A program made the position numbers and the translations under genes. Source: an uncultured Candidatus Saccharibacteria bacterium (lineage in GTDB: Bacteria > Patescibacteriota > Saccharimonadia > CAILAD01 > CAZGYV01). Taken from it: a stretch of DNA of 64,000 nt. The notes under the pieces were generated by a model. That model made no database searches. It had not been told where the DNA came from and worked only from the letters and a program-made list of their open reading frames with translations. The DNA is taken from positions 9,744 to 73,743 of the forward strand of contig CAZGYV010000003.1 of assembly GCA_964530725.1 (NCBI GenBank), in the 5' to 3' direction. Below are positions 1-64,000 of this stretch, in pieces; within the stretch, counting starts at the first letter, position 1; each line of letters begins with the position of its first letter.

Positions 1-175
1 GCACGACTTCCTTTTTCTTAACTGTGCCAGCAGGCGAGGCAGATTTAACCGAGGCCACTATAATATCACCGACTCGCGCGTAACGGCGGCGTGATCCACC
101 CAGCACCTTGATGCACATAATCTCTTTGGCACCGGTGTTGTCAGCAACTTTTAGTCTGGTTTGTGGCTGAATCAT
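1..175 (-). CDS. rplN: 50S ribosomal protein L14, N-terminal part (gene continues beyond window start)
   Basis: Minus-strand translation from 175 reads [39 protein letters not shown]..., the canonical L14 N-terminus. Its ATG overlaps the rpsQ stop by 1 nt, and the spc-operon order rpsQ->rplN is conserved. Confidence 0.8.
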
Positions 176-435
176 TACTTGTCACCTTTTACTTTTACTG
201 CTTGGCCATCAATTTTTGACACTCGAAAAGCCTTCTCGCGGCTTAATGGGCGGCATTCGGTGATCTCGACCATATTGCCAATCTCACACTGATTACCTTC
301 GTCGTGCGCCTTGTAGCGAGCTGTCGCCTTATACTGCTTGCGGTAAATCGGATGGGCTTTCACCCGCTCCACGGCCACGACAACAGTTTTGTCCATTTTG
401 TTCGATACGACTCGACCTATTAATACTCTACTCAT
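175..435 (-). CDS. rpsQ: 30S ribosomal protein S17
   Basis: The ORF track runs 175..468, but the S17 consensus (MS..RVL.G.VVS.KM.KT..V.VER) begins at the internal Met at 435. The upstream 11 codons would overlap rpmC by 41 nt. Confidence 0.85.
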
Positions 436-640
436 CGGTTTTCTCCGTTTTTGCTCGTTCGCTTTCACTGCGAATCGTCAATACGCGAGCAATATCTTTT
501 TTAATTGCTTTGATTTGTTTAACATCCTTGACTTCTTTAGTACGCATATCGATATGCGCATCAACCAGCTTCTCACGCAAGTCAGTCAACTGTTTTGCCA
601 ATTCTTTATCCGTCTTACTTCGTAGTTCTTTAGCCTTCAT
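428..640 (-). CDS. rpmC: 50S ribosomal protein L29
   Basis: A 70-aa basic protein ([25 protein letters not shown]...) in the expected position between rplP and rpsQ. Confidence 0.85.
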
Positions 641-1061
641 GAGTCTCTCCCGCGACAGTGCGCACTAAAAACTTGGTCTTAACCGGCAGCTTCATGGCCG
701 CTAGCCGCATCGCTTCTTTGGCCACGTCTTCGGCTACGCCGTCAAGCTCAAATAGAATCTTACCAGCCTGCACCTTGGCAACATAACGATCGATCGCGCC
801 TTTACCACTACCCATCGGCACTTCGGCTGGCTTCGAGGTGACTGGCGTGTGAGGAAAAATACGAATCCAGATTTTACCCCCACGTTTGATATAGCGGGTC
901 ATGGCTCGTCTGGCCGCCTCGATTTGGCGCGACGAGATACGCTCGTTTTCCAAAGCCTTGAGCGCGTAACGGCCGAAGTTTATTTCCGTGCCACGGGTCG
1001 CCTGGCCGTCATTGCGACCTTTTTGCAGTTTGCGATACTTAGTTTTTCTTGGCATCAACAT
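630..1061 (-). CDS. rplP: 50S ribosomal protein L16
   Basis: [11 protein letters not shown]...[15 protein letters not shown]...GKG motif set typical of L16; order rpsC-rplP-rpmC. Confidence 0.9.
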
Positions 1062-1066
1062 GATAA

Positions 1067-1684
1067 TTATCCCTTATAAACCCATACTTTTACGCCAATC
1101 ACGCCATAAGTGGTGTGAGCTTGAGCAGTCGCGTAATCGATATCCGCCCTAATAGTGTGCAACGGAATGCTGCCCTGAAAAGTGGTTTCTCGACGAGCCA
1201 TCTCAGCCCCGTTGAGGCGCCCAGACACGCTCGCCTTAGCACCAGACACACCGGACTTCATGGCATTTTCAACAGCCATCTTGATGACTCGGCGAAATGC
1301 CATTCGACGCTCAAGCTGAGAGGCGATATTATCAGCAATAAGCTGAGCGTTTGTTTCTGGATTGCGCACTTCTTCGATGTTGATCCTGATAGTTTGATCG
1401 GTTAGCTTGGCAATGGCCTTCTTGAGAGCCTCTGTGCCTGATCCGCCGCGACCAATCACGACACCTGGCTTGGACGAGTGAATGTTAATCGTAAGCTGAC
1501 CGGTCGAACGCTCAATATCAACCTTAGCCACACCCGAGCGCGAACTTAGTTTTTGAGCAATCGCCTTGCGAATACGGATATCTTCAGTCAGTGTCTTGGA
1601 AAAATCCTTGGACGCGAACCACTTACTTTGCCAGTTTTTATTAACCTGCAAGCGCATGCTAATCGGATTTACTTTTTGTCCCAT
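1067..1684 (-). CDS. rpsC: 30S ribosomal protein S3
   Basis: [18 protein letters not shown]... with KH and S3-C domains, 205 aa. Confidence 0.9.
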
Positions 1685-2073
1685 TATTTGGTCTCCTTGG
1701 CGGTTTTACTTGCTAATGCTGGGCTTGATTTTACTTGAACTTGTGCTTCATCCAGAATGATTGTTAAGTGAGCCATCTTGTGTTCGATCCGACCAGCTAT
1801 GCCACGGGCTCGAGGACGAAAACGTTTCAATTTTGGACCCTCATCAACTCTAATTTCGTAAATTTTTAGTTTTTTGCGGCTCAGATTGAGATTGTTCTCG
1901 GCGTTAGCAACCGCACTTTTCAATGTGTCATTAACTAAACCAGCAGCTTTTTTGTTGGTGTTGATAAGTAAATTATGAGCACTGACAACGTCCATGTCGC
2001 GCACTAAATCAGCAGCTAAGCGCAGCTTTTGAGCGGATATTTTTAAGTATTTGGCTTTCGCTTGAACTTTCAT
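1684..2073 (-). CDS. rplV: 50S ribosomal protein L22
   Basis: 129 aa, MKVQAKAKYLKISAQKLRLAADLVR...; position between rpsS and rpsC. Confidence 0.9.
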   Translation of the reverse strand: MKVQAKAKYLKISAQKLRLAADLVRDMDVVSAHNLLINTNKKAAGLVNDTLKSAVANAENNLNLSRKKLKIYEIRVDEGPKLKRFRPRARGIAGRIEHKMAHLTIILDEAQVQVKSSPALASKTAKETK

Positions 2074-2080
2074 GATTTTC

Positions 2081-2356
2081 CTATTTCTGTGCCTTAGCTA
2101 ATTTACCACCGTGGCCTCTAAACTTACGAGTTGGCGCGAATTCGCCAAGCTTGTGACCAACCATGTTCTCGGTAATAAAAACCGGCAGGTGCGTTTTGCC
2201 ATTATGGATAGCAATGGTTTTTCCAACCATCTCGGGGGCAATACTACTAGCTCGCGCCCATGTTTTAATGACAGTTTTGTCATCTGGACCCAAAGCAATT
2301 ATTTTTTTCATCAATTTAACGTCCACATAAGGACCTTTTTTCAGCGATCGACTCAT
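2081..2356 (-). CDS. rpsS: 30S ribosomal protein S19
   Basis: [19 protein letters not shown]...[17 protein letters not shown], canonical S19. Confidence 0.9.
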
Positions 2357-3189
2357 TATCTATTACCCTTTCTGCGACGACGAATGATCATTTTGTTGGC
2401 TAATTTGCGTCGGCGAGTTTTCTTACCTAGGGCCGGCTTACCCCAAGGTGTTTTTTGGTGCTTCATACCAATATCAGTACCACCTTCACCACCACCATGC
2501 GGGTGGTCAACTGGGTTCATGGCCTTACCGCGAACAGTCGGGCGAATTCCCATGTGGCGTTTGCGGCCGGCGCTACCAATACGAATGTTTTGGTGGTCAA
2601 TATTGCCAATCTGGCCAATTGTAGCCATGCAAGTAAGGTGTATTAAGCGCACCTCACCGGAAGGCAACTTAACTTGAGCGTAATCATTTTCTTTGGCCAT
2701 CAGCTGGGCCTTAGCGCCAGCACCACGCACCAGCTGGCCGCCGCGCCCTGGAGTTAATTCGATGTTGCAGATCGTCGAGCCAACTGGAATCGCTGAGATT
2801 GGCATGCGATTGCCAGCTTTAATCTCAACTTCACCACCCGAGGCGATAGTCTGACCAACTTTCATGCCAACCAGAGCTGGGATATAAGCTTTGACGCCGT
2901 CTTCGAATTGGATTAGAGCGATTCGTGAAGTCCGACCTGGATCGTACTCAATAGCTACAATTTTTGCCGAGCTAATCTCACGGGTTTGAAAATCGACTAT
3001 GCGGATGGCCCGCTTGGCCCCGCCGCCACGATGACGAATGGTAATTTTGCCCTGGGCATTGCGGCCAGACTTTTGCTTACGCGAAGTAATTAATGATTTT
3101 TCAGGCTTTTTCTTGGTAATCTCATCAAAAGACGCCACACTCATGTTGCGACGAGCCGCTGTATTTTGCTTGTAAACTCTAAGGGCCAT
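2356..3189 (-). CDS. rplB: 50S ribosomal protein L2
   Basis: The ORF track extends to 3213, but the L2-like start MALRVYK at 3189 leaves a 1-nt gap to the rplW stop. Conserved GRNxxGxITxRHRGGG and HPHGGGEG motifs are present. Confidence 0.9.
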
Positions 3190-3190
3190 C

Positions 3191-3478
3191 TTATTTCTCC
3201 GCCTCAGTTTCAAAAATTTTAATTGATTGCCCCTGCTTGACGGTTACAAAAGCTTTCTTAATCGAGCTGCGCTGGCCTTTAATACCCTTCAACTGCTTAA
3301 CCTTGCCTTTGGTAATTGCAATGCGAACCTTAGTAGGATCAACCTTAAAGGTGGCCTTGACGGCTCGCGCGACTTCAATTTTATTAGTAGCGAAAGGAAC
3401 TTCAAACATATAGACATTGCGCGCCGCCAAGCTCATGCTTTTCTCGGAAATAACAGGCTTCAAGACTAGGCCTTTCAT
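3191..3478 (-). CDS. rplW: 50S ribosomal protein L23
   Basis: 95 aa, position between rplD and rplB, L23-like sequence. Confidence 0.85.
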
Positions 3479-4128
3479 TTGCTCGCCTCTTTCTTGCTAC
3501 CAGTTGCTTCGAGCCAACTTGTGACTTGCTCGAGGGCAGCTTTTTCGAAAATTATAGCGTCAGCATTCATGACTAGATAAACGTTTAAGCCCTGCCTACT
3601 TACAATTGTCACGCCGCTGATATTAGCGATTGACTTGGCAGTTTTCTCATCACTTTTATCGATCACCAGTAAAACATTGCCTTCGGCGCCCAATTTAGAG
3701 AGCAAATTGACGGCGTTACTAGTAGAAAACTCGGAAAAACTCAGGCTCTCGATCACTGAAATTTGCTTTAATTTAATACTCAAAGCTTGAGCCAAAGCCG
3801 CGCGAGACATCTTACGCGGCATCTGCTTAGTATAATTCTCTTCGCCAGTTGGCCCAAAAGTTATACCACCACCCCGCCAAATAGGATTGCGTATCGAACC
3901 ACTGCGAGCTCGACCGGTGCCCTTTTGACGCCATGGTTTCTTACCACCACCAGCAACCAAGCCGCGGGTTAAGGTTTTGGCATTGTTAGTGCGTTTATTA
4001 GCTAAATAACGGTTGTAGGCAAGCGCTACCAATTCCGGGTTGGGCTTCAGGCCAAAAACCGCCTTATTAAGTGTCATATCGGCAGATTTATTGCCGCTCT
4101 TGGTGTAGCTGGCTACTTTCATGCCCAT
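3475..4128 (-). CDS. rplD: 50S ribosomal protein L4
   Basis: 217 aa with the L4 glycine-rich loop (GGGKKPWRQKGTGRAR); 4-nt overlaps with neighbours. Confidence 0.9.
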   Translation of the reverse strand: MGMKVASYTKSGNKSADMTLNKAVFGLKPNPELVALAYNRYLANKRTNNAKTLTRGLVAGGGKKPWRQKGTGRARSGSIRNPIWRGGGITFGPTGEENYTKQMPRKMSRAALAQALSIKLKQISVIESLSFSEFSTSNAVNLLSKLGAEGNVLLVIDKSDEKTAKSIANISGVTIVSRQGLNVYLVMNADAIIFEKAALEQVTSWLEATGSKKEASK

Positions 4129-4733
4129 TGCCCCTTAATCATTACCAAACCTTTTTTTGGGCCAGGAATAGCACCGCGAACGGCAATCAAATTATTAGCA
4201 ACGTCAATCGAGACAACTCGAAGATTTTTGACCGTCACGCGCTGACTACCCATTTGACCAGCCATTTTTTGACCTTTGAAAACATGCTGCGGATAACCCG
4301 CACCGATCGATCCGGGAGCTCGGTAATTGCGGCTACCGTGAGTCTTGGGGCCCCTGTGAAAATTATGCCGCTTGATTGTGCCGGCAAAGCCCTTACCCTT
4401 GGAAATACCAGTCACCTCAACCTTGTCTCCAGCCTCGAATACCGCCGCATCGAGCGAGTCACCGACGCTCATGCCTTCTGGCTGAGCATCAATACGCACT
4501 TCTGCCAAGTGGCGGCTCTTAGCCTTAGCCTTCTTAAGATGGCCTGCCTGTGGCTTAGCAATTTTCTCAGATTCGTCAAAACCAATCTGAACAGCTGAAT
4601 AGCCGTCCTGATCGACGGTCTTGAGCTGCGTTACCACGCATGGCCCTGCCGCTAGTACTGTGACTTGCTGCATGGTGCCGTCCTCTTCGAAAATTTGTGT
4701 CATGCCAACTTTTTTGGCCAATAGGGCTTTCAT
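4119..4733 (-). CDS. rplC: 50S ribosomal protein L3
   Basis: MKALLAKKVGMTQIFEEDG...; L3 signature and order rplC-rplD. Confidence 0.9.
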   Translation of the reverse strand: MKALLAKKVGMTQIFEEDGTMQQVTVLAAGPCVVTQLKTVDQDGYSAVQIGFDESEKIAKPQAGHLKKAKAKSRHLAEVRIDAQPEGMSVGDSLDAAVFEAGDKVEVTGISKGKGFAGTIKRHNFHRGPKTHGSRNYRAPGSIGAGYPQHVFKGQKMAGQMGSQRVTVKNLRVVSIDVANNLIAVRGAIPGPKKGLVMIKGQWA

Positions 4734-4868
4734 TAAAGAAATCTCTTTTACGGAAGTAAAACAAAACCTGGCAAACGAATGGTTTCCTAAATAAATCTTA
4801 AGACCTGGTCGCTTCCCAGCTTTAAAAATATTCTTGTTGAAGTTACAACAGGTGTTAGTGTAACAGAT

Positions 4869-5270
4869 TTATCTGGTCGCTGTCAACGGTTTTCTTGAAG
4901 AACTGGCACTTGAGCCACGTGACTTGGCTCGTTTCTTGTTATTTCGTCGCAACGATCGGATTTCTAACTCCAAGCCTCGTGACACCATTGACAAGCCAAT
5001 GATATTAATACATCCAGCCGACATATAAACTATGATCCAGTAGGGGCTTTGGACGAAAATTCGCCCCTCAGCTAGCGCAGGCATTATTACGAAGAAAAAT
5101 GAGATTAAATTCAATATAGTACCGTTGACATATATTTTTGGACGTTTTATTTTGCGGCCATGCGCCAAGCGTCGAACCTGCATCATGCGCCAAAAAACAA
5201 CCGTGTTAAGAAACCAAATAATTGGCAGTGGTGTCAAGCTAAACCAAAAAGCTATCGTCGGCGTAAACAT
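4869..5270 (-). CDS. hypothetical small membrane protein (2-3 TM helices, basic Ser/Arg-rich C-terminal tail)
   Basis: 133-aa ORF with hydrophobic segments and an ATG start at 5270, sitting between rplC and the helicase. No recognisable family. Confidence 0.4.
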   Translation of the reverse strand: MFTPTIAFWFSLTPLPIIWFLNTVVFWRMMQVRRLAHGRKIKRPKIYVNGTILNLISFFFVIMPALAEGRIFVQSPYWIIVYMSAGCINIIGLSMVSRGLELEIRSLRRNNKKRAKSRGSSASSSRKPLTATR

Positions 5271-5584
5271 CTACAACCCCACCGTCACACCAAAACCATA
5301 GAGACCAAAAAGTGCACCCGTAGCCAGTAGAGCATATTCTATAAAAACTAAATCAGATTCAGTAAAAGCAGTTCTAGTGTTTGTTTTGGGTCGCATTTAC
5401 TATCATGATAACATAACCGTTAATATATTAGCTATGCTACCTTGCTTAATTGGACAAATAGTACTTTTTATGTTAGTATTATTATAATTGTTTTGATGAA
5501 TGTAAGTTCTTTATATAAAAAGGTAATTCTTAAGCTGGTTCATTTGGACGATTTAATAAGAATTATTTAAAGAAAAGAGATACA

Positions 5585-6784
5585 TTGTCAACTTACTCCT
5601 ATGGGCCACGTCAAAGTAGGCCTAATCGTTCGCGCAAGCGAATGTTTGCTAGTCAAAATCGTAATCGAAAAACCAACAAGGGCGTCTATATAAACCCCGA
5701 GCGATTTATCAAAAAAGCCGATCCAGCGGTACCCGTCGAAGATTACCAGCCACAGCATAGCTTCGAAGATTTCGCGCTTCTGCCAGCCATTCAGGCCAAC
5801 GTGCGTCGGCGCGACTACAAAACTCCGACCGCCATCCAAGATCAAGCCATCAAGCCAATACTAGAGGGCAATGACTTGATCGGTATTGCCAACACCGGCA
5901 CCGGTAAAACGGCGGCTTTTATATTGCCGCTGCTCGATAAAATTTTGCGTAACCCCAGTGAACAAGCTATAATCCTAGCTCCCACTCGAGAGCTAGCCCT
6001 ACAGATCGATGCCGAGCTTAAGCTTTTTGCTGGTGGTCTGCGTATCTACAGCACGCTCTGCATTGGCGGCACGAACATCGATCGCCAGATCTCCAGCTTG
6101 CGCCGTAATCCACATTTTATAATCGGCACCCCTGGACGGATCAAGGATCTGCTCAAACGCAACTCTATCAAGCTGGCTAATTTTCATAATGTCGTACTTG
6201 ACGAGGTGGATCGCATGGTCGATATCGGCTTTATTCGCGATATCGAGCTTATCTTGAAGCAAATGCCCACCGAGCGTCAGTCGCTGTTCTTCTCGGCCAC
6301 CACCACGCCCAAGATCAATGCTCTAATGAGTACTTTTCTGAAAAATCCAGTCACTGTGTCGGTACGGACTGGCGAGACCACTAATAATGTAGATCAAGAT
6401 ATCGTCCGAGCCGCTCCTGGTTTGCAAAAAATCGAGGTTTTGCACGAGATAATCAACGGCCATGAGGTCGAAAAAGTGATTATATTCGTTGACACCAAGC
6501 GCAACGTCGAAAAACTGTCGCGCGATCTTAACGCCCGCGGACTGGCTTCGATCACGATTCACAGTAATAAATCGCAATCTCAGCGCCAGCGGGCACTCAA
6601 GCAATTCAAGGCTGGTGAATCTGATATTCTGGTAGCCACTGATGTGGCGGCGCGCGGGCTAGACATCGATGGCGTTACTCACGTCATCAATTACGAGCTG
6701 CCCCAGTCGTACGACGACTACGTCCACCGTATCGGCCGTACCGGGCGAGCCGGTAAAGTCGGCAAAGCCCTGACTTTCGTCTAA
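5585..6784 (+). CDS. DEAD-box ATP-dependent RNA helicase (DEVD variant) with Arg-rich N-terminal extension
   Basis: Q-motif region, GTGKT (motif I), PTRELA (Ia), VLDEVDRM (II), SAT (III) and HRIGRTGRAG (VI) are present. TTG start follows an AAAGAGA RBS-like sequence; an in-frame ATG at 5642 is the alternative start. Confidence 0.85.
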   Translation: MSTYSYGPRQSRPNRSRKRMFASQNRNRKTNKGVYINPERFIKKADPAVPVEDYQPQHSFEDFALLPAIQANVRRRDYKTPTAIQDQAIKPILEGNDLIGIANTGTGKTAAFILPLLDKILRNPSEQAIILAPTRELALQIDAELKLFAGGLRIYSTLCIGGTNIDRQISSLRRNPHFIIGTPGRIKDLLKRNSIKLANFHNVVLDEVDRMVDIGFIRDIELILKQMPTERQSLFFSATTTPKINALMSTFLKNPVTVSVRTGETTNNVDQDIVRAAPGLQKIEVLHEIINGHEVEKVIIFVDTKRNVEKLSRDLNARGLASITIHSNKSQSQRQRALKQFKAGESDILVATDVAARGLDIDGVTHVINYELPQSYDDYVHRIGRTGRAGKVGKALTFV

Positions 6785-6825
6785 TAACACCGCAGCGTTG
6801 AGCTTGGACAGATAATCGCCAACCA

Positions 6826-6854
6826 AAAACTCCCCTTTTACCGAGGGGAGTTTT
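6826..6854. terminator. bidirectional intrinsic terminator hairpin (AAAACTCCCC/GGGGAGTTTT)
   Basis: Perfect 10-bp GC-rich stem with a 9-nt loop, U-tracts on both strands, directly after the helicase stop codon. Confidence 0.5.
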
Positions 6855-6990
6855 GCACTCAAGGATATAAAGCCTGATAGTCATCTAAATAATCGGCCGG
6901 CTGCACCAACCGCCAAGAAATCCATCTTGATTGGTTTTATTTTGCAATTTATTAGGAGCCAATATCAAGCGTAGAGAGCACAAGGCAAAA

Positions 6991-7037
6991 CCAAAAATCC
7001 CCCTAAGGCGTACGTCGTGGTACGGCGGGGGATTTTT
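6991..7037 (-). terminator. intrinsic terminator downstream of rpsJ
   Basis: AAAAATCCCCC...GGGGGATTTTT stem (11 bp) followed on the minus strand by a TTTTTGGTTTT run, 48 nt after the rpsJ stop. Confidence 0.5.
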
Positions 7038-7084
7038 AGTTTTAACGAAGTGATATCCGCTTCAGATTGGCTCGCTTACGCGCA

Positions 7085-7405
7085 TTACATCTTAATTTCA
7101 ATATCCACGCCAGCAGGTAAGCTTAAGTTCATAAGCGAGTCGACCGTTTTAGGAGTTGGCTCAGTGATATCAATCAAGCGCTTGTGCGTCCGAATCTCGA
7201 ACTGCTCACGAGCATCTTTATATACATGCGGGCTTTTAATGACCGTGTATTTGTTTTTGGATGTCGGCAATGGAATTGGGCCGGCCACCTGAGCGCCAGT
7301 ACGCACAGCAGTATCTATAATCTGCTTAGCCGACTGATCGATAATTTTGTTATCGTAAGCCTTGAGTTTAATTCGGATTCTTTGTTTGGCAGGTGCTTCT
7401 GGCAT
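7085..7405 (-). CDS. rpsJ: 30S ribosomal protein S10
   Basis: 106 aa, [18 protein letters not shown]...[11 protein letters not shown]. It is separated from rplC by about 2.3 kb of inserted genes. Confidence 0.9.
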
Positions 7406-7428
7406 GGTAAGGTGCTTTTCTCTTAACT

Positions 7429-8607
7429 TTATTTGGTAATCTTAGTTACGACCCCGGAACCTACGGTTCGACCACCTTCACGAATCGCGAAACGCAAACC
7501 ATCATCCATGGCAATTGGGGCGATTAACTTAACTTTCATAGCGATGTTATCACCAGGCATAACCATCTCAGTACCTTCCGGCAATGTTACTTCACCGGTT
7601 ACGTCAGTCGTACGGATGTAAAACTGTGGTTTGTAACCCTTGAAGAATGGAGTGTGACGACCGCCTTCTTCTTTCTTCAGAACGTAAACTTCAGCGTCAA
7701 ACTCAGTGTGAGGAGTGATTGAGCCTGGTTTGGCCAAAACTTGACCGCGCTCGATGTCAGTGCGCTCAACACCGCGCAACAATACGCCGACGTTATCACC
7801 AGCCTGGCCTTGATCGAGTAATTTCTTGAACATCTCAACGCCAGTTACAACGGTTTTCTTGGTGTCGTGAAGACCGACGATTTCAATTTCTTCGTTCACC
7901 TTGACAATACCACGCTCAATTCGGCCAGTAGCAACCGTGCCGCGGCCTTTGATCGAGAAAACATCCTCGACTGGCATCAAGAAATCTTTGTCGATCTCAC
8001 GGACTGGGTCTTCGATGTAGCTGTCCATGGCATCAAGCAATTCTTGAACGCTTTTCTCGTACTCGCCATCGCCTTCGAGGGCCTTAAGAGCCGATCCTTT
8101 GATAATAGGAGTTTTATCTCCTGGATAACCATACTTATCAAGCAATTCACGGATCTCGACTTCAACCAATTCGGCGAGCTCTGGGTCAGCCATGTCCATT
8201 TTGTTCATGTAGACAATAATTTGCTTCACGCCAACCTGGCTGGCAAGCAAGATGTGCTCACGAGTTTGCGGCATCGGGCCATCAGCAGCCGAAACGACCA
8301 AGATAGCGGCATCCATCTGCGCCGCACCAGTAATCATGTTCTTGACGTAGTCAGCGTGCCCTGGGCAGTCAACGTGCGCGTAGTGACGTTTTTCTGTCTC
8401 GTACTCCTGGTGAGAAGTGGCGATGGTAATTCCACGCTCTTTTTCCTCTGGAGCATTGTCAATGTCTTCGTATTTACGAGCCTCAGCCTTACCCTGTTTT
8501 GCAAGGTAGCTGGTAATAGCGGCCGTTAGAGTAGTTTTACCGTGGTCAACGTGACCAATGGTGCCAACATTGATGTGAGTTTTATCTCGCTTAAAAGCTT
8601 CTGCCAT
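7429..8607 (-). CDS. tuf: elongation factor Tu
   Basis: [22 protein letters not shown] and SALKALEGD motifs; 392 aa. Confidence 0.95.
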
Positions 8608-8729
8608 GAAAATCTCCTTAAATTGTTACTGGTGTTAATTTGTTTATAAATGCTGCCGAAGAACTTTGCCGATACCTTGTGTCCAGTATTTTAGCAATAT
8701 AAAAAATGCCTTCGGATTAGACTTCTCAA

Positions 8730-8758
8730 ATTATAGAGTTAATTTGACTGATTGTAAA
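8730..8758 (-). promoter_or_regulatory. candidate sigma70-type promoter for tuf (TTTACA-17-TATAAT on the minus strand)
   Basis: Minus-strand reading gives TTTACAatcagtcaaattaactcTATAAT about 120 nt upstream of the tuf ATG; an AAGGAGA RBS lies 7 nt before the ATG. Confidence 0.3.
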
Positions 8759-8952
8759 GACTTTTCTCGGTGTAGGGCAAAAAGCCGCCTAACGGCAGAG
8801 TTTGGATTGGGCCGTTTGACAGCTGAGCCGCGGTTCAATTGTCGAGCCGACCTGGACTTTTGGCGGCCCCATAAGGTGTATCCTTGCTAAAAGTAAAATT
8901 GGCCTGAATGCGCGAACGCACCCAGGCCAATCCTGTTGTCCTTTAAGGAATT

Positions 8953-9270
8953 TCAAGCCGACGATCGACGGCGAGCAAACTGCCAAAAAAGGTAGTTGCG
9001 CTGCCGTTCATCCTCTTGCACTTCCAATCGACGGATTGCCGACCTATAGCGACTGGCCGGAGCCGACGCTATCATTAGGCAAGAAACTACCCCTAGGCAG
9101 GCGTACACGGCCAGGCCGACATACTGCACATCAGCCCAAAACCCCAACCCCAGAGCAAAGCCAAGCCCGCCTAAAGCTCCTAGCCAGTACGTCCGCCGGA
9201 TTTTACGGCGCAGGCGAATGGTCTGAGCCTTCACCTGCATTGCTTGCTCATCCCAAGCTGTACGGCTCAT
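8953..9270 (-). CDS. hypothetical small membrane protein (105 aa)
   Basis: ORF with an ATG start and two glycine-rich hydrophobic helices (LGALGGLGFALGLGFW...); first gene (lowest coordinates) of a three-gene high-GC block between fusA and tuf. Confidence 0.4.
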   Translation of the reverse strand: MSRTAWDEQAMQVKAQTIRLRRKIRRTYWLGALGGLGFALGLGFWADVQYVGLAVYACLGVVSCLMIASAPASRYRSAIRRLEVQEDERQRNYLFWQFARRRSSA

Positions 9271-9743
9271 CTTTTACTGCCCTCCATCGAGCAGATATAG
9301 TCGCGCCAATCTCGAGCACTGACTCGGGCGAAGCGATGTTCGTCCAGGTGCCACCAGTCGATCTCGACATCGTGACCCCTGCCAATCATCTCTATCATCC
9401 TGGTCTTGAGATGTGCGTCAGCCGGAGCAGTAATAGCAAGATCGTAGAGCACTACAAGAGCCGAGATAGCGATCGCCATCAGTAAGCTAGCCACAAGGGG
9501 TCCCCAGTCACTACTGAGCAGTGACACTGTGACTCCCAGCAAAATCAAGCCGGAGCTGATGAGGGCACCGTGGCGTGCTCCCTTTCGCAGTGCTTTCGGC
9601 TTGCAGACGTTATCATAGAGAAAGCCACTGAATACAATTTGGCTATCAGACCAAGTACGCTCCTTGTAAGCAATGTAACTATAGACAACTATCTGAGACG
9701 ATAGGAATAATATGGCAGGCAGAGAAAGTAATAACGAAGTCAT
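9267..9743 (-). CDS. hypothetical membrane protein (158 aa, about 4 TM)
   Basis: ORF with a 4-nt ATGA overlap with the downstream ORF and several hydrophobic helices; GC visibly higher than flanking housekeeping genes. Confidence 0.45.
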   Translation of the reverse strand: MTSLLLSLPAILFLSSQIVVYSYIAYKERTWSDSQIVFSGFLYDNVCKPKALRKGARHGALISSGLILLGVTVSLLSSDWGPLVASLLMAIAISALVVLYDLAITAPADAHLKTRMIEMIGRGHDVEIDWWHLDEHRFARVSARDWRDYICSMEGSKR

Positions 9744-9775
9744 ACGCTTTCATCCTTTGTCACTGCCTTGAGCAT

Positions 9776-10063
9776 TCACTCATCGAGATCAAAGTCTATG
9801 AAGTCTTCCGGTAGCTCGATTTCCTTCAGTTGCCCGACATGAACGAGCGCTAACATCAATGCTAGCAGCTCTACCGGCAACCAAAGTAGGATGGCTTTAA
9901 GGTTTGCATAGATCAGGATGTCGACAAAAGCCACCTTTACCCTACCGAGCGAGAGATTGCTCCAACAAAGCAGCGCAGCGATCAATCCCCAGCCAAACCA
10001 GCAGATTTTCCTACTACGCTCCATCGACGGCCAATAATGCAAAAAGTGAAGCAGTAGTTGCAT
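9776..10063 (-). CDS. hypothetical small membrane protein (95 aa) with acidic C-terminus
   Basis: ORF with hydrophobic helices and a DFIDFDLDE tail; part of the same three-gene block. Confidence 0.4.
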   Translation of the reverse strand: MQLLLHFLHYWPSMERSRKICWFGWGLIAALLCWSNLSLGRVKVAFVDILIYANLKAILLWLPVELLALMLALVHVGQLKEIELPEDFIDFDLDE

Positions 10064-10171
10064 CCCTACCTACTTTCAGCTCATATGTACAAAAGAACCA
10101 CTTGCGCATAGGCTATAAGCCCAACACAAGCCACAAGGATAAACATACAACAATATAGCCAACCTGTAAAT

Positions 10172-10202
10172 AAAAGCCTCCCCTTAGGACAAGGAGGCTT
10201 TT
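10172..10202 (-). terminator. intrinsic terminator downstream of fusA (also hairpin-competent on the plus strand)
   Basis: AAAAGCCTCC-loop-GGAGGCTTTT perfect stem; the minus strand gives GGAGGCTTTTATTT 23 nt after the fusA stop. Confidence 0.5.
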
Positions 10203-10224
10203 ATTGAAGTTTTGCAAAAATTAT

Positions 10225-12342
<2,118 letters not shown>

Positions 12343-12411
12343 AAAAGTTTATAAATCCTTTTGAGTTAAATTTTAGCCAATACTAAAACTGGCGTTTTAC
12401 ATACTTGGAGA

Positions 12412-12440
12412 ATTATAGATTAAAACTGCAGTTTTTTCAA
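12412..12440 (-). promoter_or_regulatory. candidate strong sigma70 promoter for fusA (TTGAAA-17-TATAAT)
   Basis: The minus strand reads TTGAAAaaactgcagttttaatcTATAAT about 65 nt upstream of the fusA ATG. This implies fusA is transcribed independently of rpsL-rpsG. Confidence 0.45.
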
Positions 12441-12496
12441 GAGCACTAGGCTAGAAGATCGGAAAAATACTCCAAGCCCATAACGGCACGCGTCAA

Positions 12497-14596
12497 TTAC
12501 TGCTTAATCAGCCAGCATGTTCCAGCACAGGTGTATTTGGCGGTTCTCTCAGCGTAGTTCTTGGACAAATCAGAGCCGTTTTTACCAACTGAGAATACCT
12601 GGACCTTGTAGGTTGCTCCGTTTGCCAAACCATATACCTTGTGGCTGGTAGTATTGGCACTGTTAATATTATTGAATTCTTTTAGCACGCCATCGGCCAA
12701 GACCTTGACCTTGTAGCCAGAGACTTGTGACCTGTCGACTGGCGGTGTCCAGGTAGCCAACAGGTAGTTATTCCACTTGCCCCAATCCCATTTTAAGATC
12801 ATGTTGGCCTCACTCGGTGACGGGATCGATATGACAGGATTGGTAATGGTAATAGAAATCGGCTCGCTTGATGCCGAGGAGCCGGCGTCATCGGTGGCTC
12901 GGACGCTGATCACGTAAGTACCGGCGGCCACGCCTGGCCATGAGTACTCGTATGGCGCTGTGGCATCTTCGGCCAGCTTAGTCTCGCCATTGAAGAATTC
13001 CACTTTAGAAATCGAGCCATCGGTGTCAGCGGCCGTAGCGTCGATACTGATGGTAGCCGGGGCATAAAATACTGTGCTCGCGCTCGGTGATGTCAATGAA
13101 ACCGTTGGCGGCTGGTTGGGGCTTGGTTTTGTCACTGTGACAGCTGCCGAATTAGCAGACTTACCAGAAGCATCGTAGGCTTTGGCATAGACGGTGTGCG
13201 TGCCAGATGTTACGGTGGTGGTGTCCCAGCTGTATTCGTAGGGGCTAGTGCTGTCGCTGCTAGCAAGCACGTTATCGATGTAGAATTCCACCTTTGTCAC
13301 TGCTATGTCGTCACTGGCCGAGGCACCGACCTGCACTTCGCCGGATATTTTAGCATTTTGCGCCGGTGACTGCATGGCGACTTCTGGCGCTGATGTATCT
13401 GTCGGGCCGCACCTAGTGGTGGCAAATTCAGTGATAGCGGCCTGGAGGTTAGCCTGATTGGCCGCAGTGTAGCCAAAGCTCTCGGCATAAACCTCAAGAT
13501 AGGTGCCGTAAAGCGGATCAGAGCCGAGATTGCGGTACATTTGAGCCCACAGATCGGTGTAATTATCGAATTGGTCATACATCTGCATGCCGCGATAAGC
13601 CTCGCGAGCGGTCGGTGTGCCTTTGTTGGCGTCTAGGCCGCTGTATTTGCCATATCCATTGCCCTGGACTAGCAGCCGGCCGCTCCAATTGGCCCACTGC
13701 GGGTGCGCACCAGCGTCAAGCATGTAGCTGAGCAACTGCGTCGTGGCGCTGCGGCCATCTGGACTGCTGTTCCAGCCGGAGAGCGGAAACTCCACCGACA
13801 GATCGGGGTAGTTTTTAACCCTCTCGTAGACAATATCGGCCAAACGCTTGTGGCCTGACAGCCATTTTTCTATGGTCAGACCATCGTCGAGCATCTCATC
13901 GTGATAATTCAGTTCCGCCCAATCGCGCCCGTACCACGGCATATGGATGAGCTTGATGTTATTGGCCTGGGCGTAGGCAACCAGACTATCGACTAGCTTA
14001 GTGTACTCGGCTTCAAAAGCTAAATTAGGCTCAAAGCCAGTGCTGCTTGGGTTGTAAGGCAGAGGCACCTTGGGTGATTTTAGCGCATCTTCCTGATCAC
14101 CGTTGGCCAAATTATTGTCAGCATCCCTGAGATAGTAATACATGCCTGATTGTGCAAACAGCCGAGCCGGGGATTTGCTACCAGCGATAACGCGGATGGT
14201 GTAATCTTGACTCGGATAGACTGCTACGATAGATTTTGCCTGGTTGAGTATGGCCGGGTTAAATACGCCGCCGGAATCAATCGAGCTCCAATTGGTTCGA
14301 AAACTGAGTCCGCGCATATTTTGATAGCTCAGGCCCTGCTTGATGGTATTGGTCACGTTTGTGAGCTGAGTGGTGGTAGCAGCCTCCTTGAGCACCCAAG
14401 TACCGCAAAAACGATCGGTCAAAGTGTTTCTTGGAGGCGCAGCCGCAGCAAAGCTCTTGATGACAAAATAGCCGATGACCGCCAGCAGCGCCAGCAGCGC
14501 GAATAAAGTGGTGGATTTATATTTGGGGTTATTTTTCAATCGCTTAAAGCTAGCGACGCGTGATTTTGTTTTTCTTGTTTGTTTTTTAGCGGGCAT
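12497..14596 (-). CDS. membrane-anchored surface protein: N-terminal signal anchor, central catalytic-like globular domain, two Ig-like (Big) repeats and a C-terminal FN3-like domain
   Basis: Lys/Arg-rich N-terminus then a TM helix (LFALLALLAVIGYFVI). Two repeats carry the ...PYEYSWDTT.../...PYEYSWPGV... Ig-like signature seen in glycosidase/protease accessory domains. The C-terminal approximately 100 aa have FN3-like beta-sandwich periodicity. The catalytic family is not identified. Confidence 0.7.
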   Translation of the reverse strand: MPAKKQTRKTKSRVASFKRLKNNPKYKSTTLFALLALLAVIGYFVIKSFAAAAPPRNTLTDRFCGTWVLKEAATTTQLTNVTNTIKQGLSYQNMRGLSFRTNWSSIDSGGVFNPAILNQAKSIVAVYPSQDYTIRVIAGSKSPARLFAQSGMYYYLRDADNNLANGDQEDALKSPKVPLPYNPSSTGFEPNLAFEAEYTKLVDSLVAYAQANNIKLIHMPWYGRDWAELNYHDEMLDDGLTIEKWLSGHKRLADIVYERVKNYPDLSVEFPLSGWNSSPDGRSATTQLLSYMLDAGAHPQWANWSGRLLVQGNGYGKYSGLDANKGTPTAREAYRGMQMYDQFDNYTDLWAQMYRNLGSDPLYGTYLEVYAESFGYTAANQANLQAAITEFATTRCGPTDTSAPEVAMQSPAQNAKISGEVQVGASASDDIAVTKVEFYIDNVLASSDSTSPYEYSWDTTTVTSGTHTVYAKAYDASGKSANSAAVTVTKPSPNQPPTVSLTSPSASTVFYAPATISIDATAADTDGSISKVEFFNGETKLAEDATAPYEYSWPGVAAGTYVISVRATDDAGSSASSEPISITITNPVISIPSPSEANMILKWDWGKWNNYLLATWTPPVDRSQVSGYKVKVLADGVLKEFNNINSANTTSHKVYGLANGATYKVQVFSVGKNGSDLSKNYAERTAKYTCAGTCWLIKQ

Positions 14597-14649
14597 ATTG
14601 AACCTAATTTATTATGCTTAAGCTTAAAGCAAATTATCGCAAAAATCAA

Positions 14650-14682
14650 CAAAACCAAAAACCACCCTTGCGGCAGGGTGGC
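14650..14682 (-). terminator. intrinsic terminator downstream of rpsG
   Basis: CCACCCT-loop-AGGGTGG stem followed on the minus strand by TTTTTGGTTTTGTTG, 20 nt after the rpsG stop. Confidence 0.5.
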
Positions 14683-14704
14683 TTTCAAGCGCTTTGACTA
14701 ATTT

Positions 14705-15181
14705 TTAATACCGGGCGAAGTGGGCGAAGGCCTTGTTGGCCTCGGCCATGCGATGGGTGTCTTCTTTTTTGCGGATGGCCTCACCAGTGTTGTTGTAGGC
14801 GTCAAGCAGCTCAACAGCTAGCTTATGGTCAAATGATTTACCGGATTTATGGCGAGCAGCATCTAGTATCCAAATCATCGCGTAGTGAATCTTGCGATCA
14901 CCTCGCACTTCGATTGGTACTTGGTAGTTAGCACCGCCAATACGCTTGCTTTTCACCTGTACCTGGGGGCTAGCGTTTTTAATGGCTGCCTCAAATACTT
15001 CGACGGGGTCTTTTTTGGCCTTTTGGCCGACTTCCTCGAGAGCGGCATACACCAACGTTTCGGCTAAGCGCTTTTTGCCATCTTTCATGACTTTGTTGAT
15101 CATGCGCGTTACCATGACATTTTGATAAACAATATCAGCTGGCAATTCGCGTTTGAGAGATTTAGTTTTTTTACGTGGCAT
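14705..15181 (-). CDS. rpsG: 30S ribosomal protein S7
   Basis: MPRKKTKSLKRELPADIVYQ..., 158 aa, canonical S7. Confidence 0.9.
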   Translation of the reverse strand: MPRKKTKSLKRELPADIVYQNVMVTRMINKVMKDGKKRLAETLVYAALEEVGQKAKKDPVEVFEAAIKNASPQVQVKSKRIGGANYQVPIEVRGDRKIHYAMIWILDAARHKSGKSFDHKLAVELLDAYNNTGEAIRKKEDTHRMAEANKAFAHFARY

Positions 15182-15184
15182 GGA

Positions 15185-15604
15185 TTAGCCCTTCGCTTTC
15201 TCTAGTTTAGCACCGTACTTACTGCGACCCTGCTTACGATTGGCAGTACCAGCGGTATCAAGCGCGCCGCGAACAATGTGATAGCGCACGCCGGGAAGGT
15301 CTTTGACGCGACCACCGCGAATCAACACCACCGAGTGCTCTTGCAGGTTGTGACCAATACCAGGAATGTAAGCTGTCACCTCCATACCGTTCGTAAGGCG
15401 CACACGAGCCACCTTACGAAGCGCGGAGTTGGGCTTTTTCGGTGTCTGCGTAAAAACCTTGACACAAACACCACGCTTAAAAGGTGAATTACTCGTATTG
15501 ACGCGGCCTTTTAAGGCATTGAAGCTACGGCCTAAAGCCGGCGCCTTGCTTTTACGTCTGGCGTCTTTTCTTGGTTTGCGAATTAGTTGGTTGATTGTAG
15601 GCAT
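15185..15604 (-). CDS. rpsL: 30S ribosomal protein S12
   Basis: [13 protein letters not shown]...[11 protein letters not shown], canonical S12. Confidence 0.9.
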
Positions 15605-15678
15605 AGTGTCTAAAAGTGTAACTTGGTTAGTTTACCAGATTAAGCCCACGTGGTCAAGAAGCGAACTCCTGTCCACGC

Positions 15679-18600
15679 TTATTTCTCACTCTCGTCATCG
15701 CGAAAGCCCGTACCGACCGGTATTAGGCGGCCGATGATGACATTCTCTTTGAGGCCACGAAGCTTGTCGTGCTTACCGCGCATAGCAGCACCAATCAAGA
15801 CACGAGTCGTTTCCTGGAAAGAAGCGGCCGACAGCCAGCTGTCTGAGGTGGTCGAGATCTTGGTGATCGACAACAACAACTGCTCGTAAGTTGCCAGCTG
15901 GCCTTTTTCGGACTTAACACGGACATTTTCTTCTTCCAGAGCGGTACGTGAGACAACTTCGCCAGAAATAAAGCTGGCATCATTTGGCTCTTCAATTCGC
16001 ACCCGGCTAAACATCTGGCGAATAATCACTTCGATGTGCTTAGAAGCGATAGTTTGGCCCTGGCTGGAATAAATGGACTGGACCTCATCGACGATGTAGC
16101 GCTGAACAGCCTCTTCACCCAAGAGACGCAGCATATCTTGCAAATTAACCGAGCCTTCGGTTAATTTTTGCCCAACCGTAACCAAGTCACCTTTTTTCAC
16201 CTCTAGAGTGACGTGTGCTGGAATGGTATATTCGCGGCTAGCACCGCCATCGTGGGTTAGGACAATGGCAGTTTTACCAACCTTGACAGTACCATCGGCC
16301 GAGGCCTTCACGCTCTTCTTACCATCTTTGGCAGTCGCTAAAACATCACCATGCTTAACCACTTGACCAGTTTTAACTTTAGTTTTCATCGTAGCATCGA
16401 TCTTATAATCAGTCGTTTTAAGATCAGGTGGTGCAATGCGGATAATCTGCTTGCCATCGTGATCCCTAATGGCAACTACGCCATCAACTTCGGAGAGAAT
16501 CGCCTCGCCTTTTGGATTACGGGCTTCGAATATCTCCTCAACCCGGGGTAAACCTTGAGTGATATCTTCAGCGCTAGCCACACCACCGGCGTGGAAGGTT
16601 TTCATGGTAAGCTGCGTGCCCGGCTCGCCAATACTCTGAGCGGCCACAATACCAACAGCTTCACCAAGTGCCACTCCGGCACCACGGGCCAAGTCTAGAC
16701 CATAACACTTCTGGCAGATGCCCCAAGTTGCCTTACATTTTAGTACCGAGCGAATTCTAACTGATTCAAGCTGTGCTTTGGCAATCTGACGAGCTATCTC
16801 GTCAGTAATCATAGCATTGCGCTTAACCAATACTTTACCAGTGGCAGAATCGATAATCTGAGCAGCAGCCACTCGGCCAACCACCCAGCTAGCTAAGCTA
16901 TCTTCACCAACAGCCAAAGCCTCGGCCGTAGTCAAGCTATAGCCTTCTTTATCACCACAGTCTTCGATGGTCACAACAATATCCTGAGCCACGTCGACCA
17001 AGCGACGAGTTAAGTAGCCCGATTCGGCCGTCTTAAGCGCGGTGTCGGTCAGACCCTTGCGAGCACCGTGGGTTGAAATAAAGTATTCCAAGACCGACAA
17101 ACCTTCTCGATAGTTACTCTTGATTGGTAGCTCGATCGTCTTACCAGTCGGATCAAGCACCAGCCCCAAGAATCCAGCCATCTGGTTCACCTGACCAACT
17201 GTTGCCCGAGCACCCGATTCAATGTCGCGGGCCAGCGACGAGGTAACTGGATCGAGTTCACTAACCAATTCCTTTTCGACTTGCTCGCCGACTTGCTTCC
17301 AGGCTTCGATCGTCTTCTCATAACGCTCGTCGTCAGTGATGAAACCCTGCTCGTATTGTCTGGCGTATTCGATCACTTTCTTTTCGCCTTCATCGATAAT
17401 GGCTTGCTTATTAGCAGGCGACACCAAGTCATCGATACCAATTGAAATACCTGATTGAGTAGCATAACGGAAACCTAAATCTTTAATGTCGTCAGCTAGC
17501 TTAGCGGTTGCTTCATTGCCAAACTCCGCAAAAACCTTGGCCATGATCTTTTTAAGCTCCGATTTGGTCATAGTCTTGTTGAGAAACTCAATGTTTGATG
17601 GCAAGATTTCTTGGAATAGCAAACGGCCGACAGTCGTCTCGGCTAATTCGCCATTTAGACGAACTTTCACCTTGGCTTGCAAGGCAACTGCGCCATCGGC
17701 CTGGGCGTAAATAGCCTCGGCCGGATCGCCAAAAACTTTACCTTCACCCGTCAAGCCGTCTTTGGCCAGCGTCAGATAGTAACAGCCCAGTACGATATCT
17801 TGAGCGGCATTAACAATTGGCTCACCACTCGATGGCTTGAGCAAGTTGTGCTTAGACAGCATAATATCGCGCGCTTCTTTCTGCGAAGCTTCGGACAGGG
17901 GCACGTGGACGGCCATCTGGTCGCCATCAAAGTCGGCATTGAAGGCCGCGCAGACCATCGGGTGCAACTGAATAGCCTTACCTTCGATCAGAATTGGCTT
18001 AAAAGCTTGAATACCAAGCCTGTGCAAGGTTGGCGCGCGATTCAAAAGCACGTACTTGTCCTTGATGACTTCATCGAGAGTATCCCAAACTTCGGTTCTA
18101 GCCCGCTCGATCATACGACTGGCACTTTTGACATTGTGAGCATAACCGTGAGCGATTAAGCGTCCGACTACGAACGGCTTAAACAACTCTAACGCCATCA
18201 TCTTAGGCAAACCACACTGGTTGAGCTTGAGGTGCGGACCGATCACGATGACCGATCGACCAGAGTAGTCAACCCGCTTACCAAGCAAGTTCTGGCGGAA
18301 TCGTCCTTGCTTGCCTTTGAGCAGGTCAGTCAAGCTCTTGGGTTTCTTGCGTCCGCCAGCAGCAGATACTGTGCGCTCACGACGAGCATTGTTGTCAATC
18401 AAAGCGTCAACCGCTTCTTGAAGCATACGTTTTTCATTGCGGCAGATAACTTCCGGCGCTTCGAGCTCGTAGAGTTTTTTCAATCGATTATTGCGATTAA
18501 TCACCCGGCGGTAAAGATCATTCAAATCGGAAGCTGCGAATCGGCCGCCATCAAGCTGTACCATTGGCCGCAAATCAGGCGGAATAACTGGCAGTTCAGT

Positions 18601-19464
18601 GATAATCATCCACTCGGGACGCAAACCAGCCTGCACCATGCCTTCAATCATCTTCAAACGTTTTAAAGCTTTTTTCTTCTTTTGCCCAACCGAATCGGCC
18701 GCCTCTTTAGAGAGATTTTTTGCCAATTCTTCCAAGTCAATTTCGCTCAAGAGCTGTCTAATCGCCTCAGCGCCAATACCAGCCCGGAAAACTTCACCAA
18801 ATTTTAAGTTGAGCTCACGGTAGCGACCTTCCGGCAGCAACTGATATTTAGCGAGGTTCAAAAGCTCGGTCTTAGCATTGGTGTAGTTTAATTCTAGCTC
18901 GGTCAACTCATCTTCGACTTCTTTCGCTAACATCTGGCCGTCTTTGACATCATGCTTCTTGATAATGTCAGCTCGACGAGTCTTAAAATCCTCTTCCAGA
19001 TCTCTGAGCGCCTTTTCTCGCGCCTCATCGTTAACATCGGTCACGACAAAGTTAGCGAAGTAAATAACTCGCTCCAAATCGCGGACTCCGATATTTAATA
19101 CTAGACCAATGCTTGATGGCGTGCCGCGCAGCAGCCAGATGTGAGCGATTGGCACGGCCAAGCGAATGTGACCCATACGCTCACGGCGCACGATCGAGCG
19201 CGTCACCAAGACGCCACACTTATCACAAACAATGCTTTTATAGCGAATGCCTTTGTATTTGCCGCAGTAACACTGCCAGTCTTTGGTCGGACCAAAAATC
19301 TTTTCGCAGAAGAGGCCGTCTTTTTCTGGCTTTTGAGTCCGGTAGTTAATCGTTTCCGGCTTGGTTATTTCACCATTTGACCAGTTTAAAATCTGCTCTG
19401 GTGAAGCCATCGACAAGCTGATAGCTTCGAAGTCGATTGTGGTTTGATCGCTTGCGAGTGTCAT
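15679..19464 (-). CDS. rpoC: DNA-directed RNA polymerase subunit beta'
   Basis: 1261 aa with the zinc-finger CxxC...CxxC N-terminus, NADFDGD catalytic motif and trigger loop region. Confidence 0.95.
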
Positions 19465-19465
19465 C

Positions 19466-22400
19466 TTATTTCTCCTCTTCTTCTGTTAGGCTGGTTTCTT
19501 TTTCACTTTTATTAGCCGCGCCTTCGGCTAGAGCCGCGAAATCATCTTCGCCGCCCGCCTCTAGGTCAACTACGGGATTGTCCTCGATCGCATTCGTGCC
19601 TTCGAGTAGCTTTTCATCGCCCAAATCAACCGCGTCGTCTTTAATCGCATGCGCAATTAGCTCTTCGGCGTCTAACTCGGCACCGTCAGATTTTTCCAGC
19701 TCGACAGCCATCGACAGACTTTGCAATTCTTTGACCAAGACGTGGAATGACTCCGGAATACGGGGGCCTTTAATCTCTTCGTCCTTGATAATCGACTCAT
19801 AGGCCTTAGATCGGCCAATTACGTCATCAGACTTGATCGTCAGTATTTCCTGCAAGCTGTTGGCGGCACCATAGGCCTCCAGCGCCCAGACTTCCATCTC
19901 GCCAAACCGCTGCCCACCCATTTGAGCTTTACCGCCCAATGGCTGCTGCGTGACCATGGCGTATGGCCCGGTCGAACGCGCGTGAATCTTATCATCAACC
20001 ATGTGTTGGAGTTTTAGCATGTAATTGTAGCCGATGGTGGTTTTCTCGGCGAAAGGCTCGCCGGTGTGACCATCATAAAGCTGCGCCTTGCCGTCCTCTG
20101 GCAAGCCCGCTTTTTTAAGCTCACCCTTGATTTGATCGATTGAAATACCATCAAACACTGGCGTAGCCACATTGTAACCAAGGGTTTTAGCAGCCCAACC
20201 CAAGTGGGTCTCGAGTATCTGACCCAAGTTCATACGGGCACCCACACCTAGAGGGTTAAGGATGATATCAACTGGCGTACCATCTGCCGTGTAGGGCATA
20301 TCTTCGGTTGGTAGAATTCGTGAAATTACGCCCTTGTTGCCATGCCGGCCGGCCATCTTATCGCCAACCGAGATCTTGCGCATCTGCGCCACGTCAACAT
20401 AGATCTGTTCCAAAACTCCAGCTGGCAATTCGTCGCCATTCTCACGACTCAATACCTTAATGCCGACAACCTTACCTACGGCGCCGTTTGGCAAGCGCAG
20501 GCTGGAATCCTTGACGTCGCGAGCTTTTTCGCCAAAAATTGCCCGCAACAAGCGCTCTTCGCTCGAGAGATCAGTCTCGCCTTTGGGCGTGATCTTACCC
20601 ACTAAAATGTCACCAGCACCGACTTCGGCACCAATTCGAACAACGCCGTTTTCATCTAAATCTTTAAGGGCTTCTTCGCTGACATTCGGGATGTCATGGG
20701 TTACTATTTCTGAACCAAGCTTGGTATCGCGCACGTCTATCTGGTGGGTTTCAATGTGAATCGAAGTGTAACGATCAGCTTGCACCAAGCGCTGAGAGAT
20801 AATGATCGCGTCTTCGTAGTTGAGGCCATTAAATGGCATGAAGGCTACTAACACGTTTTGGCCAAGCGCCAGCTCGCCGTTGACGGTACTCATACCATCA
20901 ACCAAGACGTCGCCTTTTTTAACCTTCTGGCCAGCCGCCACTAAAACACGTTGATGGATCGAGGAGCCCTGATTAGAGCGGGTGAAATTAATCAACTCAT
21001 AGGTCTTGCTGTCACTATTCTTGTACTTGACTGTCACTGCTTCGGCGGTGGCATTAACGACTTCACCGTCAGCTTCGGCCAAAATAACCTGACCTGAATC
21101 CTGGGCCGCCTTAGCCTCAATACCAGTACCGACCACCGGAGCCTGTGGCCGCACCAACGCCACAGCCTGACGTTGCATGTTTGCGCCCATCAAAGCCCGC
21201 TTGGCATTATCGTGCTCCAAGAACGGAATCAAAGCTGTCGATACGCTCACAATTTGCTTCGACGAGACATCCATGTAATCGACATTGTCAGCTACTTCTT
21301 CATCAGCCTCGCCCTTGATACCACGTACCGATACGCGAGCGTCTTTGAAGTAGCCATTTTCATCGGTTGGCGTATTGGCCTGAGCGATAACAGCCTTTTC
21401 TTCATCGGATGCATCTAGATAAACGATTTCTTTGGTCAGACGAGCTTTAATCGGTACTAAGTCAATGTTGGCTTTATCTAGTTTTTTAATCGTCGCTTCG
21501 GTGATTTTGTCACCCACTTTAACGATAACAGTACCTTTGCTGTCTTTGATTATTTTTCGGGCGATTTCACCAGCAGCTTTTTTAGCTGGCACTTCATTGA
21601 GTACCCGCAAATACGGGCTTTCGATGAAACCGTATTCGTTGACCCGAGCGTAAGTAGCCAATGTCGAAACAAGACCGATATTCGGACCTTCCGGCGTCTC
21701 GATCGGACAAATCCGGCCGTAGTGAGTCCTGTGAACGTCACGCACCTCGAAGCCAGCTCGCTCGCGCGACAGTCCGCCCGGCCCCATAGCGTTGAGGCGA
21801 CGCTTATGAACTATCTCCGCTAACGGATTCACTTGGTCCATAAACTGTGACAATTGGTGGCTAGCGAAAAACTCTTTGACACTAGCAACAATCGGCCGTA
21901 CATTGATCAGCTGACCAGGAGTAATTGACTCGGGATCAGCCACGCTCATACGGTCCTTGATGATACGCTCCATGCGCACCAAACCAATGCGGAATTTAGC
22001 TTGGATTAGCTCGCCCACCATCTTGAGGCGGCGATTGCCCAAGTGATCAATGTCCTCACCGCGAGCACCGTCATTGCTCATACGGATAATCTCGCGAATA
22101 ATCTCAATCAAATCTTCTTTGTGCAAGACTCGATTTTCTGGTGTGTTCGGGGTTTTAAGGCCAAGACGCTTATTGATTTTGTAGCGACCAACTTTAGAAA
22201 AATCGTAACGCTTAAAATCGAAAAACATCGAATCAATCAAGCTCTTCGAGTTGTCAACTGTCGCCAAATCACCCGGGCGAATACGACGGTAAACTTCCAT
22301 CAGAGCTTCAGCAGTGCTGCTTGACGGATCTTTGACAATCGTCTCGTCGATAAATTTAACTTCACCTTGGTCAACATCGGCAAACAACGTTTTAAGATCT

Positions 22401-22999
22401 TTGTCGCTACCGTAGCCAAAAGCCCGCAACAGCGTCGTAACCGGCAGCTTGCGTTTGCGGTCAATCTTGACGCTCATCACCCCGTTAGGAGCAGTCTCGA
22501 TCTCGAGCCAAGCACCGCGGCTAGGGATGATTTTGGCGCCCAAGTATTCATTGCCGGCACTGTTATCGGTCGTGAAAAACACGCCAGGTGAGCGCACCAA
22601 CTGCGACACCACTACCCGCTCGACACCGTTGATAATAAAAGTACCGCGATCGGTCATGATCGGGAAGTCACCCATAAATATTTCTTGGTTTTTGGTCTCG
22701 CCGGTTTCTTTATTAACTAGCTCGATCACTGCCCGCAGGCTGGCTTCGTAGCTGATATTTTTTTCTTTGGCTTGCGACTCGGTGTATTTTGGAGCCTCAA
22801 AATGATAATCGCGGAAATATAGGGCGTATTTTTTGCCTGTAAAGTCTTCGACTGGAGAAACTTCTTCGAATAATTCCTTGAGACCTTGCTCGACAAACCA
22901 GTGGTAAGATTCAGTTTGAATCTCTATTAAATTTGGTAGGGGCAAAATGTCTTTATTTTTGTTTAGATAAACGCGCTCGGGGGTTTTGGCTTTGGGCAT
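19466..22999 (-). CDS. rpoB: DNA-directed RNA polymerase subunit beta (with acidic C-terminal tail)
   Basis: 1177 aa with rifampicin-cluster and catalytic-region motifs. Its stop lies 1 nt from the rpoC ATG. It ends in a roughly 70-aa Asp/Glu-rich tail. Confidence 0.95.
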
Positions 23000-23067
23000 A
23001 TTGAAAAAATACTCCTTGATTACTTTTTGCCGACTAAAAGTTCTAACAGGAGGTTTTTCTAAACGTG

Positions 23068-23106
23068 CAAAAAACCGGCTAGCCTAAGCTATCTCCGGTG
23101 TTTTTA
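23068..23106 (-). terminator. intrinsic terminator downstream of the MFS transporter gene
   Basis: ACCGG...CCGGT stem with internal palindromes, followed on the minus strand by TTTTTTG, 20-40 nt after the stop. Confidence 0.4.
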
Positions 23107-23143
23107 TTGTTTAAGCATCCTCTTGGAGTCTATAATAGTGATT

Positions 23144-24412
23144 TTAATGGCCGCTGTCAACAGTTTTGAGATGATATTTGCGAAAGAAATTACGCTGGAA
23201 GATCGCGTAGATAAATATCAACGCCCCCGCCACGATCAAAACGGTCGTCGGTGACACCAAATCGGCACTAACCCCGGCTAACAACACCGGCAAAGTAGCC
23301 GCGATATTGATCATCATATTAAGTGCCCCAAAAATCTGCCCCCTTGTCTGATCAGTGCTATTAAGCTGCAAAATCGTCTGCGCCGACACGCTCACTAGCG
23401 CGTTTATAAAGCCCAGCGCCAACGCCACAGCCACGACGGCCGGCACCAGTAGTCGCGGGGGCACGATCCTACCAAGCGAACCAAAAATAACCAGCCCCGC
23501 TGCCGCCCCAAACAAACCGATACTGATTAGCTTGGCTCTGTCACTATCACGAAAGATCTGGCCAATCAGCACCGCCCCACCAATCATACCGATACCGGCC
23601 GGCAACACCAATATATATGTGGCTTGACTGAGACTGCGCTCCAACAGCAGCAATGAGAGCGATGGTGCGAGCACGATGATTACATTGGTCATGGCCTGAG
23701 CGATCGTTAACTGCAGGATCGGAAACAGCAATCCGTGGCTTTTCATGATTTTAGACATACTGGTGCGCAAATTGGCCGCTACTTTCTGAGCCAAATCAAT
23801 CAGGCCGACATGGGTTTTATCAGTCGCTCGCAAACTAGGCAAGAAAACACTCAAAATCGCCGCCACGCCAAAAGCTGCCGAAGTGGTGTAGTAAGCCGCG
23901 TCCGGCCCCAGCCCAGCCACCACCGGCCCGGCCAAGGAATAGCCGAGCAAAAAGGAAGCATAGATCGTAAAGATAAACAACGAATTAGCCGGCATGAGGT
24001 CTTTTTTATCGACAACATTTGGCAGAGCCGCGCCTTCGGCTGGAATGAAAAATTGGGTGATCGTCGAGATGATAAAGATTAATAAGTAGATTGCCCATAG
24101 ATTCTGTTCAATCGAGCCGATTAAAAAGCATAACACCAGCCCGGCACGGAGTAAGTTCGAAGCCACCATCACTTTTTTTCGATCGAGATGGTCAATATAA
24201 GCCCCGGCATAGACCGCGAAGAAAATTGATGGAATCCCGAAGCTCAAGATCAGCAAACTAACCGCCACGTTGGCAAAGCGAGTGCCTTGGGCAAGCTCAA
24301 AAACCCTAATTATTAAGGCGAAGTTTAGTAAATTGGAAGCAATTTGCGATAAGAGCTGCGAGCCCCAGAGCTTTAAGAAGTTAAAATTCTTAAATAAATC
24401 GCGATAAACCAA
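23144..24412 (-). CDS. MFS transporter (12-TM, efflux-type)
   Basis: 422 aa, entirely hydrophobic-helical with the MFS-like DRxGRK-type loop (DHLDRKKVMV). Confidence 0.8.
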   Translation of the reverse strand: MVYRDLFKNFNFLKLWGSQLLSQIASNLLNFALIIRVFELAQGTRFANVAVSLLILSFGIPSIFFAVYAGAYIDHLDRKKVMVASNLLRAGLVLCFLIGSIEQNLWAIYLLIFIISTITQFFIPAEGAALPNVVDKKDLMPANSLFIFTIYASFLLGYSLAGPVVAGLGPDAAYYTTSAAFGVAAILSVFLPSLRATDKTHVGLIDLAQKVAANLRTSMSKIMKSHGLLFPILQLTIAQAMTNVIIVLAPSLSLLLLERSLSQATYILVLPAGIGMIGGAVLIGQIFRDSDRAKLISIGLFGAAAGLVIFGSLGRIVPPRLLVPAVVAVALALGFINALVSVSAQTILQLNSTDQTRGQIFGALNMMINIAATLPVLLAGVSADLVSPTTVLIVAGALIFIYAIFQRNFFRKYHLKTVDSGH

Positions 24413-24448
24413 TTGACTGACCGCCTTCCTAAAAAGAGTGTTGTTATT

Positions 24449-25048
24449 TTATGGAGCCTTCGTGATCACTGCGTCAACGATACCATAGTCCTTCGCTTCC
24501 TTGGCCCCCATCCAAAAATCCCGATCCATGTCGGCAGTAACGCGGTCGAGCTTCTGTCCTGTGCGCTCGGCCAAGATCCGGTTTAGCTCCTCCCGGATCT
24601 TCAGGATTTCCTTGGCCGTTATCTCGATATCAGCTGCCGTCCCTTGGAAGCCACCTGATGGCTGATGAATCATTACCCGACTATTAGGCAGACTAAAGCG
24701 CTTACCTTTAGCACCGCAAGCTGCCAGAATCGCACCCATACTAGCAGCCATACCAACCACAATCGTCGACACGTCTGGTGCAACATGCTCCATCGTATCG
24801 AAAATCGCCAACCCCGCTGTGACGCTACCACCAGGCGAGTTGATGTAGAGCTTGATATCAGAATTTGGATCCTCACCCTGCAAGAAAAGTAACTGCGCGA
24901 TCACAAGATTAGCCACCGTGTCATCAATCTCAGTACCGAGAAAAATAATCCGGTCTTTGAGTAGTCGCGAATAAATATCATAAGCCCGCTCGCCCATGCT
25001 TGATTTTTCAATCACGGTTGGGATTAGAATCTGGTTTTTAACGCTCAT
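24449..25048 (-). CDS. clpP: ATP-dependent Clp protease proteolytic subunit
   Basis: [14 protein letters not shown] and catalytic Ser/His/Asp context (MAASMGA, MIHQP); 199 aa. Confidence 0.95.
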
Positions 25049-26334
25049 GATTTTTTCTCTTCCCTAGCATATTGTAACAAAATTCCAACAGCTTTTTCGG
25101 TCAATAAATGGTTCTTCAAATCATCACGAAAATGCTCATGCTCCATCTCTTTTTGGATCTGAGGATCAGTGTATTGAGCCTTCATCTGGTGATAGTGCTC
25201 GTCGAGCTCCCGCTCCGAGACGGTCAGTTTATTATCATCCACCAGGCGGCGGACGATCAAAGCGATTTTAACGCGTTTATTAGCTTCCGCGTCAATCTCC
25301 CCGTCGACCTCCGACTCGGTCTTGCCTTGGATTTTTAGATACTGCTCAAGTGTCAGACCATTAGTACTCAGATTATTATTAACCTCTTCCTTCAATTTAG
25401 CCACCTGATACTCGATCAAGCTGGCAGGCACCGTAAACTCGATCTTGGCAAGCGCGTTATCGAGCACCTGCTGCTCGTATTGCTTTTTCTGCTGATCGGC
25501 TTTTTGAGCCTCTAGGCTCTTTTCGACATCGAGCTTTAGCGCCGCTAGAGTCTTAAAAGCACCAATCGACTGAGCGAATTCATCGTTAATCGCCGGCAAT
25601 TCGACTTTATTAACCTCGTGAACTTGAACTTTAAATACCACCTTCGCACCGGCCAAATCTTTATGCCCGTAGTCTTTTGGGAAAGTTACCTCGAATTCCT
25701 TTTTGTCGCCTTTTTTCAAACCGATCAGATTTTCTTCAAATCCGGGGATAAACTGCTTATCACCAACTGTAATGGTTTGATTTTTTGCAGCCGCCCCCTC
25801 GACAGGTTTGCCTTCACGCACCCCCTCAAAGTCCAGCTTCACCTCATCGCCATTGCCAATCGGCGCGGTTGATGGCAATCGCTTCGCCATCTGTTTTTGC
25901 AAGCTTTTGAGGGTATCATCGACTTCCTGCTTATCTATTTTGAGCACTGGCTCTTTGACGATTAATTTTTTCGCGTCAAAGCCAAAACTTGGCATGATCG
26001 CCACTTTGGCCTCGAATTCCAACTCGCTATAAGGCACGAATTTCTTGAGTGTAATCTGCGGCGCGTCGATCGTCTCGAGCTTTTCCGCTTTCACGCCCTG
26101 AGAGTAGGCCCGCATGACCACCGCCTCGACGACGTGCGACTGGACATAATCTGTGCCCAAATGACGCTCAGCAATATTATCAGGCATTTTACCTGGCCTA
26201 AAACCGGATATTTTGAGGTCTTTTTTGAGATCGGCGATAGTGGCCGCTTTAATCGGCTCGATAAATTCAGCCGTGACTTCGATTGTAATTTGGGCCGTAC
26301 TATCGGCGTTCTTTTTGAGAGTATGTTTGATCAT
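25045..26334 (-). CDS. tig: trigger factor
   Basis: 429 aa, N-terminal ribosome-binding region with GFRPGK-motif (PPIase-fold) domain; 4-nt overlap with clpP. Confidence 0.9.
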
Positions 26335-26384
26335 AACCTGACTATTTTAGCAAACTTTCTCTCTTTTATGAATACCTTTAAGTA

Positions 26385-26438
26385 AAAATGAAGGCACCCG
26401 GACTCACCCCTTGATAGTCAAGAAGAAAGTCCGGGTGC
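26385..26438 (-). terminator. intrinsic terminator downstream of the CHAP-lectin gene
   Basis: Perfect 10-bp GC stem GCACCCGGAC / GTCCGGGTGC with a roughly 25-nt loop and a downstream U-tract (CTTCATTTTTACTT) on the minus strand. Confidence 0.45.
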
Positions 26439-26473
26439 TAAAGCGGCCTTTTAGTCAGCCGCGCTTATGCCTC

Positions 26474-27853
26474 CTAGATGTCGTGGTATTTCTGCCACAA
26501 CCGCTGATCGGTGCCAAGCACCAAGACGTCGATCGCCCCGACCGACCAGGACACTGTGCCCGGTGCGGAAGTCAGCCCACCACCGAGTGACTCCCAATTG
26601 TACCACCTGTCGGCATACCAAAGATGGATTAGGTCGTTGTTTATCCCCCGAGCAAAAACATCGAGCCGGCCAGGTGCCCACGACGACACGGCTGGAGCGG
26701 AAGTCAAACTGCCGCCCAGGCACTCCCAGTCATACCAACGTCCGCCATCGTACCATTTGTGATACATGGTCGAGATGCCCGGCCGCGAGAAGTCCACGCT
26801 GCCGACAAAGATGTCAATGCGCCCGGGGCCCCACGACACGGCCGCCGGATCAGTAGTCAAATACCCGCCCAGCGACTCCCAACCGCTCCAACCACCTGAG
26901 AACCACTTGTGCACCAAATCACCATTTAGCCCGCGAGCGAAGACGTCCAATCGGCCAGGCGCCCACGAAGCTACGCTTGGAGCAGAGGTTATCAGTCCGC
27001 CAAGCCACTCCCAGTCATACCAGCGCCCGTTGTCATACCATTTGTGCCAGAGCGACGCGTCCACGCCTTTGGCAAAGATATCGATCCGGCCTGACATCCA
27101 GGCTACCGCGCTCGGCGCGCTGGCCAGAATAGTACCAGCCGGAGCGCCAAGCGATTCCCAGTCAGACCAAACACCGCCGACAAACCAGCGATGCGCCAAT
27201 TGCAGGTTGTCATCACGAACAAAAACATCCAATCGGCCGCGGCCCCAAGTGGTTACCGCTGGGGCTGAAGTAAATGTTTGAGTGGAAAACTGCTGCCACT
27301 CGCGCCAATTCGCCACACTGCCCGCAATCACTTTGCCGAAACGCCAGGCTCGCGCCACCCAGCCAGCAGCCGGGCTTGGCCGCCAATTGGTCGCTCGCGT
27401 AACTCGGCCTGAGCCAAGTGGGACGTTCGACTGCACGATGTCAAAGTAGCCATTGCCATGATTTGCCACCACGACGACAGTGTGGGCGTAGGTCCAGTCA
27501 TTGTTAGCGTAAACCAAGTTGTTGCTGGTGTACTGAATGACGTCACCTTTGACGGCACTGCCAAGCGACACCGAGCTGGCGCCCGAAGCGACATAGCCCG
27601 ATATCACCCCGCCGCCACCGAAATAACCACCGGCCGCACCCACCCAACGCTGGGCACTTTTGATGCACTCGCCGGACATATTCCAGCCCGTCGCCCGAAC
27701 GGAGCCAACCTCGGCAATTGCCGCATCAGCCACCCTGCCATTGTCAAAATTCTGGGCCGCGTTGGCCGCTGGGGCGTCCAGCAACCCGGCAGCTAGCCAG
27801 ATCGAAGCGGCGATTACCGCTCCGACGACATACCGCGCTATCCTGTCAATCAC
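26474..27853 (-). CDS. secreted CHAP-domain amidase/peptidase fused to a W-rich beta-propeller (PLL/tectonin-like lectin) repeat array
   Basis: A GTG start at 27853 is preceded by AAGGAGG with a 4-nt spacer and gives a textbook signal peptide (MIDRIARYVVGAVIAASIWLAAGLLDAPAANA|AQNF); the ORF track's TTG start at 27928 adds a 25-aa non-signal extension. The CHAP-like Cys...His set is present (GECIKSAQRW ... AHTVVVVANHGNGYFDIVQSN). Five to six tandem roughly 47-aa repeats follow (APxVxSWxPGRLDVFxRGxDxxLxHKWYxGGxWxxWExLGGxLTS). GC is clearly above the window average. Confidence 0.75.
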   Translation of the reverse strand: MIDRIARYVVGAVIAASIWLAAGLLDAPAANAAQNFDNGRVADAAIAEVGSVRATGWNMSGECIKSAQRWVGAAGGYFGGGGVISGYVASGASSVSLGSAVKGDVIQYTSNNLVYANNDWTYAHTVVVVANHGNGYFDIVQSNVPLGSGRVTRATNWRPSPAAGWVARAWRFGKVIAGSVANWREWQQFSTQTFTSAPAVTTWGRGRLDVFVRDDNLQLAHRWFVGGVWSDWESLGAPAGTILASAPSAVAWMSGRIDIFAKGVDASLWHKWYDNGRWYDWEWLGGLITSAPSVASWAPGRLDVFARGLNGDLVHKWFSGGWSGWESLGGYLTTDPAAVSWGPGRIDIFVGSVDFSRPGISTMYHKWYDGGRWYDWECLGGSLTSAPAVSSWAPGRLDVFARGINNDLIHLWYADRWYNWESLGGGLTSAPGTVSWSVGAIDVLVLGTDQRLWQKYHDI

Positions 27854-27925
27854 TACCCCTCCTTGAAAGTAGTGCATCCCGATCTGACAAGCTAGAATTA
27901 GCCGCAAAAGCAAATCGGCAAAAAT

Positions 27926-27965
27926 CAAAAAAGGGACTTTTTACAAAAAAAGCCCTCCTTTTTAA
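27926..27965 (-). terminator. probable terminator between tRNA-Leu(TAG) and the CHAP-lectin gene
   Basis: The minus strand reads AAAAAGGAGGGCTTTTTTTGTAAAAAGTCCCTTTTTTGATTTTTG, an imperfect GGGCTTTTT/AAAAAG(T)CCC stem followed by a U-run. Confidence 0.3.
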
Positions 27966-28128
27966 AATCATGCAATCCGCTCGGTGTAACCTAGCTGATA
28001 CCAATATAATCAGACGTCTACTCGAATGCAATCATGAGCAAGATAACGCCTCCAGGTCTACTAAATCTAATTGACAATATATACTAAATATGATATAACG
28101 AGGAGATAGATAGTTTTCTCTCTCTTCT

Positions 28129-28152
28129 GGTGCGGATGGGATGATAGGACAG
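28129..28152 (-). repeat. degenerate direct repeat of the tRNA-Leu(TAG) 3' end (...TCCTATCATCC-CATCCGCACCA)
   Basis: The minus strand reads GTCCTATCATCCCATCCGCACCA, versus the intact tRNA 3' end GTCCTATCATCCGTACCA 135 nt away in the same orientation. Confidence 0.4.
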
Positions 28153-28286
28153 CGGCTAGCACCTTCTCCGCATAGTAGTCCTCGATCCGCCAGCTGGCGG
28201 ACTGCGCGCTTTGCTCCACCGAACCTTTACGGTTCGCTCGTATTCAATACCAAAGTTCAACTGCCACTAAAGTGGCAATTAAACTT

Positions 28287-28373
28287 TGGTACGGATGATA
28301 GGACTCGAACCTACACGGGTTTTACCCCACTAGCTCCTAAGGCTAGCGTGTCTACCAATTCCACCACATCCGC
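28287..28373 (-). tRNA. tRNA-Leu (anticodon TAG)
   Basis: 87-nt type-II tRNA: GCGGATG acceptor, AATTGGTAGA D-loop, anticodon loop CTTAGGA, long variable arm, GTAGG-TTCGAGT-CCTAT T-arm, encoded CCA. Close to E. coli tRNA-Leu. Confidence 0.9.
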
Positions 28374-28521
28374 TTAAAGTCTCTGACGAGCATTTCACCC
28401 GTCGCACATAATTATACAATCATGTGCTCTAACTTTCATCTCGCCGTTCCTTTTAAATCACTAAACAGCAATCTAAACCCCATGATCATCAGCAAATGGT
28501 ATTCGTTTTTATTAGCTTGGT

Positions 28522-29079
28522 TTAGTGATTTAGGGTTACGCTTTTAGGTTCTTTTTCAAAATAACCAATCTGGGTGTCGCCATAAATTTTACGGCTTACT
28601 ACCTCGAAACCACCAATTTTATCGGGCAAATCAGTTTTTGATGAACACGAGATTATCAAAAGACCGCTATATTGTAGCAGATTATCCAAACTGGTGACCA
28701 CTTTGGTGTCAAAATCCGCGTAGGGCGGATCAAAAAATATCAGATCATAGGCCTCTAGCTGTTTGCCAATAAAACTTTCGACCAGGCCGCCATGCACCCG
28801 TGAATTACCTGCGAGATCTAAGCTCTGCAAGTTTTGCTTAATCGAGGTCAGAGCTGCTTTTGACCTGTCGACAAAGTCAACATTGCGAGCGCCGCGGCTA
28901 AGTGCCTCGATGCCCAGCGCGCCGCTGCCGGCATACAAGTCCAACGCTCGAGCACCTTGCGTCCTCTCGCCAAGGCTTGAGAAAATTGCCGCCCTGACTT
29001 TATCAGTCACCGGCCGGGTTGCGCTGCTAGCTGGCGCCTTGAGAGACCGACCGGCCAGCTTGCCACCTGTTACTCTCAT
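28522..29079 (-). CDS. rsmD: 16S rRNA (guanine966-N2)-methyltransferase RsmD
   Basis: LDLYAGSGALGIEALSRGA (SAM motif I) and FFDPPY motif IV; 185 aa. Confidence 0.85.
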   Translation of the reverse strand: MRVTGGKLAGRSLKAPASSATRPVTDKVRAAIFSSLGERTQGARALDLYAGSGALGIEALSRGARNVDFVDRSKAALTSIKQNLQSLDLAGNSRVHGGLVESFIGKQLEAYDLIFFDPPYADFDTKVVTSLDNLLQYSGLLIISCSSKTDLPDKIGGFEVVSRKIYGDTQIGYFEKEPKSVTLNH

Positions 29080-29849
29080 TTTTTAGTTGCCAGTTGCTCA
29101 AGCTTCGGCTTCTGGCCAGCTTGCTCGTAGGCACTTAGCCAGCCGGCAGCAATAAGCTGCGGTATCCTTGGAATAACCATCGAGCGGACTGACTTAGCCA
29201 CGCCTATCGTCCAACCTTTTTTCAGAAATTGGTCGTATAAATTCAATTTTGCAACTTTAAGCGATTCCTCACGCAGAACCTCACCCATGCCTTTTTCTTG
29301 GACTCGTTTGTAAAGCGCTTGGTCAAAACTCGTCCGAATTGGCGAAAACAGCATCGACGAAGACACGCCAGTCTCAAACGCCACATGACTGCTCATCAGC
29401 CCCTTGCGCCCCCAGTAAAGCCAGTTGCGTCGGATCTTACTGGAATCTTTGTATTCGGCCGCGATCAGTTGATGGCTAATATGGTGAGCTGGCGTGAGCG
29501 CGTCGGTGATATAGTGCGCCATCCAGCCAGCCTCAAAGCTAGCTTTCACTAGATCGCCGGCTTTGATCGCTGAGGCCATGTTACGTGAGTGAACATCAAC
29601 CCAGACTGGCAATTGGCCGATTTCATTGACCGGATCCCACAGATGATCAGTATTATGTTGTCCTTTGACCTTAAGGCCGTCAGGGCCACCGATTCCCTCG
29701 AATTTCAAGATTTGGGCGCGGGCGGGAAAAACGTCATGGTCAACCAGCGGACTTATCAGGCGATAAGCCGTGCGATCGAATTTCTGATGGGTACCAATGG
29801 TGCTAAAAGCACGCCCTCTGGTAGCAAATGATAAAAAGCCTGAATTCAT
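29076..29849 (-). CDS. zinc-dependent phospholipase C / P1-nuclease superfamily-like protein
   Basis: Conserved blocks match B. cereus PLC zinc ligands: H..DR (THQKFDRTAY), HLWDPVNE (cf. HFYDPDNG) and HYITDALTPAHH (cf. HYLGDVNQPMH). No signal peptide is seen. Confidence 0.55.
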   Translation of the reverse strand: MNSGFLSFATRGRAFSTIGTHQKFDRTAYRLISPLVDHDVFPARAQILKFEGIGGPDGLKVKGQHNTDHLWDPVNEIGQLPVWVDVHSRNMASAIKAGDLVKASFEAGWMAHYITDALTPAHHISHQLIAAEYKDSSKIRRNWLYWGRKGLMSSHVAFETGVSSSMLFSPIRTSFDQALYKRVQEKGMGEVLREESLKVAKLNLYDQFLKKGWTIGVAKSVRSMVIPRIPQLIAAGWLSAYEQAGQKPKLEQLATKK

Positions 29850-29877
29850 TTTATATGTAGGCGATGTCCTTGATTGA

Positions 29878-31911
29878 TTAATCGAGCGAAGTAACTTTTT
29901 TCAAGCTGTTGATGCGGCTTGTTAAGCGCTCGTATTTTAGCAGATTGCGGGTCTCAAGGAAAGTCTGAGCCGCTTTCTTGACCGTCGCGACAAGCTCGGT
30001 ATCGGTAATGTCGGCGATGCGCAAATCGAGCTCGCCGTGCTGACGACGGCCATAGATTTCACCCGGCCCGCGCATTTCCAGATCAATCTGCGCCAGCCTA
30101 AAACCATCATTGCTGCGCTCAAGAGCACACAAACGTGTCAAAGTTTCTGGCTGGCTACTGTCAGAGAATAAAAAGCAATATGACTGAGTCGAGCTACGAC
30201 CAACTCGACCGCGCAATTGATGCAAAGCGGCCAGACCGAAACGATCGGCACTTTCGATCATCATTGTGGTGGCTCGCGGTACGTCTACCCCGACTTCGAT
30301 CACTGACGTAGCTATTAAGATATCTAGGCTGCCTTCGGCGAATTGCGCCATGATGGTTTCTTTTTGGTCGGCCTTGAGCTTGCCGTGCAACAAACCAATC
30401 CGGCGATGAGCAAAAACGGTTTTCGACAGCCTCTCGTATTCCTTGGCCACGCTCTTCGCACCCAGCTTGTCAGACTCGTCAATCAAGGGACATACCACGA
30501 AGGCCTGCTGACCCTTGTCTATCAGCTTATCCACCTGAGCGTATACCCTATCCCGAGCCAGTTCGGCTACGAGTTCAGTTTTGACCGGCTTGCGTCCTGG
30601 CGGCAATTCAGTGATCACCGACAAATCAAGATCACCGTAAATCACCAGCGCCAAACTGCGCGGGATCGGTGTGGCAGTCATCGACAATAAATGCGGCATC
30701 AAAGCGGCTTTGGCTCTGATTTGACGCCGCTGATCGACCCCAAAGCGATGCTGCTCATCGATTACCACTAGCCCGAGTTTTGCAAAATCGACTCCTGATG
30801 AGAGCAACGCGTGAGTGCCGATTACAAGCCCTGTCTCACCACTTTTAAGCAGCTGGTGGGTTTGTTTTTTCTCAGCCGGCTTGAGGGCTGATATCAGCAA
30901 ATCAACCTTAACACCAAGTGGTTCAAACAACGCTCGCGCCGAATTAAAATGCTGCCGGGCTAAGATCTCGGTCGGCACCATCAGGGCTGCCTGGTAACCA
31001 GCCTTAGTTGCCATGTAGCTCGCCATCATCGCCACTGCCGTCTTACCGCTACCGACATCTCCTTCGAGCAAGCGATTCATTGGAAAATCTCTATCCAAAT
31101 CCTGGAAAATTAACCAAGCCGCTTTCTTTTGGCCATCAGTCAGCTGGAATTTTAATTGCCCCAGGAACTCTTTGGCATAGCGAGTTTCAAACGGAATCTT
31201 GACCGAGCTTTCGGTCTGAATCTCCGACTTGATAACTAGTCCGGTCGCTATTAGATAGAACAATTCTTCAAAACCAAGCCGTCGTTTCGCTGCTTCCAGC
31301 TCCTGCGCACTGCTTGGCCGATGCAAGGCCGTGATAGCCTGGGCGTGACTTAGCAAATTGTGCTCAGTACGAATCTCGGGCGGCAAATCATCGGCCAAGT
31401 CTTGGCTTAATTCGATTACTTGGGCAATTAATTTAATAATTATATTGGAGCTAATCGAGTTATTCTCCGGATAGACGGGAATAATTTTACCCTTGTCTGA
31501 AGATTTGGTGGTAGCTATTTCGAAACTTGGCGTTTGCAAGCTTAAATTATTGTTTTTAAATTCAAACTTACCGGCAAAAAAGTATTCCTGACCCTCTTTG
31601 AGCGTCTGAACCAGATAAGGCTGATTAAACCACGCCGCCTTAATAGTGCCAGTATCATCAACTAATATGGCTTCGATAATGGTCAGTCGACGCTTCATCG
31701 CCCGCTTGATATTGACCCGCTCGACTCGAGCTCGCACCGTCACCAGGCCGGGTTTGAGCTCAGCCACCTTATAGACTTTCGAGTAATCCTCGTGCCGGCG
31801 TGGAAAATGGTACAACAAATCAGCCACTGTCTCGATCTGCAGCCGCGCCAAGCCCTCTTGCACCACCGGCCCCACACCCACCAAGCGTGAAACTGAACTA
31901 TCTAGCTTCAT
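29878..31911 (-). CDS. recG: ATP-dependent DNA helicase RecG
   Basis: 677 aa with wedge domain, Walker A (GDVGSGKT), DEAD-like DEQHRFG and TATPIPR motifs. Confidence 0.9.
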   Translation of the reverse strand: MKLDSSVSRLVGVGPVVQEGLARLQIETVADLLYHFPRRHEDYSKVYKVAELKPGLVTVRARVERVNIKRAMKRRLTIIEAILVDDTGTIKAAWFNQPYLVQTLKEGQEYFFAGKFEFKNNNLSLQTPSFEIATTKSSDKGKIIPVYPENNSISSNIIIKLIAQVIELSQDLADDLPPEIRTEHNLLSHAQAITALHRPSSAQELEAAKRRLGFEELFYLIATGLVIKSEIQTESSVKIPFETRYAKEFLGQLKFQLTDGQKKAAWLIFQDLDRDFPMNRLLEGDVGSGKTAVAMMASYMATKAGYQAALMVPTEILARQHFNSARALFEPLGVKVDLLISALKPAEKKQTHQLLKSGETGLVIGTHALLSSGVDFAKLGLVVIDEQHRFGVDQRRQIRAKAALMPHLLSMTATPIPRSLALVIYGDLDLSVITELPPGRKPVKTELVAELARDRVYAQVDKLIDKGQQAFVVCPLIDESDKLGAKSVAKEYERLSKTVFAHRRIGLLHGKLKADQKETIMAQFAEGSLDILIATSVIEVGVDVPRATTMMIESADRFGLAALHQLRGRVGRSSTQSYCFLFSDSSQPETLTRLCALERSNDGFRLAQIDLEMRGPGEIYGRRQHGELDLRIADITDTELVATVKKAAQTFLETRNLLKYERLTSRINSLKKVTSLD

Positions 31912-31935
31912 GACGTCGCCCTTTAGTGATAACTC

Positions 31936-33132
31936 TTATTTTTCGAGCTTTATTTTCTTAAATCGCCGTTTGCCGACTTGAATAACCATGTCATCGATAA
32001 GCTCAATCTCGCTTTCTGTTGACACTTCGTCATTGATGCGCACGCCATTTTGATTGATGACCCGCCTGGCTTCGGATTTAGATAAGTGAAAATGTTCGGA
32101 AATAAAATCAACTAGATTATGAGGCCGCTGCTTCTTGATCACAACCTCCTCGATATGCATAGGCTTTTCCCCGGACCGAAATTGTCTGTTCCAGGCTTCT
32201 TCAGCCTCGACGGCGGCCTGGTCACCCCAATAGCGAGCAACAATCGCGCGGCTCAGACTTGCCTTGGTGTCGCGTGGGTTGTCACCTTGGGCCATATTTT
32301 TCTCGATCTGCTCTATCACTTCGAGCGCAACATCGGTGCACATTTTAAAGTAAACCGGAATCAGTTCGTCACGAATCGCCATCACTTTGCCATACATCTC
32401 GAGAGGCTGATCGGTGATGTATATACAATTACCCCACGATTTACTCATCTTGCGACCATCAATTCCTTCTAAGAGTTGCATGGTCATAACACTCTGCGGC
32501 TCTTGGTCGAAGGCTTTTTGCAAACTGCGCCCAGCCATCATATTAAATAATTGATCGGTGCCGCCCAATTCTAGATCGGCCTTCACCATCACCGAATCGT
32601 AGGCCTGCAAAACAGGGTAAAGCGTCTCATGCAAACCAACTGGCTTGCCGCTTTTGAGGCGCTTGGCAAAATTATCGCGTTCGATCATTTGGCCGATCGT
32701 GTAGCTGCTGGCAAGCTTGATAAATTCATCTAGCCCGAGCTCGCCAAACCAGCTGCTATTGTAGTGAAACTCAGTTTTTTTAGGGTCGAGGATCTTGCCA
32801 AGCTGTTCGAGATAGGTCTTTTCATTCGCCTTGACTTGCGCTGCGGTCAACATCGGCCGTTCGGCATTTTTATCTGAAGTATCGCCGATTTGAGCGGTAA
32901 AATCACCAATTATCAAGACAATTTTGTGGCCCAGCTCCTGAAAAGCCCGCAGCTTCCACAGGACTGCAGCATAGCCCAAATGAACTTTAGGGCCAGTCGG
33001 ATCAATACCAAGTTTGACGCGCAATTTACGGCCCTTTTTCAGCTTATTCTCAAGCTCTTCGCGAATAATAACTTCTTCGACGTTTCTGTTAAGCAAATCT
33101 TGGATTGAATGATTTTTTTTATCTGCAGTCAT
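31936..33132 (-). CDS. tyrS: tyrosine--tRNA ligase
   Basis: Class I HIGH-like (KVHLGY) and KMSKS motifs, plus a C-terminal S4 RNA-binding domain; 398 aa. Confidence 0.9.
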   Translation of the reverse strand: MTADKKNHSIQDLLNRNVEEVIIREELENKLKKGRKLRVKLGIDPTGPKVHLGYAAVLWKLRAFQELGHKIVLIIGDFTAQIGDTSDKNAERPMLTAAQVKANEKTYLEQLGKILDPKKTEFHYNSSWFGELGLDEFIKLASSYTIGQMIERDNFAKRLKSGKPVGLHETLYPVLQAYDSVMVKADLELGGTDQLFNMMAGRSLQKAFDQEPQSVMTMQLLEGIDGRKMSKSWGNCIYITDQPLEMYGKVMAIRDELIPVYFKMCTDVALEVIEQIEKNMAQGDNPRDTKASLSRAIVARYWGDQAAVEAEEAWNRQFRSGEKPMHIEEVVIKKQRPHNLVDFISEHFHLSKSEARRVINQNGVRINDEVSTESEIELIDDMVIQVGKRRFKKIKLEK

Positions 33133-33190
33133 ATGATTAGCATTATAGCAGGGATGATGGTTTCATGGTATAATTTGGGCTACAAAACTT

Positions 33191-36013
33191 ATGGTAAAAA
33201 AAATACGCCCCCGTTCAAATTTGCGCCGCCATGTTCGACGTGCCGGAACTGCATCGACTGTGAAAGCACACGGTATCGCCCGCTTTCATCCGAAGAACGT
33301 TTGGGCATATCTAACAAGTCGACGAGGCTTACGTGCGATGGCGATTGCGGCTGGAGTTGGTCTAGCTACGATTGTCGGCGTGTTTTTGTGGTTCGCCAAA
33401 GACCTGCCCAGTCCAAATAAAATCAATGCTCGCGTCTCGGCCCAGACAACCAAGCTTTATGATCGTACCGGCCAGAAGGTTTTAGTCGAAATATACGGTG
33501 ACAAAAACCGTAGCCTGATCGAGTTTGATCAAATGCCAAAATCAGTTAAGGACGCGACCGTCGCGATCGAAGACAAGGATTTTTACAAACATGGCGCCTT
33601 TAGTGTCTTCGGTATTGCCCGAGCTTTTTCTGGCATTATCTTTCGCGACCCAAGCCGCGGCGGCGGTTCGACTATCACCCAACAGTACGTCAAAAATGCC
33701 CTCTTGACCGGCGAACGCAGTTATGCTCGCAAGATTAAAGAATTAATTTTAGCAATTGAGATCGAGCAACTATATAAAAAGGAGGACATTCTCAAGCTAT
33801 ACCTGAACGAAATACCCTACGGCTCGACCGCTTACGGTATCCAAGCCGCCGCTAAAACCTATTTCAATAAGGATGCCAAAGACCTGACCCTGGCTCAATC
33901 CGCCATGCTAGCCGCCATGCCGCAGGCTCCGAGCTATTACTCGCCCTATGGCCAACACCGCGACGCGCTAGTCGCCCGCCAGCACAAGGTACTCGAGAAA
34001 ATGGCGGAGCAAAAATACATCACCGCCGAGGAAGCTGATGCCGCTGCCAAAGAGGATGTTTTTGCCCAGCTAGTACCGTATCGCCCTTACGCCAATGTAA
34101 CCGCGCCGCACTTCGTGCAATACATTCGGGAAATCCTAGAAGACAAATATGGTGTCAAGCAAACCAACGAGGGCGGCCTAAAGGTTATCACTAGCATTGA
34201 TTTAGACAAGCAAAAATTAGCCGAGGAAGCCGTTTCGAAGAACATGAGCTCGGTTAAGCGCTTTGGCGGTAGCAATGCTGCTCTAGTGTCAGCCGATCCC
34301 GCCACCGGCGAAGTGCTGGCCATGGTCGGCAGCTACGATTATGCTGATGATAAATTCGGCACCTTCAATGTGGCAGTCGCCGAAAGGCAACCGGGCTCTA
34401 GCTTTAAACCCATTACCTACGCTAGCCTTTTCAAGAAAAATTATGGCGCCGGCACCACACTATACGATGTCACGACTGATTTTGGCGCTGGCTATAAACC
34501 CAAAAACTACACTAATCGCACCTACGGAGTGCAATCGGTGCGCACTAGCCTAGCATCTTCGCTGAATATTCCAGCCGTTAAGGCACTGTATTTGGCTGGC
34601 GTACCGGAATCAATTAGCACCGCTAAGGACATGGGCATTACCACGCTCGATAGATCGGCCGACAACTATGGCTTAAGCCTCACCCTGGGATCAGGCGAGA
34701 TCAAGCTGACTGAGATGGTTAACGCCTACAGTGTTTTTCCAAGTGGAGGTCAACACAGAAAACCCGTCTACGTCATGAAAGTCACCGATCCAACCGGTAA
34801 AGTGCTGGAAGAAAACAAGCCTGATAGTAATCGCCCCAAACAGGCCCTCGATCCCCAAATTGCCTACATGATCAGCAATATTTTATCTGATAACAACGCC
34901 CGCTCGGCTCTCGGTGTATTCCCGCGCAACAATCCTTTGACACTTGGCAATCGACCAGTCGCCGCCAAGACCGGCACTACCGAGGACTATAAAGACGCCT
35001 GGACAATGGGCTATACCACCAAGCTCGTCACTGGCGTCTGGGCCGGAAATAATAATAACACCCCGATGTCGCAATCAGCTTCAATTGTTTCGGCCCCGAT
35101 TTGGCATGACTATATGTTAGCTGCCACCAAAAATGATCCGATTGAGCAATTCAAACGTCCAGCCGGTATCAAGGAAGTTGAGATTGACGCTCAGACCGGC
35201 AGTGCTGTGACAACCTCGACTAAGCAGAAACGAACTGATATATTTCCAGCCTGGTACAAAGTGCCGGTAGCTCGTGATTCGGCGACTGGTAAAATCGATA
35301 AAGTCTCCAAGAAACTGGCTACCGACTGCACACCGCCCGATGCCATAGAGACTGTCACAGCCTCGGCTATGCACGCCGAAATACCAGCGACCGATCTTGC
35401 CTACAAACGCTGGGAGCCACCGGTAGCTGCCCTGGCCAAAAGCTTAGGCTATAGCGGCGGCGGCACTCTGCCAACAGAAAAAGACGATGCCCACAGCTGT
35501 AGTGACGCCAAGCCGTCGGTATCATTAAGTGTTTCACCTAGTACTGGCACGACCTTCACGCTGACAGCCACCGTTACTGCCGGTAAATTCACGCCTTCGA
35601 CGATTACCTACCTTATCGACGGCAGTGAAATCAGCACCCAAAATATAGGCGGAGGCGGTGTCTTTACTGTCAGTCACACCCCGCCGGCTGGCAATCATAG
35701 TTATAGCGTGCGAGTCGTTGATAGTGGTTACTATACGGCTACCAGCAATGCGGCTCTAGTAAATGCTACGACCGCCTCGGCACCAGCCCCTACCGTATCA
35801 ATAAGTTGTGGTGGAGCGAACTGTAGCGTCAGTGCCGCTGTGGCCGGTGCTAGTCTTAAGTCAATCGAAGTCTTTTATAACAATATATCGCAAGGAAAGC
35901 GGACGAGTGGCAACCTGGCCAACACCCTCTGGGGTAGCTGGTACAGTGGTTTAAGCGCGCGAGCCGTCGCAACGGACAATAACGGCCTAGAAGGCAGTGA
36001 CACCTACCCTTAA
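33191..36013 (+). CDS. class A penicillin-binding protein (PBP1A-type transglycosylase/transpeptidase) with C-terminal tandem Ig-like repeats
   Basis: N-terminal TM, GT51 motifs (EDKDFYKHGAF, GGSTITQQ, RKIKE), transpeptidase SSFK, SLN and KTGTT motifs, then roughly 250 aa of Ser/Thr-rich Ig-like repeats. The TTG/alternative start is per the ORF track. Confidence 0.9.
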   Translation: MVKKIRPRSNLRRHVRRAGTASTVKAHGIARFHPKNVWAYLTSRRGLRAMAIAAGVGLATIVGVFLWFAKDLPSPNKINARVSAQTTKLYDRTGQKVLVEIYGDKNRSLIEFDQMPKSVKDATVAIEDKDFYKHGAFSVFGIARAFSGIIFRDPSRGGGSTITQQYVKNALLTGERSYARKIKELILAIEIEQLYKKEDILKLYLNEIPYGSTAYGIQAAAKTYFNKDAKDLTLAQSAMLAAMPQAPSYYSPYGQHRDALVARQHKVLEKMAEQKYITAEEADAAAKEDVFAQLVPYRPYANVTAPHFVQYIREILEDKYGVKQTNEGGLKVITSIDLDKQKLAEEAVSKNMSSVKRFGGSNAALVSADPATGEVLAMVGSYDYADDKFGTFNVAVAERQPGSSFKPITYASLFKKNYGAGTTLYDVTTDFGAGYKPKNYTNRTYGVQSVRTSLASSLNIPAVKALYLAGVPESISTAKDMGITTLDRSADNYGLSLTLGSGEIKLTEMVNAYSVFPSGGQHRKPVYVMKVTDPTGKVLEENKPDSNRPKQALDPQIAYMISNILSDNNARSALGVFPRNNPLTLGNRPVAAKTGTTEDYKDAWTMGYTTKLVTGVWAGNNNNTPMSQSASIVSAPIWHDYMLAATKNDPIEQFKRPAGIKEVEIDAQTGSAVTTSTKQKRTDIFPAWYKVPVARDSATGKIDKVSKKLATDCTPPDAIETVTASAMHAEIPATDLAYKRWEPPVAALAKSLGYSGGGTLPTEKDDAHSCSDAKPSVSLSVSPSTGTTFTLTATVTAGKFTPSTITYLIDGSEISTQNIGGGGVFTVSHTPPAGNHSYSVRVVDSGYYTATSNAALVNATTASAPAPTVSISCGGANCSVSAAVAGASLKSIEVFYNNISQGKRTSGNLANTLWGSWYSGLSARAVATDNNGLEGSDTYP

Positions 36014-36032
36014 AACTTAAGGATCTAAAATC

Positions 36033-37016
36033 CTACTTGGCTGGTTTTGAAGCAGTCCGCACTCGGCGATGGTTTTTACCATTAGCAGGCTTGCCGTTAG
36101 TGCTTTTTTGAGCCGCGAAAATCATTTTGCCAGCCACCGTCTGGAAGATACGAGTAACTTCAGTTGTAATCTCCTGGCCTATCAATTTATCACCATTCTC
36201 AACTACAATCATAGTGCCATCCGGAAGATAGCCGACACCTTGATTTTTCTCCTTGCCAGCCTGGACCACTTTTACGACCAACTCTTCACCTGGCAGCACG
36301 ACTGCCCGAATGGCGTTTGCCAACTCATTAATATTTAACACATGAACACTCTCGATTGTCGCCACGCGATTGAGGTTGTAATCGGTCGTGAGAATATTGG
36401 TGTGATGCTTCTTAGCCAAATAAACCAGCTTGTGATCGACCTCTTTAACATTGGCTGGATCCTCTTCGTCAATATCAACTTCGACTAGCTCGTTTTGCCG
36501 TAGCATATTGAGCACCTCCAGCCCTCGACGGCCTCGGCTGCGCCGCATCGCGTCATCGCTATCGGCAATATTTTGCAACTCCGCCAAGACAAACCGCGGC
36601 ACTAAAAGCTTGCCGGGAACAAAACCAGTTTTAACAATATCAGCAATACGCCCATCAATAATTGCCGAGGTATCAACTAAGATGCGATTGCTTGCTGTCG
36701 CCGTGTCACTGCTTTTTGCCACTTTCTTAGTCGTACTGCGTAGTAGTTTGGGGAGAAGCGGCTCGATTGCCTTGTATTGTATCAACGCCACAGTCACGAA
36801 AGCTATCACCACGATAGCCGTCACCACTGTCGGTAAAACATTGCCATATATGCCCGGCAACTTATTAAGCGGCACACTCAAGAGAGCACCGATTGAACAA
36901 CCGACGATCAGTCCGACTACAACCAATATGAGCTTTTGAAATGTTAGCTGTGTCAGCTTAATCGCGGCGTAAATAGCTACGACAACCGCCAGGGCAATAA
37001 TTGGGATGATATACAT
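36033..37016 (-). CDS. yacL: membrane-anchored PIN + TRAM domain protein (YacL-like)
   Basis: N-terminal TM helices, a PIN-like core (ILVDTSAIIDGRI...LAELQ) and a C-terminal TRAM-like beta-barrel. It lies downstream of radA as in Firmicutes. Confidence 0.75.
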   Translation of the reverse strand: MYIIPIIALAVVVAIYAAIKLTQLTFQKLILVVVGLIVGCSIGALLSVPLNKLPGIYGNVLPTVVTAIVVIAFVTVALIQYKAIEPLLPKLLRSTTKKVAKSSDTATASNRILVDTSAIIDGRIADIVKTGFVPGKLLVPRFVLAELQNIADSDDAMRRSRGRRGLEVLNMLRQNELVEVDIDEEDPANVKEVDHKLVYLAKKHHTNILTTDYNLNRVATIESVHVLNINELANAIRAVVLPGEELVVKVVQAGKEKNQGVGYLPDGTMIVVENGDKLIGQEITTEVTRIFQTVAGKMIFAAQKSTNGKPANGKNHRRVRTASKPAK

Positions 37017-37024
37017 ATAAGTCC

Positions 37025-38353
37025 TTATTTGATTTTATTTATAGCTTCGGTGATTGTACTGACCCGTGTCACACCAGCACCCTTGCAACTAGGCGGAGTG
37101 ATGGCTTGAGTAAATTCAAGCTTCTTAGCCTCCGTCAGCCGACGATCGGACATTGTCACTGATCGAATTTCACCGCTCAAACCAACCTCGCCAAACGCGG
37201 TTAGGTTTTTTGGTAATGGCTTATTATAAAATGCTGAGGCGACTGCCAAGATAATTGCTAAATCAACGGCTGGCTCACTAACCTTGATACCGCCTATGAT
37301 ATTAACATATATATCAGATGAACTCAAATTGATATTGGCCCGCTTGGTCATGACCGCGGCTAGGACATTAAGTCGATTCAAGTCAACGCCGGCGGCAGTT
37401 CGTTTGGGATAGCCAAAGACTGACGGCGAAACGAGCGCTTGCACTTCAACTAGGATTGGCCGACTGCCCTCAATCGCCGGAAAAATTATACTGCCCGGCA
37501 AGTCCTGACGCTCCGCCAAGAGCATCGCAGAGGGATCTGCCACCTCAGATAAGCCCTTATCGGTCATCTCAAAGATACCAACTTCGCTAGTCGAGCCAAA
37601 CCGATTCTTGACAGTATTCAAAATCTTAAGCTGGCCGTAACGCTCGCCCTGTAAGTACAGGACCGTGTCGACTAAATGCTCTAACAGCTTCGGTCCGGCC
37701 AGATTGCCTTCCTTAGTAACATGTCCAATAATTACAAAGGTTGTCTGGGTGCTTTTGGCGACCTGCAAGATGCGATTGGTGTTATTGGTGATCTGACTGA
37801 TGGTGCCCGGTGCAGCCGCCAGACCAACCGAAGACATCGTTTGAATCGAGTCCACGATTATCATGTCATATTCACCGCCCTGAGCCTGTGCCAGAACCTG
37901 ATCAATATCGGTAGAGCTCAGGAAATCAAAGGCAAGTTTAGCATCTCCACCAAACATGCGATCAGCTCGCATTTTAATTTGTTGTGCCGACTCTTCGCCG
38001 CTGACGTAAAGCACCTTCTTGCTCGCCTGAGTGAGATTGAAGGCCAACTGCAATACTAAGGTTGACTTACCTATCCCCGGATCACCCGAGAGCAATACCA
38101 GCGAGCCGGCTACAAAACCGCCGCCCAAAACTAGATCGACTTCAGCAAGACCACTCGGCAGCCGGTTGGCCGCTTGAACCTTGACCTCATCAAGCGATTC
38201 TAGCGTCAGTCTTGTCGGCAGCTTGGCTGTAGCCTGGCTAGTGGCTACTTCGACCAGACTATCCCAAGCTCCGCATGACAAGCACCGCCCACTCCATTTT
38301 GCAAAACTACTGCCACAAGATTGACAGACAAATTGCGCAGTAGTCTTTGCCAT
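37025..38353 (-). CDS. radA: DNA repair protein RadA/Sms
   Basis: N-terminal C4 zinc finger (CQSCGSSFAKWSGRCLSCGAW), Walker A GDPGIGKST, KNRFG motif and Lon-like C-terminal domain. Confidence 0.95.
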   Translation of the reverse strand: MAKTTAQFVCQSCGSSFAKWSGRCLSCGAWDSLVEVATSQATAKLPTRLTLESLDEVKVQAANRLPSGLAEVDLVLGGGFVAGSLVLLSGDPGIGKSTLVLQLAFNLTQASKKVLYVSGEESAQQIKMRADRMFGGDAKLAFDFLSSTDIDQVLAQAQGGEYDMIIVDSIQTMSSVGLAAAPGTISQITNNTNRILQVAKSTQTTFVIIGHVTKEGNLAGPKLLEHLVDTVLYLQGERYGQLKILNTVKNRFGSTSEVGIFEMTDKGLSEVADPSAMLLAERQDLPGSIIFPAIEGSRPILVEVQALVSPSVFGYPKRTAAGVDLNRLNVLAAVMTKRANINLSSSDIYVNIIGGIKVSEPAVDLAIILAVASAFYNKPLPKNLTAFGEVGLSGEIRSVTMSDRRLTEAKKLEFTQAITPPSCKGAGVTRVSTITEAINKIK

Positions 38354-38354
38354 A

Positions 38355-40826
38355 TTATTTTGGTGATGGCGTCTTCAAAACCGCCTCTTGTCCCTTGGCG
38401 CTTACTTTCACTTCATCACCTGACTTAATACCAGCATCTAAAATAGCACTGGCCAGCTTATCTTCTATCATTGATTGGATAACTCGCCGCATCGGCCTGG
38501 CGCCCTGTTCGATGTCATAGCCCTTATCAATTAAGAGCTTCTTCAAACTAGGCGTGAAGCGAAGAACAATATTTTTGTCCTTAAGCCGAGTCGCTAGCTG
38601 AGCCAATTGCAGGTCAACGATTTGCTTCACATCAAGACGCGACAGCGCCTTAAAGACCACGATGTGGTCAATACGATTGAGAAACTCCGGCCGAAATGCC
38701 TTTTTGAGCTCTGTATTGATAGTTGATTTCATGGTTTCATGCATAGCTTCGAGCTGGCGCTCCTGATCTTTGGTGGCAGTCTTAAAGCCCAAACGCGCCT
38801 CTTGATAAAGCGACTTAGCACCGACATTGCTGGTCATAATGATTATAGTATTGCGAAAATCAACTTTTCTGCCCTTGGCATCGGTCAAATAGCCATCCTC
38901 CAGTACCTGCAATAGCATATTGAAAACATCGGGGTGAGCTTTTTCAATCTCGTCAAATAAGATCAGGCTGTACGGCTTGCGCCTGACTTTTTCCGTTAAT
39001 TGGCCGCCCTCGTCGAAGCCGACGTAGCCAGCCGGCGCTCCTACTAAGCGCGCCACATTGTGTTTTTCCATGAATTCGCTCATATCAACCTTAATCATGG
39101 CATCGGCGTCATGGAAGATTTCCTGCGACAAAACTCTAGCTAGCTCAGTCTTGCCAACACCAGTTGGCCCTAAGAAGATAAACGAACCAATCGGCCGATT
39201 AATATCAGCGATGCCAGTCCGGCTGCGCCGAATCGAACGGGCGATGGCCTCAACCGCCTCATCCTGACCGATAACCTTGGATTTGAGAGAAGCTTCTAGC
39301 TTGATCAAGCTATCGGTCTCTAGCTTGATTAGCTTAGTCAAAGGCACGCCAGTTGTCTGACTGACAACCATGGCAATATCATCGGCATTAATGCCAATGC
39401 GAGCACTTGCTTGATCGCGTGAGACTTGCGCTTGAATTTTTTCTTCCAGCACGCTAGCTTCTGACTTGAGGCGGGCGGCGTACTCGAAATCTTGATTATA
39501 AACCGCCTCGTCAATCTGCTGCACGACATCAGTCAGCTGGTTTTGCATACTTTTTAGCTTCTTGCTGGTGCCGCCGCGCTTAATACGAGCCAAACTAGCC
39601 GCCTCATCAATCAAATCAATTGCCTTATCCGGCAAAAACCGGTCGGCAATATAACGCTTAGCGAGTTTGGCTGCTTGCTCGATTGCTTCATCGCTAATTT
39701 CAACTTGGTGAAAATCTTGATATTTATGGCGAATGCCCTTTAATACGGCAATCGTTTCATCGACGGTCGCCTCCGGCACTATAATAGGTTGGAAGCGGCG
39801 CTCAAGGGCGCTATCTTTCTCGATATGTTTGCGATATTCATCAAGCGTCGTCGCGCCAATGGTCTGAACCTCACCACGCGAGAGGGCAGGTTTGAGAATA
39901 TTAGCCGCGTCAATCGCGCCTTCGGCCGAGCCAGCCCCAACTACGGTATGCAGCTCATCAATAAAAAGAATGACATCTTTATTATTCTTGACCTCATCGA
40001 TAAGCTTTTTGAGTCGCTCCTCAAATTCACCGCGATACTTAGTGCCAGCGATCACACTAGCCAGGTCAAGCATGACAATACGTTTTCCGCTCAGCATATC
40101 GGGCACATCATCAGCCACGATTCGCGCCGCCAAGCCTTCGACAATAGCAGTCTTACCAACTCCAGGCTCACCAATTAAAACTGGGTTATTTTTGGTTCGA
40201 CGATTCAGGATTGAGATCATGCGTGAAATCTGCTCACTACGACCGACTAGCGGGTCGAGCAGGTCGCCCTTGGCCTTAACGGTCAAATCAATACCAAAAT
40301 GATCAAGGGCTGGAGTCTTGGAGTTTTTGTTAGATTTTTTAGCGGTCTGCGAGGTAGACTCGTGATAGGCATAGGACTGAGAATTGAGATAATTTTCTAA
40401 TTCGCCACGTACCGAGCTGGGACTAATTTTGATCTCACGCAGCAGAGCATTGGCGCGAGCATTTTTTTGGCTCAAAATAGCGAATAAAATATGCTCTGTG
40501 CCGGCAAATGGCTGACCAAATTCCTGAGCAACACGCAAAGCTAGAGTGATAGTTTTTTTAGCCGTCTCACTTAATGCTTGTGGCCGCAAAACCCGACCGC
40601 CATTTGTTGTTGTCACGCTCAGACTTAACTTGTCTAGCGATACGCCATATTCGGTCAGAACTCTAGCCCCAATCGAACTGTTTTGCTTCAAAACGCCCAT
40701 GAGCAAATGTTCGGTGCCAATATAGCTGGCTCCCAGGCCGCCAGCCAACTGGCCGGCATACTGCAAGCTACGCTTGGCGTTTTCGGTAAAACGATCAAAT
40801 TGAGCTAAAAAGTCATCTGTACTCAT
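38355..40826 (-). CDS. clpC: ATP-dependent Clp protease ATP-binding subunit ClpC
   Basis: Two Clp-N repeats, two AAA+ modules (GEPGVGKT, GPTGVGKT), and a UVR-like middle domain; 823 aa. Confidence 0.9.
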   Translation of the reverse strand: MSTDDFLAQFDRFTENAKRSLQYAGQLAGGLGASYIGTEHLLMGVLKQNSSIGARVLTEYGVSLDKLSLSVTTTNGGRVLRPQALSETAKKTITLALRVAQEFGQPFAGTEHILFAILSQKNARANALLREIKISPSSVRGELENYLNSQSYAYHESTSQTAKKSNKNSKTPALDHFGIDLTVKAKGDLLDPLVGRSEQISRMISILNRRTKNNPVLIGEPGVGKTAIVEGLAARIVADDVPDMLSGKRIVMLDLASVIAGTKYRGEFEERLKKLIDEVKNNKDVILFIDELHTVVGAGSAEGAIDAANILKPALSRGEVQTIGATTLDEYRKHIEKDSALERRFQPIIVPEATVDETIAVLKGIRHKYQDFHQVEISDEAIEQAAKLAKRYIADRFLPDKAIDLIDEAASLARIKRGGTSKKLKSMQNQLTDVVQQIDEAVYNQDFEYAARLKSEASVLEEKIQAQVSRDQASARIGINADDIAMVVSQTTGVPLTKLIKLETDSLIKLEASLKSKVIGQDEAVEAIARSIRRSRTGIADINRPIGSFIFLGPTGVGKTELARVLSQEIFHDADAMIKVDMSEFMEKHNVARLVGAPAGYVGFDEGGQLTEKVRRKPYSLILFDEIEKAHPDVFNMLLQVLEDGYLTDAKGRKVDFRNTIIIMTSNVGAKSLYQEARLGFKTATKDQERQLEAMHETMKSTINTELKKAFRPEFLNRIDHIVVFKALSRLDVKQIVDLQLAQLATRLKDKNIVLRFTPSLKKLLIDKGYDIEQGARPMRRVIQSMIEDKLASAILDAGIKSGDEVKVSAKGQEAVLKTPSPK

Positions 40827-40888
40827 AATATTCCCCTCTATTCAATATTAACAAAATAACTGGAAAATACCAAACAAAATTCGAAAGT

Positions 40889-42106
40889 TTATTTTTGAGC
40901 TTCTTTGCTAATTTCTGTTGTGTCGGCTTCTGATTCTGTGGCGGATGAATCCTTATCATCACCCTGAGATTCGGCTTCATCATCAGCGCTGGTTGCTGCG
41001 ATCAGTGAGTCTTCAAGGTCAACTTTTTCTTTTTTAGGTTGGCTTTCGACAGCCGCAGCCGCTTCTTCGACGTGAGCCTCATCAGCGCCATCAATATCAA
41101 CGTTCCAGCCAGTTAGCTTGGCAGCCAAGCGGACGTTTTGTCCATGTTTACCAATCGCCAGACTTAGCTGATCTTCAGGCACCTTAACCAAAGCTCTTTT
41201 GTCATCTTCATCAATTTTCACATTGATAACTTTGGTTGGCGAAAGGGCATTAGCAATATAGACTTTTGGATCTTCCGAGTAAGGTATGATGTCAATCTTC
41301 TCTTCGGCCAAATCAGCCATCACTGCTTGTACGCGAGTACCGCGACCGCCGACAAAGGTGCCAACCGCATCAACTCCCTCGACATTGGATTTGACGGCCA
41401 GCTTGGTTCGATTGCCAGCTTCGCGCGCGACATTAACAATCTCGACCGTACCGGTAGCCATTTCCGGCACTTCCATTTCGAATAGCTTTTTGATCATATT
41501 TGAGTGCGATCGGCTGACCACCACCTGTGGTCCACGAGCAGTCTGCTCAACTCGGACAACATAAACCTTGAGACGTTGGCCAGGATAATATTGCTCCTGG
41601 TGGATTTGTTCGCCCGAGAACATAATACCAACCGCTTTACCAAGATCGATAAAGACGTTATTGCCCTCAACCCGCTGCACCACACCATTTAAAATACTAT
41701 CAACTTTGTCTTGATATTCATTAAAGACCACATCGCGCTCAGCCTCACGAATACGTTGAATGATGACTTGCTTGGCAGTCTGAGCAGCCACCCGGCCAAA
41801 ATCTTTGTTCAGATCTTCATACTCAATTTCATCACCCTCTTTGGCGTTTTTCTTGTAAACTTGAGCTTGCGCTACAGTCATCTGTAAGTGAGGATTTTCG
41901 ACTTCAGTAACAACTTCCTTGGTCACAAAAATACGCGCTTCGCCTGTCTGCTGGTCTAGCTCAGCTCGCACTTCCTGGTCTTTGTCGCCGTAGTCCTTTT
42001 TATAAGCTGCAATCAAGGCTTGCTCAACCGTTTCAAATACAATATCAACCGACAAACCTTTTTCTTCGCAGATTTGTTCGATCGCTGAAATAAACTGAGT
42101 ATTCAT
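40889..42106 (-). CDS. nusA: transcription termination/antitermination factor NusA (with acidic C-terminal tail)
   Basis: N-terminal domain, S1 and two KH domains (GxxG: IGKHGQN); 405 aa. Confidence 0.9.
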   Translation of the reverse strand: MNTQFISAIEQICEEKGLSVDIVFETVEQALIAAYKKDYGDKDQEVRAELDQQTGEARIFVTKEVVTEVENPHLQMTVAQAQVYKKNAKEGDEIEYEDLNKDFGRVAAQTAKQVIIQRIREAERDVVFNEYQDKVDSILNGVVQRVEGNNVFIDLGKAVGIMFSGEQIHQEQYYPGQRLKVYVVRVEQTARGPQVVVSRSHSNMIKKLFEMEVPEMATGTVEIVNVAREAGNRTKLAVKSNVEGVDAVGTFVGGRGTRVQAVMADLAEEKIDIIPYSEDPKVYIANALSPTKVINVKIDEDDKRALVKVPEDQLSLAIGKHGQNVRLAAKLTGWNVDIDGADEAHVEEAAAAVESQPKKEKVDLEDSLIAATSADDEAESQGDDKDSSATESEADTTEISKEAQK

Positions 42107-42258
42107 ATCTTTCCTTTCTTTCTTCTTAAGCTATCCCGTCTTCAATGCTTTGGAGTCAAAAAAAGCCGGGTCACTTAATTTAAGAACCGACTGATACAAC
42201 ATAATCGAGGATAGCCTTATTTTATCTCTCCTGAACTACCTTGTCAAGCATGGCAGCA

Positions 42259-42630
42259 TCAACAAAAGTCCGTAATACTTGAAACATATTTGATCGTCAT
42301 AGATTTCTTATTTTTCGCCGTCGTCAATGACGCCACGTCGAGGCTGACCTCATATTCTAAATAATTTGGATTTTCCGCTAGCCACATTTGCACCGCCCGA
42401 GTCAAACGCCCAATTTTATCACCACCAATAGACTCCAAGCCATCACCACAATCTACGTTTTGCCGATACTTAACCTCGACAAAACGCAACCGCTTGGCCC
42501 GAACGGCGATAATGTCCAGCTCGTAAAAACGAGTACGGACATTGCGGCCAATTATTTTGTAACCGCGAGCCTGCAATTTCGCCGCGGTCGCCTCTTCGGC
42601 TTGTTGGCCGATGGCCGTAGTATTGGTCAT
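42259..42630 (-). CDS. yraN: YraN-family (UPF0102) endonuclease
   Basis: The ORF track extends to 42756 with an implausible Trp-rich extension. The Met at 42630 gives the typical roughly 120-aa protein (AEEATAAKLQARGYKIIGRNVR...ELDIIA...FVEVKYR) and an ATGA overlap with rnhB. Confidence 0.7.
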   Translation of the reverse strand: MTNTTAIGQQAEEATAAKLQARGYKIIGRNVRTRFYELDIIAVRAKRLRFVEVKYRQNVDCGDGLESIGGDKIGRLTRAVQMWLAENPNYLEYEVSLDVASLTTAKNKKSMTIKYVSSITDFC

Positions 42631-43220
42631 CGCCCTACTCCAAAACTGTGGCGGTGCCAAGGGCTGGGGCCATAAGTTTCGATCGCCTTTCGATGGATCT
42701 CGGTGCCATAACCAACATGAGACCCAAAACCATATTCGGGGTAAATTTCGCCACAACCGCGCATCAGCTCGTCGCGGTAGACTTTGGCCACGATCGACGC
42801 GGCTGCTACACAGGCCACGTCTGCGTCAGCTTTAGCACGACAGATCACAAAATCTTCACCAATAGCATTATGAGTGCCATCTAAAATAGCAATGCTAAAT
42901 GGATGATCGAGCATCTCCAGCGCCCGTACGAAGGCCATCCGCAAAGCAATGCTCAGCCCAAATTGGTCAATTTCTACGTGACTCGCAGAGCCGACGCCAA
43001 AATCATCAGCACAAGCCAAAATATCATCGACTAGCAGGTTGCGGCGAGCACGGCTGAGTTTTTTCGAATCTTGCAAATTCAACTGGCAATTATTTGGCAA
43101 AACAACAGCGGCAGCTACCAGCGGCCCAGCTAGCGCGCCACGGCCAACTTCATCAATACCTACTATTACGGCGTGCCCGCTGGCGTGTAAATCAGATTCC
43201 ATCTCATAGTTAGCGTACAT
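42627..43220 (-). CDS. rnhB: ribonuclease HII
   Basis: VIVGIDEVGRGALAGPLVAAAVVL catalytic-site motif; 197 aa. The alternative start is Met7. Confidence 0.9.
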   Translation of the reverse strand: MYANYEMESDLHASGHAVIVGIDEVGRGALAGPLVAAAVVLPNNCQLNLQDSKKLSRARRNLLVDDILACADDFGVGSASHVEIDQFGLSIALRMAFVRALEMLDHPFSIAILDGTHNAIGEDFVICRAKADADVACVAAASIVAKVYRDELMRGCGEIYPEYGFGSHVGYGTEIHRKAIETYGPSPWHRHSFGVGR

Positions 43221-43285
43221 GTGGCTATTATATATTCAAGATTCGCTAAAATAAAACCAGACTCGGCTCAAGAACCATTCAAAAC

Positions 43286-43314
43286 TAAAAACCCGCCTGT
43301 AAAGACGGGTTTTG
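43286..43314 (-). terminator. intrinsic terminator downstream of rplS
   Basis: AAAAACCCG-loop-CGGGTTTTT perfect stem with U-tract on both strands, 13 nt after the rplS stop. Confidence 0.5.
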
Positions 43315-43326
43315 GTCTATTTTCGA

Positions 43327-43992
43327 TTATTTGTCTTGCCGCTTGGTGGTCTTGTCTTCTTCGCGCTCAATACCGGCTTCGGCTTCCTCGGCTGGCAGCT
43401 GAGCTTCGTCACTGCCTTGGGCGTTTTGTGAATCTTGAGCGTCTTGGCCAGGTTGGACTTCGTCGGCCGCTGGATCAGCTTTAGCGGCTTCTTTGTTTTC
43501 TTCTTTAGTCAGCTCTTCAGTCGACTCCACAACTTCAACCTGTTCTTCGCCTGCTACAGTCTCGGCTTGAGCCTCCACCTTTTCCTGTTCCTCAGCTTCA
43601 ATCTGACTATGAGTACGCGTGTCGGCCTCATTGGCTAAAGACTTATCAAAGTCGAGCTCGGCCAAGCGAGCTTTCTTACCACGAAGTCCGCGCAAGTAGC
43701 TCAAGTAGGCTCGGCGAACCTTGGAACGGCGCACTACTTCAACCTTCACTACATTAGGCGAGTGCATAAACCAGCTCTTTTCAACACCAACACCAGATGC
43801 GATTTTGCGCACTGTAATATGAGCGGCTATATCCTGATTTTTACGAGCTCGTATTACAACGCCCTCAAATACCTGCACGCGCTGTTTATTGCCTTCGCGG
43901 ATCATTTGATGCACGCGAACAGTATCGCCGGGTTGAATTTGCGGCAATTTTGCCTTGCGACTTGACTTCTCGACTAATTGGAGTGATTCCAT
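43327..43992 (-). CDS. rplS: 50S ribosomal protein L19 with a roughly 105-aa acidic low-complexity C-terminal extension
   Basis: The first roughly 115 aa match L19 (PGDTVRVHQMIREGNKQRVQVFEGVVIRARKN...). The remainder is Glu/Ala/Gln/Asp-rich. Confidence 0.9.
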   Translation of the reverse strand: MESLQLVEKSSRKAKLPQIQPGDTVRVHQMIREGNKQRVQVFEGVVIRARKNQDIAAHITVRKIASGVGVEKSWFMHSPNVVKVEVVRRSKVRRAYLSYLRGLRGKKARLAELDFDKSLANEADTRTHSQIEAEEQEKVEAQAETVAGEEQVEVVESTEELTKEENKEAAKADPAADEVQPGQDAQDSQNAQGSDEAQLPAEEAEAGIEREEDKTTKRQDK

Positions 43993-44057
43993 AACCTTCG
44001 CATATTACCATATAATTATACTTCGATCAAGACACTTGATGCCGCTTGGGCCGGTAT

Positions 44058-47000
44058 TTAATTCTTCGCAGCTCGCTGGCGCTTAACGCCAACATTCTTC
44101 TCACCGACTACCGTCTTGAGCTCGGCCACTAGTTCATCGGAAATATCCACCATGTATGGCAGTTTAATAATTTTATGATAATCACTGCCGGCCAATAGAT
44201 ACACTTCGTCGCCACCAGATGAGTTTTCTAGAATTTTTTTGACCGCGATTAGCTTAGCGCTTTCTTGATGGCTAGCTACCCGCAATACCATCTTTTGCTT
44301 GGTTTTCTTGCCCTCATCTTCCAGCGGCATATCAGTAGAGAGAGTCTCAATTGGTTTGTGGCGATAAGCCTCAGCCCGTTGCAGACTGATTGGGCTCACT
44401 TTATCGACCATAACCTTTATCTCATCACTCGGCTTACCCTCTCGGTCCTTGGCATTGATCTTGCCATCAACCTCCACCACGCTATCGACCTCTAAAACCG
44501 GAGCGCATTTTTCGTAAGCTTTCGGAAAAACTATCAGCTCAATTTCACCTGTCTTGTTCTCGATTTGCACGAATGCCATGTTGGCGCCATTCTTAGTGGT
44601 AATTTTGCGAAAACTAGTAATAATGCCGCCCACTTTGACACCTTGACCGTCCTGCTGCTTATTAAGCGTATTGATCGCGTTGGTCTTGTGGTAAAGGTAG
44701 TTATCATACTCATCAAGTGGATGAGACGTGACATAGAGACCAAGCAGCTCCTTTTCCCAGACTAAACGCTCGCGCAAAGTAGTTTGTTCGTTTGGCACGT
44801 CCAAATGAAGAGCCGGCAAGTCCTCGGTCGTGCCTAGGCTGCCAAAAATATCGATTTGACCGGAGAGAGCATTTTTCTGCGACCGAGAAGCGTACGAGCT
44901 AATTTTATCAGTATTATTCAAAAGTAAATCACGATCAGACAGCGAGTCAAAAGCGCCCGATTTGACCAGGCTTTCAAGTGTCTTGCGGTTCACCACGCTG
45001 GCGTCAACGCGTTTAGCAAAATCTTCGATCGAGGCGAAAGGATCAGTTTCCCGAGCCGATAAGATCGCTTCGATCGGGCCTTGGCCAATATTCTTAATCG
45101 CGCCCAAGCCAAAGCGAATATTTTTCGTCTCTGGCACGACCGCGAATTCGCTGTAAGACTCGTTGATATCGGGCGGCAGCAGCTCAATGCCCATTTTGCG
45201 GCATTCAGTTACCTCAATCGCAATCCGGTCAAGATTTTCATGATCGCTCGTCATTAGGGCCGCCATAAAGGCCGCTGGATAATGAGCCTTTAAATAGGCT
45301 GTCTGAACGGCAATCAGCGCGTAGCAGGCTGCATGACTTTTATTGAAGCAGTAAGCAGCAAAATCTTCCAAACTACTCCACAATTTTTCGACAAACTGCG
45401 GATCGGCTTGGCTGTTTTTGATGGCACCGTCGATAAATTCTTTTTTCATTTTCGCTAATACTTCTGGGATTTTTTTGCCAATGCCTTTGCGCAAGGTATC
45501 GGCCTGACCACCAGTGAAGCCGCAAAGGTCTTTGGCTATCTGCATAACCTGCTCCTGATAAACGATCACGCCGTAAGTATTTTCGAGAGCTGCTTTCATC
45601 TCCGGATGCTCGTATTTAATAAGCTCAGGATTATGCTTGCGGTTGATAAAGTCTTCTATCCACTGCATTGGGCCCGGACGATAGAGCGCCACCATGGCAA
45701 TAATATCTTCGAATTGGCTCGGTTTAAGATCGCGAATATGGCGTTTCATGCCGGCCGATTCGAGCTGGAAGACGCCCGTCGTGTCGCCCCGCCCAAGCAA
45801 TTCATAGGTTTTTTTATCATCGATCGGAATATCGGAAATTTTCAGATCAACACCGTGAACACGACGAATGATGCGCAAAGTATTATTAATAATGGTCAGA
45901 TTGGAAAGGCCAAGAAAATCAAATTTCAATAGACCCAAATCTTCAATTGGCCCCATAGAATACTGGGTCGAGACGCCGCCCTTACTGGCCCGCGTCAGAG
46001 GCGTGTGCCGGACCAATTCCTCGTGCGCGATCACAACGCCGGCCGCGTGCGTACCCTGGTTGCGAATCGTCCCCTCAAGCTTCATCGCGATATCTATCAC
46101 CTGCTTAGCCCGTGGATTGGATTTATATTCTTTCGCCAGATCCGGATCGTTAACGATGGACTTAGAAAGCGGGATGTGGCGCCCTTGAATGGGGGCTGGG
46201 ATGAGCTTAGCGATCGCATCCACCTCGCCGTATGGCATACCAAGCACCCGGCCGGTATCGCGCACCGCATTGCGGGCCGCCATGGTGCCAAAAGTAATGA
46301 TTTGCGCCACCCTATCTTGACCATATTTCTCGGTCGCGTAAGCAATCACTTCTTCACGCCTGTCATCTGCATAGTCCATATCAATATCCGGCATCGAAAT
46401 ACGATCTGGGTTGAGAAAACGCTCAAACAATAAATCATATTTGAGCGGATCGAGCTCAGTGATATTAGTCAAATAAGCGATAATCGACCCGGCCGCCGAA
46501 CCGCGACCCGGTCCGCAGACGATGCCTTGATTCTTGCTCCAGTTGATCAAATCGGCTACGATAAGATAGTAACCTTCGTAGCCCATTCGGCCGATCACAT
46601 CTAGCTCATATTCAAGCCGATCCATCACGCCGTCTGGCAGTTGCGACTTGATTTTTTCTTCTGTGACATGCACCAAATCTTCTGCCGGCATGTCGGTATA
46701 ACGCTTGGCGGCCCCTTGAAAAACAAGCTTCCTTAAGTATGACTTCTCAGTCTCATCGCTAGGCACATCAAATTTCGGAATTAAAATCCGCCCCAGTTCG
46801 ATCGTTAGATCGCAGGCTTCGGCGATTTTAACGGTATTAGCAATGGCTTCGGAATGATCGGGGAATTTTGACAACAAAAGCTCACCCGAGCCGACCGACA
46901 AATCCTGCTCTAGGCGCATGCGATTGGGATCTTCGAGCATGCTCCCCGTCTGCACGCAGAGCAAAATATCATGCGGGTTATGGTCTTCCTGATAGGTGTA

Positions 47001-47696
47001 GTGAGCATCACCTGTTACCACCAAATCAATATCAAGCTGGCTGGAAATTTCTTCCAAGGCCTTATTGACCTTATCCTGTGGCTCCCAGCCAATATGCGGT
47101 TGCATTTCAAGATAATAATTTTCGCGACCAAACATGTCACGATACCAGGCAGCCGTCTTGAGAGCTTCATCAAAATTATCATTTAACACATGGGTGCCGA
47201 TCTCGCCACCAATACACCCCGACAGGCAAATCAAGCCTTCGTGGTAGGCTTCAAGCAATTCGCGATCGATGCGCGGCTTGTAGTAAAACCCTTCCAGGCA
47301 GGCGATCGTCGAGAGCTTCATTAAATTGCGGTAGCCAACTTCATTTTTCGCCAACAGTATCAAGTGATACGGAGTACGATCTTCTTTGGAATTTTTATCA
47401 GTATGTTTACGCGGTGCCACGTAAGCTTCCATGCCGATGATGGGCTTGAGATCGCGTTTCTTACATTCTTTGTAAAACTCCACCGCACCAGACAGGGTAC
47501 CATGATCGGTAATGGCGACTGATTTTTGACCGATTGACTTGATGTGGTCGAGCAAGCCGGGGACCTTCTGCAAACCATCAAGCAAACTATAGTGAGTGTG
47601 ATTATGAAGGTGCACGAAATCAACGAATTTACCATTCGTTTTTTCGATAGTTGATAAATTTCCACCTGTTGCGATAGATGGCATGTAAACCCCCAA
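44058..47696 (-). CDS. dnaE: DNA polymerase III subunit alpha
   Basis: PHP domain (FVHLHNHTHYSLLDG), polymerase core and OB-fold; 1212 aa. The alternative start is Met5 at 47684. Confidence 0.95.
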   Translation of the reverse strand: MGVYMPSIATGGNLSTIEKTNGKFVDFVHLHNHTHYSLLDGLQKVPGLLDHIKSIGQKSVAITDHGTLSGAVEFYKECKKRDLKPIIGMEAYVAPRKHTDKNSKEDRTPYHLILLAKNEVGYRNLMKLSTIACLEGFYYKPRIDRELLEAYHEGLICLSGCIGGEIGTHVLNDNFDEALKTAAWYRDMFGRENYYLEMQPHIGWEPQDKVNKALEEISSQLDIDLVVTGDAHYTYQEDHNPHDILLCVQTGSMLEDPNRMRLEQDLSVGSGELLLSKFPDHSEAIANTVKIAEACDLTIELGRILIPKFDVPSDETEKSYLRKLVFQGAAKRYTDMPAEDLVHVTEEKIKSQLPDGVMDRLEYELDVIGRMGYEGYYLIVADLINWSKNQGIVCGPGRGSAAGSIIAYLTNITELDPLKYDLLFERFLNPDRISMPDIDMDYADDRREEVIAYATEKYGQDRVAQIITFGTMAARNAVRDTGRVLGMPYGEVDAIAKLIPAPIQGRHIPLSKSIVNDPDLAKEYKSNPRAKQVIDIAMKLEGTIRNQGTHAAGVVIAHEELVRHTPLTRASKGGVSTQYSMGPIEDLGLLKFDFLGLSNLTIINNTLRIIRRVHGVDLKISDIPIDDKKTYELLGRGDTTGVFQLESAGMKRHIRDLKPSQFEDIIAMVALYRPGPMQWIEDFINRKHNPELIKYEHPEMKAALENTYGVIVYQEQVMQIAKDLCGFTGGQADTLRKGIGKKIPEVLAKMKKEFIDGAIKNSQADPQFVEKLWSSLEDFAAYCFNKSHAACYALIAVQTAYLKAHYPAAFMAALMTSDHENLDRIAIEVTECRKMGIELLPPDINESYSEFAVVPETKNIRFGLGAIKNIGQGPIEAILSARETDPFASIEDFAKRVDASVVNRKTLESLVKSGAFDSLSDRDLLLNNTDKISSYASRSQKNALSGQIDIFGSLGTTEDLPALHLDVPNEQTTLRERLVWEKELLGLYVTSHPLDEYDNYLYHKTNAINTLNKQQDGQGVKVGGIITSFRKITTKNGANMAFVQIENKTGEIELIVFPKAYEKCAPVLEVDSVVEVDGKINAKDREGKPSDEIKVMVDKVSPISLQRAEAYRHKPIETLSTDMPLEDEGKKTKQKMVLRVASHQESAKLIAVKKILENSSGGDEVYLLAGSDYHKIIKLPYMVDISDELVAELKTVVGEKNVGVKRQRAAKN

Positions 47697-47755
47697 ACGT
47701 AGTACTGCTTAAGCTATTTTAGCATAAATTGCGCTGGCGATAGTGTGATAAAAAA

Positions 47756-48037
47756 TTAACGCGGCAGTGGTGAGTTTAGCGCACCATCTATTTGCTGCAA
47801 GAAATCTCCGATGTACGGTAAGCCGCCCATCCAGTAAACCAAGAATCCGACTGCCACCACGGTTACAGCGGCACCGAGAGTGATGCCGATGCCGCGCCAA
47901 AAGCCAGCCCGAAGGTTCAAAAAAGCAATCCGGCTAGGGCTGTTTAGTAGGTTTACAAAGTCTTCGAAAGACAGCTTGGCCGCAGCCTTGGCTGAGTCTT
48001 CGATAGTTTTTGCTTTTGATTGCGACTTACTCGCCAT
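47756..48037 (-). CDS. hypothetical small membrane protein (93 aa)
   Basis: ORF with one or two TM helices near the C-terminus; abuts the YtxH-like gene. Confidence 0.4.
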   Translation of the reverse strand: MASKSQSKAKTIEDSAKAAAKLSFEDFVNLLNSPSRIAFLNLRAGFWRGIGITLGAAVTVVAVGFLVYWMGGLPYIGDFLQQIDGALNSPLPR

Positions 48038-48519
48038 TATTTAACTTTTTTTGAAGCCTTTTTAGCAGCCTTGCTAGTAGTCTTTGCCATGTCGTCCACA
48101 CCCTCTTTCACGTCTTCAACTACTTTCTGGGCCGTATCACCCAACTTGTCAGCTAGTTCAGCGCCCTCTTGGACGAGCTTTTTTGCCTTTTCACGAGCCT
48201 CCTTTGACAATTCGGCGCCATCTTCGCTCAGCTCGGTCATTTTTTTAGACAACTGATCTTTTACGCTATCCGCCTTTTTAAGCAGTTCCTTGCCCTCTTT
48301 CGCGGCATCACCCTGCAACTTATTTACTTTTTTTTCCAACTCGCGCCGTTTTTTATCAATTTCTTTGGCCACATTATCAGCAGCTTTGACTATATCTTGA
48401 CGAGTTTCCTTACCGCTTTTGGGCGCGAACAAAAGCGCTGCCACCGATCCAACAGCCGCACCAACAGCCGCACCAATCAAAAAACCTTTTTTCTCGCCAT
48501 CTTTTTCTTGTTTTGACAT
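48037..48519 (-). CDS. YtxH-like (DUF948) stress protein
   Basis: N-terminal GFLIGAAVGAAVGSVAALLFAPKSGKETR membrane anchor followed by Lys/Glu-rich coiled-coil repeats. Confidence 0.65.
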   Translation of the reverse strand: MSKQEKDGEKKGFLIGAAVGAAVGSVAALLFAPKSGKETRQDIVKAADNVAKEIDKKRRELEKKVNKLQGDAAKEGKELLKKADSVKDQLSKKMTELSEDGAELSKEAREKAKKLVQEGAELADKLGDTAQKVVEDVKEGVDDMAKTTSKAAKKASKKVK

Positions 48520-48536
48520 AATTTTACTCCTATTAA

Positions 48537-48788
48537 TTATTTTCGTCGCCGGCTCTTGCTACCGCTAAAATAGCTGCCGATAATGCTAGCGATTTTAACC
48601 GGATTTAAATAATATTCTCGCACTTCCTGGACCATATCGGCAACAGTTTCGACTTCCTCTTGAGTTCGTTCAGCGATTTTCTTGACCCGTTGTAGTATTT
48701 TAGCCACCAAAACCAATACTGCGATAGTGTATATCAACAATATAATCGTGGCGATCGATACTACAATTAATAAAATTTGCTCCGTCAT
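48537..48788 (-). CDS. hypothetical small membrane protein (83 aa)
   Basis: Single N-terminal TM helix then a charged helical tail; 4-nt overlap with the MscS-like gene. Confidence 0.4.
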   Translation of the reverse strand: MTEQILLIVVSIATIILLIYTIAVLVLVAKILQRVKKIAERTQEEVETVADMVQEVREYYLNPVKIASIIGSYFSGSKSRRRK

Positions 48789-49402
48789 CTTTTTGCCACC
48801 TTTCTTTTTACCGGCTTTTTAAATACGCCTGCTAATCTTGAATTTTGTTTGATTTCGTGCCGTCTGTCAATCAGCACCCAGGCGTTACGGTCAATTAAGG
48901 CATTTGGGAAAACATGAAGCTTGCCACTCATGTCACGAATGCGCGTCCGACGCAAATCCATCTCCACTATAACACCTTCTATCTTTTCGTCACCACCAAC
49001 TTTTACGTGATCACCGATACTGAAGTCGCGATCACGTGCCAAAGTAACACCACCAACGACATCTTTGACAGCATCAGCCAGCCCCTGTGATATACCTAAG
49101 ACTATAAAGCTAAATGACCCGACGACCGCTAAAGCGACATTGTTAAGGCCAAGCAGCTGCAAGCAGGCAATCACCAAAAACACCCACAGTGCGATATCGA
49201 CTAGCGTCACAATGATCGTTATCAAGCTAGACGGCAAACTTGACAGGGTCAGACCAAAGCGAATCAACCTCGAAGCGATGCGAATTATCAAGATACCAAT
49301 CAATACTATTAGAATAGCGACTGGTATATTGGGTAGAATCCGATTCAGCTCATTGACGACTGGAGCAGCTATATTTTCAAACGTAATATTTATATCAGGC
49401 AT
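48785..49402 (-). CDS. small-conductance mechanosensitive channel (MscS family, minimal form)
   Basis: Two or three TM helices followed by an MscS beta-domain signature (GDHVKVGGDEKIEGVIVEMDLRRTRIR...G). Confidence 0.7.
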   Translation of the reverse strand: MPDINITFENIAAPVVNELNRILPNIPVAILIVLIGILIIRIASRLIRFGLTLSSLPSSLITIIVTLVDIALWVFLVIACLQLLGLNNVALAVVGSFSFIVLGISQGLADAVKDVVGGVTLARDRDFSIGDHVKVGGDEKIEGVIVEMDLRRTRIRDMSGKLHVFPNALIDRNAWVLIDRRHEIKQNSRLAGVFKKPVKRKVAKR

Positions 49403-49408
49403 AACTAC

Positions 49409-50842
49409 TTATCCTTCTAAGTATTGTAGCAAGATGGCGTTGACCACACCAGGGTTTGCCTGCCCCTTCGTTGCTTTCATCACTTGGCCGACAAAATAGC
49501 CGATTGCCTTTTGGTTGCCACTGCGATAGTCAGCCACGGCCCTCGGATTTGCTTCGACCAGCTCGCGAATAATTGTCTCCAGCTCGGATGTATCCGATAG
49601 CTGGCTTAGGCCCTTAGCCTGAACAATTGCCGCTGGATCTTTTCCGTCAACCACTTCAGCAAAAATATCCTTGGCAATTTTCGAGCTAATAGTCCCTTGC
49701 TCGACTAGACTAATGAGACTAGCTAGATTAGCGGCCGTTAGCTTCGCTTGCTTAACGCCTTTTTGAGTCAAAATTGCCTGATAATCACCGACCAGCCAAT
49801 TGATGGCTTTTTTCTCTAATTTTTTATCACTCAAAATATTCTTAGCCTCGAAAAACAGCTCCGATAAGTACGGCTGGCCAATTAACATGTCCTGCTCGTC
49901 CACGTTCAAGGCCAGGCCATGCAGTTCTTTTCTAACTTCAATCGGCAAAACACCGACTTCGCGCTTAATCTCATCGATCATTTCTCGCGTAATCTTTAAT
50001 GGCGGCAAGTCGGGTTCGGGGAAGTAGCGATAGTCGTGGGCTTGCTCTTTGCCGCGCTGCGAAAAAGTCACCGACTTGGCGTCATTCCAGCCCCGGGTTT
50101 CCTGATCAATCGTGCCGCCTTCCTCTAAAATGCCAATTTGACGCTTAATTTCATACGTCAAAGCCCGCTCGGCGTTACGAAAACTGTTAAGATTTTTTAG
50201 CTCGGTTCGCGTACCCAGCTTTTTGGGGTCAGGCGAAACACTAACATTCAAATCAAATTTAAAATTGCCGTGCTCCATGTCACCATTGCTTATACCAAGA
50301 CAGGCAACGATATTGTAAATCTCTTGTAAATAACGCTTAGCTTCTTGAGGGCTGTGCAGCTCGGGCTTGGAAACAATTTCAACTAAAGGCGTGCCCGCTC
50401 GATTCAAATCGACTAATGAATGATCACCGTGATCGGGATGAACTAGCTTGCCAGCATCCTCTTCCAGATGGGCTCTTTCGACGCCAATTTTCTTGAATTC
50501 ACCGTCAACCAATATTTCAACCTCGCCGTCATGGACTATCGGCTGATCGTACTGGCTAATCTGGTAACCTTTGGGTGAGTCAGGGTAAAAATAATTTTTT
50601 CGGTCAAATTTGGTGTCGCGGGCGATCTTAGCATTAATACCCACGCCCAACTTAATTGCTAACTCTACCGCCCGGCGGTTTATGACCGGCAGTGTGCCGG
50701 GCAGCGCTAGGCAAACCGGGCAAATATTGGTATTGGGCAACGCGTCACGGCTTTCGTTGTCACAGCCACAAAACATTTTTGATTTTGTCGCTAGCTGAAC
50801 GTGGATTTCTATACCGATAGTCGGCAAATACTGTCTACTCAT
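49409..50842 (-). CDS. gatB: Asp-tRNA(Asn)/Glu-tRNA(Gln) amidotransferase subunit B
   Basis: GIEIHVQL, CGCD...CPVCLALPG zinc site, and C-terminal YqeY-like domain; 477 aa. Confidence 0.95.
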   Translation of the reverse strand: MSRQYLPTIGIEIHVQLATKSKMFCGCDNESRDALPNTNICPVCLALPGTLPVINRRAVELAIKLGVGINAKIARDTKFDRKNYFYPDSPKGYQISQYDQPIVHDGEVEILVDGEFKKIGVERAHLEEDAGKLVHPDHGDHSLVDLNRAGTPLVEIVSKPELHSPQEAKRYLQEIYNIVACLGISNGDMEHGNFKFDLNVSVSPDPKKLGTRTELKNLNSFRNAERALTYEIKRQIGILEEGGTIDQETRGWNDAKSVTFSQRGKEQAHDYRYFPEPDLPPLKITREMIDEIKREVGVLPIEVRKELHGLALNVDEQDMLIGQPYLSELFFEAKNILSDKKLEKKAINWLVGDYQAILTQKGVKQAKLTAANLASLISLVEQGTISSKIAKDIFAEVVDGKDPAAIVQAKGLSQLSDTSELETIIRELVEANPRAVADYRSGNQKAIGYFVGQVMKATKGQANPGVVNAILLQYLEG

Positions 50843-51294
50843 AGCCGCACTCCCAGATCGTTTATTCCGTCTTTTAGGTCTTTAATTGCTTTTTGGACCT
50901 GGGCGGGCACAAAGTCGTGGTTAACCTCATGCGCCATTTGATTGCGCAGCTTGTGAGCCGACCAAATCGCGTTTAGATCCCGATAAGACGTCCGCGCGGT
51001 CGAGCTTTGCAGCCTTTCGCCCATCGTCTCGCCAGCAAATCCCTTGCCTATCATGACGTAATCAAGCAATTTATCAGCTTCGAGCAGGGCGTTCTTCAGG
51101 CCACTTGGGGTATTTTGCATCGCCTCTATTTCGCCCCACTTCGTTTTCACCAACTCGATATCCAGAGTGCGGTGCGAAGGACTATATTTTGGCTCCGAAT
51201 AACCGCGATTAGATGATTTTTTACTACCAGTCAACGACATATAAAGCAGCAAACCGCCGCAAACCAAAATTGCCATAATAATAGATAGTGTCAC
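50839..51294 (-). CDS. membrane-anchored hypothetical protein with R-N-x3-H (HEPN-like) motif
   Basis: N-terminal TM helix (IIMAILVCGGLLLYM), then a helical domain with LRNQMAHEVNHD near the C-terminus. 4-nt overlaps with gatA upstream and gatB downstream. Confidence 0.5.
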   Translation of the reverse strand: MTLSIIMAILVCGGLLLYMSLTGSKKSSNRGYSEPKYSPSHRTLDIELVKTKWGEIEAMQNTPSGLKNALLEADKLLDYVMIGKGFAGETMGERLQSSTARTSYRDLNAIWSAHKLRNQMAHEVNHDFVPAQVQKAIKDLKDGINDLGVRL

Positions 51295-52784
51295 TTCAAT
51301 GCTCTCCGTTCGTGCCAGTTCGTCCTGGCTTCAAATGACTGAGCGGCGCTAAAAAGCTTGGCTTCCTGTCCTTGGGCAGCCATAATCTGCAAGCCAATCG
51401 GTAAATCATTTACAAAGCCGGCTGGCAGACTAATAGCCGGTATGCCAGCTAAGTTGGCCGCCACCGTCAGTACATCTGACATGTACATCTCAACCGGGCT
51501 TGTTTTGGTGCCAAACTGAAAAGCCGGTGTCGGCGTGGTTGGACCAATCAATACGTCAAATTTTTCGAATGCTTGATCAAAATCCTGCTTGATCAAAGTG
51601 CGCACCTTCATCGCCTGCTTATAATAGGCGTCGTAGTAGCCGGCCGAGAGCGTATAGGTGCCAGTTAAAATGCGCCGTTTCACCTCCGGCCCGAAAAATT
51701 CACCGCGCGTTTTAGTGTAGGTATCAAGCAAATTCTTGGCCGCCTTAGAGCTTGCGCCATAGCGAATACCATCATAGCGCTCTAGGTTGGAACTAATTTC
51801 TGAAGGCGTCAAAATATAATAACAAGGCAAAGCCAGCTTAACACTGTCGATACTAATCTGTTTGATTTCGTGGCCAGCTAGCTTCAATTCGTCAGCCGCT
51901 TGCTCGAAAGCTTGTCGATTCGCTTCATCAAGCGGTTCGACGTATTCTTTGACAATACCAATTTTCATTTTTTTATCATTTTTCGCCGCTGCGCTGTAGT
52001 TGTAGTTAGCAGCCTTAATGGTGGTCGAATCTTTCGCGTCCTGGCTGGCGATAATTTCGAGCACGATCGCTGTATCCTCGACACTGCGTGTCAGCGGACC
52101 AATCACGTCTAGACTCGAAGCCATCGCCACGACACCATAGCGGCTGACTAGCCCGTAGGTCGGCTTCAAACCAACAACGCCGCAAAAACTGGCGGGCTGG
52201 CGAATCGAGCCGCCGGTGTCGGTGCCAAGCGAAAAAACTCCAATGTCCGCCGCTACTGCCACGGCGCTGCCGCCGCTACTGCCGCCCGGCACGGAATCTT
52301 CGCGCCAGGGGTTGTGAGTCGAGTGGTAAGCGGAATTTTCCGTGCTGCCACCGTGGGCAAATTCATCTTGATTAACCTTAGCCAGCAGTATGGCGCCGGC
52401 TACATCCAGCTTCTCAATCACCGTGGCCGAATAGGGTGCTGTGAAATTATCTAGAATTTTACTAGCCGCGGTCGTCCTAATGCCGGCTGTCAAAAACATA
52501 TCTTTAGCCGTATAGGGAATGCCCTCAAGCAGGCCGATTTTTTCACCGCGCGATAGCTTATCATCGACGACTTTGGCAAGCTTACGAACAGATTGTTCGC
52601 AAATGGTTAAACTCGCCCGCAGCGTAGGGTCAATTGTCCGCAGGCGACCCAAATAGTAATCAGTGAGCTCGGTGGCTGTTACTTCGCCTGCGACTAAAAG
52701 CTGATGCGCGCTCTTAATGGTTAAATACGTAAGATTAGCCACTTTTTTAAAGTACTCTTCTAACCTTAATGTAGCCGTTTTCAC
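51291..52784 (-). CDS. gatA: Glu-tRNA(Gln) amidotransferase subunit A (amidase signature)
   Basis: Amidase signature GGSSGGSAVAVAA, Ser-cisSer-Lys catalytic context; 497 aa. Confidence 0.95.
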   Translation of the reverse strand: MKTATLRLEEYFKKVANLTYLTIKSAHQLLVAGEVTATELTDYYLGRLRTIDPTLRASLTICEQSVRKLAKVVDDKLSRGEKIGLLEGIPYTAKDMFLTAGIRTTAASKILDNFTAPYSATVIEKLDVAGAILLAKVNQDEFAHGGSTENSAYHSTHNPWREDSVPGGSSGGSAVAVAADIGVFSLGTDTGGSIRQPASFCGVVGLKPTYGLVSRYGVVAMASSLDVIGPLTRSVEDTAIVLEIIASQDAKDSTTIKAANYNYSAAAKNDKKMKIGIVKEYVEPLDEANRQAFEQAADELKLAGHEIKQISIDSVKLALPCYYILTPSEISSNLERYDGIRYGASSKAAKNLLDTYTKTRGEFFGPEVKRRILTGTYTLSAGYYDAYYKQAMKVRTLIKQDFDQAFEKFDVLIGPTTPTPAFQFGTKTSPVEMYMSDVLTVAANLAGIPAISLPAGFVNDLPIGLQIMAAQGQEAKLFSAAQSFEARTNWHERRALK

Positions 52785-53037
52785 TCATCGGCGCATTGGC
52801 CAGCAACTGCTCGCGAGTCAATTCGCACCGCTTCACGGTATCCTCTCGCCAAACGTCAACCAGTCCAGTCACTTGGCTGGTTGGCTCGATCCCAGAGGTG
52901 TCAATCGACTGTAGTTGATCGACGTAGTCCAAAATTGAGCTCAATTGCAAAGTCAATTGGTCTCGCTCTGAGGCGGTCAACTCGATTCGCGCCAGTCCGG
53001 CGATTTTCTCAACTTCTTGAATAGATAATTTTGCCAT
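52747..53037 (-). CDS. gatC: Glu-tRNA(Gln) amidotransferase subunit C
   Basis: 96 aa, MAKLSIQEVEKIAGLARIELTASE..., overlaps gatA start. Confidence 0.85.
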   Translation of the reverse strand: MAKLSIQEVEKIAGLARIELTASERDQLTLQLSSILDYVDQLQSIDTSGIEPTSQVTGLVDVWREDTVKRCELTREQLLANAPMSENGYIKVRRVL

Positions 53038-53156
53038 GTCTTACTAATATTCTAATGCCTTTCGGGGTGAAAGCTCAAGCATGAACATATTGTATGTTCT
53101 GCTGCGATGACCTTTTATTTTATTGATAAATATGCTATAATAGTAAAACATAGACC

Positions 53157-53485
53157 TGTAGAAAACCCTTACAGGGCAAAGGTCTATACGGGGAAGATGA
53201 GAGCGGGCGCATCAACCTACCTTTAAGCCGCCCAGGGAGGTCCTGCCAAAGGAGAAGTGCTCAAAGCTAGGGCATATCCGGCGCTAAACAACTAGCCCGG
53301 CCCGGAGGTTAACGGGTTTGACACCCAAAGGAACTCTGCTCTCACGAGGGTAGTGCCAGTTCGTCTGGATAACAGATAGCCTAAGGCAATCTGCCAGCTT
53401 GTTGGCACTACCCGCCGCCCCTAAAGTCTTCTCTGCTTTGAGCGCCCTTGTTTGGCCGGTCCACATCGGCTAAGCGAGGTGCTTT

Positions 53486-53487
<2 letters not shown>
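53157..53487. ncRNA. candidate structured non-coding RNA (about 330 nt), identity unresolved (RNase P RNA / long SRP RNA / other)
   Basis: A 448-nt gap lies between gatC and ligA with no credible ORF and above-background GC. Long-range complementary pairs are present: GCGCTCAAAGCAGAGAAG with CTTCTCCTTTG..GCTTTGAGC, and GGGTAGTGCCA with TGGCACTACCC. A TATAAT box at 53146-53151 and a hairpin plus CTTTTT at 53462-53487 favour the plus strand. Short matches to RNase P motifs occur on opposite strands, so no family is assigned. Confidence 0.3.
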
Positions 53488-56261
<2,774 letters not shown>

Positions 56262-57173
56262 CTAGACCTCGCTTTTCATTTCAGTAAGTTTTTTGATTCG
56301 ATCCTCGACCGGCGGATGGGTGCTAAAAAGCCCGGCAAAGCGCTTGCGCTTATCCTCGACGTTATCACGCAGCGGGTTGATGATGTAGAGATTCTCAGTC
56401 GCTTTATTGGCCGCCTCCAGCGGCTCAGTGTCAGCTGAAATCTTCTTCAAAGCCCGAGCCAATCCCTCCGGATAGCGGGTCAAAAGCGCGCCCGAAGCAT
56501 CGGCCAAATATTCGCGCTTGCGCGAGATCGACATCTGGATAATCAGCCCGATGATCGGCGCTACGATAGCCAAAAGTAGTGCGATAATCAGAAAGATCGC
56601 CTGGCCGTTGCCACCGCCGCCATTGTCATCATCGCCACCGCCCAAGAAAAAGCCCCAGCGCAAAAATAGGTCCGATAATAGGGCGATGATCGAGACCAAC
56701 ACCGTCACCAGGCTCATCAGGCGAATGTCGTAGTTGCCGATGTGCGAGAGCTCATGGGCGATGACGCCTTCTAGCTCCGGCTTGTCGAGCTTGTCCAGTA
56801 AGCCTGTTGTAATGGCTACAACGGCATGCTGGGGGTCGCGCCCGGTGGCAAAAGCGTTGGGCGCTGAATCATTGATAACGTAAACTCTTGGCGTCGGCAA
56901 CCCGGCCGCAATAGCCAGATTTTCGACCGTGCGATAAAGCTGCGGCGCGTCGCGTTTTTTAACTTCGCGAGCTTTTGAAACGGCCAGGATCATTTTGTCG
57001 GAATTATAATAACTCACCCAGGTGTAGAGCAGCGACAAACCAACAGCAACGTAGAGAATGAACTGATTGTCGAGTGCCTGCGAGAAAACAAAGCCCAAGA
57101 GCGTTACGATGATGATGAAAACGCCGATCAGAAGCCAGCTGTTGCGTTTGTTTTTGGCGATATTGGAATACAT
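56262..57173 (-). CDS. htpX: zinc metalloprotease HtpX (M48)
   Basis: HELSH (HEXXH) motif, four TM segments, and a Gly/Asp-rich insertion (GGGDDDNGGGGNG) in the second membrane region. Confidence 0.9.
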   Translation of the reverse strand: MYSNIAKNKRNSWLLIGVFIIIVTLLGFVFSQALDNQFILYVAVGLSLLYTWVSYYNSDKMILAVSKAREVKKRDAPQLYRTVENLAIAAGLPTPRVYVINDSAPNAFATGRDPQHAVVAITTGLLDKLDKPELEGVIAHELSHIGNYDIRLMSLVTVLVSIIALLSDLFLRWGFFLGGGDDDNGGGGNGQAIFLIIALLLAIVAPIIGLIIQMSISRKREYLADASGALLTRYPEGLARALKKISADTEPLEAANKATENLYIINPLRDNVEDKRKRFAGLFSTHPPVEDRIKKLTEMKSEV

Positions 57174-57199
57174 ACTTATATTATATCATCTTTAAAGGG

Positions 57200-57685
57200 T
57201 TATTTTTGGCCGCTCAATCTGGAAATTTCGTGATATTCATCAGCCGAATAGACGCACGGGCCGCTTTCATGCCAGAGCCAGAATCTCGCCACGCCCACAT
57301 CTAGTGCCATTTTGGAGCAGATTGTGCAATACGGCTCGCCGGCAAACTCAATCTCGCCCGCGCGGGTCACGCTAGCGAAAAATAGGTCCGCCCCTTCTAA
57401 CTTGTCGCGTGCGCTAGCTAGCGCGTCTTGGATAGCCCGAACTTCAGCGTGAACGCAACAGGTTTTGTCGGTTGGATACTTGACAGTTTTATCAAGTATT
57501 TGAGTGCACCGGCGATATTCTAGATTATTCTGCGGCGGCGCGTTGTAGCCCTGCCCGATAACCGCACCGTCTTTTATGATCACCGCGCCGCAAAGACGGC
57601 GCAGACACAGAGACTGCCTGGCTTGAGTGGCCGCCAACTGGAAATATTTTGCTTTTTGCTGATCAGTAAACTTATTTTGTACCAT
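57200..57685 (-). CDS. CMP/dCMP deaminase family zinc-binding protein (dCMP deaminase-like)
   Basis: CVHAEVRAI (HAE) and PCTICS (PCxxC) zinc-ligand motifs; 161 aa. Confidence 0.8.
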   Translation of the reverse strand: MVQNKFTDQQKAKYFQLAATQARQSLCLRRLCGAVIIKDGAVIGQGYNAPPQNNLEYRRCTQILDKTVKYPTDKTCCVHAEVRAIQDALASARDKLEGADLFFASVTRAGEIEFAGEPYCTICSKMALDVGVARFWLWHESGPCVYSADEYHEISRLSGQK

Positions 57686-57766
57686 GGCTATATTTTAATA
57701 AATTACCACCGCACCCACAAAAAACCCACGTTTTTCGTGGGTTTTTCATTTTTAGACTAATTATTA

Positions 57767-58333
57767 TTAAAACTTAACGTCAACTGGCTTTTCAGCAGCA
57801 GCTTTTTCGTCAGCTGCCACATCGAAGAAGGCGTACTCTTTAAAACCTAGCATGCCAGCAATCAAGCTAGTCGGAAACACTTTGATTTTAATATTAAGAT
57901 CCCGTACATTGCCATTGTAAAACCGGCGCGAAGCTTGAATTTTGTCCTCGGTATCTACCAGCTCTTGCTGCAATTGCAAGTAATTCTCATTGGCCTTGAG
58001 ATCTGGGTAGTTTTCACTAACTGCGAAAAGGCTTTTCAGCGCCCCGGTCAGCATATTATCCGCTTCAGCCTGCTTCGACAAATCACCTTTTGGCGCGCCC
58101 ATTGCCGCCGTTCGAGCCTTGGTGACTTCTTCGAGTACACCTTTTTCATGTTTGGCATAGCCCTTGACGGTCTCGACGATATTAGGGATTAGATCCAAGC
58201 GTCTTTTCATCTGCACCGTTATGTCACTGAGCGCCTCATCAGCTCGCAATTTTGATTTGATTAAACCATTGTAGGTCGCCCACAGCCAAACAATGACAAG
58301 CGCGACTACTCCTAATAATATCCACATCAACAT
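57767..58333 (-). CDS. lemA: LemA family protein
   Basis: N-terminal TM plus conserved ...YNGLI.....V.EA.SDI.VQ.KRR.DLIPN... and ...RRFYN..V...N... blocks. Confidence 0.85.
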   Translation of the reverse strand: MLMWILLGVVALVIVWLWATYNGLIKSKLRADEALSDITVQMKRRLDLIPNIVETVKGYAKHEKGVLEEVTKARTAAMGAPKGDLSKQAEADNMLTGALKSLFAVSENYPDLKANENYLQLQQELVDTEDKIQASRRFYNGNVRDLNIKIKVFPTSLIAGMLGFKEYAFFDVAADEKAAAEKPVDVKF

Positions 58334-58690
58334 CTTTTGGTAACCTCTAAAAATTTATATGGAAACATTATAGTCCCAATACAAGCGGCGTACAATGATT
58401 TTTCATACCTAGTACACTTCCAGCGCTATTAGCTGTATGGGCTTTTGTTGTGCCGAAGGAAAATTCCTCCTCTGGCGCATTTGGATAATTAATGCAGTAA
58501 CAGATGTAGATGACACGCAGTCAAATAATAGCAAGTGTGACTGCTCATAATAATATCCATTAAGACCACGATACCTTCTCCTTTGAAAGTGCTAGCTGGA
58601 GGCGAGCTTTGATTTGAAAGGAAGAGATGTCGTAGAGTGTGAACAAATAGCTACTGCTATTTTGAAAGCTCGGAGGCATTTCTGACGCCG

Positions 58691-58776
58691 TGGTGCCCGG
58701 GGCGAGACTCGAACTCGCAAGCCATAAAGGCAAGGGATTTTAAGTCCCTCGTGTATACCAATTCCACCACCCGGGC
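58691..58776 (-). tRNA. tRNA-Leu (anticodon TAA)
   Basis: 86-nt type-II tRNA: acceptor GCCCGGG/CCCGGGC, anticodon loop CTTAAAA, long variable arm, GCGAG-TTCGAGT-CTCGC T-arm, encoded CCA. Confidence 0.9.
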
Positions 58777-58986
58777 TCGCTTAAGACTTGTTCCGGACGC
58801 AAAGGTTTTCATAATTTTTATTTCAAATTGCTTTCCCTGCAGCTAACCAGATCTAAACTCAAATCAAAGTGATATCAGCTAACTAGTCTCAAAATGACAA
58901 AGCCTTTGTCATTTTGTTAAGGAGGCTTTATGCGCAAGCTGTAATTGTGGCATTAGACACAATGAAAGCTGTAGCATAAAACGACG

Positions 58987-59060
58987 TGGAGGCACCTAGC
59001 GGAATCGAACCGCTGTACAGGGTTTTGCAGACCCTTGCCTAACCACTCGGCCAAGGTGCC
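58987..59060 (-). tRNA. tRNA-Cys (anticodon GCA)
   Basis: 74 nt: acceptor GGCACCT/AGGTGCC, anticodon loop CTGCAAA, T-arm AGCGG-TTCGATT-CCGCT, discriminator U, encoded CCA. Confidence 0.9.
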
Positions 59061-59229
59061 AAATACGCTTGTAAAAACTTGCTAATTATATAAGATTATG
59101 TCTTGATTGTAAAAGGTCTGGCATTTGAAGGTAATTTTTGCTATCATAGCGAAGTTACCTTGATACAATTATATACGACAAACGCATTGATCGGTATCAA
59201 CTAGCACTTGACATTCGTCGGATCACAGT

Positions 59230-59300
59230 ATGGCACCTTAGCTCAGTGGTGTTTCGCGGCAGCGAACCTTAAAATCGTCGCTCTACCAGAACGGTAAAGC
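59230..59300 (+). pseudogene. scrambled tRNA-Phe pseudo-copy (5' fragment plus inverted internal fragment)
   Basis: GGCACCTTAGCTCAGTGGT matches the first 19 nt of the intact tRNA-Phe 110 nt downstream apart from one indel, then diverges. GTCGCTCTACCA further on is the reverse complement of the tRNA-Phe D-loop/anticodon-stem segment. It cannot fold into a cloverleaf. Confidence 0.4.
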
Positions 59301-59339
59301 AATGACAGCCAGAGTAAAAATGATTATCATGAGAGTTAT

Positions 59340-59415
59340 GGCACCTTAGCTCAGTTGGTAGAGCGACGGCCTGAAGAGCCGTGCGTCGCTGGTTCGATTC
59401 CAGCAGGTGCCACCA
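59340..59415 (+). tRNA. tRNA-Phe (anticodon GAA)
   Basis: 76 nt: GGCACCT acceptor, AGTTGGTAGAGC D-arm, anticodon loop CTGAAGA, GCTGG-TTCGATT-CCAGC T-arm, ACCA end. Confidence 0.9.
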
Positions 59416-59487
59416 CGTCGTTTTGGGCTTCGACTTCCGCTTCGAGTAAATACTCAAAGCTACAGTCTGCACCCAAAGCCTCCTTTT

Positions 59488-59532
59488 CAAATCAAAGCTC
59501 GCTGCCGCTAACACTTTGATTTGGGGGTTTTT
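59488..59532 (+). terminator. intrinsic terminator downstream of tRNA-Phe
   Basis: CAAATCAAAG-loop-CTTTGATTTG 10-bp stem followed by GGGGTTTTT. Confidence 0.4.
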
Positions 59533-59693
59533 AGGCCTTTGATATTAACATAATAGAATAGATAAGTGACGGAACTTAAAATCATAAAATTTTGTAATTT
59601 ATATCATCAATGCATAAAATTATAGATATAAATTATGAAAAATTTGTGATTTTATAGAGGAGAGGTTTGGCTCAAATTTGAGGTCTCAAGTCG

Positions 59694-61292
59694 TTAAGAC
59701 TTTAGACGAAAAATGAAGCCATTCTCGACGAGCGGGTGTAGCTCAGCTGATAGAGCGCTTCCTTGCCAAGGAAGAGGCCCCGGGTTTGAGTCCCGGTACC
59801 CGCACCAAATATTTGAATTATGAGCCGCAAGGCTCTTTTTCTTTGTTTCAACGACTGTTCTAAAGGGGTCGTTTAGTATATAAGACAACTTCTTATCCTT
59901 TAGTTCAATGTTTGAAAGTACGTATTCCAGCAACTTCTGTCTTAGCCCCTCATCGCTCTCGTTGAATAGCTGTTCAGCCCGTTGTGCCAAGTCTAACAGA
60001 TAGGATGCGGTAACTTGAAAGTCTTTGTTGTCGCTTGTTAGCAACTTTAGGCGGTCATTCAGCTCCTGCTGTTTCTTTTCTAGCTCAGTTGCAATTTCAT
60101 CGTGGAATGTCTGTGTAATACGACCCTCAAGTAAGTCATAGTAAACCTTACGCATCTTTTCTTTGAGTTTGTCGTACTCAGCACGGGTTTGCTCAATGTT
60201 TTGCGTGAAGTACAGCTGCTGGTCATTATGACGGTTACGCAGCTCGGTGATGACTTTATCTAACCACTTCTCAGGCACGTCTATAAATCCTATATCTTCC
60301 GTAACCTTATCAATTACAAGGCTAACGGCTGTATTCGGATTATCGCACTTTGCGTTGGCACATCGCAAATACACGGTGTTACGAGCCTTGAACGGCGATA
60401 CTGCACGTCCGCATTTGCCGCACTTTACTATCTTTTTCAGGGTAAAGTCTTTGCTGTCGTACTTTGTCATCTCGTGCTTACGTTCATCACGGACACACTG
60501 AACCTGATTGTACAAGCCACGACTGATGAGTGGCGGGTACTTGTGCGGGTAGCGTCTGCCAGCGTGAACCATAAAACCGCAATAAAACTCGTTGCTTAAT
60601 ATTCTTTCAATAAACTGTTTGCTTGGTGCTTTACTGCCAGCAATGTTGCTACGAAAGCCCATCTCACGCAGTTCCTTAGCAATGACGGCGTATGATATGC
60701 CTCTTGCTCGCATTTCGTAGGCTTTCATTATGTAGTGAGCCTTAGTGTCATCAACTTCAATATCTTTGATTGGTTTCTGTGGCGTACCGCCTTTTAGTAC
60801 GTTCTTGTAACCGACAGGTGCTCTATGTACCCATATACCCTCACTCAGCATTTGCTCAAAGCGGCGTTTGACGTTATCTCGGATGCTGTCTGAGTAGTAT
60901 TTAGCCAATGCCATACCGATACCGAGCCTGAACCAATCGGCTGCTGACGAGTTTTGGTCAATGTACAGGCTATCGTGCGGGAAGTGCAGCTCAATTTTGC
61001 CGAGCTTTACCAGCTGCTGTAATGCTTTTACTTCCTCTTGGCTGCTATCACGAGTAAAGCGGTCAATTTTATCAAAGACCACGTAGCACAAAGTTGGCTG
61101 CTTTTGGATGTGTTCAACGAGCTTAGCGAACTTCTGTCGTTCTTCTTTATGAGCACTCTCGTCAAACTCGTGGTACTCGTAGGGTAGTTTCTTTTGTTCG
61201 GCGTATCTTTCAAGCCGTAACTTTTGAGCTGGCAACGCTTTTCGTTGCTCAATATCTGATACTCGTGCGATTAGGATTATCTTTGCGTCCAT
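59694..61292 (-). CDS. large serine recombinase (serine integrase)
   Basis: N-terminal resolvase catalytic domain (IARVSDIEQ with the catalytic Ser, and DRFTRD), a central recombinase domain, a Cys4 zinc ribbon (CGKCGRAV...CANAKC) and a coiled-coil C-terminus. The final roughly 50 codons are read antisense through tRNA-Gly and its terminator. Confidence 0.85.
   Translation of the reverse strand: MDAKIILIARVSDIEQRKALPAQKLRLERYAEQKKLPYEYHEFDESAHKEERQKFAKLVEHIQKQPTLCYVVFDKIDRFTRDSSQEEVKALQQLVKLGKIELHFPHDSLYIDQNSSAADWFRLGIGMALAKYYSDSIRDNVKRRFEQMLSEGIWVHRAPVGYKNVLKGGTPQKPIKDIEVDDTKAHYIMKAYEMRARGISYAVIAKELREMGFRSNIAGSKAPSKQFIERILSNEFYCGFMVHAGRRYPHKYPPLISRGLYNQVQCVRDERKHEMTKYDSKDFTLKKIVKCGKCGRAVSPFKARNTVYLRCANAKCDNPNTAVSLVIDKVTEDIGFIDVPEKWLDKVITELRNRHNDQQLYFTQNIEQTRAEYDKLKEKMRKVYYDLLEGRITQTFHDEIATELEKKQQELNDRLKLLTSDNKDFQVTASYLLDLAQRAEQLFNESDEGLRQKLLEYVLSNIELKDKKLSYILNDPFRTVVETKKKSLAAHNSNIWCGYRDSNPGPLPWQGSALSAELHPLVENGFIFRLKS
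59732..59807 (+). tRNA. tRNA-Gly (anticodon GCC)
   Basis: 76 nt: GCGGGTG acceptor, AGCTGATAGAGC D-arm, anticodon loop TTGCCAA, CCGGG-TTTGAGT-CCCGG T-arm, ACCA end. Close to E. coli tRNA-Gly(GCC). Confidence 0.9.
59822..59845 (+). terminator. intrinsic terminator downstream of tRNA-Gly (GNRA-looped hairpin plus U-tract)
   Basis: GAGCC-GCAA-GGCTC followed by TTTTTCTTTGTTT. It lies antisense inside the 3' end of the recombinase ORF. Confidence 0.5.
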
Positions 61293-61318
61293 AATACTTA
61301 CTCCTTACTAACTTAACA

Positions 61319-62506
61319 TTACTTACCAGTATTTTCAATGTTTGATAGAAACTCTGACATTTTTGTTGGGGTAAATCGTTGCAGTGCCTCGTCTATATGT
61401 ACAAAGGCTGTGTAACGATGTGCTTGCGGTGCGTTTAACAGTGGTTTTATGCGATACCACGCCTGCTTGCCATAACGAGCCTCAAGCGTGTTTCGCAAGC
61501 CGACAACACCTGCTTGGCTGGCGATGAGCATACCTGCTACTGCCGCAAGTGCGGCTTGTGGTGTAACTTCATCGTTTGCCTCAAGGTAGTTTTGTAAAAG
61601 CTCAAATGGCTGTTTTACGTCCAGTGCCAACATATCTACATTGGCAGTCAGCTTTTTCCAGTGCTTGAGTAGTGTGTTTTGGCACAACTTCATTTTGAAC
61701 AGGCTTTCAAACGTCCACTGTTCCAAGTAGGGGTAGGCTCGCTTGATAGAGGCTCTACCGACAAAACGTACTTCGTATCTGAATACTTCCATTGGTCGGT
61801 ACTCAGATAGACCCTCAAGCAAATTGAGCTGAACCGAGCTGTCTTTTTCAAAAGCCCGTTTGTTGCTTTTCTTAGCTTTTAGCAGGTCAGCCATTTTGTC
61901 GTAAAAGGCTATATCAAGTGAATTGGCGTGAATGTGTACGACGTGTCCATCGCGAAAATCGGTCTTTTGAAAATCGTACGTTTTGCTTACGTCTAGCTTG
62001 CCCATTGTATTCAGGATTGTTTGGCACGATGTGTAGTCAAGAAACACGATGTTCTTAGACGGATGCCAAGCCGCAATATCGGCGGTAGCTAGTTGTGGCT
62101 TAAAGAAACGATGACCGAGTAGTTCGTGTAACGAACTTTGTAGTGCCGTGAGCAAAGCATCAAAGTCATTTTCTGTTAGCTCATCAAAGTTGTTGCCGAA
62201 CAGCATCTTTGGTGCTGAAAACTCAACTGCCAGTTCGTACGTTACCGCACCAAACTTTCGCACTCGCTTGTACATCGTCAGTCGTGGCATATACTTGCCC
62301 ATCTTGGCATATGTCGGCGAGGGGTTGAGAAACGTCTTGCCATAGCCTCTGCTGTTCACGAGTTGCTCAAGCGTTATAGGCGTAAACCTGCTGCCATCAA
62401 AGACCAGCGGATTATGTACGGGTATGAGTAGTTTTACTGTGTCTACCATATCGTTCATCACTTCTTTCAAATAACTCAACGCACTTAGCAATAACTGCTT
62501 GCTCAA
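61319..62506 (-). CDS. rolling-circle replication initiator-like protein (Rep_trans-family-like)
   Basis: 395 aa containing HVVHIH (HUH-like) and the DIAFYDK motif resembling the R(I/L)YDK catalytic-Tyr block of Rep_trans initiators, plus a later YGKQAWYRIK. The start is uncertain (Met17/Met38 alternatives) because of overlap with the next ORF. Confidence 0.5.
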   Translation of the reverse strand: MSKQLLLSALSYLKEVMNDMVDTVKLLIPVHNPLVFDGSRFTPITLEQLVNSRGYGKTFLNPSPTYAKMGKYMPRLTMYKRVRKFGAVTYELAVEFSAPKMLFGNNFDELTENDFDALLTALQSSLHELLGHRFFKPQLATADIAAWHPSKNIVFLDYTSCQTILNTMGKLDVSKTYDFQKTDFRDGHVVHIHANSLDIAFYDKMADLLKAKKSNKRAFEKDSSVQLNLLEGLSEYRPMEVFRYEVRFVGRASIKRAYPYLEQWTFESLFKMKLCQNTLLKHWKKLTANVDMLALDVKQPFELLQNYLEANDEVTPQAALAAVAGMLIASQAGVVGLRNTLEARYGKQAWYRIKPLLNAPQAHRYTAFVHIDEALQRFTPTKMSEFLSNIENTGK

Positions 62507-62723
62507 TCACTTTGCCAGCCTCTTTGGTTACTGGATAAAAGTAGTTGAGCTGGCGTGAGCCAACTTTCTTAGTTGGGTAGGTTATGCGATAGCCTGTACC
62601 GTCTAGTCGCTGATGTACGCCAAGTGAACCAATGAACAACTGCCCATCAATTAGGCAGCTGGCAAAAGCTACAAGCCCGTTAGTCGGTTTGACTGGCGTG
62701 ATACTTACTTCACTAATGGTCAT
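62412..62723 (-). CDS. SpoVG-like protein
   Basis: MTISEVSITPVKPTNGLVAFASCLIDGQLFIGSLGVHQRLDGTGYRITYPTKKVGS...IEQAVIAKCVELF aligns block by block with SpoVG (M.ITDVRI......KAFASVT.D..FVIHDLRV..G..G.FVAMPSRR). Confidence 0.6.
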   Translation of the reverse strand: MTISEVSITPVKPTNGLVAFASCLIDGQLFIGSLGVHQRLDGTGYRITYPTKKVGSRQLNYFYPVTKEAGKVIEQAVIAKCVELFERSDERYGRHSKTTHTRT

Positions 62724-62785
62724 TTTTCTTTCGCTCCATCGCTATTTCCTTATTGCTTGCCCAAGACCAAGCCGAAAGAAGTAGG

Positions 62786-63028
62786 CTAATCAGTTTGTTG
62801 AGTGTTATTCGTAGTACCTTGTAGAAAATCATCACTTTCATTCCTTTGTTCATTACGTTGTTTTTGTGCAAAGTCCATCTGAATTAGCACGTCAAAGAAA
62901 CCAGTGAGGTTGTGAATAGCCTCATCACTCAACTCGGCAGCCACGCCTTTATTTGCGGCATTATCCTGTGGTTCTGCTGGCAGGGGTTTTTGTTGGTGGT
63001 TATTCTGCTGTCCTTGCATAGTAACCAT
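62786..63028 (-). CDS. hypothetical Gln/Asn-rich small protein (80 aa)
   Basis: ORF inside the low-GC element; no recognisable domain. Confidence 0.3.
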   Translation of the reverse strand: MVTMQGQQNNHQQKPLPAEPQDNAANKGVAAELSDEAIHNLTGFFDVLIQMDFAQKQRNEQRNESDDFLQGTTNNTQQTD

Positions 63029-63078
63029 TAAGAAGAAAGGCTTATTTAAGCCATTTAAATCTGTGGAAAAGACGACTT

Positions 63079-64000
63079 TTACAGATTGATATAATCTGGG
63101 TTTACATAAACCTCAATGCCCTCAAGTATGAAGAAGTTGGGCATTGTGTTGTTGGTGTCTCGGAGTACCTTATTGTTGAGTTGGTGTATATAACTGCGTA
63201 TTTTGCTAATCCAGTCCTGCTCGTCATTAGCAATACGCTCGCCGAAAGCCTCAAATATCACATCCTCAATATCCCAGCGTTTTGTAATATTCTCTGGGGT
63301 GCTGAGCAAGACACGTGCAAACTGTGTTTGCTTTGAGCTGACCGTTACGGCAACTTTAAACGGACCAATCTGTATTGATGAGCTTGTGCGTTGGAAGTGA
63401 ACTGCTGTCGGTGCTATAAGCAAGTTGCCCTGCTGATTATCTTTGGCTAGCAATTGTTGCCTAAGCTCACGCACTTCTTGTTTAAGGTCATTGAACGCCA
63501 TAAGCAAGTTGGCACTGTCTGAGAAAGTGACATTGCCGACACTGCTGGTTTGGGTTGCGGTGGCAGTTGCGGTAAGGTCATCTTTATCCGTAGAAACGTC
63601 GTTTAAGATAACATTCACTGTTTCGGAGCGGCTAAATTCAATGCTTGCTGTTAGTGAGCCAACATCAAATCGCAGGTTACGTAGTATACGTTCGTGTGCT
63701 GTATGAAAATCGGCAAACATTGTCCGTGCTATAAGGGGGGCTTGAAAAGCATCTTGGATACTTTTGATTGAGGCGATGATGTGTTCGTTAGGAAAAGTGA
63801 CCAGTGATTTTTGAATGGCGGCAAGTGCCGCAAATTGATTTTGAGTAAATACGCTGCTCTTATAAATTGCCTCTACTGCGGGTGCTATCGTTTCCTGGAT
63901 ACTGAACGCCTTGTCCAAAGCTGGCTGCAAAGCAAGTGAAGTTTTCTGCATATCGGCAACGATTTTTAACATTGGCGAAGTGTCTATTGCTTGCAAGGAT
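63079..64000 (-). CDS. hypothetical protein of the integrative element (5' end runs off the window)
   Basis: The reading frame is still open at position 64000 and the listed start is only an internal TTG. The product is helical and Gln-rich with no recognised family. Confidence 0.4.
   Translation of the reverse strand, partial: SLQAIDTSPMLKIVADMQKTSLALQPALDKAFSIQETIAPAVEAIYKSSVFTQNQFAALAAIQKSLVTFPNEHIIASIKSIQDAFQAPLIARTMFADFHTAHERILRNLRFDVGSLTASIEFSRSETVNVILNDVSTDKDDLTATATATQTSSVGNVTFSDSANLLMAFNDLKQEVRELRQQLLAKDNQQGNLLIAPTAVHFQRTSSSIQIGPFKVAVTVSSKQTQFARVLLSTPENITKRWDIEDVIFEAFGERIANDEQDWISKIRSYIHQLNNKVLRDTNNTMPNFFILEGIEVYVNPDYINL

What the first reader, a model, noticed from the sequence alone, without database searches (positions are those of the whole stretch)
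53038..53487. Unassigned roughly 330-nt structured RNA candidate between gatC and ligA
This is a 448-nt ORF-free, GC-enriched gap containing several perfect long-range complementarities (11-bp GGGTAGTGCCA/TGGCACTACCC, and 9+6-bp GCTCAAAGCAGAGAAG/CTTCTC..GCTTTGAGC), a local 7-bp hairpin near the putative 5' end, a TATAAT box and a hairpin plus U-tract overlapping the ligA stop. Short stretches resemble RNase P motifs (a GTGCCAGTTCGTCTGG P8-like hairpin and an ACAGATAGC J11/12-like element on the plus strand, and a CCTGGGCGGCTTA P4-3'-like element on the minus strand), but they conflict in strand. It may be a divergent RNase P or SRP RNA, or a lineage-specific sRNA.
Basis: seen in the sequence. 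Interest (0 to 1): 0.55.

Follow-up and report, generated by a model that had tools for sequence, protein, structure and literature searches.

The report
New structured RNA gene, uncultured bacteria
The gap between the ligA and gatC genes holds a real RNA gene of about 340 bases whose intricate fold is kept in five diverged relatives, matches no known RNA family, and has no known function.

Summary
Window 53148-53487 (+ strand, antisense to ligA and gatC) is a stand-alone RNA gene. It has an extended -10 promoter (TGCTATAAT, 53133-53141), a 5' hairpin, a 236-nt core of about ten helices (53188-53423), and an intrinsic terminator (53442-53487).

Five diverged lineages carry it in the same gap. 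Their cores are only 43-60% identical, yet 96% of proposed base pairs are kept, and 40 of 63 pairs show compensatory double changes. G.U pairs outnumber A.C mismatches 34 to 3, which fixes the strand as +. A covariance model built from the window sequence alone recovers all the other lineages and nothing else in 0.9 Mb.

No Rfam family matches in three lineages at E<=10. ARAGORN finds no tmRNA. No ORF is conserved.

RNase P is rejected. SRP, tmRNA, 6S and the cobalamin riboswitch also fail.

Best reading: a new, narrowly distributed, fold-dependent trans-acting RNA in a Patescibacteria-like clade. It may self-pair through a palindromic loop. Its function is unknown.

The parts
53133..53141 (+). 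Extended -10 promoter TGCTATAAT. The predicted transcription start is near 53148.
   Evidence: Read directly from the sequence. -10-like boxes (TATAAT or TAATAT) sit at the equivalent place upstream of the 5' hairpin in all five lineages (sequences). There is no -35 box, so the consensus scan did not list it. The start site is inferred, not shown.
53150..53187 (+). 5'-terminal hairpin H0 (AUAGACCU...AGGUCUAU).
   Evidence: It appears in the minimum-free-energy fold. A hairpin occupies the same place in every lineage although the sequences differ.
53188..53423 (+). Conserved structured core of 236 nt. It contains helices P1-P8.
   Evidence: Hand alignment A2 of 7 distinct sequences: 96.2% of cells paired, 40 of 63 pairs with compensatory changes, 0 of 500 shuffles as good, slid controls 36-46% paired. 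G.U versus A.C cells are 34 versus 3.
53190..53193 (+). P1 5' strand GGGG. It pairs with CCCC at 53418-53421. This helix is tentative in the window (only 4 bp).
   Evidence: The helix is 5-8 bp in the other lineages and shows compensatory changes (helix 1). In the window an alternative pairing, GGGGAAGA with UCUUCUCU (53428-53435), is possible.
53198..53204 (+). P2 5' strand UGAGAGC. It pairs with GCUCUCA at 53338-53344.
   Evidence: 6 of 8 columns show double changes (helix 2). RNAalifold recovers the helix.
53205..53233 (+). P3 hairpin (GGGCG / CGCCC) with the 19-nt loop L3.
   Evidence: 100% of cells paired. The stem reads GGGCU/AGCCC, GGAUG/CAUCC and GGACG/CGUCC in relatives.
53234..53247 (+). 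J3/4 (AGG) followed by the P4 and P4b 5' strand GAGGUCCU-GCC. Family consensus RAG-GNNNUYCU-GYY. It pairs with AGGAACUC (53329-53336) and GGU (53307-53309).
   Evidence: P4 is 96% paired with 3 compensatory columns. P4b reads GCC/GGU, GCU/GGU and GUU/GAU across lineages.
53257..53275 (+). P5 hairpin (GUGCUC / GGGCAU) with loop AAAGCUA, which contains the palindrome AGCU.
   Evidence: 5 of 6 pairs are compensatory. Every lineage carries a palindrome in this loop: AGCU, UGCGCA or UCUAGA.
53280..53298 (+). P6 hairpin with an A-rich loop (AACAAC; CAAGNAAU in relatives).
   Evidence: 4 of 6 pairs are compensatory and 100% of cells are paired (helix 7).
53307..53336 (+). Three-way junction: P4b 3' strand GGU, junction NAAC, P7 hairpin (GGGU/ACCC), junction AA, P4 3' strand AGGAACUC.
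   Evidence: GGUNAACGG and CCAAAGGA are conserved in 4 of 5 lineages. P7 covaries (helix 8).
53348..53413 (+). P8 long hairpin. It has a 12-bp outer stem, a conserved internal loop (UUCGU / CUUG), a 4-bp CUGG/CCAG helix, a variable arm and a UAA/UAC apical triloop.
   Evidence: 9 of 12 outer pairs are compensatory (helix 9). RNAalifold recovers the hairpin on a plain MAFFT alignment.
53442..53487 (+). Intrinsic terminator: a long G+C-rich hairpin followed by UUUUU. It overlaps the ligA stop codon, which is on the opposite strand.
   Evidence: Found by the terminator scan. An equivalent hairpin plus U-run is present in the relatives. Between the window and L082 a G.U pair in the stem becomes G-C.

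Best explanation
This is the gene for a previously undescribed, lineage-specific structured non-coding RNA of about 340 nt. It is transcribed from its own extended -10 promoter on the + strand, antisense to both neighbouring genes, and ends at its own intrinsic terminator.

Anatomy of the RNA:
- A 5' hairpin, which I infer is protective.
- A compact core in which P1 and P2 close the molecule.
- P3, a hairpin.
- A continuous stack of P4, P4b and P4a that carries two hairpins, P5 and P6.
- P7, which branches off at a three-way junction with conserved GGU-NAAC and AA linkers.
- A long arm, P8, with a conserved internal loop.

Helices change sequence freely while keeping their pairing, whereas junction and loop bases stay fixed. 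I therefore infer that the RNA acts in trans through its three-dimensional fold, as a binding scaffold for a protein or ligand or possibly as a catalyst, and not through antisense base pairing. A self-complementary sequence kept in loop L5 suggests that two copies may join through a kissing-loop contact.

Shown: the gene exists, its strand, its secondary structure, its conservation, and the absence of any match to a known family. Inferred: the transcript ends, action in trans, and dimer formation. The biochemical function is not known.
For: Homology and covariation:
- Seven distinct sequences from five lineages occupy the same ligA-gatC gap.
- Core identity between deep lineages is only 43-60%. 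Even so, 96.2% of pair cells are standard pairs and 40 of 63 pairs have compensatory changes. No shuffle out of 500 does as well, and slid controls give 36-46% paired.
- A covariance model built from the window sequence plus my structure alone finds L098 (61 bits, E 5e-11), L086 (35 bits) and L095/L119 (30 bits) in 893 kb, and L092 (36.7 bits) with filters off. All matches cover the full model.
- The model-made alignment gives 92.9% paired and 19 of 40 compensatory pairs.
- RNAalifold recovers P8 on a plain MAFFT alignment, and P2, P3, P4, P4b, P5, P6 and P7 on the model alignment.

Strand:
- 34 G.U cells against 3 A.C cells.
- Fold z-score -4.8 on the + strand against -2.2 on the - strand.
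- The + strand carries both the terminator and TGCTATAAT.

Not a known family and not coding:
- No relevant Rfam match at E<=10 in three lineages.
- ARAGORN finds no tmRNA.
- No conserved ORF.

Dimer idea:
- Loop L5 carries AGCU, UGCGCA or UCUAGA. The joint chance is about 0.002, or about 0.007 after allowing for the four loops I examined.
Against: - No expression data exist, so the transcript ends are predictions.
- Only seven distinct sequences, from about four deep lineages, are available. The main alignment was made by hand and fitted to the structure.
- P1 is only 4 bp in the window, and P4a is weak in the window and in L098.
- The RNA was found only at one locus in one narrow clade. Relatives with 64-69% GatC identity carry protein genes or a short gap there instead.
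- A pattern scan of JGI metagenomes found no further member.
- No associated protein gene tracks with the RNA, so nothing points to a partner or a function.
- The palindrome argument was made after seeing the data.
Confidence: 0.6

Rival explanations
1. It is a drastically reduced, divergent RNase P RNA. Candidate-phyla bacteria are known to have RNase P RNAs that fall below the Rfam thresholds.
For: - Lui et al. 2021 (PMC8172020) report that 10 of 35 circular CPR genomes needed lowered thresholds to find RNase P RNA, and that helices were missing.
- The order closing helix, P3 hairpin, purine-rich RAGGR, then a UYCUG strand forming a long-range helix around a multi-hairpin domain recalls P1/P2, P3, J3/4 and P4.
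- The family consensus RAGGRNNUYCUGYY shares about 8-11 of 15 positions with CR-I, GAGGAAAGUCCGGGC. This comparison rests on my own knowledge of the consensus.
Against: - No RNaseP_bact_a/b, archaeal or nuclear RNase P hit at E<=10 in three lineages.
- The 3' strand of the P4-like helix lies before the P2 3' strand, so the two helices are nested, and both are backed by covariation. In RNase P, P4 crosses P2 as a pseudoknot (my knowledge).
- The P4-like helix is a continuous 8-bp helix with no bulged uridine in any lineage.
- No ACAGAA...GGCUUA element exists on the + strand. The GGCUUA string on the - strand lies in the non-conserved loop L3.
- The P2-to-P2' domain is only 149 nt.
- The family is confined to a narrow clade.
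Confidence: 0.05
2. It is a cis-antisense regulator. The RNA is fully complementary to the spacer of a ligA-gatCAB read-through transcript. It would act by duplex formation, for example RNase III cleavage that uncouples the genes or transcriptional interference.
For: - The RNA gene fills the whole spacer on the opposite strand, and its terminator overlaps the ligA stop codon.
- In the window, the hairpin read on the - strand is not followed by a U-run, so ligA transcription may continue into the spacer.
Against: - Antisense action needs no conserved fold, yet selection clearly maintains about ten helices on the + strand, with 34 G.U cells that would be A.C mismatches on the - strand.
- gatC has its own conserved promoter-like site downstream of the RNA region.
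- In L086 the hairpin is flanked by an A-run and so looks like a two-way terminator that would also stop ligA transcripts.
Confidence: 0.12
3. It is a ligand-sensing (riboswitch-like) RNA whose terminator is the expression platform. It would control antisense transcription into ligA, or it would be a sensor-bearing sRNA.
For: - It has a multi-helix junction with invariant unpaired bases followed by a terminator.
- In L086 the string AAGCCCGAGGAUAUCCUGCC resembles the B12 box AAGCCCGAAGACCUGCC of the cobalamin riboswitch (my knowledge of the box).
- In the window, the linker after the core is complementary to P5 and to the 5' end.
Against: - No riboswitch family matches at E<=10.
- The 'AGCCC' part of the apparent B12 box is the covarying P3 3' strand: CGCCC, CAUCC and CGUCC in other lineages.
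- No gene lies downstream on the + strand.
- The linker and its alternative pairings are not conserved.
- The terminator stems are long (about 15 bp or more), which suggests constant termination.
Confidence: 0.05
4. The conserved structure belongs to the - strand, as a leader or spacer element of the gatCAB mRNA. Alternatively, the region encodes a small protein.
For: - Watson-Crick covariation is the same on both strands.
- The gap lies just upstream of gatC.
- A 60-aa ORF was called here in one public contig.
Against: - G.U versus A.C cells are 34 versus 3, which favours the + strand.
- The - strand fold z-score is only -2.2.
- The promoter and terminator are on the + strand.
- A gatC promoter-like site lies between the structure and gatC.
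- ORFs in the gap differ in frame, position and sequence in every lineage, and the 60-aa ORF is already altered in the 94% relative.
- No gene was called in the gap of L082, L086, L092, L095 or L098.
Confidence: 0.03

Closest known systems
Bacterial RNase P RNA (Rfam RF00010 / RF00011)
   Same: - Similar size class, and a stand-alone gene with its own promoter and terminator.
- Closing helices, then a P3 hairpin, then a purine-rich RAGGR linker, then a UYCUG strand that forms a long-range helix around a multi-hairpin domain.
- CPR bacteria are documented to carry divergent forms (PMC8172020).
   Different: - The helices are nested, with no P4 pseudoknot.
- There is no bulged U in the P4-like helix and no CR-V.
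- There is no specificity-domain signature.
- No Rfam hit even at E<=10.
- The P2-to-P2' domain is only 149 nt.
- An extra 66-nt arm (P8) lies between the P2 and P1 3' strands.
- It is restricted to a narrow clade.
Orphan complex-folded bacterial ncRNAs (raiA motif, OLE, ROOL, GOLLD)
   Same: - Independently transcribed.
- Many covarying helices with invariant junction nucleotides, and no coding potential.
- Found by comparative analysis before any function was known.
- To my knowledge OLE, ROOL and GOLLD form RNA-only homo-oligomers. The palindromic L5 loop here would allow a kissing-loop dimer.
   Different: - No sequence or structure match to any of them in Rfam 15.
- A different host group (Patescibacteria-like rather than Firmicutes or phage).
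- Smaller than OLE, ROOL and GOLLD.
- The known distribution is much narrower.
Cobalamin riboswitch (B12 box)
   Same: In two lineages the string AAGCCCGAGGA..CCUGCC resembles the B12 box. GGUGAAC and CCCGCAA recall other B12-riboswitch words.
   Different: - The order of these elements is different.
- The 'AGCCC' part is a covarying helix strand and is not conserved.
- No Rfam hit.
- No regulated gene lies downstream.
SRP RNA, tmRNA and 6S RNA
   Same: They are abundant, stable, structured housekeeping RNAs of 100-400 nt with their own promoters and terminators.
   Different: - No Rfam or ARAGORN hit.
- No GNRA-capped helix 8 with symmetric and asymmetric loops.
- No tRNA-like domain, CCA end or tag reading frame.
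- The shape is not a rod with a central bubble.

Membership tests
Any Rfam 15 family (4227 models) | Covariance-model match at the gathering score, or at least a consistent weak match across orthologs. | tested here: not met
   At the gathering score the whole window gives only 5 tRNAs. At E<=10 the window gap, the L086 gap and the L098 gap give only unrelated chance hits that differ between lineages. At E<=1 six related loci give nothing in the gap.
RNase P RNA | The P4 long-range helix forms a pseudoknot, with its 3' strand lying after the P2 3' strand. | tested here: not met
   The 3' strand of the P4-like helix (53329-53336) lies before the P2 3' strand (53338-53344). Both helices are supported by compensatory changes (helices 2 and 4). 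The defining topology is taken from my knowledge of RNase P.
RNase P RNA | CR-I GAGGAAAGUCC, with a universally conserved bulged U in P4. | tested here: not met
   The consensus RAG-GNNNUYCU only partly resembles CR-I. The helix is a continuous 8 bp without a bulge in all five lineages.
RNase P RNA | CR-V ACAGAAnnnGGCUUA, the 3' strand of P4. | tested here: not met
   It is absent from the + strand. The GGCUUA string on the - strand (53222-53227) lies in loop L3, which is not conserved.
RNase P RNA | Pre-tRNA 5' leader cleavage activity. | not testable with these tools
   This needs an in vitro assay with the RNA, with and without RnpA.
tmRNA | A tRNA-like domain (acceptor stem with CCA end, T-arm) and a tag reading frame. 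| tested here: not met
   ARAGORN finds no tmRNA in the window and Rfam gives no hit. No conserved short reading frame exists; for example the GGUNAAC stop-like triplet is lost in L098 and L092.
SRP RNA (4.5S or Bacillus type) | A helix 8 hairpin with a GNRA tetraloop and conserved symmetric and asymmetric loops. | tested here: not met
   No Rfam hit. The P8 tip is a UAA/UAC triloop, and the internal loop UYCGW / CUYRW lacks the AGCA and GGAA elements.
6S RNA | A long irregular rod with a large central bubble. | tested here: not met
   The covariation-supported structure is multi-branched, with three branch points. No Rfam hit.
Cobalamin riboswitch | A conserved B12 box and core, located upstream of a regulated gene. 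| tested here: not met
   No RF00174 or RF01689 hit at E<=10. The box-like string covaries as a helix strand. No gene lies downstream on the + strand.
Stand-alone bacterial sRNA gene | Its own promoter and a Rho-independent terminator on the same strand, with no coding potential. | tested here: met
   TGCTATAAT is at 53133-53141 and the + strand terminator is at 53446-53487. Both signals recur in all lineages. No ORF is conserved. Transcription itself was not tested.
Structured RNA (fold under selection) | Compensatory base changes that maintain the helices across diverged homologs. | tested here: met

The most novel reading that the evidence does not exclude
This is the first member of a new class of ornate, fold-dependent RNA in uncultivated Patescibacteria-like bacteria. 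It would work without a dedicated neighbouring protein gene, either as an RNA-only homodimer assembled through the palindromic L5 kissing loop or as a new ribozyme. A variant of this reading is an 'unknotted' miniature relative of the RNase P catalytic core.
Probability: 0.2. Interest if true: 0.85.

Novelty: categorically new. Interest (0 to 1): 0.62.

Why it matters
Complex, multi-helix non-coding RNAs with conserved junctions are rare. In the past such RNAs have turned out to be ribozymes, riboswitches or parts of essential ribonucleoprotein machines.

Patescibacteria (CPR) have tiny genomes in which a 340-nt non-coding gene is a notable investment, and almost nothing is known about their RNA biology. 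Here the gene, its strand, a covariation-backed secondary structure and a working covariance model are all defined. The RNA can therefore be synthesised and tested directly for structure, self-association, ligands and catalysis.

The result also removes a false lead, because this is not the RNase P or SRP RNA of the organism.

The value is limited by the very narrow known distribution and the complete lack of functional clues.

Tried and rejected
1. Rfam scans. I ran one at gathering score and three short-region scans at E<=10, plus six loci at E<=1. Only chance hits appeared: SNORD61, rli45, the bZIP intron, Atu_Ti3, ceN63 and DUF805b.
2. ARAGORN for tmRNA found none.
3. nhmmer with the gap against 80 ligA loci from other bacteria gave no hit.
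4. Genome-collection scan with LigA. The best relative is only 64% identical and has a 236-aa ORF in place of the RNA.
5. Pattern scan AGAGN{6,7}TCCTTTGGN{7,14}CCGTTNACC. Viral contigs gave 0 hits. JGI metagenomes gave 11 hits, all without the other family elements and mostly inside coding-looking sequence. That matches the chance expectation I estimated by hand.
6. More distant GatC relatives (64-69% identity) carry protein genes or a 133-nt gap at this locus.
7. blastn of the RNA against the phage and plasmid collections gave no match.
8. Permuted cobalamin riboswitch idea. Rejected because the box-like string is a covarying helix strand and Rfam gives no hit.
9. tmRNA-like topology (P1, P2 ... 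P2', hairpin, P1'). Rejected because there is no T-loop, no CCA end and no conserved tag frame.
10. Neither is conserved.
11. Extra pseudoknots (L3 with J4b/5; J4b/5 with the P8 internal loop). Complementary stretches exist but are inconsistent between lineages. Only J3/4 (RAG) with the start of the P8 3' internal loop (CUY) is complementary in all five lineages. That is 3 bp, too short to claim.
12. Literature searches for CPR or Saccharibacteria structured RNAs found nothing describing this RNA.

Full report
WHAT IS AT THE COORDINATES. The finding covers the 448-nt gap 53038-53485. It lies between gatC (52747-53037) and ligA (53486-55516), both on the - strand. gatA and gatB follow gatC. The + strand of 53140-53490 folds much better than shuffled sequence (z = -4.8, 0 of 100 shuffles as good), whereas the - strand gives z = -2.2. 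A terminator-like hairpin followed by TGCTTTTT lies on the + strand at 53446-53487 and overlaps the ligA stop codon. TGCTATAAT, an extended -10 box, lies at 53133-53141. The gap is not strictly ORF-free, because it holds 35-60 aa ORFs. Its G+C content (54-58% in the core) stands out only against the AT-rich promoter stretch.

ORGANISM. The closest LigA among 185,579 species genomes is only 64% identical ('MAG: bacterium SJ655'). The next hits, at no more than 50%, are a mix of Patescibacteria and other phyla. Named GatC relatives at about 53% identity are Candidatus Saccharimonadia or Saccharimonadales. The window therefore comes from a poorly sampled lineage that is probably related to Patescibacteria (CPR). 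This placement is an inference.

HOMOLOGS. I looked up the contigs that encode GatC proteins 65-94% identical to the window's. The same ligA-gap-gatC layout appeared, with a gene-free gap of 450-550 nt, in these lineages:
- L082 (94% GatC identity; RNA nearly identical to the window).
- L086 (73%).
- L092 (73%).
- L095 and L119 (70-71%).
- L098 (65%).
These come, and give seven distinct sequences.

Other relatives at 64-69% identity, and the 64% LigA relative, lack the gap:
- L101 has only a 133-nt gap.
- L103, L106 and L107 have a 902-935 aa gene there.
- L104 has two small genes there.
- L001 has a 236-aa ORF there.

A strict pattern built from the most conserved words matched every RNA-bearing locus. 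It matched nothing in viral contigs. In JGI metagenomes it gave only 11 chance-like hits. Phage and plasmid collections hold nothing similar.

STRUCTURE. Comparing the lineages gives one consistent architecture (window coordinates):
- H0, a 5' hairpin, 53150-53187.
- P1, 53190-53193 with 53418-53421.
- P2, 53198-53204 with 53338-53344.
- P3, a hairpin, 53205-53233.
- J3/4, sequence RAG.
- P4, 53237-53244 with 53329-53336, continued by P4b, 53245-53247 with 53307-53309.
- A short P4a helix enclosing the hairpins P5 (53257-53275) and P6 (53280-53298).
- Junction NAAC, the hairpin P7 (53314-53326), then junction AA.
- P8, a long arm, 53348-53413. It has a 12-bp outer stem, an internal loop UYCGW / CUYRW, a CUGG/CCAG helix and a UAA/UAC triloop.
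- A variable linker, then the terminator.

On my hand alignment (A2; gaps were written as N so that the tool kept my columns), 96.2% of 425 pair cells are standard pairs. Of the 63 pairs, 40 show changes on both sides. None of 500 shuffles reaches any of the observed values. Sliding the partners by 1-3 columns drops pairing to 36-46% and leaves only 5-11 compensatory pairs. Between deep lineages the core is only 43-60% identical.

I ran three checks that do not depend on my hand alignment:
- A covariance model built from the window sequence alone plus the proposed structure (R1, the 149-nt P2-to-P2' domain) finds L098 at 61 bits (E 5e-11), L086 at 35 bits and L095/L119 at 30 bits in 893 kb. 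It finds L092 at 36.7 bits with filters off. All matches are full length. The alignment it produces has 92.9% pairing and 19 of 40 compensatory pairs.
- RNAalifold on a plain MAFFT alignment recovers P8, with 19 pairs of which 7 are compensatory.
- RNAalifold on the model alignment recovers P2, P3, P4, P4b, a 3-bp P4a, P5, P6 and P7, with 41 pairs of which 26 are compensatory.
The family model R2 finds only the seven known members in 895 kb. There is no second copy in the window and nothing near ligA in 80 other bacteria.

STRAND AND CODING. Within the helices there are 34 G.U cells and only 3 A.C cells. On the - strand the G.U pairs would become mismatches. Together with the promoter, the terminator and the fold z-scores, this places the RNA on the + strand, antisense to both neighbours. 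ORFs in the gap differ in frame, place and sequence in every lineage. The 60-aa ORF that a gene caller annotated in one contig is already altered in the 94% relative. Gene callers left the gap empty in the other five lineages.

WHAT IT IS NOT. Rfam 15 gives nothing in the gap at gathering score. It also gives nothing consistent at E<=10 in three lineages searched as short stretches. ARAGORN finds no tmRNA.

The RNase P idea deserved care. Lui et al. (PMC8172020) showed that many CPR RNase P RNAs fall below Rfam thresholds and lack helices. There is a real resemblance here: closing helices, a P3 hairpin, then RAGGR...UYCUG forming a long-range helix around a multi-hairpin domain. The defining features fail, however. 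(These features are taken from established knowledge of RNase P, not from a tool.)
- The 3' strand of the P4-like helix precedes the P2 3' strand, so the helices are nested rather than crossed.
- That helix has no bulged uridine in any lineage.
- There is no ACAGAA...GGCUUA element.

SRP fails because there is no GNRA-capped helix 8. 6S fails because the shape is not a rod with a bubble. A B12-box-like string (AAGCCCGAGGA..CCUGCC in L086) also fails, because its 'AGCCC' is a covarying helix strand, Rfam gives no hit, and there is no downstream gene.

HOW IT PROBABLY WORKS. What is shown: a conserved gene with + strand signals and a fold under purifying selection. Helices vary freely in sequence, while junction and loop bases stay fixed (for example GGUNAAC, the AA before AGGA, CG in the P8 internal loop, and G after P8).

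What is inferred: the RNA acts in trans through its three-dimensional shape, by binding a protein or small molecule or by catalysis. Two observations hint at higher-order contacts.
- Loop L5 always carries a self-complementary word: AGCU in three lineages, UGCGCA in L086, and UCUAGA in L095/L119. The joint chance is about 0.002, or about 0.007 after allowing for the four loops I examined. This would permit a kissing-loop homodimer.
- J3/4 (AGG, AAG or GAG) is complementary to the first bases of the P8 3' internal loop (CUU or CUC) in all five lineages. This would dock P8 on the core, but it is only 3 bp.

The rivals are as follows:
- Cis-antisense control of a ligA-gatCAB read-through transcript. 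This is possible, because the RNA covers the whole spacer, but it does not explain the selected fold.
- A riboswitch-like sensor. There is no downstream gene, the linker is not conserved, and the terminators are strong.
- A - strand leader or a small protein. The G.U bias and the lack of a conserved ORF argue against both.
- A reduced RNase P, as discussed above.

NOVELTY AND LIMITS. By every test available the RNA belongs to no described family. It is a new family whose function is unknown. The evidence base is small, with seven sequences from about four deep lineages, one locus, and no expression data. The scans of the genome and metagenome collections were exhausted, so I could not check whether more distant relatives carry the RNA elsewhere, or whether these genomes hold ordinary rnpB, ffs and ssrA genes. 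Both checks are listed as decisive next steps.

Noticed in passing
window 53070-53089: The 20-nt block AAAGCTCAAGCATGAACATA is identical in four of the five RNA-bearing lineages and differs at 2 positions in L098. The RNA itself has diverged to 43-60% identity. The block sits at a fixed distance of about 32 nt from the gatC ATG but at a variable distance from the RNA promoter. On the - strand it contains the gatC -35-like TTGAGC. It is absent from relatives that lack the RNA (L101-L107). It may be an operator or promoter element shared by the divergent gatC and RNA promoters.
   Followed up: partly
window 50839-51294 (- strand): A 151-aa ORF sits between gatA and gatB with overlapping stop and start codons. 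It has no Pfam hit. An ORF of 151-156 aa sits at the same place in all relatives examined, including those without the RNA. It is an unexplained extra gene inside the gatCAB operon.
   Followed up: partly
window 55467-56261 (- strand): A 264-aa ORF overlaps the ligA start by about 50 nt. It has no NCBIfam or Pfam hit. ORFs of 248-265 aa sit at the same place in relatives.
   Followed up: partly
L103 132-2840; L106 and L107 60-2867; L104 1936-2909; L001 6069-6779: In relatives that lack the RNA, the ligA-gatC interval holds other genes with no Pfam hit on record: a 902-935 aa protein, a 186-aa plus 102-aa pair, or a 236-aa ORF (not checked against Pfam). This interval appears to be a hot spot for gene turnover.
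   Followed up: no
L081 81-263 (= window 53284-53466, - strand): A public gene call of 60 aa lies antisense to the RNA core. It is not conserved even in the 94% relative and is very likely a spurious annotation.
   Followed up: yes
window 58691-59807 and 28287-28373: There are four tRNA genes on both strands within 1.1 kb (Leu-TAA, Cys-GCA, Phe-GAA, Gly-GCC), plus a lone tRNA-Leu-TAG. No rRNA, RNase P RNA, SRP RNA or tmRNA gene lies anywhere in the 64-kb window.
   Followed up: no
window 53424-53443: The linker after the core (UAAAGUCUUCUCUGCUUUGAGC) is complementary both to the 5' end (GGGGAAGA) and to the P5 5' strand (GCUCAAAGC). This is specific to the window and L082, so it is either chance or a lineage-specific alternative fold.
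   Followed up: partly

Follow-up and report, generated by a model that had tools for sequence, protein, structure and literature searches.

The stretch of DNA analysed here (hereafter the window; 64,000 nucleotides) carries near its right-hand end an intact host tRNA-Gly(GCC) gene on the plus strand (59732-59807; ARAGORN, Rfam 66.7 bits), which serves as an integration target, and all the genes downstream of it within the window lie on the minus strand. These are a large serine integrase ORF of 532 aa (59694-61292), supported by Pfam and PHROG matches; a G2P/Rep_trans-like initiator-like protein of 376 aa beginning with MVDTVKLL (61319-62449); a SpoVG-like nucleic-acid-binding protein of 103 aa (62412-62723), whose gene shares 38 nt with the beginning of the initiator gene; a short conserved ORF (62713-62871), 39-42 aa or so in relatives, with the motif ..L.KLI.WL...W.WANK.E...ERK; an acidic conserved protein of 80 aa containing ..AAELSDEAI.NLTGFFDVLIQMDFAQKQRNE.. 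and matching no family (62786-63028); and the 3' part of an ORF of 393-394 aa that is cut by the window end (63079-64000) and opens the core operon.

The DNA from the tRNA's 3' end (59802-59807) to the window end is foreign. The GC content of 59808-64000 is 0.444 as compared to 0.487 in the host, and none of the 278 equal-sized host windows is as low (host minimum 0.450). GC3 is 0.43 in the element and 0.545 in the host (Mann-Whitney p = 2.6e-4), and the dinucleotide delta* of the block reaches 0.137 against a host maximum of 0.065. The abrupt change of composition and codon usage after the tRNA, proposed in the earlier note, is thus borne out by all three measures, the GC shift being real and modest in size. 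The block is very probably the integrase-proximal 4.2 kb of an integrative plasmid-like element of Saccharibacteria of about 11.2-11.6 kb.

Ends of the element and the free circular form

The host/element junction is the att core GCACCA (59802-59807, plus strand; TGGTGC on the element coding strand), which makes up the final 6 nt of the tRNA with its CCA and, read antisense, encodes Trp-Cys of the integrase. The match between the window and the free circular form breaks off precisely at 59802. The tRNA body varies among the hosts of near-identical elements and is therefore host DNA. The block had previously been taken to start at 59694; this boundary has to be moved, since element-specific DNA begins at 59808 after the core, and 59694-59801 is host DNA comprising the tRNA together with 38 nt on its upstream side, the antisense strand of which is read through by the integrase ORF. 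Only one end of the element lies in the window and the other is off it; the far end of this copy can be placed, by inference, from copies that are 99.7-99.9% identical. A direct repeat of the tRNA 3' end, suggested earlier as a mark of the far end, is present in these sister copies: TGGTGC occurs in all 27 far ends found, and 22 loci have both ends available. In those 22 loci the 6 bp are all that the two junctions have in common, a short att identity of the kind seen in large serine recombinases. The far ends start abruptly at TGGTGC, the host DNA preceding them is unrelated and the far flank differs in each host. Recombination occurs inside the 6 bp GCACCA and the tRNA is therefore regenerated exactly. 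No empty attB was recovered in a close relative of this host.

A terminator scan revealed a hairpin followed by a T-run (GAGCCGCAAGGCTC TTTTTCTTTG; 59822-59845, plus strand), which is element-borne and terminator-like for the tRNA transcript. It is kept directly after CCA in all loci, within the integrase coding region of the opposite strand, and the element supplies the regenerated tRNA with a terminator-like hairpin.

A free circular form exists. One contig that carries this element (L071) repeats 30 nt exactly at its two termini, which closes it into a circle of 11,240 bp; another (L072), 99.69% identical to 59802-64000 of the window, is a circular permutation of it with the int gene intact across attP and neither a tRNA nor host genes. 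The element therefore has two states, integrated at the tRNA-Gly(GCC) 3' terminus and free as a circle. A second family member likewise yields permuted contigs (L050-L052). Circular contigs can also arise from tandem repeats, and a heterologous tandem exists at one locus (L040).

A serine integrase gene that spans attP

The window enzyme is a large serine recombinase. The HMM searches recommended earlier gave matches to the Resolvase domain (PF00239, 5.3e-16, residues 6-151), the Recombinase domain (PF07508, 6.2e-12) and Zn_ribbon_recom (PF13408, 7.5e-5; at 23.5 bits slightly below the cut-off of 25.3), along with the phrog_95 integrase (1e-58); the best NCBIfam matches are CcrA, XisF and CcrB. 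The protein carries ARVSD in the domain of the nucleophilic Ser, and R10, S12 and the four zinc-ribbon Cys are invariant in a comparison of 32 homologues. The AF2 model shows canonical catalytic, recombinase and zinc-ribbon domains with a coiled coil, in which the beta-ribbon strands 289-311 and 459-473 flank long helices (341-445); the core-encoded residues fall in a disordered linker and the C-terminal tail is of low confidence.

The ORF is, however, complete only in appearance. Its element-encoded part is 59808-61292, and from 59801 down to 59694 antisense tRNA and host spacer supply 35 codons in place of the native tail, the C-terminal sequence WCGYRDSNPGPLPWQGSALSAELHPLV... being antisense tRNA. 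The native form is of 530 aa and ends in WCNIVDAFQTAATLAQEDYKLKHLAEQFQLADNLI; full-length integrases of 530-538 aa bearing this tail are on record in databases, and the circle carries the gene undivided (530 aa) with its own terminator behind it. Thus, attP lies inside the integrase ORF, at the Trp-Cys codons, and upon integration some 33 conserved codons from the 3' end of the gene come to lie at the opposite end of the element, off the window. As the native tail is displaced and host codons are read instead, the 532-aa ORF is a chimera, with antisense tRNA and host DNA making up its final 35 codons. The view of the gene as a complete large serine recombinase accordingly stands for the recombinase domains and fails for the 3' end. 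In many hosts the integrated ORF stops directly after WCG, while the present host adds the 35-residue foreign tail. From the sister copies, the tail segment TGGTGC-AACATAGTTGACG is expected about 11-12 kb downstream in this contig.

Another explanation is an ordinary tRNA-adjacent island with a complete, self-contained serine integrase, as in the earlier note, the far-end segment then being only the integrase-binding arm of attP or a separate small gene. The ORF in the window is indeed uninterrupted with all the integrase domains present, in many hosts the gene ends after WCG, and the core comes only after the catalytic, recombinase and zinc-ribbon domains. However, conservation runs about 105 nt beyond the core, much longer than an att arm, and the far-end segment shows codon periodicity. 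Each of the 26 tails analysed has an uninterrupted reading frame that continues that of the integrase gene, and the other two frames contain stops. Across these tails third codon positions hold 53% of the pairwise differences, 11 residues show no change, and the detached tail is under purifying selection. As the segment starts right at the core, a start codon of its own could not be accommodated there, and in the free form and the database proteins the 530-aa ORF is unbroken, with a terminator after it. A self-contained integrase is thus very improbable, and a gene split at attP is the reading followed below. The detached part amounts to only about 6% of the ORF, beyond all the recognised domains, and the integrated gene may therefore stay active.

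The initiator-like protein and its neighbours

The initiator ORF extends to 62506 (395 aa from 61319), the real start being probably at 62449. It had been described as Rep_trans-like; the modelled fold is suggestive of this, and family membership is not borne out. The best fold matches of its model are Rep_trans structures, while the protein itself has no Pfam match and reaches no curated family threshold, that of Rep_trans (PF02486) included. Its family comprises 993 clusters; among 102 diverse relatives, G2P (PF05144) is matched by 24 (best 7.5e-10), Rep_trans by a single one (E 0.026), and other families recur in three members at most. One relative (L041) falls short of the G2P cut-off (E 1e-3, 19.3 bits, cut-off 21.7). 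Thus, G2P, the family of gpII, is the best sequence link, by way of relatives, and Rep_trans the best fold link. Comparisons by hhalign with pT181 RepC and M13 gpII, made with single-sequence profiles, were not significant, and the helical C-terminal half (about 150 aa) is family-specific.

Two motifs had been noted, HUH-like and AFYDK, and only the latter is upheld. In place of the window protein's HIH, distant members have HLH, HFQ, RWH or HFH, and in the 102-sequence alignment the invariant and nearly invariant columns include neither His; the His-hydrophobic-His motif of the HUH superfamily was consequently rejected as not conserved. The Tyr of AFYDK is invariant in the 102 sequences and aligns, in the non-significant hhalign alignment, with Y197 of gpII, which we take to be the catalytic residue. 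The order of the motifs is as in gpII: an N-terminal MxD, VE..(S)APK, the Tyr aligned with residue 197 and R.E.R. The protein might also serve as a relaxase of the MobT kind.

The SpoVG assignment is borderline but consistent: the window protein covers profile positions 1-79 of 82 of PF04026 with 1.2e-6 and 29.0 bits, just under the cut-off of 29.6, and its orthologue in another locus (L059) passes with 31.3 bits. The gene is kept upstream of Rep in every locus examined. The short ORF is called as a gene of 41 aa at the same position in L050-L065, the translations of which were compared. The acidic protein is conserved in all the relatives, an identical protein being present on 23 contigs. The first ORF of the core operon varies from 393 to 627 aa among family members (complete in L006, 8244-9428) and has no Pfam match, Walker A motif or transmembrane segment. 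An HTH_17 protein (E 3e-11) and a non-coding block of 90 nt, the latter in 25 loci and without a conserved hairpin, are also conserved in the element.

Cargo had been anticipated beyond the window and is indeed found there: in near-identical copies it is a copper cassette of a CsoR-like repressor, DUF305, a YncE-like propeller and a P-type ATPase, and in relatives restriction-modification or toxin-antitoxin genes. No secretion or coupling genes are present in any copy examined, and no virion or conjugation genes were found.

This gene content bears on a second alternative, an inovirus (filamentous-phage-like) prophage with a gpII-type initiator at tRNA-Gly, like the Pf phages of Pseudomonas. 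The G2P N-terminal domain in the 24 initiator relatives, the gpII-like motif order and the size of the copies, 6.5-12.4 kb and within the inovirus range, are in its favour. Against it, no pI/Zot-like ATPase was found and no Walker A motif was detected in the large ORFs examined; none of the small ORFs is as hydrophobic as a coat protein (maximum KD19 < 1.6) or transmembrane-grade; PHROGs are matched by the integrase alone; the attP-junction DNA pattern has no match in IMG/VR and the initiator protein search none in INPHARED; and the variable region holds cargo in place of morphogenesis genes. An Inoviridae prophage was rejected on the lack of both the pI/Zot ATPase and the small hydrophobic coat protein, and so is rated as very unlikely, the plasmid-like element being retained.

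Distribution and mobility

The element is present in at least 40 Saccharibacteria species genomes, and homology across 40 loci begins at the tRNA. The element in the window is 99.6% identical to that in L005, the flanks being unrelated, and those of L030 and L037 are 99.87% identical with flanks only 65-72% identical. Such near-identical copies in distantly related hosts amount, on sequence comparison, to mobility. The earlier note had set the finding of the same genes at this locus in related genomes as a result against an island, and related genomes do carry them; this is because the element is site-specific and spreading, not ancestral. That the locus is old, vertically inherited or domesticated and immobile, as might be suggested by the recurrence of this gene order next to tRNA-Gly in some 33 species-level genomes (initiator identity 41%-100%), is scarcely credible given these near-identical elements in dissimilar flanks, the host-specific far flank, the free circular forms, relatives at other tRNAs and the intact detached tail in 26 of 26 copies. 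The earlier proposal of an integrative replicon beside tRNA-Gly that encodes a large serine recombinase, a rolling-circle-type initiator and a SpoVG-like protein and runs off the window is thus supported, with horizontal mobility, a free circle and the far-end att site of the sister copies in agreement.

Comparison with known systems

A design in which the integrase gene is split by attP has previously been described only for unrelated tyrosine integrases; here it is found in a serine integrase. As in phage Mx8, whose target is the 3' end of a tRNA gene, attP of the element is inside the integrase gene and the C-terminus is changed upon integration. In Mx8 (intP to intX), attP lies within the integrase coding sequence and the integrated gene acquires a different 3' end and C-terminus, the protein not being destroyed (PMC6070905; cited in PMC4383910). 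Mx8 is a tailed phage with a tyrosine recombinase, whereas the present element is small, lacks virion genes, encodes a large serine recombinase and has an identity block of only 6 bp at the extreme CCA end. The 'suicidal' integrases of the SSV type, from archaeal viruses and plasmids, also have the recombination site in the ORF, the gene being partitioned on integration, and their specificity for different tRNA genes is highly variable (PMC7253208). The element is similar in the position of the site and in the use of several tRNA targets by one integrase family; unlike these tyrosine recombinases, which are left as two inactive pseudogenes, it loses a tail of about 6% and its hosts are bacterial (CPR). 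Thus, the attP core in the integrase ORF is shared with both the Mx8 and the SSV types and the tyrosine chemistry is not.

The ssrA islands of Dehalococcoides carry the serine recombinase DsiB (CcrB-like, about 540 aa) at the element edge together with variable cargo, target the 3' part of a tRNA-like gene and undergo tandem accretion (PMC3146451). The element shares the serine recombinase at its edge, the tRNA-type 3' target and the variable cargo. The islands differ in targeting tmRNA (T-loop), with a 20-bp repeat and a second small recombinase required; they have no rolling-circle initiator and their integrase gene is not reported to span attP. The Firmicutes IMEs with Rep_trans/MobT are small and combine a site-specific recombinase, a rolling-circle initiator/relaxase and cargo, and the initiator can maintain the excised circle (PMC5704250). 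The element likewise pairs a recombinase with an initiator and carries cargo. In those IMEs, however, serine recombinases insert inside and disrupt protein genes, tRNA 3' ends being used by tyrosine integrases, and the element has a distinct initiator family with no Pfam model and no evident relaxase partner, coupling protein or host conjugation system.

Proposed mechanism

The free circle would be replicated by the G2P/Rep_trans-like initiator, nicking via its invariant Tyr, probably with the assistance of the SpoVG-like protein, and the 90-nt block may act as an origin or control region. The HTH_17 protein is likely to be an excision cofactor or regulator, and transfer from cell to cell would follow a route not encoded on the element. 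On integration, the tail swap and the convergent tRNA transcription would alter or lower the integrase activity, and the swap could act as a built-in switch of state or direction. We put forward only tentatively, as a doubtful possibility, that the full-length enzyme of the circle integrates and that the tail-less or foreign-tailed enzyme, opposed by tRNA transcription, differs; the enzyme of the integrated copy would then be excision-competent, cofactor-dependent or inactive. If so, the DNA topology would encode the permitted reaction, with no need to express a classical directionality factor.

The position of the core in a disordered linker could also let the family retarget to any tRNA CCA end by a change of two or three codons. 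Relatives of the element use tRNA-Trp, tRNA-Ser and tRNA-Glu with the same design and a core changed to match, the core co-varying with the target as TGGCAGGG at tRNA-Trp and TGGCGG at tRNA-Ser.

Organisation and distribution of the element

The tRNA-Gly(GCC) gene (59732-59807, + strand) is the last gene in a small tRNA cluster, and all genes to its right lie on the - strand. These comprise an integrase ORF of 532 aa (59694-61292, - strand) that contains the domains Resolvase, Recombinase and zinc ribbon and strongly matches the PHROG of phage serine integrases, an initiator-like ORF of 376-395 aa (61319-62449/62506, - strand), a SpoVG-like ORF, two small conserved ORFs and one ORF truncated by the window end. 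The name SpoVG-like, given in the earlier note, is consistent with a borderline Pfam match, 0.6 bits under the cut-off. The integrative replicon with a serine integrase that the same note had placed at tRNA-Gly is confirmed and is of greater interest than was stated there.

The homologues of the 395-aa initiator-like protein are without exception unnamed proteins from Saccharimonadales or Patescibacteria. Scanning a single genome for each species identified 40 loci with homologues, in about 33 of which the initiator-like gene, the integrase gene and an antisense tRNA-Gly(GCC) follow one another at constant spacing. Comparison with related genomes, as proposed earlier, revealed this module at the same tRNA gene in most loci, and near-identical elements beside diverged flanks. 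Nucleotide homology between loci extends from the tRNA and stops near window 63000, which defines a conserved core followed by variable DNA. The exceptions have tRNA-Trp, tRNA-Ser and tRNA-Glu as targets, the last on L044, a contig binned as Babeliales (Dependentiae). There (L044:1426-4171), next after an initiator homologue (30% identical) comes the ORF of a serine integrase, which runs antisense into the CCA end of tRNA-Glu(TTC); the same design on a contig assigned to another phylum reflects either a broader host range or a binning error.

Ends of the element and the attachment core

The left boundary was located with the related locus L005, in which the element is 99.6% identical to that of the window and the flanks are unrelated. 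Its tRNA-Phe is just 81% identical, the mismatches in the aligned block corresponding to the tRNA body, and the DNA directly 3' of CCA is identical. These alignments indicate that the tRNA is host DNA and that the element begins at the last tRNA bases; a tRNA borne by the element was rejected, as the tRNA body changes with the host. A hairpin and T-run on the tRNA strand right after CCA, kept in all loci, belong to the element DNA, so that the element provides a terminator-like site for the tRNA.

The right boundary lies beyond the window and was recognised in L006, a sister copy (99.9% identical) reaching 8.5 kb past the window, one segment of which is found again in nearly all loci at a variable distance. 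In the aligned far ends, conservation is sharp from TGGTGC and the host DNA ahead of it is unrelated. TGGTGC, the reverse complement of the last six bases of the tRNA (GCACCA, window 59802-59807), opens all 27 far ends found and brackets the element in 22/22 loci with both ends present, the element lengths being 6.5-12.4 kb. The repeat of the tRNA 3' end sought at the far end is therefore present, with a length of just 6 bp, as expected for a serine recombinase. For the window copy, a far end with TGGTGC followed by AACATAGTTGACGCATTTCAAACG and the 33-codon frame is expected about 11.2-11.6 kb past 59807. Search for an empty attB site yielded none, a look-up of the host LemA protein returning solely a 981-nt contig.

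A 21-nt T-arm-like repeat in locus L004 was considered as the far att site and rejected, as the real far end lies 104 nt further in and has only the 6-bp core in common with the tRNA end. This fragment, resembling the T-arm of tRNA-Gly, stands just beyond the far end and is followed by SIR2_2 and DUF87 (HerA-like) genes (L004:875-4445), which may be an adjacent defence island sharing this hotspot. On the 6.6-kb contig L018, a second far-end segment (6215-6461) adjoins the 5' end of tRNA-Val, with the tRNA cluster between it and the element; either another copy or an artefact of assembly may explain it. Diverged second integrase-tail segments, 0.7-1 kb outside the functional far end in two further loci (L020:3992 and 4682; L037:5027-5116), look like scars of earlier integrations.

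An integrase gene spanning attP

The far-end segment, read in the integrase frame (..N-S-N-I-W-C), encodes a conserved peptide, WC[NSRK]IVD[AV][FL]QT[AS]A...[ED]DYKLKHL[AV]EQF.L[SA][GD].L[IL], which ends at a stop codon with a terminator-like hairpin behind it. In 26/26 tails analysed, 34 codons are open in frame 0, and stops interrupt each of the two other frames. Third codon positions account for 53% of the pairwise differences between these tails, and 11 residues are invariant, a pattern of substitution that indicates selection on the tail.

Full-length integrases of 530-538 aa with this tail are present in the public protein sets. The integrase of many integrated copies stops at WCG-stop (~498 aa); that of others, including the window's, reads on through the antisense tRNA. 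The 532-aa ORF of the window is therefore a chimera, consisting of element codons to 59808, the core as Trp-Cys codons and 35 last codons of host origin. The earlier description of the integrase as complete fails for the integrated state, in which the host codons replace the native tail; all recognised domains are within the window ORF. In an AlphaFold model of the full-length integrase, canonical catalytic, recombinase and zinc-ribbon domains with the coiled coil are predicted, the core-encoded residues fall in a disordered linker and the tail forms two low-confidence helices past all recognised domains.

Relatives at other tRNAs retain this design, and their core varies with the target, being TGGCAGGG (W-Q-G) at tRNA-Trp, TGGCGG (W-R) at tRNA-Ser and W-R-P at tRNA-Glu, and its Trp codon is, without exception, the antisense of CCA. 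Exact-protein look-ups with the window integrase, SpoVG-like and 305-aa ORFs returned nothing.

Free circular form and mobility

A look-up of the 80-aa protein of the window led to L071, a contig of 11,270 nt whose two ends overlap exactly over 30 nt, which identifies it as a closed circle of 11,240 bp. The contig L072 is a circular permutation of L071 (100% identity) and carries no tRNA and no host genes; in it, the 530-aa integrase gene is unbroken across attP (..AATTCAAATATT-TGGTGC-AACATAGTTGACG..). Window 59802-64000 is 99.69% identical to L072, the match ending exactly at the core. A second family member was recovered as three mutually permuted contigs from different samples. Between the loci L030 and L037, the element is 99.87% identical over 6.66 kb, whereas the syntenic flanks are 65-72% identical. 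Taken together, the findings on the free form and on mobility show a site-specific element that alternates between integrated and free states and has recently moved between distant hosts.

On the complete 1.26-Mb Saccharibacteria chromosome OY969928.1 (L040:2047-21176), two different family members stand one behind the other through accretion at a single tRNA site. Integrase A, from the first, continues in frame into the tail of element B, and B carries SpoVG-like and initiator genes of its own. Three metagenome contigs (L046:2469-2912, L047:598-1038 and L045:317-784) retain just the last ~115 integrase codons, fused to the tail, with host genes and tRNA-Gly adjoining in L046 and L047, and look like decayed element remnants. 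The JGI metagenome scan gave no circles and only three decayed remnants, and the scan of IMG/VR with the attP junction gave 0 matches.

The initiator-like protein

When 1.84 billion representatives were searched with a profile, the initiator-like protein fell in a family of 993 clusters, defined at 50% identity, which is large and has no curated model. In a diverse set of 102 members, Pfam Phage_CRI (the filamentous-phage initiator G2P) is matched by 24 (best E-value 7.5e-10) and Rep_trans, weakly, by one; any other family is matched by three members at most. The window protein itself has no match in Pfam, PHROGs or NCBIfam. Neither the profile search of PDB sequences with the family (0 matches) nor tblastn against PLSDB plasmids and INPHARED phages gave a match, and hhalign comparisons with individual sequences, pT181 RepC and M13 gpII, did not reach significance. 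In the non-significant alignment, the motifs follow the order of M13 gpII (N-terminal M-x-D, VE..APK, the AFYDK Tyr, R.E.R), the AFYDK Tyr being placed opposite gpII residue 197. Residues D3, T4, E90, K132, N133, Y183, K185 and E226 are invariant in the 102-member set. The proposed HUH-like motif was discarded, as the 'HIH' of the window protein is not conserved among family members.

From these matches and motifs we conclude that the window protein probably belongs, distantly, with nicking initiators of the G2P/Rep_trans kind; there is a fair probability that it works as one, and membership of the curated G2P or Rep_trans family is not established.

Other genes and cargo

The core operon consists, in order, of a large variable ORF, a ~70-80-aa acidic protein, a ~41-aa peptide and the SpoVG-like, initiator and integrase genes. 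Upstream of it and divergent, off the window, lies the gene for a conserved 69-aa HTH_17/MerR-type protein (E 3e-11), plausibly an excision cofactor or regulator. A 90-nt non-coding block, conserved as GGGGGGTAGTCGCCC..ACTCCGCCGTATAAATGCC..CCAAGCGTTTTT, is shared by 25 loci and lies a short way within the far end (in L006 at 6975-7075, ~1.4 kb past the window end). RNAalifold detected no conserved hairpin, structure or covariation in the block, and an Rfam search of L006 and the related contig L050 found nothing; the block is a candidate origin or promoter.

Cargo lies between this block and the far end. The earlier expectation of cargo downstream of the window is borne out by the copper genes that the lineage of the window carries as a cassette (CsoR-like repressor, DUF305, YncE-like propeller and P-type ATPase) and by methylase-helicase restriction-type or toxin-antitoxin-like genes in other family members. 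Coat-like, assembly-ATPase or secretion genes were not found in the element, which makes a phage or a conjugative element unlikely; an inovirus identity was rejected on the missing coat-like and assembly-ATPase genes.

Proposed mechanism and relation to known systems

What is established is the anatomy of the element, that it exists in two states and restores the tRNA, that its integrase gene is split and the tail under selection, and that it has been retargeted and recently transferred. In the proposed cycle, the circle would replicate as a rolling circle. The integrase message of an integrated copy would lack its terminator and native tail and run head-on into tRNA transcription, which would be expected to lower or alter the integrase. 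Natural transformation, of which Saccharibacteria are capable, would suffice for cell-to-cell transfer. The tail may also matter for the direction of recombination. In work on phiC31, the extreme integrase C-terminus contacts the directionality factor, and a fusion of this factor to the C-terminus was used for obtaining the excisive complex (PMC5737554).

According to a 2015 survey, tRNA genes were not among the known targets of serine integrases (PMC4383910). The nearest exception found, with a tRNA-like target, is a CcrB-like recombinase in Dehalococcoides, whose islands lie at the gene for tmRNA (PMC3146451). Firmicutes elements that use serine recombinases insert in protein genes, and Rep_trans/MobT proteins serve the excised elements (PMC5704250). 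Integrase genes extending across attP are known from Mx8, in which the enzyme gains a new C-terminus and stays active (PMC6070905), and from the split, 'suicidal' genes of SSV-type archaeal elements (PMC7253208); both are tyrosine recombinases. The Saccharibacteria family shows that this arrangement of attP within the integrase gene has arisen independently in serine recombinases. Literature searches, of incomplete coverage, found no account of the element in Saccharibacteria, and none of attP lying within the gene of a serine integrase.

The textbook serine integrase is encoded by a self-contained gene beside attP, has targets in protein genes and uses a separate direction factor. The Saccharibacteria family departs from each of these points, putatively so for direction. 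To our knowledge, the mobile elements described for Saccharibacteria, as for other CPR bacteria, are few, and tools for their genetics are in short supply. The element offers candidate vector parts for Saccharibacteria, namely a natural replicon and an integrase with a short, class-conserved attB (the tRNA-Gly 3' end), the evidence of recent transfer between distant hosts being a third asset.

Base composition and host surroundings

The change in composition after tRNA-Gly, earlier described as abrupt, is real in GC, GC3 and dinucleotides, the plain GC shift being modest rather than abrupt. The element part of the window has a GC content of 0.444 against 0.487 for the host, below all 278 equal-size host windows, and a GC3 of 0.43 against 0.545 (p = 2.6e-4), with a dinucleotide distance twice the host maximum. 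A very AT-rich spacer of ~150 nt (59540-59690) separates tRNA-Phe from tRNA-Gly and contains a promoter-like match (59592-59620); the stop codon of the integrase ORF (59694-59696) lies just past its right edge. Two host stretches (26000-28000 and 53500-55500) have a GC content of 0.54-0.57 against the window mean of 0.487.
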